Source of the DNA: Acutalibacteraceae bacterium
GTDB taxonomy: Bacteria > Bacillota > Clostridia > Oscillospirales > Acutalibacteraceae
Assembly (NCBI GenBank): GCA_045590755.1
Contig: JAZNRP010000024.1
Span: 127,083 to 151,082 of the forward strand
Direction of reading: 5' to 3'
Length of the DNA: 24,000 nt
Shown here: piece after piece, positions 1 to 24,000 of the stretch
Layout of the letters: every line of letters starts with the position of its first letter
How positions within the stretch are numbered: the first letter of the stretch is position 1
Notes under the pieces: model-generated
Database searches by the model: none
What the model was told of the DNA's origin: nothing
What the model saw: the letters and a program-made list of their open reading frames with translations, nothing else
Made by a program: the position numbers and the translations under genes

Positions 1-1
1 C

Positions 2-823
2 AGCTTAGTCCTGAGCGAGAACCTTACGACCAACACCGTTACAAGTATATTGACGTTCGGTACGGTAGAAACGGGCGACATCCTCGTCCCCGAGGGTGTT
101 ATCACGGGCATCGTAAAGGCTGATGCGGGATTGCTTTCTGTTATCAACCTCTGCGGTTATGTTCCCGGCAACGATGAGGAGACCGACACAGAATTCCGTC
201 AGTCTTACACCGACAAGATTTTCAACCGTTCTTCGATGATGCTTGAAAGTATCCGTTCAGCCATCCTGAATAATGTTCAGGGTGTTGTATCGGTTGCACC
301 GTATGAGAACGCTACCAACGAGACCGATGCTCAGGGCAGACCGCCTCACAGTATCGAAATCGTAGTTGACGGTGGCGACTCTACGCAGATTGCACAGCAG
401 ATACTTGCCAACAAGGCAGGTGGTATCAGCACCTATGGCAACACCGTCATCACGCTCCCGGGCGTATATGATGAAGACATCCCTATCCGCTTCAATAGAC
501 CTGAAACGATTTATGTTTGGTTGCATTTGGGTATTACGCTCAAAAGGAACGAAGTTCTTCCGTCAAACTATGTCGAATTGCTGAAGACTGCGGTTCTCAA
601 CAACATAGGCAGTCTCGATGCAGGTCAGGACGTGGTTCCGCAGGAGTTTATGTCAGATTTGTATAAGGCCTGCTCGGGTATCAGTTACATTGACATCAAG
701 ATTTACGCTACCGCAAACGACGGTGAGGTTCCGACCGACTACACCGAACGTAGCGTTGATATAACCGCTCGACAGAGAGCATACACCGACGAGGGAATGA
801 TTGAGGTGAGCATTGATGACTGA
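2..823 (+). CDS. Baseplate J-like wedge protein, 5' end cut off by the window edge
   Basis: This frame has no stop codon from nt 2, so the listed ORF 50..823 is only the TTG-initiated part of a longer gene. The sequence (SIRSAILNNVQGVVSVAPYEN, IEIVVDGGDSTQIAQQILANKAGGI) resembles the C-terminal half of Baseplate_J/XkdT-type proteins. It lies directly upstream of DUF2313-like and tail-fibre genes. Confidence 0.6.
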   Translation, partial: SLVLSENLTTNTVTSILTFGTVETGDILVPEGVITGIVKADAGLLSVINLCGYVPGNDEETDTEFRQSYTDKIFNRSSMMLESIRSAILNNVQGVVSVAPYENATNETDAQGRPPHSIEIVVDGGDSTQIAQQILANKAGGISTYGNTVITLPGVYDEDIPIRFNRPETIYVWLHLGITLKRNEVLPSNYVELLKTAVLNNIGSLDAGQDVVPQEFMSDLYKACSGISYIDIKIYATANDGEVPTDYTERSVDITARQRAYTDEGMIEVSIDD

Positions 824-1472
824 TTACATCAAGCGACTCAAAGATGACCTTGTAGAGCAGTTTAAGGGAAAGCCGTATATTGACGGCTTGGTAGAAGTAA
901 TAGGCAGACAGTTCAATGAGCTGTTTGCCTTTTATCAGCAATTACAGAACGAGACCGATGTTTACGATGCTGTTGGAAAACAGTTGGATGGCATCGGCGA
1001 TATAGTCGTTTTATCCCGTTCTGAAGCAGGACAGATGATAACAGGCGAGGGTGTTACGAATAACCCCGATGACGAAACCTACCGTCGTTACCTGATATAC
1101 AAAATCCTGAAGAACACCTGCGACTGCACCTATTCGGATATTATGAGGGCGATAAAAATGTTTTGGTCGGGTCCGCCCCTGAGATATTCGGAAGACCCCG
1201 ATAAACCCGCCACGATTTGTTTCGATTTCGAGGCGAGTAAAGACCTTGCAGACCAAGCAATCGGCATCCCGTTCGTTAGAGCAGGCGGTGTTGGTCTGTA
1301 TATGAAGATGCAAAAAACGGATGAATTCACCGTTTATTTTGGCTTTGCTTTGCAACGCTCGGCTACCGAGGTGTTTGAGTGTAAAGAAGCAGTTATCGAC
1401 CCGAGGACTTACCTATCGGATGAGTTTGACATCATCCTCGCCGATGAGGTTGGTGCTTGGTTCGTAGAATAA
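813..1472 (+). CDS. Baseplate/tail protein, DUF2313 (XkdU/YmfQ-like)
   Basis: The ATG overlaps the upstream gene's stop by 11 nt. It is 219 aa with a pattern typical of this family (AVGKQLDGIGDIV, DDETYRRYLIYKILKN). It follows a baseplate J-like gene, as in PBSX-type tail modules. Confidence 0.5.
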   Translation: MMTDYIKRLKDDLVEQFKGKPYIDGLVEVIGRQFNELFAFYQQLQNETDVYDAVGKQLDGIGDIVVLSRSEAGQMITGEGVTNNPDDETYRRYLIYKILKNTCDCTYSDIMRAIKMFWSGPPLRYSEDPDKPATICFDFEASKDLADQAIGIPFVRAGGVGLYMKMQKTDEFTVYFGFALQRSATEVFECKEAVIDPRTYLSDEFDIILADEVGAWFVE

Positions 1473-1484
1473 GGAGGTTATGAA

Positions 1485-2639
1485 ATGAAACTTGAATTAA
1501 CGGCAGGTGGAATTGACTATCTCGCTCATTGCTTGGAGGGCGGTCCCTCACCTCAGTTCTGCAAGATTACGCTCGGCAACGGTGCAAATGCAGGAGTAGA
1601 AGCGGATGATATGTCGAACCCTGTAAAAGACATCCCCATCGCCGAAATCACAAGAAACGGCGATTTTGTTACGCTCATCGGCGTACTGAACAATGCTACG
1701 GTTCAGGAGAGGTTCAGGGCTACCGAAATTGGTGTCTATGTAACTGACCCTGATGACGAAATCGGAGACGGTGTCATTCTGTTCGCTTATGCCTATGCTC
1801 CTGAAGACGAGGCGGCGGTTATTCCTGCGGCGGCAGATTACACCTTTGAAACGGTTGAAAAGGTGCTTGTTTATGTAGGCAAGACCGAAGACGTTACTGC
1901 TATCATCAGCGACAGTTTGCTCACCGCCACAAAGGCAGAGTTGCAGGCTCATACGGACGATAGCAACAATCCGCATAACGTTACCGCCTCTCAGGTAGGT
2001 CTTGGCAACGTGGAGAACAAGAGCATTAACGACCAAACGCCCGAGATTAACTACTATACCGATTACGACAACATCGAAACGGGTATGACAATGCAGGAAA
2101 TTCTCGGTAAGCTCGCCACCTTAGCATTGACCCACCGTTACCACGAAGAAGACTCTAACAATCCGCACAATTTGACTCCCGAGTCTATCGGTGCTGCGGA
2201 TGAAGAGCACGACCATAGTGCGAACGATATTAAGTCGGGCACATTGAGCGTGGCTCGTGGCGGTACAGGTGTATCGAGTATGTCGGCACTTGCAAATGCT
2301 TTGGGTGCCTATTTTAAGGTGCCCTATTTCGGCGTGTTTACCGGAAACGGCAGTACAAAGAGACTGATTTCGCTTGGATTTACACCGTCAGCAGTTATCG
2401 TAGTAGATAGTAGAGGCTTAACAGGTGATGACGTTCAAGGAACTTGTGGTGGTATCGCAGTAGGAACCTCGGGCACACGTGCTTATTCGAGTTCTTCGCT
2501 CAGCGATGCGACCACTTGGAATAACTACTACACCTCGTTGATGATTACGACCAACGGTTTCTACGTCAACTATGCGAGCGGATATAAGAATAACACAAAT
2601 AAGAGTGGCGAGACCTATCGCTACATAGCGTTCAGATAA
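1485..2639 (+). CDS. Tail fibre protein with an N-terminal tail-collar fibre-like domain
   Basis: The RBS taaggagg lies 7 nt upstream. The N-terminus (GGIDYLAHCL, KITLGNGANAG, ATEIGVYV, ILFAYAY) resembles phage tail-collar fibre domains. It carries a repeated DSNNPHN(V/L)T motif and a VARGGTGVSS motif, both common in tail fibres. Confidence 0.65.
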   Translation: MKLELTAGGIDYLAHCLEGGPSPQFCKITLGNGANAGVEADDMSNPVKDIPIAEITRNGDFVTLIGVLNNATVQERFRATEIGVYVTDPDDEIGDGVILFAYAYAPEDEAAVIPAAADYTFETVEKVLVYVGKTEDVTAIISDSLLTATKAELQAHTDDSNNPHNVTASQVGLGNVENKSINDQTPEINYYTDYDNIETGMTMQEILGKLATLALTHRYHEEDSNNPHNLTPESIGAADEEHDHSANDIKSGTLSVARGGTGVSSMSALANALGAYFKVPYFGVFTGNGSTKRLISLGFTPSAVIVVDSRGLTGDDVQGTCGGIAVGTSGTRAYSSSSLSDATTWNNYYTSLMITTNGFYVNYASGYKNNTNKSGETYRYIAFR

Positions 2640-2651
2640 GGGGGTATATGA

Positions 2652-5600
2652 ATGGCAACGCAAAAGATTACGCAGAAACAGCAGACCGAAAATGTCAATC
2701 CTGATGCGAGTCTGCTCGTTACTCAAAAGGAGAACGTCGAAGGCGTGGAGATGGAAGCCCTTCGCCGTGCTACCTTAGAAGCGGTTGTAAACGCTTTGCG
2801 TGAAAAAGGTATCAATGACGGATACCAAACAGAACAGGGTATCGTAGATATGTACCCGAACCTCGTTAAAAGCATTGACCCGATTGAAACGGGTATCCGC
2901 ATTTCGTTTTGGGACGAAACCTCGATGGATATTCCGATTGAAAGTGGTGGCTTGGCTTTCGATGAGGTCTCCTACAATCAGGAAACGGGCTATTTACACA
3001 TTATGCTCGAAGGTGAGGATGTTGTGGCTCCGTGCTATATCGGAGGTGGCGGTGGCGGAGGTTCATCGTCCGGTACGGTCGTAAAGGTTACGAATACGAC
3101 AGGTGCCGCATCCTTGACAGTTGCTCACGGAGAGCCTGTAGAAATCAGCTTCACATACTACGACTATGACGGAGACGGAGAGTTTACCAACAGTAGCGGT
3201 ACGCTCGAAATCTCTGTAAACAGCAATGTCGTTATTCAGAAGAATATCGAGCAGGGTGCTCACACCTACGATGTCGGTCCATATTTGACGGCAGGCTCGA
3301 ACAAAATCAAAGTCAAGGTTACTGACGAAGACGATATGTACGGTATGAAGACTTGGACCGTAAATGCGGTTGCTTTGTCTATCAGTTCCGTGTTCGATGA
3401 TACCGTTGTAAACGAAGGTGATGTTACTTTCCGTTACACGCCTATCGGTGCGAACATTGAGAAGACCGTCCATTTCGAGATTGATGGAGAAGAGGCTGCT
3501 ACCGCAATCGTTACCGCCTCGAACCGTCAGCAGACACAAATTATCCCTGCACAGTCTCACGGTGCTCATCCGTTAAAGGTATATATCACCGCCGAGGTTG
3601 ATGGCGTGGCTGTAACGAGTAATATTCTTGAATACGATGTAATTTGGGTTGAAGAAGGAAACGACACGCTTATCTTCGCTTGCAGTTTCAACGATAAGGT
3701 GAAACAATACAGCACCGTGCTCATCCCTTGGATTGCCCACAATCCTACGAGTTTGACCTCTAATGTAGAACAGTATATCGAAGGTGAGTTGCACGCCAAC
3801 CTTACGGTTGGCAGAAACGTGCAATATTGGAGTTATAAGCCGACCACGCCGGGCAACAAAACCCTTATGCTTAAAAGCGGAGATGTTGAAAAAACCATCA
3901 TCGTTCCCGTTGAGGACATTGGTATTACCGTTGAGCCTGTTACGAACGGTCTCGTTATGGACCTCAACCCCGCAGGTCATACCAACAGCGATGACGACAA
4001 GGAGCAGTTCGGTTACACAGACGCAAACGGTGTGAACCATCCGTTGGTATTCTCGCCCAACTTCGATTGGGTGAACGGTGGTTTCCAAACGGACGCAGAC
4101 GGCGGCACATACCTCTGTGTTAAGTGCGGAACCTATGTAGAACTCGACCGCAGTTTGTTCGATACCGATGTTATTGCAAACGGTAAAGAAATCAAGGCGG
4201 TCTTCCGTGCTGCCAAATGCCGTGATTATGATGCTCAGGTAATGAGCTGTATCAGCGGAGGCATCGGCTTGGTGCTTCAGGCACAGAAAGCCACCCTAAA
4301 ATCCTTGCAGACCACCCTCGAAGTTCCTTACTGCGAAGACAGTATGATTGAGATGGATGTCAACATCGAGCCCGGCTCAAAGGACAATGTAATGATGGTA
4401 TGGCTCGAAGGTGTACCGTCAAGAGTTGCCATTTATCCTGATGAGAACGAAGATTTCACTCAGGATAACCCGACTCCGCTTGTCATCGGCTCGAACGACT
4501 GCGATGTGCATATTTACCGCATCAAAGTCTATGATAACGACCTCACACAGTACGAAATCCACGAAAATTGGATTGCGGACGCTCCTAACGGCGAAGAGAT
4601 GGTGAACCGTTACAACCGTAACAACATCTACGACCAAAACGGAGACATTGACGTACAGAAGCTCATCACTCAGAACCCGAATTTGAGAGTGCTCGAAATC
4701 ACGGCACCCAAGATGACTACGGGTAAAGAAGATGAAGTTACCTGTACCGTAAAGCACACCTACGGAGCAGGCGGTAAAGCCCATAAGTTCGTGGGCGAAG
4801 GCGTTATTATGAAAGCTCAGGGTACATCGTCTATGCAGTATGGTACTGCGGCGTACAACCTTGACCTTGAATTCCCGAACGGCTTCGAGTTCGATGACGG
4901 AACCACTCAGGGATATTACAGTATGACTGCCAACAGTATCGGCGTAAACTACTTCAACATTAAGTTGAATGTTGCTTCATCCGAAAACGCTAACAACGTC
5001 ATTATGGCGGCAGAATACAACGATTTCCAACCGTACCTGAACCCCGCAAGAGTGGCGAACCCCAAGGTGAGAGATACCGTAGAGGGTCAGCCTTGTGTTG
5101 TTTTCTTCACGAACAGCAGCGAGGAGACCATTCAGGTAGGTGCTTTGACCGCAGAACCCGGACAGACCATTATGTACGGTTGTGGGGATATGAACAACTC
5201 CAAGAAAAACTTTGCCGTATTCGGTCAGCAGGATAACCCCGTTCAGGCTTGTGTTGAGATAATGAACAACACGAACAACCCTTGTTTGTGGAAGAGCGAC
5301 GACCTCACAGATGAACTGTGGGACGGCGAGGGGTCTTTCGAGTTCAGATACCCGAAGAAGCCTACCGCCGAGCATAAAGCCGCTTTTCAGCGTGTGCTGT
5401 CTTGGGTAGTATCTACCGACAGAACTGCCGCAACGGGTGCTACGCTCGCTCAGGCGGTTGAATATGACGGTGTTACCTACACCACAGACACAGCCGAGTA
5501 TCGTGCGGCTAAGTTCGTTGCAGAGCTCGAAGATTATTTCATCAAGGACTCTGTACTGTATCATTACCTGTTCACCGAAAGACATTCGATGGTTGATAAC

Positions 5601-8600
5601 CGTGCTAAGAACGTGTTCGTATCCACCGATGACGGTATCCATTGGGACTTCACAAAAGACTACGATAACGATACCGCAGACGGAAACGATAACGAAGGCG
5701 GCTTGACCTTGACCTATGGCTTGGAAGACATCGACACCATCGGTACAAAAGATGTTTTCAACGCATCGAGCTCGGTTCTTTGGTGCAACGTAAGAGACCT
5801 GCTCTTCGATGATTTGCAGTCTCTCTATCAGACCCTCGAAACCAAGGGTGCTTGGAATGCTCAGCGTATTCTTGCTCGTTTCAACGCTTATCAGGCGGCA
5901 AGACCTGAAGCCCTAATCATCGAGGATATGTGGAAGAAGTATATCAAGCCCTTTACCGTCTTAGGAAATGACGGCTACCTGAAGATGCTTTACGGCACCA
6001 AGAAAGACCAAAGAAATCAGTTCGAGGTCTATCAGGAGAAGTACATTTCGAGTAAGTATCAGGGCTCTGCGGCTACTTCCGATACGATTACTTTCCGTGC
6101 ATACACGCCTACGAATTGGGCGGGTGTTGTTCCGAGTAAGGAGATGGAGATTACTCCGTATGCGGATATGTATGTAACGGTTAAGTCCGGTTCCGGCATC
6201 GCAAGAGAAAGAGCAAAGAGAGGTCAGAAAGTTACCTTGACCTGTCCTATCGACACCCTTAACGATACCGAAATCTATATCTACAACGCATCGAACATCG
6301 CAGATGTTGGTGATATTGCACCGCTTTATGTAGGTTACTTCAACATCGCTATGGCGACCAAGTTGAGACACTTGAAACTCGGCGACGGTGCGGATGGATA
6401 CAACAACACGAACGCCGAAAGCATTGGTGTTGGCAACAACGAACTGCTTGAAACCTTGGATATTAGGAACTGTCCTATGATAAGAGTATCGCTTGACTTG
6501 ACAGGATGCGATGCTCTTTCTTCTTTGGAGGCAGAGTGCGACAACTACGTACCTACCGATGCGGATGACGTTCCCGGTATCACAGGTGTAGCGTTCGCTC
6601 CCGGTGGCAAGATTGAGACCGCTCACTTGCCGACCGTAACGGCGTTCTCCGCTCGTGAGTTGAAGAGCCTCGAAGACTTGACATTCACAAGCCTCGACAG
6701 ACTCCGTTCGTTGAGAATTGAGAACTGCGGCACCATTGATGCTCTCGAAATCATTCAGAACACAATGCCTGAGAGCGAGGAAGATACAAAAGGCTTGACG
6801 AGAGCCCGTATCCTCGGCATCAGTTGGATACTGAACGACAGTAACGCTGATGTTCTCGACTACTTGGTAGAGTTGAAGGGCTTGAACGAAAGCGGTGCAA
6901 ACTCCGACCAATCGGTTGTTACCGGATACGCTTATGTTCCTACTATGAAAGCATCCGAGTTGAACGCTTATAGAGCGGCTTGGGGCTTCGACCTCGAACT
7001 CGAATGGCAGAGTTACGTAGAGCAGTATCTCGTAACGTTCGTCAACTACGATGGAAGCACGTTGCACACTCAGTATGTTGACCGTGGTATGGCGGCAGTT
7101 GACCCCGTTGAAGCGGGTATAATCGGCGAGCCTACAAGAGAAAGTTCCGTATCTACCGTTTACACCTACAACGGATGGGACAGCAGTTTGGCAAATATCA
7201 CGTCTGCGAAGACTGTTACGGCAACCTATGAAGAGTCGCTGAGACAGTACACAGTAAGATGGATTTCTCAGCTTGGCGTTATCCTCGAAACACAGACCGT
7301 AGGATACGGTCAATCGGCAACCTACACGGGCGATATTCCCACTCGAACCGATGAGGAGAGCTCGAAGATTTACCATCTGTTCAAGGGATGGAAACAGAGC
7401 ACCGGATACATCACGGGCGACCTCGATGTATGGGCTGATTGGGAGGATGGTTATGAACCCTCCGAAATCGTGGATACGCAGACACTCAATGCTGCACAGT
7501 TGTACGGATTTACCAAGGCAGGAAACGCTAAGAACTTCCTGTCTGTAAAGGACCGTGTGTTGATTACACTTGGTTTTGACCCCGACTACGACAATGTCGA
7601 TTATGTCGATTTGATTGAGGAACCTACCGTCCTTGACGGTGCTACCTGTATCGAGACCGAATTGCAACCGTTTAAGGACGGCATTGCAGACGGATGGACT
7701 CTTGTTGTGGACTGCGAATTCGATGAGACCACAGCAGACCAAACGATGGTATGTTGTATGCAGGAAAGCGGATATATGGGCTTCAAGGTCAAATATACGG
7801 GTGGTCCCTCGGTACAATGGTCCACCAACAGTTACAACAGCGGTGCTACGACCTACCGTGAGATTATGGTTATCCGTCATCTCCCCGGAAGTCGAAATGT
7901 TATCGTTTATTCCTCGAAAGCCTATGAGACGGCTATCGGTTACAAGGAATTGACGAAGACCATTGACACCCTCACAAATGCCAAGTTGTATATCGGTGCT
8001 ACCGTTACGGATGGCGGCGATATAGGCAACTACGCAACGGGTACACTCTACTCCCTGAGATTTTGGAAGGGCGACCTCGGGGATGCCGACTGCCGTAAGA
8101 TTGTTTCGTGGCCCCGAGAGACCTACACCTTTGAAGTGGGCGGTTTCGAGAACTATATACTCTCTGCCAACTCTGTTGAGAAGACGAGCGTGGATTTCAT
8201 CTGTGCTTCACTTCTCGAAAGAACCAAGCAGATGAACACAACCAATAGCAACGCAGGCGGCTTTGCAAATATGCCGATTTTCTCTTGGTTGCAGGGCAGA
8301 CTCTACGATGCTTTCCCGACTGTTTGGCGTAACTTTATGAAGCAGAGTGTTATCAACTACAACTGCTACGTAAACGGTACAGACTCAGACATTCAGGAGT
8401 GCGATGCTTATGTATGGCTCCCGTCCTATATCGAAATGCAGGGCGGTACGGCAGAACCGTGGATTTACGAGGGTAATTGGGTTACGTTCTTTACGAACAA
8501 TACCACTCGTTTGAAGTGGCAAGGTCATTGCCTCGCAAGAGACGTTGACGGCGGCTATCAGACATTCAGCCAAAGCACAGACCCCGCTACCGACACAACG

Positions 8601-8822
8601 AAGAATGTCAGAGATGGAGACCTGTGGATACACACAGGCGAGTCTTCTCGTGGTTATCTCCGTGTCAACGGCAAGTGGCTTGCCTCGTATAACTATTGGC
8701 TTCGTGGAGCCTCGGTCACTTACTCGACGGCCTTCTGCATTGTGTACTACTACGGCGGCGTGAACTACGGCGGCTACAACGCCAACTACAGCAGTGGCGT
8801 GTGCCCCCGCTTCTCAATCTAA
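2652..8822 (+). CDS. Giant (2056 aa) multidomain tail fibre / receptor-binding protein; DGR target (variable protein) with the VR at its extreme C-terminus
   Basis: An uninterrupted 6.2-kb ORF with RBS aaggggg upstream. It has a Gly/Ser linker (3042-3071) and several adhesin-type domain signatures, detailed in the findings. The last 47 codons contain the VR, which matches the downstream TR. Confidence 0.85.
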   Translation: MATQKITQKQQTENVNPDASLLVTQKENVEGVEMEALRRATLEAVVNALREKGINDGYQTEQGIVDMYPNLVKSIDPIETGIRISFWDETSMDIPIESGGLAFDEVSYNQETGYLHIMLEGEDVVAPCYIGGGGGGGSSSGTVVKVTNTTGAASLTVAHGEPVEISFTYYDYDGDGEFTNSSGTLEISVNSNVVIQKNIEQGAHTYDVGPYLTAGSNKIKVKVTDEDDMYGMKTWTVNAVALSISSVFDDTVVNEGDVTFRYTPIGANIEKTVHFEIDGEEAATAIVTASNRQQTQIIPAQSHGAHPLKVYITAEVDGVAVTSNILEYDVIWVEEGNDTLIFACSFNDKVKQYSTVLIPWIAHNPTSLTSNVEQYIEGELHANLTVGRNVQYWSYKPTTPGNKTLMLKSGDVEKTIIVPVEDIGITVEPVTNGLVMDLNPAGHTNSDDDKEQFGYTDANGVNHPLVFSPNFDWVNGGFQTDADGGTYLCVKCGTYVELDRSLFDTDVIANGKEIKAVFRAAKCRDYDAQVMSCISGGIGLVLQAQKATLKSLQTTLEVPYCEDSMIEMDVNIEPGSKDNVMMVWLEGVPSRVAIYPDENEDFTQDNPTPLVIGSNDCDVHIYRIKVYDNDLTQYEIHENWIADAPNGEEMVNRYNRNNIYDQNGDIDVQKLITQNPNLRVLEITAPKMTTGKEDEVTCTVKHTYGAGGKAHKFVGEGVIMKAQGTSSMQYGTAAYNLDLEFPNGFEFDDGTTQGYYSMTANSIGVNYFNIKLNVASSENANNVIMAAEYNDFQPYLNPARVANPKVRDTVEGQPCVVFFTNSSEETIQVGALTAEPGQTIMYGCGDMNNSKKNFAVFGQQDNPVQACVEIMNNTNNPCLWKSDDLTDELWDGEGSFEFRYPKKPTAEHKAAFQRVLSWVVSTDRTAATGATLAQAVEYDGVTYTTDTAEYRAAKFVAELEDYFIKDSVLYHYLFTERHSMVDNRAKNVFVSTDDGIHWDFTKDYDNDTADGNDNEGGLTLTYGLEDIDTIGTKDVFNASSSVLWCNVRDLLFDDLQSLYQTLETKGAWNAQRILARFNAYQAARPEALIIEDMWKKYIKPFTVLGNDGYLKMLYGTKKDQRNQFEVYQEKYISSKYQGSAATSDTITFRAYTPTNWAGVVPSKEMEITPYADMYVTVKSGSGIARERAKRGQKVTLTCPIDTLNDTEIYIYNASNIADVGDIAPLYVGYFNIAMATKLRHLKLGDGADGYNNTNAESIGVGNNELLETLDIRNCPMIRVSLDLTGCDALSSLEAECDNYVPTDADDVPGITGVAFAPGGKIETAHLPTVTAFSARELKSLEDLTFTSLDRLRSLRIENCGTIDALEIIQNTMPESEEDTKGLTRARILGISWILNDSNADVLDYLVELKGLNESGANSDQSVVTGYAYVPTMKASELNAYRAAWGFDLELEWQSYVEQYLVTFVNYDGSTLHTQYVDRGMAAVDPVEAGIIGEPTRESSVSTVYTYNGWDSSLANITSAKTVTATYEESLRQYTVRWISQLGVILETQTVGYGQSATYTGDIPTRTDEESSKIYHLFKGWKQSTGYITGDLDVWADWEDGYEPSEIVDTQTLNAAQLYGFTKAGNAKNFLSVKDRVLITLGFDPDYDNVDYVDLIEEPTVLDGATCIETELQPFKDGIADGWTLVVDCEFDETTADQTMVCCMQESGYMGFKVKYTGGPSVQWSTNSYNSGATTYREIMVIRHLPGSRNVIVYSSKAYETAIGYKELTKTIDTLTNAKLYIGATVTDGGDIGNYATGTLYSLRFWKGDLGDADCRKIVSWPRETYTFEVGGFENYILSANSVEKTSVDFICASLLERTKQMNTTNSNAGGFANMPIFSWLQGRLYDAFPTVWRNFMKQSVINYNCYVNGTDSDIQECDAYVWLPSYIEMQGGTAEPWIYEGNWVTFFTNNTTRLKWQGHCLARDVDGGYQTFSQSTDPATDTTKNVRDGDLWIHTGESSRGYLRVNGKWLASYNYWLRGASVTYSTAFCIVYYYGGVNYGGYNANYSSGVCPRFSI
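8676..8815 (+). repeat. DGR variable repeat (VR)
   Basis: It aligns without gaps to 9726-9865 at an offset of exactly 1050 nt, with 122 of 140 positions identical. Of the 18 mismatches, 17 fall where the TR has A (VR has T x9, G x6, C x2). The one non-A mismatch (8811) is at the 3' end. Confidence 0.93.
8796..8815 (+). promoter_or_regulatory. Putative IMH (initiation of mutagenic homing) at the 3' end of VR
   Basis: The GC-rich 3' end of VR, ggcgtgtgcccccgcttctc, compares with ggcgtgtgcccccgactctc in TR. It contains the only non-adenine VR/TR difference (8811 T vs 9861 C), as expected for an IMH versus IMH* pair. The boundaries are inferred. Confidence 0.45.
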
Positions 8823-8846
8823 AAGGCGTAAGCCGTACTCTTATAA

Positions 8847-8873
8847 ATCTGCCCTGCGTGAGTCAGGGCAGAT
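8847..8873 (+). promoter_or_regulatory. Perfect 10-bp stem / 7-nt loop hairpin just downstream of VR (candidate DGR target-recognition hairpin/cruciform; might also act as a weak terminator)
   Basis: The sequence is atctgccctg-cgtgagt-cagggcagat. It starts 32 nt after the VR end and 25 nt after the stop codon. No T-run follows it. Confidence 0.55.
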
Positions 8874-8900
8874 AAATTCCTATGGAAAGGATTTTCGCAA

Positions 8901-9695
8901 ATGTCAGTACATCGTAGCGACCGTAAGATAGCCTTTATGGAGTTTGTAAGGCAGATGTCGAGATTACACCGCCATACTCACGAACGGTTGAGGTCGCTCC
9001 CGGCAAGGTACAAACGGTACATCGTACCGAAAATCAGTCGTCCACTCAACACGGCATACAGTTCGGTCATCCTCGCAAATGAACAGAACGCAAGAACGGC
9101 TCTCGGTGCTCGGCAACGGGCGATGCTTTTCGATAGGGCTATAAAATGCCTGAAAGAAATGCAAGAGCCGTTGTTTGCTGTATGGAATTTGCTCGATGTT
9201 ACCGAGTCGGGCTGTGATTATTGGATTGAAATGATTAACTATGAATTCGCCTTGCTTTATGGCGTTGCGAAATTGGAAGGAAAACCGCCGATGTTTTTTA
9301 CGATACCTCGGAGAAAGATTGAAAAACTGAACTTCTTGAAAAAGATGTGTGAACTGCATAAGTACACCTATCAGAAACTCGGTCACGCTCCTGAATATAC
9401 CCGTGAGGGCATCGGCGAACCTATCTCGAAGTTCATCAACAACGCTCTGTTTAATGTGTTCGATGCGAATAATATCGTGCCGACCACTCAGGCAGAGGCG
9501 GATAAAAGGGCGAAACGGTTTCAAGCGGCGGTTGACTCGCTCAACGCCTTGCAGACTCCGCTCCTTGCTCTTTGGAACATTATGGATTACAGCGAAAACA
9601 TAATGGATGAATGGTCGGGTCTTCTTGATGAAGAGCTTCGGCTCCTCGAAGGCTTGAAGAAAGCCGACAGGGAGCGATACAAAAATCTTCGGTGA
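8901..9695 (+). CDS. avd: Avd-like accessory variability determinant (four-helix-bundle type), tandemly duplicated (264 aa)
   Basis: It sits between VR and TR, exactly where avd sits in canonical DGRs. The protein is basic and predicted to be all-helical. Its two halves align with each other (RKIAFMEFVRQMSRLHRHTHERL vs RKIEKLNFLKKMCELHKYTYQKL; LKEMQEPLFAVWNLLDV vs LNALQTPLLALWNIMDY). RBS ggaaagga lies 9 nt upstream. Confidence 0.7.
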   Translation: MSVHRSDRKIAFMEFVRQMSRLHRHTHERLRSLPARYKRYIVPKISRPLNTAYSSVILANEQNARTALGARQRAMLFDRAIKCLKEMQEPLFAVWNLLDVTESGCDYWIEMINYEFALLYGVAKLEGKPPMFFTIPRRKIEKLNFLKKMCELHKYTYQKLGHAPEYTREGIGEPISKFINNALFNVFDANNIVPTTQAEADKRAKRFQAAVDSLNALQTPLLALWNIMDYSENIMDEWSGLLDEELRLLEGLKKADRERYKNLR

Positions 9696-9725
9696 AAGGA
9701 GAATATGGGCGGTATTCTATCATCT

Positions 9726-9865
9726 TGGCTTGCCTCGAATAACTATTGGCTTCGTGGAGCCTCGGTCACTAACTCGACGAACTTCTGCAATGTGAACAAC
9801 AACGGCAACGTGAACAACAACGGCAACAACGCCAACAACAGCAATGGCGTGTGCCCCCGACTCTC
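9726..9865 (+). repeat. DGR template repeat (TR)
   Basis: This is the intergenic copy of VR. By my count it holds 40 adenines, concentrated in 17 AAC/AAT codons when read in the VR frame. All but one of its differences from VR are at its adenines. Confidence 0.93.
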
Positions 9866-10140
9866 GTAATTAAAGTAACCAAGAATGAGGGTGAAACAAT
9901 CGAATTATGAGAAGGAGAATACAGCCCTCCGGGAGAGACACCCGGTAAATAAATGACCGTTCTGCTTCAAGGACGGTGCACCACGTCCGGTGCCGCAGTT
10001 ATAGACGGGAGGACGCTTCTTGCATAGCGGTAAAATGTCCGCCTTTTGCCGTTTTATTCCCGTGGCTATATACCCGATATAATCTGACGGAAACTCCGAA
10101 AACGGTTGATTGCCGCAATGGAGAACTATAACAAATCGGG
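9866..10140 (+). ncRNA. TR-to-RT spacer, probably part of the DGR template/priming RNA
   Basis: This 275-nt stretch has no credible ORF and lies between TR and the RT start. It contains short GC-rich stem-loops that exclude one another (ggacg/cgtcc 9971-9988; gcacc/ggtgc 9978-9993) and a cggtaaaa/ttttgccg hairpin (10028-10051). The function is assumed by analogy with the Bordetella phage BPP-1 spacer RNA. Confidence 0.35.
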
Positions 10141-11382
10141 ATGTGCGTAGGCGAACTATATCTTATGAGCAATCAAGAAAGAATTCAGGCTCGAATTGCC
10201 CGTGATAAAGCAAGGAAAGCCGCTAAAAGACAGGCTGCCGTCGAGAAACACGGCACCTATGAAAATGTTATAACCCTGCAAAACCTGCACCGTTCTCTGC
10301 GGAAACGCCGAAAGAACGTGGAATGGAAAGGCAGCGTTCAATCGTACCTCGCTCACGCTATCGTAAAGATAAAACGGTCGAAGGACGAACTGCTTCGTGG
10401 AGAAGTCAATATCAACAGAGCGATAAAGCGAATGACTATCTATGAGAGAGGCAAACGCCGAGATATTCACGCCATTATGATTGACAGCCGTGTCATTCAA
10501 GGTGTGCTTTGTGATGCTTCAATCACTCCGCTTACTCAGCCCTCGCTGATATACGATAACCCTGCGAGCACCAAGCATAAGGGCATATCTCACGCCCGAA
10601 ACCGCATATTGAAGATGCTCCGTGAGCAGATAAAGCGAAGCGGACCGAATTCGTATGCTTTACTTACCGACTATACCGGATTTTTTGACAGTATTCCCCA
10701 CGCAGTTTGCAAGGAGAAGTTGAAAAAGGCAGGTATGGACGATAGACTGTGCGACCTAACGATGTCGTATATCAAGATGTATCAGGCTCAGGACTATTCG
10801 TTTATCGAAGACCCCGTAGAGCGTGAGCAAATGTATATCAAACTCGCCAACGATGAGGACTCGGGAGCCACCCTCGGAAGTCAGATTTCGCAGGATATGG
10901 CTTTGGTTGTCCCGAACGATGTGGACCACGCTGTCAAAGATAGGTGCGGTATGAAAGGCTACATTCGGTATATGGATGATAGTTATACCGGGCACGGCGA
11001 CAAGCAGGTTCTTCAGGCGGTTTATGATGTCATCAAACAGGAGAGCAACGCCATCGGCTTGAAACTGAACGAAAAGAAGACCCATATCGTGAAGTTTACG
11101 AGAGGCTTTATGTTCCTGAAGGTGCATTACATCGTTACCGACACAGGCAAAATCATCAAGAAAATGGCAAAGGCAGGAATTGTCCGTATGAGGCGTAAGC
11201 TGAAGAAGTTTGTTCGTCTCGTACAGCAAGGTAAGATGCGGATGGACGATGTTTTCAACTCGTTCAACTCTTGGAGGGGCAACGCCAAGAAGTATTCGCA
11301 ATCGTACAGAGCAAGAAAGGCTATGCTTGTTCTGTATAACAAGTTGTTCAAACGATACAGAACGGGAGGTATAGCAGCGTGA
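10141..11382 (+). CDS. DGR-type reverse transcriptase
   Basis: RT motifs are present: LLTDYTGFFDSIPH (motif A), LGSQISQ (the DGR-typical SQ motif B), YMDD (motif C) and GFMFLK (motif E). The N-terminal NLHRSLRKRRKNVEWKGSVQSY and IYERGKRRDIHAIMIDSRVIQGVL resemble DGR RT finger motifs. The start is uncertain: ATG 10141 or in-frame ATG 10165, and neither has a clear SD. Confidence 0.9.
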   Translation: MCVGELYLMSNQERIQARIARDKARKAAKRQAAVEKHGTYENVITLQNLHRSLRKRRKNVEWKGSVQSYLAHAIVKIKRSKDELLRGEVNINRAIKRMTIYERGKRRDIHAIMIDSRVIQGVLCDASITPLTQPSLIYDNPASTKHKGISHARNRILKMLREQIKRSGPNSYALLTDYTGFFDSIPHAVCKEKLKKAGMDDRLCDLTMSYIKMYQAQDYSFIEDPVEREQMYIKLANDEDSGATLGSQISQDMALVVPNDVDHAVKDRCGMKGYIRYMDDSYTGHGDKQVLQAVYDVIKQESNAIGLKLNEKKTHIVKFTRGFMFLKVHYIVTDTGKIIKKMAKAGIVRMRRKLKKFVRLVQQGKMRMDDVFNSFNSWRGNAKKYSQSYRARKAMLVLYNKLFKRYRTGGIAA

Positions 11383-11867
11383 ATTACTATAAGATTATCG
11401 AAAACGGTACGGTTATTGATGCGAACTGCATTTTCCTGAAATGGCAGAAGAAGAACAATATCCTTATCGGTTGCGATGCTTCGGAGGCGAACTTCATTCA
11501 GTCGTCCGACCAACAGAAAGTTTGGAAGGTCGATTGGCTCATTCCCGCCGATGCAAAAGCAGGTGAATACCCGTCTATCGAGGCGGTCGAAATCACCAAG
11601 GAAGAATATGACGAACTCAGGGCTCAGCTCGATGCAGGACTTAACCCCGAAGTCCCCGAAGAAGAGCCCGAAATCCCCTCGGATACTGATGAGCCGGGAG
11701 ATGAAGTTCCATCCGAGCCTGTGATGAGTGTCGAAGAAATGAGACGCAAAATCACGATGTTGGAGACTGCTCTTGAAGAGCAGAAAATCATCAACGGTGA
11801 GCAGATGGAGAGGAATGATTTCCTCGAAGGCTGTTTGCTTGAAATGTCGGAAATCGTCTATGGTTAG
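11379..11867 (+). CDS. Hypothetical protein (acidic, coiled-coil C-terminus; possibly an XkdW-like tail-fibre-associated protein)
   Basis: Its GTG start overlaps the RT stop (GTGA), with gggagg 10 nt upstream. It is 162 aa with an acidic Pro/Glu-rich linker and the C-terminal sequence LEGCLLEMSEIVYG. Confidence 0.6.
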   Translation: MNYYKIIENGTVIDANCIFLKWQKKNNILIGCDASEANFIQSSDQQKVWKVDWLIPADAKAGEYPSIEAVEITKEEYDELRAQLDAGLNPEVPEEEPEIPSDTDEPGDEVPSEPVMSVEEMRRKITMLETALEEQKIINGEQMERNDFLEGCLLEMSEIVYG

Positions 11868-11910
11868 GCGTTTAATATTCCGAATTCTTTTTGGAAAGGA
11901 GGGTGCTGTA

Positions 11911-12042
11911 ATGATGGCTATGCTTTGGGCACAGAAGATTATTCTCGGCAAGAAGACTTTCGCTGAAGTTCCTCGTCTCTTAAAGGACCAAGTGAGAGAA
12001 ATTCTTCAGGAGAGCGGTCTTGAAAATCTTGGAGAAGAGTAA
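11911..12042 (+). CDS. Small XkdX-like phage protein (43 aa)
   Basis: ATG 11911 is preceded by ggaaaggaggg. The listed ORF 11773 has no RBS and overlaps the previous gene. The sequence MMAMLWAQKIILGKKTFAEVPRLLKDQVREILQESG resembles the XkdX family found between tail-fibre and lysis genes. Confidence 0.55.
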   Translation: MMAMLWAQKIILGKKTFAEVPRLLKDQVREILQESGLENLGEE

Positions 12043-12066
12043 ATCAACGGAAGGAGTACAAGGGGT

Positions 12067-12288
12067 GTGAATAATCTCGAACTCATTGACCGCCTCTGTA
12101 CGGTCGCAGAAACGCAGGCTCGTATCATCAGAGAGCAGGCACTATTCATCGAAGAACAGATGACTGTTGACGATGAAATCAAGAAGAAATTTGCAGAACA
12201 GCGTGAAACTGTTGACTCGGAGCTCGACTCGTTAGGGGTCGGGCTCCGTCCTTTTCGCAATGGTGCTTCTGCGGAAAGGAGAGTCTAA
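12067..12288 (+). CDS. Hypothetical helical protein (73 aa)
   Basis: A GTG start with ggaaggag 10 nt upstream. The stop abuts the next gene's ATG. Confidence 0.5.
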   Translation: MNNLELIDRLCTVAETQARIIREQALFIEEQMTVDDEIKKKFAEQRETVDSELDSLGVGLRPFRNGASAERRV

Positions 12289-12699
12289 ATGGACGAATTT
12301 CTCAAAATCGCCCTTGTGGGAGTGTTTTCAGGCGGCATTGGTGTCGCAATCATCGAAGTCGTCAAGGAAAGCATTGCTTTTAGACGTAAGCGTAAAGCCG
12401 AAAAAGAAGACAAGGCTGAAGCGAAAATCGAGCGTGCGGAGGCTGAGGAAAAAAAGAGAACAGACGAGCGGTTAGACCGCATCGAAGAGCAGAACAAAGC
12501 GATAGTCGAAGGACTTCGTGTTATGCTGCTCGACCGTGTTCTTTACCTCGGTCAAGGATACATTGACAAGGGCGAGATTACCTACGACGAAAGGCATCGT
12601 TTCCACCAAATGCACGACTGTTATCACGACGGTCTCGGTGGCAATGGCGATGCCGACCTCATTGTTGAAGCGGTAGATGAACTGCCGCCCAAAAGATAA
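12289..12699 (+). CDS. Membrane-anchored coiled-coil protein of the lysis module (possible holin-associated protein)
   Basis: RBS aaaggagag. It has an N-terminal TM helix (IALVGVFSGGIGVAIIEVV), then a Lys/Glu coiled coil and a conserved-looking C-terminal domain (YDERHRFHQMHDCYHDGLGGNG). Confidence 0.55.
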   Translation: MDEFLKIALVGVFSGGIGVAIIEVVKESIAFRRKRKAEKEDKAEAKIERAEAEEKKRTDERLDRIEEQNKAIVEGLRVMLLDRVLYLGQGYIDKGEITYDERHRFHQMHDCYHDGLGGNGDADLIVEAVDELPPKR

Positions 12700-12712
12700 G
12701 GAGGGACCTTGT

Positions 12713-13039
12713 ATGGAACCGCAGAATATAAAACACGCCAAACCCAAAAAGAAGAACATCTTCGAGAGGATTGGCGTAATGAACCTCGCACTCTTATTTG
12801 TCGCTGTATCGGTCATCGTATTCACCGCAATAATGATTGACCTTTTCAAGACCTATGGTGCTATCCCTGATACCCTATGCCTCAGCGTGTTCGGTGTATT
12901 GGGAGGCGAATGTGGTCTTTTGGCGTGGATAAAGAATGTGAAAGAGAAGCACAGAGACCGCAAGGTCGAATTGGAAGACCGTGAATATTACGAAGAAAAA
13001 GAGAAAGCCGAGATGAGCGGCGGCTTTCCCGAAAACTGA
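12713..13039 (+). CDS. Putative holin (two TM helices)
   Basis: ATG 12713 has aaggaggg 7 nt upstream. Two hydrophobic helices (LALLFVAVSVIVFTAIMIDL; LCLSVFGVLGGECGLLAWI) are followed by a charged C-terminal tail. It lies immediately upstream of the endolysin. Confidence 0.6.
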   Translation: MEPQNIKHAKPKKKNIFERIGVMNLALLFVAVSVIVFTAIMIDLFKTYGAIPDTLCLSVFGVLGGECGLLAWIKNVKEKHRDRKVELEDREYYEEKEKAEMSGGFPEN

Positions 13040-13064
13040 TGCTCAACGAAGGAGGTAAACGGCT

Positions 13065-14912
13065 ATGACTAATTTGGAATTAGCCAACAAACTGATTGAC
13101 ATTGCCAAAAATGTTAAGACCCTTTATGTTATGGGAGGTATCGGCTATCCGCTTAATGCTAAGGGAAAGCAGAGAGCGTATAAGAACTCTTGGAATACCG
13201 ACCCGGACAGAGTGAAATTCATCGAAGCAGCATCGGACGACACTTTCGCTTTCGACTGTGTCTGCCTCATCAAGAGCGTGCTTTGGGGGTTCGTTGCAGA
13301 CCCCTCAAAGACCTATGGTGGTGCTGTGTATAAGGCAAACGGTGTCCCGGACATCGGTGCTGACACGATGATTACCAAATGCTCCGACATCTCTACCGAT
13401 TTCAGCAAGATTGAAATTGGTGAAGCTGTTTGGATGAAAGGTCATATCGGCGTATATGTAGGAAATGGTCTCGCCGTCGAGTGTACGCCTATTTGGGGGA
13501 ATGATGTGCAACTGACCGCCTGCAACTGCTCAAAGAGTGGTTACAACCGCCGTAATTGGACGAAGCACGGCAAGTTACCCTACATTACCTACGAAAATCA
13601 GGCAGTAGCAGAACCTACGCCTGACAAAAATACCCCTACCCTCAAAGAGATGTCCGCTGCGGATGCCGAAAAGGCGTTCTACAAGTATTTGACCGAAACT
13701 TTGGGGCTGAATTGTGCCGCCGCTTGTGGCGTTCTCGCCAACATCGCCGCCGAGTCAGCGTTCAGGTCCACCAACTTGCAGAACACCTACGAGAAGAAGC
13801 TCGGCTACACCGACACCGAATACACCCTTGCCGTAGATAACGGTTCTTACGATAATTTCGTAAAGGATGCCGCAGGCTATGGCTTCGCACAATGGACCTA
13901 TTGGAGCCGCAAGCAGAAGTTGCTTGAATTTGCCAAGAGCAAAGGCAAGTCTATCGGCGATGCCGAGATGCAGATGCAGTTCTTCGGTCAGGAAATCAAG
14001 GGCTATTCGGGCGTTTGGAAGACCTTGCAGAGCGTTCCTAACACCGCAGAGGGTGCCTACGAAGCAGGTCATAAGGTCTGCTACGATTATGAGGCTCCCG
14101 CCGCTAAGCAGACATCCGCTGTTACTCGTGGCAATAGTGCTAAGACCTACTTTGCGAAGTACGGCGGTTCTGCCGCTTCTTCCGGCAATGCAGGTTCTAC
14201 CGAAAAGCCTGTCGAGAGCGTTGATTATGCTATCGGCGACAAGGTGTATGTCAACGGTAAGATTTACGCCTACGGCAACGGCAAGGGCAACTCCTTGACA
14301 AAGAATAACGCAACGATGTATGTTTGCGATATTGTCGATAAGAAGACCTATCCTCACTACATCGGCGTTTCTGCCATCAAGGGCGGCACAAGACAGGGTT
14401 GGGCTAAGCCTGATATTCTGTCTAAGAGCAGTTCTGTTGCTCCCGCTAAGCCGACTACGACCACGAAGCCCACTACGACCGCAAAACCCGCCGAGACTGC
14501 TCCTGCTACGGGCTATGTCAACTACACGGTTGTCGGTGGTGATAACCTCACCAAAATTGCGGCTAAATTCAAGACCACCATCGCAAAGATTGTGGCGGCG
14601 AACAATATCAAGGATGCCAACAAGATTTGGGCGGGACAGGTGCTCAAAATCCCCTCTGCCTCTGCATCCGCATCGTCCAACGCAACGCCGACTGTCAATA
14701 AGACCTTTGCAAAAGGCGACGCAGTTATCGTTAATGGTACGATTACCGGATACGGCAACGGAGGTGGCGGTAGCATTGTAAAGAAAGGTGTAAGGATGTT
14801 CGTTTGCGACATCGTGGACTCCTCGACCTACAAGAACTACATCGGCGTTTCCGCTTATAAAGGCGGAGCCCGTCAGGGTTGGGCGAACCCGTCCATCTTG
14901 AAGAAAGCGTAA
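13065..14912 (+). CDS. Multidomain endolysin: NlpC/P60-like cysteine peptidase + phage-lysozyme2-type glycosidase + repeat / LysM / repeat cell-wall-binding region
   Basis: RBS gaaggagg. The peptidase motifs are the Cys motif FAFDCVCLIKS and the His motif KGHIGVYVGNG. The second domain (GVLANIAAESAF, GYGFAQWTYWSRKQKLLEFAK) is typical of phage tail lysozyme-type domains. A LysM lies at about 14515-14655 (YTVVGGDNLTKIAAKF, GQVLKIP). It is flanked by two copies of a roughly 70-aa repeat (14218-14427 and 14698-14909). Confidence 0.85.
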   Translation: MTNLELANKLIDIAKNVKTLYVMGGIGYPLNAKGKQRAYKNSWNTDPDRVKFIEAASDDTFAFDCVCLIKSVLWGFVADPSKTYGGAVYKANGVPDIGADTMITKCSDISTDFSKIEIGEAVWMKGHIGVYVGNGLAVECTPIWGNDVQLTACNCSKSGYNRRNWTKHGKLPYITYENQAVAEPTPDKNTPTLKEMSAADAEKAFYKYLTETLGLNCAAACGVLANIAAESAFRSTNLQNTYEKKLGYTDTEYTLAVDNGSYDNFVKDAAGYGFAQWTYWSRKQKLLEFAKSKGKSIGDAEMQMQFFGQEIKGYSGVWKTLQSVPNTAEGAYEAGHKVCYDYEAPAAKQTSAVTRGNSAKTYFAKYGGSAASSGNAGSTEKPVESVDYAIGDKVYVNGKIYAYGNGKGNSLTKNNATMYVCDIVDKKTYPHYIGVSAIKGGTRQGWAKPDILSKSSSVAPAKPTTTTKPTTTAKPAETAPATGYVNYTVVGGDNLTKIAAKFKTTIAKIVAANNIKDANKIWAGQVLKIPSASASASSNATPTVNKTFAKGDAVIVNGTITGYGNGGGGSIVKKGVRMFVCDIVDSSTYKNYIGVSAYKGGARQGWANPSILKKA

Positions 14913-14922
14913 GGTGAGTAGT

Positions 14923-15378
14923 ATGAGAAAGATTTCCGCATTATTGCTCGCCCTTGTTATGCTCTTGACAGGGTGTTCCGCTCCCGGTCCTGCTGTAAGT
15001 AACGCAGAGACATCTGCTCCCGTTTCGTCCGAGGAACATACGGAAGAGACCATTTACAGCGAGTGTGCCGTCATCGACATTGCAGTTGGCGAAGACGGTT
15101 ACTACTGCCTGATGGGACAGATTTCGGTTGACCTGTTTGATGGTGAGCCTCTTGCGGTAGTTATTGATGACCCCGCTTTGCTCGCTTTTCAGGTGTCCTC
15201 GGAAATGGACGGCGGCGTATATGTTTTTAAGTTGAGCGAGGGCGATGCCGTTATCGAGTGCCTTACAGCAGTTATGGAAGAGCTGACCGCTACCGGACAG
15301 ACAGAACTTGCGGCAGAAATCCAAGAAGTGCTCGATATATTCTCTTGCTCAGGTCCGTTTATTCAGGCAAGCACTTGA
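14923..15378 (+). CDS. Acidic lipoprotein (possible superinfection-exclusion or lysis accessory protein)
   Basis: The signal peptide and lipobox are MRKISALLLALVMLLTGC. I prefer ATG 14923 over the listed GTG 14914. The mature part is acidic. Confidence 0.65.
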   Translation: MRKISALLLALVMLLTGCSAPGPAVSNAETSAPVSSEEHTEETIYSECAVIDIAVGEDGYYCLMGQISVDLFDGEPLAVVIDDPALLAFQVSSEMDGGVYVFKLSEGDAVIECLTAVMEELTATGQTELAAEIQEVLDIFSCSGPFIQAST

Positions 15379-15392
15379 CAGGAGGGGTAGAA

Positions 15393-15605
15393 ATGTTAGA
15401 GGCGATTGCAAATGTCATCCTACTCATCGCTATACTCGTTATTGTTCCTGTTTGGATTGTATCGCTCGTGAACTATAACCCCAACGAAGACCCTTGCCGA
15501 CCCGAAGATTGCAAAACTTGCCCCTTTCCTCTGTGCGAGGGCAGGGGCATTATGTTGCAAAAACAAATTGAACAGAAAGAGGTAGAAGACAATGACCTTT
15601 ATTGA
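15393..15605 (+). CDS. Small membrane protein with a Cys-rich tail (70 aa)
   Basis: ATG 15393 has caggagggg upstream. One TM helix (VILLIAILVIVPVWIVSLV) is followed by CRPEDCKTCPFPLCEG. Confidence 0.55.
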   Translation: MLEAIANVILLIAILVIVPVWIVSLVNYNPNEDPCRPEDCKTCPFPLCEGRGIMLQKQIEQKEVEDNDLY

Positions 15606-16095
15606 AATTGTTGAAATCGTAATCATCGCTCTTTGCATTATCACCTACGGCTTTATGCTGTACTTCAAGGTGAGAGGCAATGTTGTCGGAGCAGTCAGCG
15701 AACTGATTGCTCTTGCCGAGAAGACAGGTCTTCCCGGCGAACAGAAGATGGCACAGGTAGTCGAAGCCTTGTATGCCAAGGTTCCCGCTTTCTTGAAGAA
15801 AATCCTTAGTAAAGAACGCTTGCAGGACATTGCTCAATGGATTTTCGATTGGATGAGGAAATATGCAGACACCTATGTCGAAATGGCGAAAGATGATACA
15901 ACCGATGCTGAATTAAAAGAGACCGCCGTTGAAGTCGGGACCGAGGCGATTGCCGAGCTCGTTGCACAGTTGATGAACGCAGGGCTTCAGGAGCTTCACG
16001 ACATTGCGGTTGAAAAGAATGTAATCACCGAGGGCTTAAAGACCAAGAAAGATTACGTTCAGGCCATCATCAAAGCCGTTCTTAATAAGGCGTAA
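15592..16095 (+). CDS. Membrane protein, LL-H-holin-like N-terminal region with an HeH/SAP-like C-terminal motif
   Basis: The start overlaps the previous gene. An N-terminal TM helix is followed by AVSELIALAEKTGLPGEQKMAQVVEAL, which resembles LL-H family holins. The C-terminal LQELHDIAVEKNVITEGLKTKKDYVQAIIKAV resembles a helix-extension-helix motif. Confidence 0.45.
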   Translation: MTFIEIVEIVIIALCIITYGFMLYFKVRGNVVGAVSELIALAEKTGLPGEQKMAQVVEALYAKVPAFLKKILSKERLQDIAQWIFDWMRKYADTYVEMAKDDTTDAELKETAVEVGTEAIAELVAQLMNAGLQELHDIAVEKNVITEGLKTKKDYVQAIIKAVLNKA

Positions 16096-16184
16096 GCGGA
16101 CTACGACCTCCGGTCCGTTTTCGTATGCTGTTCAGGAGGTCGCCGCCCCCTCGGCACTTCCATAACTGAATAGCATTATAACGA

Positions 16185-16229
16185 ACACCCCGTCTTGGCT
16201 TCGGTCAGGGCGGGGTGTTTTTGTTTTTT
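16185..16229 (+). terminator. Rho-independent terminator ending the structural/DGR/lysis transcription unit
   Basis: A 15-bp stem (acaccccgtcttggc / gtcagggcggggtgt, including 3 G-U pairs) carries a UUCG tetraloop and is followed by ttttgtttttt. Confidence 0.85.
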
Positions 16230-16509
16230 GCGGAGAAATATTACCGATAAGTAATATTTTGTTCTAAAACCTCTGTAAACCCTCGGAAATGCGTCCTATT
16301 TGCTTTTCCACCCACTTTTACACCCTCGAACAAAGTCCTCGGGAAACGGCTAATTTTGGCTCAAAACGGCATCCCGATTTCAGTCTGCTTTTGCCCTGAT
16401 TTTGCCCTACTCTAAACTACTGTAAAGATACTCGAAAGTTTACTGTAAAGTCATCAATAAACGATTACGAATATTTTTAAAAAAATTAGAAAAAATATCC
16501 GCATTTCTA

Positions 16510-16538
16510 TTGACTTTTACCGTTTGGTAAAGTAAGAT
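16510..16538 (+). promoter_or_regulatory. Sigma-70-type promoter P1 (ttgact - 17 nt - taagat)
   Basis: It lies in an AT-rich region 44 nt upstream of the 16582 start. The core blocks attgacttt and gtaagataaagt recur with identical spacing at 20856-20890. The spacer contains the palindrome tttacc-gttt-ggtaaa (16516-16531). Confidence 0.6.
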
Positions 16539-16581
16539 AAAGTTACGGTAAATAAATACTTGAAACGAAAGGAAATCCGAT

Positions 16582-16833
16582 ATGGCTGACTCGAAACTTT
16601 ATGTACTGACACACAACGGTTACACGGTGAAATTCTTTGAAACTCCCGAGGAGTGCGAGAAATACATCGCAGATGTTCTCGCTGAATATCAGCACTTGAA
16701 ACCGAAAGAAATCTTCCGTCACTACGGTAGCCACACCGAACCCGGCGAAGTTACCAAGGAGACCATCAAGACCGTCATCATTTATCAGTATTACACCCTC
16801 TATACCGAGGTGTTTATGATTGAAGAAAAGTAA
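16582..16833 (+). CDS. Hypothetical protein (83 aa)
   Basis: RBS aaagga lies 8 nt upstream. This is the first gene after P1. Confidence 0.6.
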   Translation: MADSKLYVLTHNGYTVKFFETPEECEKYIADVLAEYQHLKPKEIFRHYGSHTEPGEVTKETIKTVIIYQYYTLYTEVFMIEEK

Positions 16834-16846
16834 AGGAGATGGCGAT

Positions 16847-17251
16847 ATGAGTCATACAGACCATTGGTGCAACCACTACGCTCATCCGATATTCCCTGAA
16901 AGAATTGGATGGGACGGAAAACCCATTGAGAGAACGCCGGAAGATTACCCGTATTCATACGACGAGTTCTTCGTTTTCCAATCGGACGACTTTGACAGGA
17001 ACAAAGCCTCGGCGGTTTATTCAGACCGTATGATGAGTTGGGATTTCGATAAGTTCGCAAAGGCTATGAGCGAGGTTTGGAAGACAGGCGGACAGCAGTT
17101 TTTCGATAAGAAACCCGAAGATGTGAACCGCTTCTTGAACCTGTATTTCGGAAAAGAAGTTAAGTTGACCGCCATCCTGCGAGGATGCAATGTCAGCAAC
17201 GGTTATCCGTATTGGATTTTCGCTTACGAGGAGGTAAAAGAAAATGCCTGA
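16847..17251 (+). CDS. Hypothetical protein (134 aa)
   Basis: ATG 16847 has aaaggag 8 nt upstream. The listed TTG 16820 start is less likely. Confidence 0.6.
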   Translation: MSHTDHWCNHYAHPIFPERIGWDGKPIERTPEDYPYSYDEFFVFQSDDFDRNKASAVYSDRMMSWDFDKFAKAMSEVWKTGGQQFFDKKPEDVNRFLNLYFGKEVKLTAILRGCNVSNGYPYWIFAYEEVKENA

Positions 17252-17426
17252 ACAGATTATAGGTGATGTTTTGTACGCTATCGGGTTTATCTCGATATTC
17301 TGCATCCTACTTGGTGTAGGCGGTGTAATAGCCGATTACATATTGCCCCGAGCACCGAAGCTCGAAAAATTCCTGTTCGGACTCTTTGGGTTGGACCCTG
17401 CGGAGTTCGCAGACGAAGAAGAATAA
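17244..17426 (+). CDS. Small membrane protein (60 aa)
   Basis: RBS gaggaggt. It has one TM helix (VLYAIGFISIFCILLGVGGVIA) and an acidic tail. Confidence 0.55.
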   Translation: MPEQIIGDVLYAIGFISIFCILLGVGGVIADYILPRAPKLEKFLFGLFGLDPAEFADEEE

Positions 17427-17441
17427 TGGAGGTATGAGAAG

Positions 17442-17915
17442 ATGTTATCCTTTAAGCACGAAAGTATGATACGAGAGATTTTGGCTGATAAATACGCCGA
17501 AGAAATCGTATTGACCCTGATGAATAAGTTTGCGGCTAAGGACCCCGAGAACTGCCGCACCCTCATCCGAAACTCTGACCGTCTTGCAGATAAAATGATG
17601 GAGTTACAGCAGAAAGAAATCAATGCCGCTTATCAGGCGGCGTTTATGGCAATTACGCAGAGAGATTTCAACACGAGAGACCACGTCACCTACTTCGCAA
17701 GTATGGTTCCGGTCTGCAAAGTTCTGTTCCCCAACGGAACCGCAGATGGTGAGTGTCTTGCTCTCCGTAAGTATTTCGGTGAGTTCGTGAAGCTCCTGCA
17801 TAACCCGAAGGCGTTCGACATCAAACGAGACAGAAGTTGGGCTGAACAGTTCGGCTATCTCGATTACTTGGTGCTCGTTATGAAAAAGACCGAGAAAGGA
17901 GGGGCTGTGAGATGA
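17442..17915 (+). CDS. Hypothetical protein (157 aa)
   Basis: RBS ggagg lies 9 nt upstream. Confidence 0.6.
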   Translation: MLSFKHESMIREILADKYAEEIVLTLMNKFAAKDPENCRTLIRNSDRLADKMMELQQKEINAAYQAAFMAITQRDFNTRDHVTYFASMVPVCKVLFPNGTADGECLALRKYFGEFVKLLHNPKAFDIKRDRSWAEQFGYLDYLVLVMKKTEKGGAVR

Positions 17916-18070
17916 TGACAGCGTTTCAACTTGCTATCCTATTCACCGTTGTTATATCCGCAATGATGTGCTTGGCGGGTAAGCCCGACCAAAAGAAAGA
18001 CGGACAGATTACGCTCGCAATCAGCGGCGTTCTCTTCCTGCTCTCGGAGGTGCTGAAATGGCTGATATGA
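17912..18070 (+). CDS. Small two-TM membrane protein (52 aa), absent from the ORF track
   Basis: It shares an ATGA overlap with the upstream stop, and gaaaggagggg lies upstream. The translation is MMTAFQLAILFTVVISAMMCLAGKPDQKKDGQITLAISGVLFLLSEVLKWLI. It fills an otherwise empty gap. Confidence 0.5.
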   Translation: MMTAFQLAILFTVVISAMMCLAGKPDQKKDGQITLAISGVLFLLSEVLKWLI

Positions 18071-18285
18071 GCAAAGGCTGTGATAAGTGCCGTATGCCCG
18101 AAGGTGTTTCGATAAAGCCTGACGGCGTACACGAGCTCGACCCTTGTATCTACCGAACGAAGCAGATACACAGAAACGCAACCGTAATCGTTTCGCAATG
18201 CGAGAAGTGCGGTCACATTGACATCTCTTGGAAACGTCAGGACGATACCGAGAGTGAATACGTTGAAGAATTCAAGGAGAATTGA
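18058..18285 (+). CDS. Small zinc-ribbon protein (75 aa)
   Basis: RBS ggaggtg. It has two Cys pairs, CDKC and CEKC. Confidence 0.6.
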   Translation: MADMSKGCDKCRMPEGVSIKPDGVHELDPCIYRTKQIHRNATVIVSQCEKCGHIDISWKRQDDTESEYVEEFKEN

Positions 18286-18286
18286 A

Positions 18287-18544
18287 ATGGAACAGAAGGC
18301 AAAAAGAGTGGCAGACCATATCATTAAGACCGCCTGTGCTAACGCTACCTGCGGTCAGTATAGTGTGAAAGTCGAAGATGTATGCTCCGAGCTCGGTATG
18401 ACCGAACAAGAGTATATCGAGATTTTCGGAGTGGTTGTTTACGATTTGTGCGAAAGACCCGAAATCGTTGACCTCGTTGATGTCGGAGACGGAACGATTG
18501 ACTTGGGTATCGCAAAGGAATATCTTGACAAGTCGGAGGTGTAA
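18287..18544 (+). CDS. Hypothetical protein (85 aa)
   Basis: ATG 18287 has aaggaga upstream. The listed start 18218 would overlap the previous gene extensively. Confidence 0.55.
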   Translation: MEQKAKRVADHIIKTACANATCGQYSVKVEDVCSELGMTEQEYIEIFGVVVYDLCERPEIVDLVDVGDGTIDLGIAKEYLDKSEV

Positions 18545-18546
18545 GA

Positions 18547-18918
18547 ATGGCTGACCGTTTAAGAAAATGCACCGTTGATGGTAAAGCAATGTATTTCCAC
18601 CGTTGGTCGGATGAGTCGTGGATTGTTCCGCCCTCTCCGATGGTGGGAGGTCATAATGGCGGTGTCGTTCAGGGAACATACGCCATTGTTGAAGATGTAG
18701 AAACGGGAGAAATCAGTAAGGCTTTGCCCGGGAGCGTAAAGTTCAGTAAGGCTGAAATTGTTGAAGCAAGATATGGCGAATGGGTTTATACCGGAGGAAG
18801 ACCGATACATTGCAATCAATGTGGTTATGCACCTGAGCATCCGCTGACGACCGATAATAGTTCGTTCTGTCCTCATTGCGGAGCGGATATGAGAAAGGAT
18901 GCTGACAACAATGGCTAA
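18547..18918 (+). CDS. Hypothetical protein with a C-terminal zinc ribbon (123 aa)
   Basis: RBS ggaggtg. The C-terminus carries CNQCGY and FCPHCGADM. Confidence 0.6.
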   Translation: MADRLRKCTVDGKAMYFHRWSDESWIVPPSPMVGGHNGGVVQGTYAIVEDVETGEISKALPGSVKFSKAEIVEARYGEWVYTGGRPIHCNQCGYAPEHPLTTDNSSFCPHCGADMRKDADNNG

Positions 18919-19213
18919 GGACTGCACAAAATGTATTCACTATCACGCCTGCCGTGGAACATACTACTCAGCAAAGGGAGATGGAACGCTCCTGTATGAT
19001 TTCGAGGGCGAAATGTATGGAGAAAGCGGTTGCGAACACTTCGCCACAAAAGGAGAAGACGGAGTTGTTCACGCAAAATGGTATGATGGCAGATGCACGA
19101 ACTGTTGCCACGAGGCTTTGGACTATCTTGATGATTGTCAGATGAAAACCTATATAACCGACTACTGCCCGAAATGTGGTGCCAAAATGGACGGCGGTGA
19201 GCTCGGTGGCTGA
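18899..19213 (+). CDS. Cys-rich zinc-ribbon protein (104 aa; alternative start 18911)
   Basis: It contains CTKCIHYHAC, CTNCC and YCPKCGAKM. The C-terminal ribbon resembles that of the preceding gene. Confidence 0.55.
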   Translation: MLTTMAKDCTKCIHYHACRGTYYSAKGDGTLLYDFEGEMYGESGCEHFATKGEDGVVHAKWYDGRCTNCCHEALDYLDDCQMKTYITDYCPKCGAKMDGGELGG

Positions 19214-19400
19214 GAAGAAATACTGCCTCGCTCCTGAATGTCCGTATAAATCGTGCGAACGCCACCCTAATAAACTGAAACGCCGGAGCCCAAAGGCAAA
19301 GGTGATTGTTGGTAATTACTATGCGACCTGCCGACCGTACATATCGCACGTGTTGGATGAGGTTGAAAAGGAGAGACGAGATGAAGAAGCACATACCTGA
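19206..19400 (+). CDS. Possible small Cys-rich protein (start uncertain: GTG 19176 or 19206)
   Basis: This in-frame ORF bridges a gap between genes and contains CLAPECPYKSCERH. It has no clear RBS. Confidence 0.35.
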   Translation: MAEKKYCLAPECPYKSCERHPNKLKRRSPKAKVIVGNYYATCRPYISHVLDEVEKERRDEEAHT

Positions 19401-19923
19401 TGAGCTCAAATGGGGATATGACGGAACCGAGTATAAAAAAGACCGTGATATAGGAAACGGCTCTTGGGTTCTCATCAAATGTAGCATACCTGTCGATGAG
19501 CGGGTTCGCCCGCAAACCTACGGTATTTATTGGGCGATACCTCACAAAGACCCCTATGATAGACAGATGGTGAAAGTATATACGCCTGAAGAGGTTTGCC
19601 TCCTGAATTACGAGTACACCGTGATTTCGGAAGAGAAATTGAAAGAATACAAGGCTGCGGGCTATCACCTGAAAGAGTGCAACGCTAAATATAGCGAACC
19701 TTTGAACCTTGAACTACTTCAAGCAGGACGTTCTCTTTGCGAGGAGGAGCGGGAGATAATTTGGGCTATGCAATTAGATGGTCTTACCGAGTCGCAAGCC
19801 TGCGAGGAGTATTTCTTGTCGCACCATACTGAAGCAGATAACGTCAACCTCTGCTACCTGCCCGACCAAGAAACCTTAAAGGAAATTGAAGCGGTTTTTG
19901 GCAAGTATGGAATTGCGGGGTGA
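19381..19923 (+). CDS. Hypothetical protein (180 aa)
   Basis: ATG 19381 has aaaaggagag upstream. The listed start 19306 lacks an RBS. Confidence 0.6.
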   Translation: MKKHIPDELKWGYDGTEYKKDRDIGNGSWVLIKCSIPVDERVRPQTYGIYWAIPHKDPYDRQMVKVYTPEEVCLLNYEYTVISEEKLKEYKAAGYHLKECNAKYSEPLNLELLQAGRSLCEEEREIIWAMQLDGLTESQACEEYFLSHHTEADNVNLCYLPDQETLKEIEAVFGKYGIAG

Positions 19924-19927
19924 TTGA

Positions 19928-20080
19928 ATGGACAATTTAGGAGTAGCAGGCATTCTTCAGACCTATGCCGAAAAGGCGAGAAATGCAAAAACCACCGAAA
20001 AGTTGAGAGATGTTGTTCGTGAATTGAAGACCGAGCTCGACCTTCGGAAGATTAGAATTGAGGAGGAAGACAATGGGTAG
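19928..20080 (+). CDS. Small helical protein (50 aa), absent from the ORF track
   Basis: The ATG lies 5 nt after the upstream stop. The translation is MDNLGVAGILQTYAEKARNAKTTEKLRDVVRELKTELDLRKIRIEEEDNG. It overlaps the next start by 8 nt and fills a gap. Confidence 0.4.
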   Translation: MDNLGVAGILQTYAEKARNAKTTEKLRDVVRELKTELDLRKIRIEEEDNG

Positions 20081-20324
20081 TTATTACGCAACCTACAAGT
20101 GTCCGCTTTGCGGCACCATCATCCGATGCGGCAATCCTGCCGATGTTCCGCAGGATAAGTTACCGGAAATACTTGGTATGGTGGTTCGGAACCAAATGAT
20201 GCAAGGCAATCCCGCTCTTCATCAGGCACCGATGTATATACCGCATAAGTGTAAGGACGGAAACGCAGGTCTTGCGGTGTTTGCCGGGTTCACCCAAGAA
20301 CGCAAGAAGCAATCAGGGCGGTAA
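20073..20324 (+). CDS. Small zinc-binding protein (83 aa)
   Basis: ATG 20073 has gaggagg 6 nt upstream. It contains CPLCGTIIRC and HKC. Confidence 0.6.
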   Translation: MGSYYATYKCPLCGTIIRCGNPADVPQDKLPEILGMVVRNQMMQGNPALHQAPMYIPHKCKDGNAGLAVFAGFTQERKKQSGR

Positions 20325-20420
20325 AATGTCCGTAGGAGCCAATACTACGGATGCCGCCATACATTTACCCATTTGAACTCGCTCTATTTAATTTAGGCGA
20401 CCATTTAGGAGGTGGTTACG

Positions 20421-20660
20421 ATGAAAAAGTTCAGACAGAACGTTGCTTTGGCTCTCGCCTACATAGCAGCGGCACCGTTCTTGTTGGTTGGTTTTATAAT
20501 TTGGTTGTTCACGCCGAGTCAAGATGACTGTGTAGGATGTCCGAAATGGGCTGAAAAGGACGGGGTTCCGCCCGATGCGATAGACTACGACAGCATTTGT
20601 GAGAAATGCAAGTCCAATCCCAAGAACAGAAAGAAAAAGAAGAATAGAAAATGTCCGTAG
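20421..20660 (+). CDS. Membrane-anchored zinc-ribbon protein with a polybasic tail (79 aa)
   Basis: ATG 20421 has aggaggtgg upstream. It has a TM helix (ALALAYIAAAPFLLVGFIIWLF), Cys pairs CVGC and CEKC, and the tail NRKKKKNRKCP. Confidence 0.6.
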   Translation: MKKFRQNVALALAYIAAAPFLLVGFIIWLFTPSQDDCVGCPKWAEKDGVPPDAIDYDSICEKCKSNPKNRKKKKNRKCP

Positions 20661-20719
20661 GAGCCATTCCCTTGCTTTCGGCAATACCCTACATCATTCG
20701 GGACATTTCCAACGGTTTT

Positions 20720-20770
20720 AGGCGGCTTTTGATAGGGAGTGTTCCCTTGATGAAGTCGCCTTTTTGTTTT
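20720..20770 (+). terminator. Rho-independent terminator
   Basis: The lower stem is aggcggcttt/gaagtcgcct and the upper stem is aggga/tccct with a 4-nt loop. A T-run (tttttgtttt) follows. Confidence 0.6.
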
Positions 20771-20856
20771 AGGCAGCGAAAAGTCTTCGGAACCTGATTA
20801 TTATAAACGAAAATGATTATTTTAAGAAAATATTAGAAATAAAATCAACAAAACCA

Positions 20857-20885
20857 TTGACTTTCAGGGCGACTTATTGTAAGAT
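20857..20885 (+). promoter_or_regulatory. Sigma-70-type promoter P2 (ttgact - 17 nt - taagat), paralogous to P1
   Basis: It has the same -35 and -10 hexamers, the same 17-nt spacing and the same flanking blocks (attgacttt, gtaagataaagt) as P1. It also shares an AT-rich upstream attagaaa motif. Confidence 0.6.
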
Positions 20886-20925
20886 AAAGTAAAGGATAAC
20901 AAATCCTGAAAGGAGATTGAAAGCA

Positions 20926-21306
20926 ATGGCAAAAATCGAAATCATCAGTCACGAAAGACTCAACGAAATCCTCGAAAGAGAGGAAGAAACGGGCAGGGAT
21001 TTGCTCGACATCCTCGGAAACAGAGAGATTGACGGCAGGCTCTACTCGATGTGGAAAGATAAAGCCACAGGCACAGAGTATGCAGTCCCGGAAGTAAGAA
21101 CGGTAAATATGGGTTTCAATTCAAATGAACCCGGAAAACTCGAAGAGTTTGTGGCAATAGTAGAGCGTGAAGGTTCCTGTAACGCCTCTTGGGGAGTTAC
21201 AGGCAGAACAATGCACAACATCCTCGGTCATCAGTTAGCACAGCAGTTACCTCAGTATGATTGGATAATCGACGATAACTACTTCTGCCGAGCCAAGAAA
21301 AGATAA
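20926..21306 (+). CDS. Hypothetical protein (126 aa)
   Basis: ATG 20926 has aggag 10 nt upstream. The listed TTG 20917 abuts the RBS. Confidence 0.6.
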   Translation: MAKIEIISHERLNEILEREEETGRDLLDILGNREIDGRLYSMWKDKATGTEYAVPEVRTVNMGFNSNEPGKLEEFVAIVEREGSCNASWGVTGRTMHNILGHQLAQQLPQYDWIIDDNYFCRAKKR

Positions 21307-21316
21307 GGAGGACTGT

Positions 21317-21817
21317 ATGACAAGAACCAAGAAAGGTTTCCTTGACCTGAAACAAGGTGATGTGGCAATCGCCACCGACGAATACGCCCACGACTACACA
21401 GAGCACCGTGTTAGGTTGGTTAGTTACGAATACGACAAGGAGTGTGCCACCCCCGAAAACCCGAAAGGCTTGGTTTTCTTCGGAGATGACCTTGATAAAG
21501 ACGAATGGGGCGATGACTATATCACCCGAGTTGATATAGGAAACTACGCAGGCTTTGTCGAAGCAAAAGATGAACCAAAGATGGAGCGGATGAGATATTT
21601 TGATAAGAACGGCAAAGAGGTTTTGCCCGGAATGAAAATCCGCTTTGAGGACGGAGAAATCGAAACGGTGCATCGAACTGTATCGCAATTCGGCTACGAG
21701 GACCTTGGCGTGAACGCATCGAACGAAGCGTATTTAGTATTGCATCCGACCGCCGACCGTGAGTATTACTCGCTCAGTAATTGGAGAGCGGACAGCATCG
21801 AGATTGTTGAGGGCTGA
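21317..21817 (+). CDS. Hypothetical protein (166 aa)
   Basis: RBS taaggagga. Confidence 0.6.
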   Translation: MTRTKKGFLDLKQGDVAIATDEYAHDYTEHRVRLVSYEYDKECATPENPKGLVFFGDDLDKDEWGDDYITRVDIGNYAGFVEAKDEPKMERMRYFDKNGKEVLPGMKIRFEDGEIETVHRTVSQFGYEDLGVNASNEAYLVLHPTADREYYSLSNWRADSIEIVEG

Positions 21818-21821
21818 ACCG

Positions 21822-22034
21822 ATGAAAGCCGAGATAACTGCAAAGGTTAAGAACTCGCCAAAGTTCCCGGTCAAAGTCTTTACCGCTGTAGAAATAATGG
21901 ATTTCCCGGACGACAGCAACGTTTTCGGAAGAATGTTAGCGTTCAGGCGGCACTTCCGCAAGAAGTTCGGTCAAGAAATCGAGCTCGACATTGTCAGTTG
22001 CAAGTGGCTCGAAGAAAAGGAGAAAGTGAAATGA
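21822..22034 (+). CDS. Hypothetical protein (70 aa)
   Basis: ATG 21822 has gaggg 9 nt upstream. The listed start 21759 overlaps the previous gene. Confidence 0.5.
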   Translation: MKAEITAKVKNSPKFPVKVFTAVEIMDFPDDSNVFGRMLAFRRHFRKKFGQEIELDIVSCKWLEEKEKVK

Positions 22035-22357
22035 ATTATTGCAAAGAAGACCTCGTGAAGAGGCTTGATAGTTTACACCAAGAATTGATATGTGATGATG
22101 CGGACAAAAGCATCGTCGGTCTGATATTAGAGGCGAAGGAGTACATCGCTGATACTCCGGCTACATACGACAAAGCGACCGTTGTTCAGGCTCTTGCTTG
22201 TTATGGATGCCGAAAATGCACCGAAGACTTCGATGCGAAGCGAAAGCGTTGTGCCGATAGATACATAGACGCAGAGTTGTTCTATGAACATCAGGTTCTT
22301 GACGAACACGACGAGGATGTTATGCCAAGAGAGGATGATGAAGATGCCGAGAGTTAA
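22031..22357 (+). CDS. Hypothetical acidic protein (108 aa)
   Basis: It shares an ATGA overlap with the upstream stop. RBS aaaaggagaaag. Confidence 0.55.
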   Translation: MNYCKEDLVKRLDSLHQELICDDADKSIVGLILEAKEYIADTPATYDKATVVQALACYGCRKCTEDFDAKRKRCADRYIDAELFYEHQVLDEHDEDVMPREDDEDAES

Positions 22358-22541
22358 GTATCTGCCTCGCAAGCGTGGGCTTCAGCTCGGTATTCAGGAG
22401 TTCCCGAACTTTTCTGTTACAGGCAGCGTAGCCGGGATGAAAGCAAAGTATTACGGCAAGGATGCCTTGCTCGTAAGATGCGGCAGTTGGATTTATAACG
22501 TCAGTCGAAGACCGGACATATATCATAACGAAGCTCATTAA
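22344..22541 (+). CDS. Hypothetical basic protein (65 aa; start uncertain)
   Basis: The in-frame ATGs at 22335, 22338 and 22344 are all possible starts. The ORF overlaps the end of the previous gene. Confidence 0.45.
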   Translation: MPRVKYLPRKRGLQLGIQEFPNFSVTGSVAGMKAKYYGKDALLVRCGSWIYNVSRRPDIYHNEAH

Positions 22542-22681
22542 CCCTCGCCAAACCCCGCTAAATCGTCTGTATTGAAAGATTTAGCCAAAGGCAACTAATT
22601 CTACCCCGAACCGATACCACCCCTTAAAAACGATTTTACAGCCTCTCACGGCATAGAGTTACCGATTGGATATGAAAGGAT

Positions 22682-23077
22682 ATGATTGTGGAAATGAAGT
22701 TGACACCCGAACGAATTGAAATGATGGCTACCGAAATCCGTCAGTTCTTGATTGATAACGAAATTTGGATTGATGTCGCTATCTATTTTAACGGCAAATG
22801 CTTCACGACCGGGCACGATGGCAAGTACGCCTACAACGACCCGAACAACCTGATTGTTGTGGAGAACGCAGACCCTCGAAAAGTCACGCAGTATGTGAAC
22901 GACATCTTGACGATGACCTTTGAAGGACCTCTGTATGACTGCATCAACGGAAACGGCGAATACAGTTGGCAGTTTGAGGAACGTATCGCAAGAGAGTTGT
23001 CCGACATCTTCAAGAAGTACGGATGCAGATACGAGCTCGGCGAGGCTTGGAACCTCTCGCTGTTTGAACAATGGTAA
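22682..23077 (+). CDS. Hypothetical protein (131 aa; alternative starts GTG 22688 or ATG 22694)
   Basis: The RBS aaagga ends at 22680, only 1 nt from ATG 22682, so a downstream in-frame start is possible. Confidence 0.55.
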   Translation: MIVEMKLTPERIEMMATEIRQFLIDNEIWIDVAIYFNGKCFTTGHDGKYAYNDPNNLIVVENADPRKVTQYVNDILTMTFEGPLYDCINGNGEYSWQFEERIARELSDIFKKYGCRYELGEAWNLSLFEQW

Positions 23078-23089
23078 AGGAGAACCGAT

Positions 23090-23683
23090 ATGGAAAGAAA
23101 GATTTTTGCCATCCTCAATGTAGATGAGGAGACTTTGCTTGAAAATTACGGAGATAGTACCGTTGGTGCTGTCTTCGAGGAAGAAATGGAAAAAGTCGCA
23201 TTAAGCGGTATCACCGTAAACAGTTGGACCCTGATGGATGAAGATGAGTCCGACCTACGACAGAGTTATTTGAATTATCTCGCCGATTGGATTGACAGAA
23301 AATCGTGGGCGGATGAACATTCGTCTCCGCTCTCGTATGAGAAATGGCAGAACCGACCCGTTATGCTCGCAAACGCAAATATCTGTGTTGCGATGATTGA
23401 AGACCTTGGGGAAGGTGAACCAACACACCTCGGCGAGAGAACGAGCAGGTATTTCCACCTCGCCCGTAGCCGAGACGGACAGCCCGATAGGTTTTGCTCT
23501 GCCGCTCTCATCGAGCGTACCGTTCTTGAGACCGGACACGAGCAGGAATATTACGAACTGCACGTTATCAACGATATTGATATGACGAGCAGCCGAACCT
23601 ATATGACGACATACAAGTCAAGGCTCGAATTATCCGAACTCGTTCAAAGTATCTTGAAGAAAATTGAGGAGATGACCTACTGA
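23090..23683 (+). CDS. Hypothetical protein (197 aa)
   Basis: RBS aaaggaga. Confidence 0.6.
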   Translation: MERKIFAILNVDEETLLENYGDSTVGAVFEEEMEKVALSGITVNSWTLMDEDESDLRQSYLNYLADWIDRKSWADEHSSPLSYEKWQNRPVMLANANICVAMIEDLGEGEPTHLGERTSRYFHLARSRDGQPDRFCSAALIERTVLETGHEQEYYELHVINDIDMTSSRTYMTTYKSRLELSELVQSILKKIEEMTY

Positions 23684-23976
23684 TGAGTTACGAACAGGCA
23701 ATGAAACACAGCAGGAACCATCGTAAAGACCGCTTTCATCAGCAATGTAGCGGATACGGCGGCAACGGAGACAGCCAACCCTTTACGGTTGAGCAGGGCA
23801 AGAAAATCGAAAAGGAGTCTTGGGCGAAACTACTCGAAGCGGCGAAAGATTTTCCGTTCCCGGCACATATCTTTCAGTCGGGATGGTTTTGGCGTATCAG
23901 CGACAAGCCGAACCTGTTCTCTACCGAGGTGAAAAGCTATGAAGAGCTGCTCAAATTCGGCGAGGAATGTTTGTAA
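23683..23976 (+). CDS. Hypothetical protein (97 aa)
   Basis: Its start overlaps the upstream stop in TGATG. Confidence 0.55.
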   Translation: MSYEQAMKHSRNHRKDRFHQQCSGYGGNGDSQPFTVEQGKKIEKESWAKLLEAAKDFPFPAHIFQSGWFWRISDKPNLFSTEVKSYEELLKFGEECL

Positions 23977-24000
23977 TCAACGCTTACGGTGAGCGGTAGA

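Follow-up and report, generated by a model that had tools for sequence, protein, structure and literature searches.

The window (the whole 24,000-nucleotide stretch of DNA analysed here) carries on its + strand, in the order target gene with variable repeat (VR), accessory protein Avd, template repeat (TR), spacer and reverse transcriptase (RT), the parts of a diversity-generating retroelement (DGR). The first-pass annotation of this DNA had called the element complete, in canonical order and on one strand, and every feature that it listed was found where it had been placed. All ORFs of the cassette are intact, including the catalytic YMDD and LGSQISQ motifs of the RT. An acidic ORF 3′ of the RT was considered as a further DGR component and rejected, being a phage gene.

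The target gene (2652–8822), identified as an ORF with PHROG and Pfam matches, encodes an acidic (pI 4.5) tail-associated protein of 2,056 aa, the body of which belongs to phrog_14959/24896 and the C-terminus of which is a DUF6273 domain (aa 1860–2056, 8229–8819; Pfam PF19789, E 1.4e-7 to 1.8e-9) that bears the VR. The gene is preceded by baseplate-wedge, baseplate and tail-fibre genes, orthologues of 2,033–2,189 aa occupy the equivalent position in relatives, and DUF6273 was detected in 12 of 13 relatives. The earlier label of ‘tail fibre’ derives from synteny (baseplate J, gpI-like and fibre genes upstream) and not from any direct annotation, whilst the size of the protein, previously singled out as a peculiarity, has precedent since DGR targets reach 2,697 aa (Wu et al., 2018, PMC5758913) and 2,056 aa is within the published range. 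The DUF6273 domain is presumed to be a C-type-lectin-like receptor-binding domain, DUF6273 DGR targets having been modelled as C-lec folds (Baykov et al., 2023, PMC10743442). This fold was not confirmed by the AF2 model of the VR domain, which reached a pLDDT of only 38, and a profile search of PDB sequences with the domain gave no match.

Variation between the template and variable repeats

The VR (8676–8815; the last 140 nt of ORF 2652–8822, bar 7) and the TR (9726–9865) form an ungapped direct repeat of 140 nt with 87% identity, confirming on pairwise alignment the repeat reported from the first reading. Within the VR, mutable sites (8688–8794) are followed by a GC-rich block (8796–8809) and a fixed IMH-like tail (8810–8815). 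The TR is non-coding, with no conserved ORF or start codon across it among the relatives compared, and contains 40 adenines, mostly in AAC codon-equivalents. The TR base is A at 17 of the 18 mismatches, 17 of the 40 TR adenines thus being altered in the VR, and the adenine mismatches within the mutable region are all at codon position 1 or 2. The sole non-A mismatch (C9861 versus T8811) adjoins A9860 in the 3′-terminal stretch past the GC block, within which the VR and TR copies of every relative show a fixed difference. A VR-specific C and TR-specific A past the GC block are fixed at every related locus with both copies read, and since this boundary marker is synonymous there is no protein-level selection on it.

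When eight loci were pooled, 111 of 249 TR adenines were changed compared with 3 of 715 other bases (Fisher p ~1e-70), which excludes chance, and across 25 related loci 362 of 367 TR/VR mismatches fell at adenines (111/114 plus 251/253). Rather than being spread over all four TR bases, mismatches are therefore biased to adenines both here and in related loci; the variation is adenine-specific and TR-to-VR-directional. This confinement to TR adenines supports the original proposal that the phage rewrites its tip by adenine-specific mutagenic retrohoming.

A phage from another sample (L033), 97.3% identical to the window over 11.9 kb, allowed the two repeats to be compared between samples. There was one difference among the 140 positions of the TR and one among the 299 of the spacer, whereas the VR differed at 18 of 140, all 18 being TR-adenine positions, and the cassette was 98.6–99.7% conserved versus 95.6% for the flanks. 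In a second pair of relatives (L020 and L012) the TRs are 100% identical, and TR-A positions account for 21 of the 22 differences between the VRs. With a near-identical TR and a VR differing only at TR-adenine sites, the element is, as judged from this between-sample comparison, recently active, and the turnover of 18 adenine sites within a well-conserved cassette makes this activity younger than the ~3% divergence of the phages. A fixed VR with drift in the TR, which the first-pass annotation had named as evidence against its reading, is not what L033 displays.

Hairpins, accessory protein, structured RNA and reverse transcriptase

Just past the stop codon of the target gene is a small stem-loop, GGC-GTAA-GCC (8825–8834), which is found in most relatives and missing from L014, L028 and L029. 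A GC-rich hairpin or cruciform (8847–8873), 31 nt 3′ of the VR, consists of a 10-bp stem with a bulged T, a C-G pair and a GTGA tetraloop, and its DNA fold has an energy of −13.7 kcal/mol (z −4.8). Across 18 loci, pairing holds in 96% of cells and compensatory changes are seen at 5 of the 10 pairs, and 0 of 500 shuffles attain as high a score. Its geometry agrees with published DGR target hairpins (Guo et al., 2011), although the loop consensus of the latter is GRNA and that of the present lineage GTRA plus a bulge, making it, by analogy, a candidate DGR target-recognition structure.

The Avd ORF (8901–9695) encodes 264 aa and matches PHROG 3206 ‘Avd protein of DGR’ (E 3.6e-10, in the C-terminal half). 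Its double length, already remarked upon, reflects an internal duplication of the Avd fold: the N-terminal half (aa 1–130, 8901–9290, pI 9.8) and the canonical Avd-like C-terminal half (aa 131–264, 9291–9695, pI 8.6) are both basic and 35% identical to each other (E 3e-20), and the AF2 model (pLDDT 90) has two four-helix bundles. The model matches Bordetella Avd (4dwl, TM 0.84) as well as 2gsc and phage ‘Avd-like’ models, and each of its halves superposes on the ~110-aa bundles of the Avd/23S-rRNA-intervening-sequence four-helix-bundle family (4DWL, 2GSC, 2RLD; TM 0.61–0.89, normalised to target). Solved and BFVD-modelled members of this family are all single-domain, and none of the solved or BFVD models covers both bundles of the tandem protein (best query-normalised TM 0.43). 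The tandem Avd is a conserved fusion of two homologous Avd domains, the family (262–274 aa) comprising 37 clusters at 90% identity and ~100 representatives at 50% identity, and the fusion is conserved in ~100 metagenomic clusters, always with a ~2,000-aa DUF6273-ended target. The element, which the first-pass annotation did not recognise as a described one, is not isolated but part of a lineage that is widespread among phages of gut Clostridia; a literature search found no published description of a two-domain Avd fusion.

Between avd and the TR, a segment (9696–9725; AAAGGAGA ... GGGYGGYRTTCT) is conserved in relatives with no conserved start codon, and may be the counterpart of the RNA segment upstream of the TR that is required for cis-priming in phage BPP-1 (10.1101/2023.10.23.563531). 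The previously noted 275-nt spacer between TR and RT (9866–10140) was confirmed and can be refined to a structured RNA of a curated family, RT-2 (Rfam RF03077; Weinberg et al., 2017), which abuts the TR 3′ end (9861–10172) and scores 54.5 bits on the full-length model, for which the gathering score is 40. Thirteen relatives have RT-2 at the same place, as does Roseburia phage Shimadzu (145 bits); the RT gene comes immediately after RT-2 in 15 of 15 elements, and RT-2 begins 0–5 nt from the TR end in the window and in the eight relatives with a mapped TR end. Weinberg et al. (2017) linked only RT-10 to a DGR and left RT-2 unassigned, speculating on retrons or other DGRs; here RT-2 is tied to DGRs, which is new relative to its discoverers. 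A candidate TR:spacer duplex for priming within RT-2 lacked clean support, with a G-G clash with the window's own TR and no covariation.

The RT gene (10141–11382; 413 aa from the first start) matches Pfam RVT_1 and PHROG 1423 (E 1.5e-58) and encodes both motifs on which its first identification as a DGR RT relied, LGSQISQ (aa 245–251, 10873–10893) and YMDD (aa 277–280, 10969–10980). The true start is probably the second ATG (10165; 405 aa), since all relatives align from there and the L033 gene was called there. The best solved relative is bRT (8ub7, E 1e-10), with a group II maturase behind (5e-5), and LGSQISQ aligns to IGSLTSQ of bRT (I181–Q187) and YMDD to D215/D216. The nearest phage RTs belong to annotated DGRs, such as that of Shimadzu (Avd and RT).

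Alternative readings of the locus and its parts

It is improbable that the TR/VR differences record past activity of a cassette that is now dead, because the ORFs and catalytic motifs are intact and the cassette is conserved above its flanks relative to L033 while 18 VR adenine sites turned over. Collapse is seen in one relative (L018), which has lost Avd and whose giant gene terminates in a TR-like sequence that is unmutated and joined to RT-2, another (L002) has a VR with only 3–4 changes, and activity at the window locus is read from a between-sample comparison rather than directly. Far more remote is a repeat that is an unrelated duplication beside an RT of group II intron, retron or Abi/DRT defence origin; placement of the RT in a group II intron, retron or Abi clade was something the first-pass annotation had itself named as a refutation. 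In NCBIfam the RT scores highest on the model for group II RT/maturases (61.7 bits) and lower on Drt3a, Drt2 and retron St85, but none of these comes anywhere near its curated cut-off (61.7 versus 300, 31.4 versus 200 and 23.9 versus 235). An Rfam scan of the window returned RT-2 alone, with no group II intron or retron RNA, bRT is the closest solved structure, and the adenine-only, TR-to-VR-directional variation is unexplained by any non-DGR reading.

The hairpin at 8847–8873 is intergenic and directly follows a very long gene, where such hairpins are commonly terminators, and the likeness of DGR hairpins to terminators was remarked by Guo et al. (2011). We nevertheless regard it as unlikely that the hairpin instead acts on transcription or on the RNA, as a terminator, attenuator or processing site between the tail gene and avd, since neither strand has a T-run after it and a terminator scan gave no call. 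Its position 31 nt past the VR, its GC-rich 10-bp stem, its tetraloop of conserved sequence and the freedom of the stem to vary in sequence while its pairing is kept are all features of the DGR hairpin that has been defined by experiment. Slightly more credible, though still doubtful, is a tandem Avd that functions through its C-terminal half only, the N-terminal half being a diverged passenger or adaptor with another role and the RNP in effect canonical. The Avd PHROG match is significant for the C-terminal half only (1.3e-8 versus 0.22), single-domain proteins of ~134 aa match that half only, and the N-terminal half evolves faster (mean pairwise family identity 45% versus 61%). The N-terminal half, however, is basic and retains the Avd fold at high model confidence, and it is kept at constant length in all ~100 diverged representatives and all 25+ loci examined, which argues for selection on both domains; a second fused bundle would moreover sterically alter a pentameric ring regardless.

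Proposed mechanism and relation to known DGRs

The locus is very probably a complete, functional and recently active DGR in a temperate phage or prophage of gut Clostridia. Its mechanism is canonical in all parts tested, and the variant part is the accessory protein Avd, with its conserved two-domain fusion. By analogy with Bordetella phage BPP-1, from which cis-priming from the spacer, assembly of Avd, RT and RNA, a role of the hairpin in homing and receptor binding by the varied tip are carried over, one transcript would cover the avd end, the TR and the RT-2 spacer RNA, and this RNA would assemble with the RT (10165–11382) and Avd. The RT would reverse-copy the TR to cDNA, misincorporating opposite template adenines, and the cDNA would replace the VR at the 3′ end of the tail protein gene, with the GC-rich 3′ block, and probably also the conserved hairpin, directing the homing. 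VR rewriting covers the last ~40 codons of the gene, and the outcome would be up to ~23 re-randomised codon positions (AAC-type) in the DUF6273 domain, the presumed receptor-binding tip, with the TR staying intact. As the modelled Avd is a single chain with two bundles, the RT/RNA scaffold may be one of paired domains and not of five identical protomers.

The gene order is that of the prototype BPP-1 DGR (mtd–avd–TR–brt), which also has a VR at the 3′ end of a tail receptor-binding gene, adenine-specific TR-to-VR variation, a GC-rich 3′ boundary with a TR/VR marker difference, a hairpin 3′ of the VR, a structured spacer RNA between TR and RT, the RT motifs I/LGxxxSQ and YMDD, and an Avd that is a basic four-helix bundle. 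BPP-1 differs in its spacer RNA (RT-10 rather than RT-2), target (381 aa with an Mtd fold, against 2,056 aa with a DUF6273 end), RT (328 against 405 aa), hairpin loop (GRNA, against GTRA plus bulge in the window lineage) and Avd (128 aa and homopentameric, against a 264-aa tandem of two bundles). Among annotated phages the closest relative is the DGR of Roseburia phage Shimadzu (LR596903; RT 35% identical), which shares the RT-2 RNA between TR and RT, the layout baseplate J–gpI–fibre/target–Avd–TR–RT–lysis, TR/VR mismatches at A (17/18) and the same A/C marker past the GC block, but its Avd is single (136 aa), its target is 431 aa long, and its RT is without the ~24-aa insertion that is found upstream of LGSQISQ in the tandem-Avd lineage. 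The gut phages nd4 and nd12 (Baykov et al., 2023, PMC10743442), whose RTs are 27–30% identical to that of the window, have a VR-bearing C-terminal domain of the same Pfam family in single-domain targets of 234–294 aa, whereas in the window DUF6273 caps a multidomain protein.

Adenine-specific variation between the repeats

The plus strand of the window carries ORFs of 2,056 aa (2652-8822) and 264 aa (8901-9695), a 445-nt gap and an ORF of 413 aa (10141-11382), and 8676-8815 and 9726-9865 form an ungapped direct repeat of 140 nt, the first copy of which ends 7 nt short of the stop codon of the 2,056-aa ORF. The first-pass annotation had read these as the variable repeat (VR), Avd-like ORF, template repeat (TR) and reverse transcriptase (RT) ORF of a diversity-generating retroelement (DGR), and all were recovered at those coordinates. 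The mismatch spectrum in related loci, the recent directional turnover of the VR, the identity of the RT and the accessory features together identify the element as a complete, recently active DGR with the canonical mechanism. Its parts and its activity signature are directly observed, and the biochemical steps would follow, by analogy, those of the prototype DGR of Bordetella phage BPP-1.

Seventeen of the 18 TR/VR mismatches in the window fall at TR adenines, 17 of the 40 TR adenines being altered, and the sole exception (C9861/T8811) adjoins A9860/C8810 at the extreme 3' end. Related loci were gathered via homologues of the 264-aa protein, and in eight of these, pooled, 111 of 114 mismatches were at TR adenines, corresponding to 111 changed bases among 249 TR adenines versus 3 among 715 other positions (Fisher p about 1e-70). 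These 111 mismatches were confined to codon positions 1 (72) and 2 (39), and a further 17 loci placed 251 of 253 mismatches at TR adenines. Turnover was assessed using L033, a 12.5-kb contig from an independent metagenome with 97.3% identity to the window across 11.9 kb. The two differ at 1 of 140 TR positions, 1 of 299 spacer positions and 6 of 1,218 RT positions, whilst the VR differs at 18 of 140 positions, all 18 at TR-adenine sites. In a second pair of related loci, L020 and L012, the TRs are identical and 21 of 22 VR differences lie at TR-A sites. The population-type expectation of the first-pass annotation, a constant TR beside a VR varying at TR-A sites, was thus borne out by both pairs, and the element provides a clear natural case of recent VR turnover in a 2,000-aa tail protein.

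The cassette at 8816-11382 (Avd-TR-spacer-RT) shares 98.6-99.7% identity with its L033 counterpart, versus 95.6% for the flanking tail and lysis genes, a gap that could be explained by tighter constraint on the cassette or by a recent exchange of it. No remote second VR was found in the window when both strands were scanned. A diverged direct repeat of 134 nt (14271-14404 and 14751-14884, ~66% identity) has mismatches across all four bases and lies within the endolysin gene at 13065-14912; a similar repeat is present in the related locus L001, and it is presumably a duplicated cell-wall-binding module with no relation to the DGR. An exact 19-nt direct repeat (20323-20341 and 20648-20666, 325 nt apart) lies among small ORFs of unknown function.

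Repeat boundary, reverse transcriptase and spacer RNA

In every relative with both copies readable, including Roseburia phage Shimadzu (LR596903), the nearest annotated phage relative, the base directly after the GC-only block GGCGTSTGCCCSCG is C in the VR and A in the TR. Since this change is synonymous (CGC/CGA), it behaves as a marker of the IMH/IMH* type rather than as a product of mutagenesis; the VR ends in a GC-rich boundary of that type. A hairpin at 8847-8873, 31 nt past the VR, has a GC-rich 10-bp stem, a T bulge, one C-G pair and GTGA as its loop, and as a DNA fold has an energy z of -4.8 versus shuffles. Over 18 distinct loci its pairing is retained in 96% of cells, with compensatory changes in 5 of the 10 pairs and one stem fully flipped; none of 500 shuffles reached the observed values and slid registers paired at 34-47%. 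No T-run follows the hairpin and a terminator scan was negative. Homing in BPP-1 requires a hairpin or cruciform of such kind, and other phage DGRs carry GC-rich stems of 7-10 bp with 4-nt loops located 4-34 bp from the VR (Guo et al., 2011). The hairpin shortly downstream of the VR described here shares this geometry, with a GTRA loop versus the GRNA of those elements. A small conserved stem-loop (GGC-GTAA-GCC, 8825-8834) was also observed directly 3' of the target stop codon in most, though not all, relatives.

The RT matches Pfam RVT_1 and a PHROG RT family (E 1.5e-58), and its best PDB match is 8ub7_A (E 1e-10), with a group II maturase behind at 5e-5. We take 8ub7_A to be the Bordetella RT (bRT) because its I181, Q187, D215 and D216 agree with the numbering used in the cryo-EM preprint on bRT-Avd-RNA (10.1101/2023.10.23.563531). 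The LGSQISQ of the window aligns to bRT IGSLTSQ (I181-Q187) and its YMDD to the catalytic aspartates D215/D216, so that on sequence the enzyme appears to be of the DGR type, with [LIV]GxxxSQ in motif 4, YMDD and bRT as closest solved relative; the nearest phage RTs likewise sit inside DGR cassettes. Other RT families fit poorly. A group II intron origin is rejected, since the RT scored 61.7 bits against the group II RT/maturase model TIGR04416 (cut-off 300) and no group II intron RNA was matched by Rfam within the window. A defence RT of the retron, DRT or Abi kind is similarly rejected, with NCBIfam scores of 23.9 for retron St85 (cut-off 235), 31.4 for Drt3a (200) and 27.9 for Drt2 (390), and no Rfam match to a retron RNA within the window. 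Alignment of RT N-termini and the gene call in L033 point to a start at 10165, rather than at the first ATG, with a predicted product of 405 aa. RTs of the tandem-Avd lineage also carry an insertion of ~24 aa (YQAQDYSFIEDPVEREQMYIKLANDEDS) just upstream of LGSQISQ (window 10780-10870, RT aa ~215-240), which is absent from the RTs of Shimadzu and of the related locus L015.

The spacer between TR and RT matches the Rfam family RT-2 (RF03077) over its full length (9861-10172, 54.5 bits, gathering score 40), beginning inside the final 5 nt of the TR and overlapping the first ATG of the RT ORF. In 13 relatives and in the annotated Shimadzu DGR (145 bits) RT-2 immediately precedes the RT gene. Its start lies 0-5 nt from where the TR copy ends, both in the window and in the eight relatives with a mapped TR end, and in Shimadzu it begins 5 nt past the repeat copy. 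The element thus has a structured spacer RNA immediately past the TR and ahead of the RT. The discoverers of these motifs tied RT-10 alone to a DGR, as the BPP-1 spacer, and speculated on the other RT motifs (PMC5737381). On these data RT-2 serves as the DGR spacer in a lineage of Clostridia phages, which links an orphan curated RNA family to such a role.

RT-2 is most conserved in a formally unpaired stretch, GGACGCUUCUUGCA (10011-10024), which shows partial complementarity to the GC-rich TR 3' end (9846-9859). This candidate template-primer duplex resembles the TR:Sp of BPP-1 and forms in several relatives, but is imperfect in the window owing to a G-G clash and showed no covariation, Shimadzu included, and is kept as a lead. 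The 30 nt between avd and TR (9696-9725, AAGGAGA…GGGCGGTATTCT) are conserved among relatives, and the AAGGAGA motif recurs inside the RT-2 spacer (~9908). This segment may, by analogy, correspond to the upstream RNA that BPP-1 requires for cis-priming. A translated ORF running across the TR, suggested by an AGGAG-ATG ahead of the TR in the window, was rejected because the start is not conserved.

The fused tandem Avd

The distinctive, conserved and apparently undescribed feature of this element is its Avd, a fused tandem of two domains. The C-terminal half (aa 141-264) matches the PHROG annotated 'Avd protein of DGR', and the two halves are 35% identical to each other (E 3e-20). AF2 modelling on an alignment of 17 sequences gave two four-helix bundles with high confidence (pLDDT 90, pTM 0.86), and the double length reported by the first-pass annotation is therefore real. 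In Foldseek searches one bundle matched Xcc0516 (2gsc, TM 0.85-0.89) and Bordetella Avd (4dwl, TM 0.84, probability 0.99), as well as phage 'Avd-like' BFVD models, and no structure spanning both bundles was present among the solved or BFVD structures searched. The protein is basic (pI 9.5 overall, 9.8 and 8.6 for the N and C halves), so that the small basic four-helix bundle encoded beside the TR in DGRs occurs here as two bundles in one chain.

A word-indexed search recovered 37 tandem-Avd clusters at 90% identity, nearly all of 263-266 aa, and an exhaustive profile search about 100 representatives of 260-290 aa spanning the whole profile; single-domain proteins of ~134 aa matched its C-half only. 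The N-half evolves faster, with a mean pairwise identity of 45% versus 61% for the C-half. In every locus examined the tandem lies between a giant target ending in DUF6273 and the TR/RT-2/RT unit, and the lineage is abundant in phages of gut Clostridia. These tandems go undetected by Pfam and NCBIfam, and such cassettes may therefore be scored as Avd-less.

The closest annotated phage DGR, that of Shimadzu, differs in having a single 136-aa Avd and a 431-aa target, compared with the tandem Avd and 2,056-aa target of the window. A survey of DGRs describes Avds 'of similar length' and one DGR with two avd genes (Wu et al., 2018; PMC5758913), and no tandem or fused Avd came up in the open-access literature searched, an absence which is not proof. 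The BPP-1 Avd is a homopentamer in which two protomers touch bRT and all five touch the 5' stem-loop of the spacer (10.1101/2023.10.23.563531), and a two-bundle chain cannot form a ring of five identical bundles in that style. The ~24-aa insertion in the RT may have co-evolved with the tandem Avd. We tentatively propose, as a reading somewhat short of even likelihood, that the fused Avd marks out a DGR lineage in which the RT-Avd-RNA particle departs from the Bordetella pentamer in stoichiometry or symmetry, perhaps as a pseudo-even ring or two stacked rings of heterologous N and C bundles, and that it co-evolved with the RT insertion and RT-2.

To our knowledge, DGRs are the only natural systems of targeted protein hypermutation in prokaryotes, and nearly everything we know of their mechanism comes from a single element, BPP-1, where RT and spacer RNA engage the Avd homopentamer asymmetrically. 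They are also being engineered for directed evolution. An obligate two-domain Avd fusion tests the generality of the pentamer model; should its particle differ, the lineage would be a natural second model for the essential features of the DGR ribonucleoprotein and, if the tandem-lineage reading is true, the orphan family RT-2 would gain a function.

Target protein, genomic setting and the acidic ORF

The body of the target protein falls in phrog_14959/24896 (unknown function) and its last ~200 aa are DUF6273. Homologues of baseplate-wedge, baseplate (gp48/gpI-like) and tail-fibre genes lie upstream and a lysis cassette downstream, from which it is reasonable to infer that the target is a tail-associated receptor-binding protein. 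The giant size claimed at first pass was confirmed at 2,056 aa but is not without precedent, as published DGR targets reach 2,697 aa (Wu et al., 2018; PMC5758913). Targets in relatives are about 2,030-2,190 aa where the gene is fully read, with one of 1,179 aa. DUF6273 targets of the DGRs of gut phages nd4 and nd12 have been modelled as C-type lectins with a VR hairpin (PMC10743442). An AF2 model of the C-terminus made here from 5 sequences was unusable (pLDDT 38) and a profile search of PDB sequences gave only noise. Alignment of 13 C-termini revealed a conserved scaffold (WLRGAS...GVCPRFSI) with variation concentrated at AAC-templated codons. The CotH-like, LRR, B-repeat and LamG domains suggested by eye were dropped, Pfam support being limited to a sub-threshold LRR_4, and self-BLAST detected no internal repeats in the protein. 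An antisense ORF of 639 codons (5961-7880, minus strand) lies wholly inside the target gene and is most likely a by-product of sense-strand composition.

An acidic ORF (11379-11867, plus strand, 162 aa, pI 4.1), the GTG start of which overlaps the RT stop codon, follows the RT in all relatives, and distant homologues (33-49% identity) likewise follow RTs. In size and charge it resembles, by comparison with the published description only, CH1, a small acidic protein tied specifically to avd-less DGR cassettes (Wu et al., 2018). A role as a DGR accessory or CH1 homologue is nevertheless rejected: the present cassette has avd, and in 29 of 36 viral loci with a homologue of the acidic ORF neither RT nor Avd occurs within 4 kb. 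In the one of these 29 that was examined closely (L044) the homologue directly follows a phrog_14959 protein, and in many phages free of RT and Avd homologues of the N-terminal domain of the acidic ORF come after phrog_14959 tail proteins. The acidic ORF is thus probably a partner or chaperone of the tail protein rather than a DGR component, with the Avd-TR-RT cassette inserted between the tail-protein gene and the acidic ORF.

MAGs of Ruminococcus, Eubacteriales and other Clostridia from animal guts contain relatives, some of them on contigs of 126-324 kb, and others lie on viral contigs of 30-145 kb, one relative having an integrase; these settings place the element in a lineage of temperate phages or prophages that inhabits gut Clostridia. 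A 217-kb NCBI contig is on record with an identical Avd, and no near-identical DNA was matched in the phage collection. In the related locus L018 (6360-6800) the giant gene closes with a TR-like sequence (…NVNNNGNVNNNNNASNSN…) that is rich in AAC, unmutated and directly abuts RT-2, and there is no Avd gene and no second repeat. We ruled out an Avd-independent relative in favour of a collapsed element, apparently the result of homologous recombination between VR and TR with loss of Avd; this would be a natural way for DGRs to fail. Two further RNAs were detected among the relatives. One is a type II hammerhead ribozyme (Rfam 39.3 bits, gathering score 37), intergenic and downstream of the lysis genes at 17178-17242 (plus strand) of L005. 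The other is a tmRNA gene (163 bits) at 15340-15691 (minus strand) of L014, a Clostridia MAG contig, about 4 kb downstream of its DGR; this gene may be carried by a phage or indicate where a prophage integrated.

Follow-up and report, generated by a model that had tools for sequence, protein, structure and literature searches.

Does the repeat pair at the end of a large tail-fibre-type gene belong to a DGR, and has that DGR been at work recently? We addressed this in the whole stretch of DNA that was analysed, 24,000 nt in length and called the window here. A repeat finder detected a single 140-nt direct repeat, with the variable repeat (VR) at 8676-8815, the template repeat (TR) at 9726-9865, a spacing of 1050 nt and 87% identity. 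These are the sole two copies of the repeat within the 24,000 nt, and no second VR was found in the window. The first-pass annotation had aligned the two without gaps at an offset of 1050 and had placed 17 of their 18 differences at TR adenines. A base-by-base count over the 140 nt reproduced the gap-free alignment, the 18 mismatches, all 17 listed adenine positions and the tallies of the changes (A>T 9, A>G 6 and A>C 2), the remaining mismatch being a C>T at 8811. The TR contains 40 A in 140 nt, and the hypergeometric probability that at least 17 of 18 mismatches in the 140-nt repeat fall on A is 4.2e-10.

Although all 17 differences had been read as mutagenesis, this holds for 16 of them. 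We found that the A>C at 8810 and the C>T at 8811 occur in the same form in every related element (VR CGCTTCTC, TR CGA[C/T]T[C/T]TC), including elements that are only ~50% identical in protein. The two positions are therefore the start of a fixed divergence between IMH and IMH*, not products of mutagenesis. Within the mutagenised tract that remains (134 nt), 16 of 16 differences lie among the 39 TR adenines (p = 1.9e-10). The tract ends in a G/C-rich run common to VR and TR, GGCGTGTGCCCCCG (8796-8809), after which the VR side continues with its own sequence, CTTCTCAATCTAAAAGGCG..., unlike the IMH* of the TR; IMH* departs from IMH exactly at the end of the G/C run. The IMH-like element is kept in six loci whose proteins otherwise share 50-60% identity, and by analogy with BPP-1 it would function as an IMH. 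The direction of transfer from TR to VR is supported indirectly, by an invariant TR as against a variable VR. Downstream of the VR, a hairpin with a DNA folding energy of -15.6 kcal/mol (z = -4.3) is also kept in six loci, a T:A pair being replaced by C:G as a compensatory change, and is a candidate target-recognition hairpin or cruciform. We considered and rejected a role as terminator for this hairpin, which has no T-tail and was not called as a terminator.

Table 1. Positions of the cassette features in the window, with the basis of each assignment.
Feature	Position	Strand	Basis or remark
DGR target gene, 2056 aa, tail-fibre/receptor-binding type	2652..8822	+	ORF list
C-terminal DUF6273 domain of the target, aa 1860-2056	8229..8819	+	Pfam PF19789; VR at its extreme end
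Variable repeat (VR), mutagenised tract, 134 nt	8676..8809	+	16/16 differences from TR at TR adenines
IMH-like element	8796..8835	+	14-nt G/C-rich run, then VR-specific sequence; conserved in 6 loci
Conserved hairpin 3' of VR	8847..8873	+	ATCTGCCCTG, loop CGTGAGT, CAGGGCAGAT
Accessory gene, 264 aa, putative fused tandem double Avd-like protein	8901..9695	+	Avd matches of C-half; homology of N- and C-half
Template repeat (TR), 134 nt, 39 adenines, 17 AAY codons	9726..9859	+	Unchanged in 7/8 close relatives
IMH*, TR counterpart of IMH	9860..9885	+	ACTCTCGTAATTAAAGTAACC...; conserved across loci
Structured spacer RNA, TR to RT	9861..10172	+	Rfam RF03077 (RT-2 RNA)
Spacer segment GACGGGAGGACGCT	10004..10017	+	Predicted pairing with TR 3' end, 9846-9861 (RNAalifold consensus)
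DGR reverse transcriptase (RT), 405 aa	10165..11382	+	Pfam RVT_1, PHROG, motifs, Brt homology
Conserved acidic ORF, 162 aa	11379..11867	+	Overlaps RT stop codon; syntenic in all relatives

The VR is in frame with the target gene and encodes its final 49 aa. Read in this frame, the TR contains the 17 Asn codons (AAC/AAT) that had been reported earlier; of these the VR recodes 13, and both translations matched the earlier strings. With adenines at positions 1 and 2, each AAY codon can yield 15 amino acids under adenine mutation and never a stop, as had been stated, and we found that a stop codon is in fact unreachable from any TR codon. The repertoire of about 1e20 derived from these codons (15^17 = 9.9e19) proved too low, because adenines are also present in ACT, ACG, AGC, TAT and GGA codons; the computed value is ~2.5e22 protein sequences. 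The scaffold segments YWLRGAS and GVCP, described as invariant, were indeed unchanged across the alleles of close relatives. A 54-aa ORF that overlaps the TR (9705-9869) is probably spurious.

The target gene directly follows baseplate and tail-fibre genes. The ORFs 5' of it match PHROG baseplate wedge, baseplate and tail-fibre families, the target protein itself matches phrog_14959 and phrog_24896, and gene callers on related contigs also give a 2056-aa protein with DUF6273. The PF19789 match (E = 1.4e-7, 32 bits) is above the Pfam gathering cut-off of 23.5. Relatives of the C-terminus numbered 1 in the first protein search, 7 in a profile search and 276 family representatives in an exhaustive search, and in many of the 276 the DUF6273 domain is likewise the C-terminal tip of a ~2000-aa protein. 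Across the family W180, R189, F199 and G206 are conserved and the Asn-templated columns are hypervariable, with an entropy of 2.76 bits compared with 1.60 bits for scaffold columns (p = 1e-5). An AF2 model of target aa 1830-2056, for which the alignment comprised 32 sequences from the exhaustive representative search, had a pLDDT of 91.5 and a pTM of 0.88 and placed strands 198-202, 208-214 and 218-220 inside the VR. The structural neighbours of the domain in BFVD are DUF6273 phage tail/receptor-binding proteins (best E = 2.4e-8, TM 0.5-0.6). Foldseek of the VR-bearing domain gave no match to Mtd and did not confirm a C-type-lectin fold of the Mtd/TvpA class. Judged from gene context and domain family alone, the target protein appears to act in receptor binding. 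DUF6273 has been described before as a target domain of DGRs (PMC11792537, PMC10743442).

We then turned to the RT and the RNA that precedes it. Although the longest ORF opens at 10141, relatives and gene callers use the Met at 10165. The protein matches Pfam RVT_1 (7e-15) and phrog_1423 (1.5e-58). Three marks served to assign an RT to the DGR clade, namely [I/L/V]GxxxSQ replacing QGxxxSP, a catalytic YxDD motif and Brt homology, and all three were found. LGSQISQ, of the [I/L]GxxxSQ type, and RYMDD, with the catalytic YMDD, are intact. BLASTP gave 24% identity to BPP-1 Brt at E = 2e-15, and in this alignment R, L and Q stand opposite Brt R74, I181 and Q187. The best PDB match, 8ub7_A (E = 9e-11), has the same aligned residues as BPP-1 Brt. 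The spacer RNA matches RT-2 at 54.5 bits in the window, against a gathering score of 40, and RT-2 lies at the same place in the related loci L001, L002, L003 and L005 (66-70 bits). It contains two stems with compensatory changes and probably supplies cis elements for priming and for RT/Avd binding. In the pairs predicted between the TR 3' end and the spacer, C>U changes in the TR preserve pairing as G-U, and double-compensatory changes are absent. Support is therefore modest, and the pairing of the spacer segment is a candidate counterpart of the template-primer duplex (TR:Sp) in BPP-1. The ORF that follows the RT is 60% identical to the ORF at the same position in L002 (E = 8e-57) and had no match in Pfam, PHROG or NCBIfam.

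The recent history of the element was read from natural populations, using near-identical copies from other metagenomes. Their contigs were reached via cluster members of the accessory protein, whose own sequence (P0158) gave no contig record; the set held 10 VR-bearing copies from independent samples and 8 relatives with a TR. No match was obtained when viral contigs were scanned for the exact pattern of an adenine-masked VR/TR motif, or when deposited phage genomes were searched with the 3.1-kb cassette at the nucleotide level. The 10 copies carried 7 VR alleles. Each allele had 14-26 changes relative to the TR, all at A, and any two alleles differed at 13-26 positions, every one a TR-A site. 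Across the 7 alleles, 34 of the 39 TR adenines were variable, compared with 0 of the 95 other bases, and the 118 pooled changes were A>G 49, A>T 48 and A>C 21. The TR was the same as that of the window in 7 of the 8 relatives carrying one. Whereas the flanks of close copies were 95-99.5% identical, their VRs were 82-87% identical. Copies with an identical TR and different VR alleles had cassette flanks that were 98.4-99.5% identical, which indicates that the VR turns over much faster than the background diverges. As a control, divergence in the rest of the target gene consisted mostly of transitions and synonymous changes (80 synonymous and 24 non-synonymous codons). The RT, accessory and target ORFs were intact in all close copies. 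The same preference was seen in other family members, where adenine sites accounted for 12 of 13 differences in L002, 20 of 20 in L003, 16 of 16 in L005 and 7 of 7 in the L001 fragment, and for 19 of 19 when the L006 VR was compared with the L003 TR. The one non-adenine difference, in L002, is a G>A. Homologues thus do not share one VR free of A-site variation, and the claim that the element has been active is borne out by 7 alleles, found in near-identical copies that have the same TR and differing from one another at TR adenines in 100% of cases.

In principle, a VR assembled from metagenomes might be a consensus or a chimera of haplotypes. One VR allele recurs identically in 4 independent assemblies, and this recurrence counts against that concern. 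Contigs of ~1 kb that break at the VR and TR were considered as a sign of VR heterogeneity within samples; we rejected this reading because the contig ends are k-mers common to VR and TR, a plain repeat-assembly effect. Farther upstream in the target gene we also observed a mosaic patch (window ~5901-6500) that is ~13% divergent, transition-rich and mostly synonymous.

Could a DGR that has since decayed account for these data, its VR/TR differences being the remains of ancient mutagenic homing by an element that no longer works? A single VR/TR pair cannot separate old from recent events, and the G>A in L002 is the kind of change that accumulates after inactivation. However, the presence of 7 VR alleles beside an identical TR, within cassettes whose flanks have barely diverged, together with ORFs that are intact in all copies and intact catalytic motifs, makes a relic very improbable. 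Still less credit is due to ordinary duplication, or to gene conversion or recombination between tail-fibre alleles, with an adenine bias arising by chance or composition. Tail-fibre genes are recombination hot spots and the mosaic patch lies in this very gene, but the spectrum of the patch is normal and unlike that of the VR. Furthermore, the second copy of the repeat, the TR, sits in a non-coding context beside an RT and a DGR spacer RNA. The base-class counts, with a hypergeometric p of 1e-10 in the window alone and not one variable non-adenine site over the 7 alleles, already refute such an origin, and its probability is close to nil.

The confinement of the changes to adenines would also be expected if an enzyme edited or deaminated adenines in DNA or RNA, with no error-prone reverse transcription involved. 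Such an enzyme should produce A>G alone, whereas A>T is nearly as frequent as A>G in the pooled spectrum and A>C is also present; the DGR-clade RT, the invariant template copy and the DGR spacer RNA are all in place as well, and we regard editing as having a negligible chance of being correct. Together, the observations make us highly confident that a tailed phage infecting gut Clostridia carries a complete DGR at this locus, one that has been active recently and probably still is, its activity being inferred from the allele diversity in natural populations.

We next turned to the accessory protein. The reference Avd forms a barrel of five identical subunits, which supports the RT and also binds the spacer RNA. 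In the window, the two halves of the protein, each of ~130 aa, are 35% identical to each other over 101 aa (E = 4e-20; hhalign 99.4%, E = 5.5e-21). The C-half matches phrog_3206, 'Avd protein of DGR' (1.2e-8), and the Avd of Roseburia phage Shimadzu (hhalign 85%, E = 6e-6); the N-half gave no significant match to Shimadzu Avd and is far more diverged from canonical Avd. These two, the PHROG Avd family and Shimadzu Avd, are the only links to Avd, and neither half matches Pfam bAvd (PF22296) or BPP-1 Avd. Searches of PDB sequences and NCBIfam with the protein returned no significant match, tblastn on deposited phage genomes found nothing, and a scan of metagenome contigs with the accessory alignment gave 278 pattern matches, of which 0 were confirmed. 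Homologous proteins form 81 clusters of 263-266 aa, and deposited phage genomes contain none of them. The literature searched held no relevant description of a fused or tandem double Avd or of the RT-2 motif; a double Avd is unmentioned in PMC11792537 and PMC10743442, and the term 'avd' occurs 0 times in the former. A fused double domain fits the homopentameric barrel in no obvious way, and this, like the missing matches to Pfam bAvd and BPP-1 Avd, counts against the reading of the locus as a complete, active DGR. Because an even number of fused domains cannot form a five-bundle ring from whole chains, a different stoichiometry or assembly is possible. We tentatively propose, with somewhat more doubt than conviction, that two Avd units are covalently joined in tandem in the accessory protein, an arrangement found in at least 81 clusters, and that Avd in this clade may have a different stoichiometry or assemble in an asymmetric, sub-functionalised way.

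We compared the locus with the nearest described DGRs. The BPP-1 DGR (mtd-VR / avd / TR / brt; AY029185) has the same gene order, a VR and TR that are also 134 nt long, and a VR located at the very 3' terminus of a receptor-binding tail-fibre gene. It shares an AAY-rich TR, a G/C run followed by IMH or IMH*, an inverted repeat 3' of the VR, a basic accessory protein, putatively of the Avd family in the window (pI 9.46 in the window and 9.55 in BPP-1), a structured spacer between TR and RT, and an RT of the Brt type with equivalents of R74, I181 and Q187. In contrast, the RT of the window has only the 24% identity given above and is 77 aa longer. The spacer RNA at the equivalent position is RF03077 (RT-2) instead of RF03022 (Phage_DGR), the target domain is DUF6273 instead of Mtd in a protein of 2056 aa instead of 381 aa, and the accessory protein is a 264-aa double domain with no Pfam bAvd match instead of a 128-aa protein.

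Among annotated RTs, the nearest is that of the DGR of Roseburia phage Shimadzu (LR596903, orf22-orf24), with 35% identity over 93% of the length. The neighbourhood of this DGR is the same, with baseplate J, a tail protein, a tail-fibre target, Avd, RT and then endolysin; its spacer RNA is also RT-2 (145 bits), and its host is also in gut Clostridia. It differs in having a 431-aa target and a single 136-aa Avd, which aligns to the accessory C-half only. DUF6273 targets are also found in the Faecalibacterium prophages Lelie, CP11, Roos and Pioen, with the VR at the DUF6273 C-terminus (PMC11792537), and in the 'tentaclin' phages nd4 and nd12 (PMC10743442), whose RTs are 27-30% identical to that of the window. 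In published AF2 models the VR lies within a beta-hairpin at the surface, with loops on either side, and the model from the window likewise has strands within the VR. However, the published targets are either small proteins or have DUF6273 N-terminally (nd4_tgt1, nd12_tgt1), whereas here the domain is the C-terminal tip of a ~2000-aa protein.

All the parts of a DGR are present in canonical order: the cassette runs from the target with its VR through the IMH-like element, the hairpin, the Avd-type accessory gene, the TR and the structured spacer RNA to the RT, and in natural populations the TR stays constant and the VR is rewritten at adenine positions. By analogy with BPP-1 (bioRxiv 10.1101/2023.10.23.563531; PMC5758913), the TR-spacer transcript would fold, and the 3' end of the TR would pair with the spacer. 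The RT and the Avd-type protein would bind this transcript, and cDNA synthesis would be cis-primed, as in BPP-1. The RT would copy C, G and U faithfully and misincorporate opposite A. The mutagenised cDNA would then take the place of the VR; the G/C run, the IMH and the hairpin would define the 3' junction and VR/TR homology the 5' junction, again on the BPP-1 model. The outcome would be ~1e22 possible receptor-binding tips on the invariant scaffold W..YWLRGAS..F.V..G..A..GVCP, and the likely use of such diversification is to adapt the recognition of host receptors.

The signature described here is the standard diagnostic one of a DGR. It adds a well-documented member to a known system without a new principle, and DUF6273 targets have already been published. 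The natural demonstration of activity is unusually clean, with 7 VR alleles on a near-constant background and 0 of 95 non-adenine sites changed. The Rfam motif 'RT-2', listed only as an sRNA, is shown to be the TR-proximal spacer RNA of this DGR clade. If this clade does use such a different Avd assembly, it would represent a naturally occurring variant of the ribonucleoprotein for DGR reverse transcription; the accessory family bears on the generality of the pentameric Avd–RT–RNA architecture and is relevant to the engineering of DGR-based targeted mutagenesis. This lineage of uncultured phages of Clostridia may offer a model for DGR dynamics in animal guts.

The window contains a single long direct repeat, detected with a repeat finder, whose copies at 8676-8815 and 9726-9865 lie 1050 nt apart and align without gaps at 87% identity. 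When the 140 nt were compared base by base, the copies differed at 18 positions, and at 17 of these the downstream copy carries A (downstream to upstream: A>T 9, A>G 6, A>C 2); the lone other mismatch, at 8811, is C>T. With 40 A among the 140 nt of the downstream copy, the hypergeometric p for the concentration of mismatches on adenines is 4e-10. No third copy was found in the window using an adenine-masked 27-mer (<=3 mismatches), only the two known. The first-pass annotation had listed the same 17 adenine-site differences and read all of them as mutagenic changes. That reading held for the 16 that lie in the 134-nt tract shared by the variable repeat (VR) and the template repeat (TR), where 16 of 16 changes are at adenines (39 TR adenines, p = 1.9e-10), and failed for A>C at 8810. 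The latter, together with C>T at 8811, was present in every related element recovered, even at only ~50% protein identity. In all of them the VR side after the G/C run reads CGCTTCTCAATCT and the TR side CGA(C/T)T(C/T)TC(G/A)TAA. A fixed sequence, specific to each side, thus begins with positions 8810 and 8811 after the 14-nt G/C run common to VR and TR (GGCGTGTGCCCCCG, 8796-8809), and this recurrence rules these two positions out as mutagenesis events or as exceptions to adenine specificity, which is strict. G/C run plus side-specific sequence is the IMH/IMH* arrangement of diversity-generating retroelements (DGRs). In the Bordetella phage reference DGR, BPP-1, VR1 and TR are also annotated at 134 nt.

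Translated in the target frame (2056-aa ORF 2652-8822), the TR reads WLASNNYWLRGASVTNSTNFCNVNNNGNVNNNGNNANNSNGVCPRLS and holds 17 AAC/AAT codons, 13 of which are recoded in the upstream copy, the same count as in the first-pass annotation. The codon make-up of the TR excludes stop codons, and the computed repertoire is ~2.5e22 proteins (4^39 ~ 3e23 DNA sequences). A 54-aa ATG ORF (9705-9869) runs across the TR in the reading frame of the VR; since the TR copies coding sequence, this ORF is probably incidental and not a gene.

The close lineage was defined as the >=90% cluster of the accessory protein (13 members), whose contigs gave 10 VR-bearing and 8 TR-bearing copies from independent samples. 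The TR was the same as the window's in 7 of the 8; the remaining copy, L010, carries a private C>A within its G/C run (locus position 3954). The L010 VR keeps C there, and three other assemblies with the L010 VR allele carry a normal TR. Comparison of the VRs across these copies, which the first-pass annotation had proposed, revealed clear variation: there were seven distinct alleles, each with 14-26 differences from the TR, at adenines only, and 100% of pairwise VR differences (13-26 per pair) fell at TR adenines. Over the seven alleles 34/39 adenines and 0/95 non-adenines were variable, with 118 pooled changes (A>G 49, A>T 48, A>C 21). Identity to the window was 82-87% in the VR, 98.4-98.8% in the accessory region, 99.0-99.5% in the 2.8 kb downstream of the TR (L019 92%) and 95.4-95.7% in the target upstream of the VR (L019 84%). 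One VR allele is identical in four assemblies (L010, L012, L013, L014), so the alleles represent true haplotypes, not errors of assembly. The TR is thus held near-constant while the VR turns over in nature and, since homologous phages differ at TR adenines, the element has been active recently; activity as such had been proposed from the window. Separately, accessory-gene contigs were ~1 kb long in 7/12 cases (listed: L014-L018, L020), starting in the VR and stopping in the TR at k-mers common to both. These ends are assembly breaks caused by the VR/TR repeat, which are expected to fragment DGR loci systematically in short-read assemblies.

The allele data of the close relatives exclude a relic DGR, and the presence of A>T and A>C changes excludes adenine deamination as their source. 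Chance or recombination as the origin of the adenine pattern is likewise excluded, by the base-class statistics and by an internal control, a mosaic patch in the target with a contrasting spectrum. The extra target divergence upstream of the VR clusters in this one patch (~5901-6500), which is ~13% divergent from L009-L011 where the sequence is otherwise ~98% identical. Its changes are mainly transitions, with 80 synonymous vs 24 non-synonymous codons. This is the pattern of ordinary divergence or recombination, the opposite of the VR pattern, and it points to an exchange between tail-fibre alleles by recombination, unconnected with the DGR.

Features of the DGR locus, all on the + strand
Feature	Position	Strand	Evidence
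Upstream ORFs		+	PHROG matches: baseplate-wedge, baseplate, tail-fibre
Target gene, C-terminal DUF6273 domain	2652-8822	+	Pfam, 32 bits vs cut-off 23.5
Strongly conserved stretch, then hairpin	hairpin 8847-8873, after target stop codon	+	DNA fold z = -4.3
Accessory ORF, 264 aa	8901-9695	+	PHROG family 'Avd protein of DGR'
TR	9726-9859	+	Repeat alignment
RT-2 RNA, Rfam RF03077	9861-10172	+	54.5 bits vs gathering score 40
Reverse transcriptase (RT)	10165-11382	+	RVT_1, phrog_1423; motifs LGSQISQ, RYMDD
Endolysin, 615 aa, Phage_lysozyme2 + LysM domains	13065-14912	+	Domain matches, downstream of DGR

Wu et al. (PMC5758913) class this gene order, target-VR / avd / TR / RT, as the canonical architecture B1. 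Six loci keep the hairpin, and a T:A pair is replaced by C:G in compensatory fashion; as a terminator the hairpin was rejected, having no T-tail and not being called by terminator prediction. The RT start was set at 10165 from relatives and gene calls (the longest ORF begins at 10141). The RT shares 24% identity with the BPP-1 RT, Brt, over ~300 residues (E = 2e-15), and Brt R74, I181 and Q187, for which the cryo-EM structure shows contacts with the incoming nucleotide (bioRxiv 10.1101/2023.10.23.563531), align to R, L and Q. The top PDB match was 8ub7 chain A (328 aa, named 'Reverse transcriptase'), identical to Brt at the aligned residues, and the nearest annotated RT is 35% identical. Overlapping the stop codon of the RT is an acidic 162-aa ORF (11379-11867) that every relative carries in synteny, with 60% identity to the L002 copy. 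It had no family match and may be a further DGR accessory gene or merely the next phage gene. The DGR is placed between the tail-fibre and lysis modules, and Roseburia phage Shimadzu, which has an annotated DGR, likewise carries an endolysin downstream of it.

RF03077 also lies directly 3' of the TR in L001, L002, L003 and L005 (66-70 bits) and between the Avd and RT genes of Shimadzu (145 bits), whereas BPP-1 has another family, RF03022 'Phage_DGR', at the equivalent position. This recurrent placement between TR and RT indicates that RT-2, which Rfam lists merely as sRNA, is the spacer RNA of this Clostridia-phage DGR clade. L022 (3200-3423) and L008 (2750-2882) were included in this comparison. 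RNAalifold on six loci predicted two spacer stems with genuine compensatory changes, and a duplex of the TR 3' end (9846-9861) with the most conserved spacer segment (GACGGGAGGACGCT, 10004-10017), retained as G-U through two TR-side C>U changes (one-sided covariation). This duplex is a candidate priming arrangement, like the template-primer duplex that TR and Sp form in BPP-1 (bioRxiv 10.1101/2023.10.23.563531).

The cassette was conserved in the distant loci L001, L002, L003, L005 and L006, each with its own TR. L002 is a Ruminococcus sp. MAG from goat colon, L003 a Clostridia MAG from buffalo colon, and L005 and L001 are IMG/VR contigs; prophage-like related copies were found in ruminant-gut Clostridia MAGs. 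VR/TR differences were at adenines in 12/13 cases in L002, 20/20 in L003, 16/16 in L005 and 7/7 in L001, and in 19/19 when the L006 VR was set against the L003 TR. Between L002 and L003 the flanks are 91-95% and the TRs 95% identical but the VRs only 78%, with the excess differences at TR-adenine sites. The 2681-aa family member P0029 ends ...NVNTNGNPNNNNNASNVNGVCP, an Asn-rich, nearly unmutated VR resembling a 'naive' copy of the template.

An exhaustive profile search for the target domain found 276 representative clusters (E <= 1e-3). Many of these proteins are 2000-2700 aa long and carry the domain at their extreme C-terminus; giant fibres of this architecture thus recur. A 227-residue AF2 model from a 32-sequence alignment reached pLDDT 91.5 and pTM 0.88 (8 sequences: pLDDT 42); its VR segment scored >90 and is mainly beta-strand (186-191, 198-202, 208-214, 218-220, 224-226). 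That alignment, taken as a proxy for surface exposure, shows no variation at R189 and G206 and almost none at W180 and F199, and mean entropy is 2.76 bits over the 17 Asn-templated columns vs 1.60 for other VR columns (Mann-Whitney p = 1e-5). The commonest residues at Asn-templated positions over the seven alleles were Tyr 34, Asn 32, Gly 16 and Ser 12, in agreement with the Tyr/Gly richness reported earlier for the window's VR. The best PDB fold match of the domain model (8139-8819), the sole near-significant one, was 9qa6, a Thomasclavelia ramosa IgA peptidase (E = 0.05, TM 0.49), which hints at a DUF6273-like domain in a gut bacterial IgA protease. We infer a receptor-binding role of the target from its place after baseplate/fibre genes and from published and structural associations of DUF6273.

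The two halves of the accessory protein are homologous (35% identity, 101 residues, E = 4e-20; hhalign 99.4%, E = 5.5e-21, 119 columns), and L003 retains an internal DNA repeat in this region, 390 nt apart. The C-half matched the same PHROG as BPP-1 Avd (E = 1.2e-8 vs 9e-29 for Avd itself) and Shimadzu's annotated Avd, a single-domain protein of 136 aa (hhalign 85%, E = 6e-6). The N-half was weak against PHROG (E = 0.25) and not significant against Shimadzu Avd, and neither half matched Pfam bAvd or BPP-1 Avd directly. The protein is basic (pI 9.46 vs 9.55 for BPP-1 Avd), and its homologs form 81 clusters, nearly all of 263-266 aa; none was found in deposited phage genomes. Judged by these alignments, it consists of two Avd-like domains duplicated and fused in tandem, the N-half having diverged far more from canonical Avd than the C-half. 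No fused double Avd was found described in the literature searched, and Wu et al. mention just one DGR with two separate avd genes (PMC5758913).

By analogy with BPP-1, the TR plus spacer would be transcribed and the RNA would assemble with RT and the Avd-type protein; cDNA synthesis would be cis-primed, with misincorporation specific to adenines, and VR replacement would be directed by the IMH and hairpin. Collectively, these data indicated that the locus is a canonical, active phage DGR. It belongs to a phage lineage without a cultured or annotated close relative, and as a DGR it is of limited interest. Its accessory protein, the fused double Avd, is the sole feature that departs from the described DGR pattern: since Avd functions as a barrel of five identical subunits attached to RT and spacer RNA (bioRxiv 10.1101/2023.10.23.563531), a two-domain chain would imply a different stoichiometry or an asymmetric assembly.

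Follow-up and report, generated by a model that had tools for sequence, protein, structure and literature searches.

The window analysed here, a stretch of 24,000 nt, carries a DGR whose parts all lie on the + strand. The target gene (2652..8822) encodes a 2056-aa tail-fibre-like protein (phrog_14959, E 8e-91) with a C-terminal DUF6273 domain (aa 1860-2056; Pfam, E 1.4e-7) that carries the VR, and the VR itself occupies 140 nt at the 3′ end of the gene (8676..8815) and is 87% identical to the TR (9726..9865). The TR contains 40 adenines, and 17 of the 18 TR/VR mismatches fall at these positions. The RT gene (10141..11382) encodes 413 aa as its longest ORF (RVT_1, E 7e-15; phrog_1423, E 1.5e-58), with 42-79% identity to the RTs of 26 related DGR loci. 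With an adenine-specific TR/VR pair, an RT adjoining the TR and a target gene that carries the VR at its 3′ end, the cassette is a DGR, and it looks active. A further ORF (8901..9695) lies between the VR and the TR and therefore sits in the canonical avd position; its product has 264 aa and a pI of 9.46.

The DGR has the tail-fibre module on one side and the lysis module on the other, in a contractile-tail-type (pro)phage whose host is Gram-positive. Upstream, positions 50-2639 encode a baseplate wedge subunit (phrog_6), a baseplate/structural protein (DUF2612) and a tail-fibre protein; downstream, positions 12289-14912 encode two small membrane-type ORFs and a 615-aa endolysin (Phage_lysozyme2 and LysM). 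The TR lies inside a small mechanical ORF (9705-9869, + strand, 54 aa) that resembles the target C-terminus and is rich in Asn, with AAC at the variable positions; it is probably the usual appearance of a TR and not a gene. The longest RT ORF begins at ATG 10141 (MCVGELYL...), most relatives begin at the equivalent of ATG 10165 (MSNQERIQARIARDKARK...), and the extensions upstream of that equivalent are unconserved in the other loci. Because the relatives start at this second position (MSNQERIQ...), the real RT probably has 405 aa. An acidic 162-aa ORF (11379-11867, + strand) overlaps the RT stop by 4 nt, and locus L001 has a 161-aa gene in the same post-RT position. Its product has no Pfam or PHROG match, and the ORF may be a further conserved neighbour of the DGR lineage or merely the next phage gene.

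The 264-aa protein consists of two similar units in one chain. Unit 1 (8922..9278, aa 8-126) has helices at aa 14-30, 35-61, 67-97 (kinked) and 102-123; unit 2 (9312..9668, aa 138-256) has helices at aa 144-160, 165-190, 197-228 and 232-259; and the inter-unit linker (9270..9308, aa 124-136), which is ordered in the predicted model (DSSP, pLDDT), has a conserved P-M-F..L-P motif. BLASTP aligns aa 8-108 with aa 138-238 without gaps at 35% identity (E 3e-20), and the Smith-Waterman alignment of aa 8-126 with aa 138-256 scores 180, where 2000 shuffles score 27.0 +/- 4.6 with a maximum of 54 (z = 33.5). The score is among the highest in the family, whose median is 63. Further, the profiles of the N-halves and C-halves of 116 double Avds match each other with an hhalign probability of 99.4% (E 1.7e-21). 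The preliminary description had claimed an internal tandem duplication and had given two peptide pairs as examples; both pairs are found within the Smith-Waterman alignment of the halves, self-similarity is strongly significant in the single protein as well as between the half-profiles, and a real duplication is confirmed. A DNA-level repeat in the gene is absent (blastn returned chance words only, and the codon-register identity is 43%), and the duplication is therefore old.

An AlphaFold2 model of the single 264-aa chain, built on an alignment of 32 sequences, predicts two helical bundles (aa 14-123 and 137-259) connected by an ordered 13-residue linker, with a pLDDT of 91.5 and a pTM of 0.87. 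Foldseek comparisons with the PDB place the full-length model beside Bordetella Avd (4DWL, chain 4dwl_D; TM 0.85, rmsd 2.3 Å over 116 columns, probability 1.0) and 2GSC (TM 0.85-0.88, probability 1.0), with 2RLD also top-ranked. The predicted model has a four-helix-bundle fold like that of 4DWL, and the monomer prediction proposed in the preliminary description thus yields two bundles of the Avd superfamily. Modelled alone, the N-half has a pLDDT of 86 and matches 2GSC and 2RLD (TM 0.66-0.74, probability 0.99-1.0 for the best chains); 4DWL is not among the top 50 Foldseek matches of this model. The E-values of the double Avd models are weak (0.07-0.9) despite the probability of 1.0 and the high TM. 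In BFVD, the specific matches to the full-length model are 'Avd-like' or 'bAvd-like' proteins of 113-134 aa, with no double-length protein among them. Overall, the predicted structures support the assignment of both halves to the Avd / 23S-rRNA-IVS four-helix-bundle fold.

Sequence families recognise the two units unequally. The PHROG profile phrog_3206, 'Avd protein of DGR', matches the full protein at aa 141-264 (E 3.6e-10) and the C-half alone (E 1.3e-8); the N-half has no direct PHROG Avd match and is homologous to the C-half, so that unit 2 is the only unit recognised as Avd by sequence profiles. Pfam and NCBIfam scans of the protein and of each half reach no curated Avd model at threshold, and PF05635 (23S_rRNA_IVP) appears below threshold in one of 32 family members (E 0.033). 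Neither the family profile nor a profile of single-unit relatives, used in HMM searches of PDB sequences, gave more than chance matches, and a tblastn search of 50,697 GenBank phage records gave no match to the double Avd. The comparison of each half with Avd families, proposed in the preliminary description, accordingly gives a match for the C-half in PHROG and for the fold of both halves, and none in the curated Pfam models, which stay below threshold.

The single-unit relatives (131-146 aa; for example, P0158, P0210 and P0217) link the double Avd to classical Avds at the sequence level. All ten of those scanned match phrog_3206 over their full length, and a few have weak, sub-threshold Pfam scores for bAvd or 23S_rRNA_IVP; for the sister proteins, PF22296 (bAvd) gives E 2.5e-4 and 21.9 bits against a cut-off of 40. 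Their profile matches the C-half with an hhalign probability of 99.7% (E 3.8e-27), and single-unit Avds are about equally close to the N-half and C-half profiles (70-90 bits). The single-unit relatives that were looked up (L003, L032-L034) lie in the same target-Avd-TR-RT cassettes; in L033, the target is a 2100-aa DUF6273 protein.

A large family of phages of gut Clostridia shares the two-unit architecture. A cluster search that covered 5.8 billion proteins found 37 clusters (90% identity) at 42-100% identity to the double Avd, 32 of them at 263-266 aa and the others shorter or longer, and an exhaustive profile search of 1.84 billion representatives at 50% identity gave 359 matches, where 92 of the 150 best representatives are full-length doubles. 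The relatives come from gut MAGs of Clostridia (Eubacteriales, Ruminococcus) and their phages. In particular, 26 related loci were taken from Clostridia MAGs (goat, buffalo, rabbit, roe deer and human-type gut) and IMG/VR phage contigs; in every one, an intact double Avd ORF of 263-275 aa is followed by an RT about 450 nt downstream. The full VR-avd-TR-RT order is present in all 24 loci with enough upstream sequence, the TR lying about 30 nt downstream of the double Avd ORF, and the VR mismatches are nearly all at TR adenines (for example, 21/21, 16/16 and 22/23). This organisation is kept even where the Avd identity drops to 28-30%, and the protein co-diverges with the RT.

Natural split versions with only a C-half or only an N-half were considered and rejected; P0043 and P0103 are contig-edge truncations and P0085 is a frameshifted copy. 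In locus L031 (Logan SRR28794299 contig, 436-1130), the double avd gene is frameshifted just past the junction into ORFs of 149 aa and 82 aa, either through a sequencing error in a low-coverage contig or in a decaying copy.

A neighbour-joining tree separates 116 N-halves, 116 C-halves and 19 singles into three unmixed groups, which indicates that the double Avds arose from one ancient duplication that predates the radiation of the family. Moreover, the RTs of the doubles form one clade, sister to the RTs of the singles, and the fusion event therefore marks a DGR lineage. Single Avds start with MSVxKSKR and finish with KxDRERYKxL; in the doubles, the first of these motifs survives in unit 1 and the last in unit 2, as would be expected from a head-to-tail fusion whose inner ends have degenerated. 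Both units are under purifying selection (dN/dS 0.06-0.22). They differ in rate and charge, unit 1 being the faster-evolving and more basic and unit 2 the more conserved: the mean pairwise identity is 25% for N-halves vs 31% for C-halves, dN between the window and L010 is 0.198 for the N-half and 0.070 for the C-half, and the median net charge is +7.5 for N-halves vs +2 for C-halves, with N above C in 77% of proteins.

The spacer RNA region (9866..10140, + strand) has a conserved, covarying structure across 13 loci (RNAalifold). A 12-pair helix joins the TR 3′ end (9855-9871) to the spacer (9903-9915), two hairpins follow at 9929-9945 and 9956-9977, and compensatory changes occur in 14 of 28 pairs, including six of the eight in the hairpin at 9956-9977. 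The helix between the TR 3′ end and the spacer is reminiscent of the template:primer duplex (TR:Sp) of Bordetella. Directly after the TR, at the site of the Bordetella Avd-binding element, the 13-locus alignment has no obvious stem-loop of about 9 bp. The RTs that are paired with a double Avd carry a basic N-terminal helix (MTNQERIQARIARDKARKAEKR).

Taken together, the ORF at 8901..9695 very probably encodes the Avd of a phage DGR that is functional, with two units linked covalently in tandem after one ancient duplication-fusion. A single-unit Avd would have undergone one tandem duplication and fusion, giving the double Avd, in a DGR lineage of tail-fibre cassettes in phages of gut Clostridia. 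Because the RT has a basic N-terminal helix and the spacer covaries, we infer the same job as an RT/RNA platform for the double Avd. Like Bordetella Avd, it would bind the RT N-terminal extension and, downstream of the TR, the structured RNA of the spacer; this binding would position the template:primer duplex for adenine-mutagenic cDNA synthesis. The roles of the two units may have diverged: unit 2 retains the ancestral Avd sequence signature, and unit 1, the more basic and faster-evolving, would serve mainly in nucleic-acid binding.

The assembly of such a protein is best considered beside the Bordetella system, where Avd is a basic homopentamer of 128-aa chains that is required for RT activity. 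According to a cryo-EM preprint on that system, the RT N-terminal extension touches two of the five Avd protomers, all five touch a 5′-terminal stem-loop of the spacer RNA, the nearest approach of Avd to the active site is about 40 Å, and Avd tolerates the fusion of a pentameric protein to its C-terminus. Whole two-unit chains never sum to five units, and the assembly should therefore differ from the Bordetella homopentamer; altered stoichiometry or symmetry, already suggested for a fused double Avd in the preliminary description, is a reasonable expectation. Two or three chains may form a ring with an even number of units; five chains may give two five-fold rings stacked on each other, for which the tolerated Avd-Fae fusion offers an analogy, and this could keep the five-fold symmetry and alter only the unit count; or a mixed assembly may include a shorter isoform. 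The chances are about even that the double-Avd DGR RNP departs from bRT-Avd5-RNA as a pseudo-hexameric or pseudo-tetrameric ring, an asymmetric two-unit platform or stacked rings. In the asymmetric platform, as one option, units 1 and 2 would hard-wire the two RT-contacting protomer positions. If true, any such architecture would mean that Avd symmetry is not essential to adenine-mutagenic reverse transcription.

The differences between the units also allow a reading in which unit 2 alone is the working Avd, with unit 1 as a diverged addition that has taken on a new role outside a protomer-equivalent ring position; for example, an extra RNA/DNA-binding module or a phage-specific interaction module. 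The PHROG Avd profile recognises the C-half alone, 4DWL is retrieved by the full-length model alone (probably via the C-half) and is missing from the top 50 matches of the N-half, and the N-half has the lower identity, the higher dN and a different charge. However, the N-half has the same fold, as judged from 2GSC and 2RLD, and purifying selection acts on it as well (omega 0.07-0.20); the two half-profiles give single-unit Avds about the same score; and unit 1, not unit 2, has kept the MSVxKSKR motif of single Avds. A unit 1 without an Avd role is unlikely on this evidence, and a covalent tandem of two Avd units is preferred.

The junction between the units raises a second alternative, that the gene yields two products, the 264-aa chain and a 134-aa single-unit isoform initiated at Met131. 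The Met131 codon (ATG 9291-9293) lies at the unit junction after a purine-rich, Shine-Dalgarno-like stretch, and a Met or GTG is conserved at this position in relatives that are at least 43% identical. A GGAGG-type site is found 7-9 nt upstream of the junction start in many loci (L001, L004-L007, L011-L013, L016 and L018-L020), and in many relatives the junction site is the strongest Shine-Dalgarno-like site of the gene (-9.5 to -13.3 kcal/mol, top 1-3% of positions); moreover, gene callers pick Met131 as the start on truncated contigs. Two doubles and one 134-aa isoform might even restore the canonical five-unit ring (2+2+1). However, the site is weak in the window (-5.7 kcal/mol, 12th percentile), and shuffles of synonymous codons show no nucleotide-level selection, with per-locus p values of 0.03-0.46 that fall below 0.05 in the deep-branching L008 only. 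The motif is largely explained by the conserved K/R-E-E-x-x-P-M peptide. Further, among the six deep-branching doubles, four (L009, L024-L027; 28-30% identity) lack a Met where the junction aligns, and in L009 and L027 a start codon is missing altogether within two codons of this position. Translation of a second product is quite improbable in this light; the site may be left over from an ancestor with two genes or serve as an internal start.

The four-helix bundle is a widespread fold. A phage protein of a generic helical-bundle type, lying by chance between target and TR and without Avd function, would account for the modest Foldseek E-values and for the failure of any curated Avd family to reach threshold. 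This reading is very improbable: the top structures are specifically those of Avd and S23-IVS proteins (4DWL, 2GSC, 2RLD and the BFVD 'Avd-like' proteins) at probability 1.0, the PHROG Avd match has an E-value of 4e-10, the protein is accompanied by an RT in 26 of 26 loci and by a TR in 24 of 24 testable ones, down to 28% identity, and it co-diverges with the RT and has the basic pI typical of Avd (Wu et al. 2018). Lastly, the fusion of adjacent avd genes in this record only, through the loss of a stop or through an error of sequencing or assembly (the latter already considered in the preliminary description), is scarcely credible. Adjacent avd genes do exist (one of 372 DGRs has two separate avd genes; Wu et al. 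2018, PMC5758913), but the double ORF is uninterrupted in 26 independent loci and full-length in 92 of the 150 best representatives, the family spans 37 clusters, and the 'half' proteins are explained by truncation at contig edges or, in one low-coverage copy, by a frameshift.

The lineage of double Avds is natural and widespread, and can be read as an experiment by evolution on the tasks of the individual Avd surfaces; it also probes the need for five-fold symmetry. To our knowledge, Avd is the least understood essential DGR component, and the only solved complex is a symmetric Avd pentamer used asymmetrically. DGR annotation pipelines that search with Pfam Avd models or expect a length of 100-130 aa probably call double-Avd cassettes Avd-less, and the fixed heteromeric interface of a two-unit Avd could simplify the engineering of DGR directed-evolution tools. 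The openly searchable literature holds no description of a fused, tandem, duplicated or two-domain Avd, in line with the preliminary description, which knew of no characterised example; the double Avd is a real and apparently undescribed form of a known DGR component.

Several known systems can be compared with it. Wu et al. reported an average Avd pI of 9.5 +/- 0.7 and avd genes 'of similar length' (Wu et al. 2018, PMC5758913); the charge of the double Avd (pI 9.46) agrees with this value, and its 264 aa correspond to two units of ~130 aa vs the usual 110-130 aa. The DGR with two avd genes in that survey (PMC5758913) likewise has two Avd units for one DGR; unlike its two genes and two chains, the double Avd is a single conserved ORF with an ordered linker. 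The S23 / 23S rRNA-IVS proteins (PF05635; 2GSC, Xcc0516; 2RLD, BT_0352) are the best structural matches (TM 0.70-0.88), and 2GSC and 2RLD each appear in the hit tables with five chains, A-E. They differ from the double Avd in that they are single-unit proteins, many without a DGR link, with 13-18% identity to it. The single-unit Avds of Clostridia phages are the closest sequence relatives of each half and share the N-terminal MSVxKSKR and C-terminal KxDRERYKxL motifs with the double Avd; they differ in having one unit per chain and RTs of a sister clade, about 35% identical to that of the window. Unlike the 128-aa Bordetella BPP-1 Avd, the double Avd has two bundles in one 264-aa chain, its units have diverged (35% identity, different charge) and are missed by the Pfam bAvd model, and two-unit chains alone cannot form a homopentamer of equivalent units. 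In other respects, it resembles BPP-1 Avd (4DWL; PF22296 bAvd) in its cassette position (target-avd-TR-RT), its basic charge and its matching four-helix-bundle fold; the BPP-1 system, too, combines an RT that has a basic N-terminal extension with a spacer RNA that pairs, in its 5′ part, with the 3′ end of the TR.
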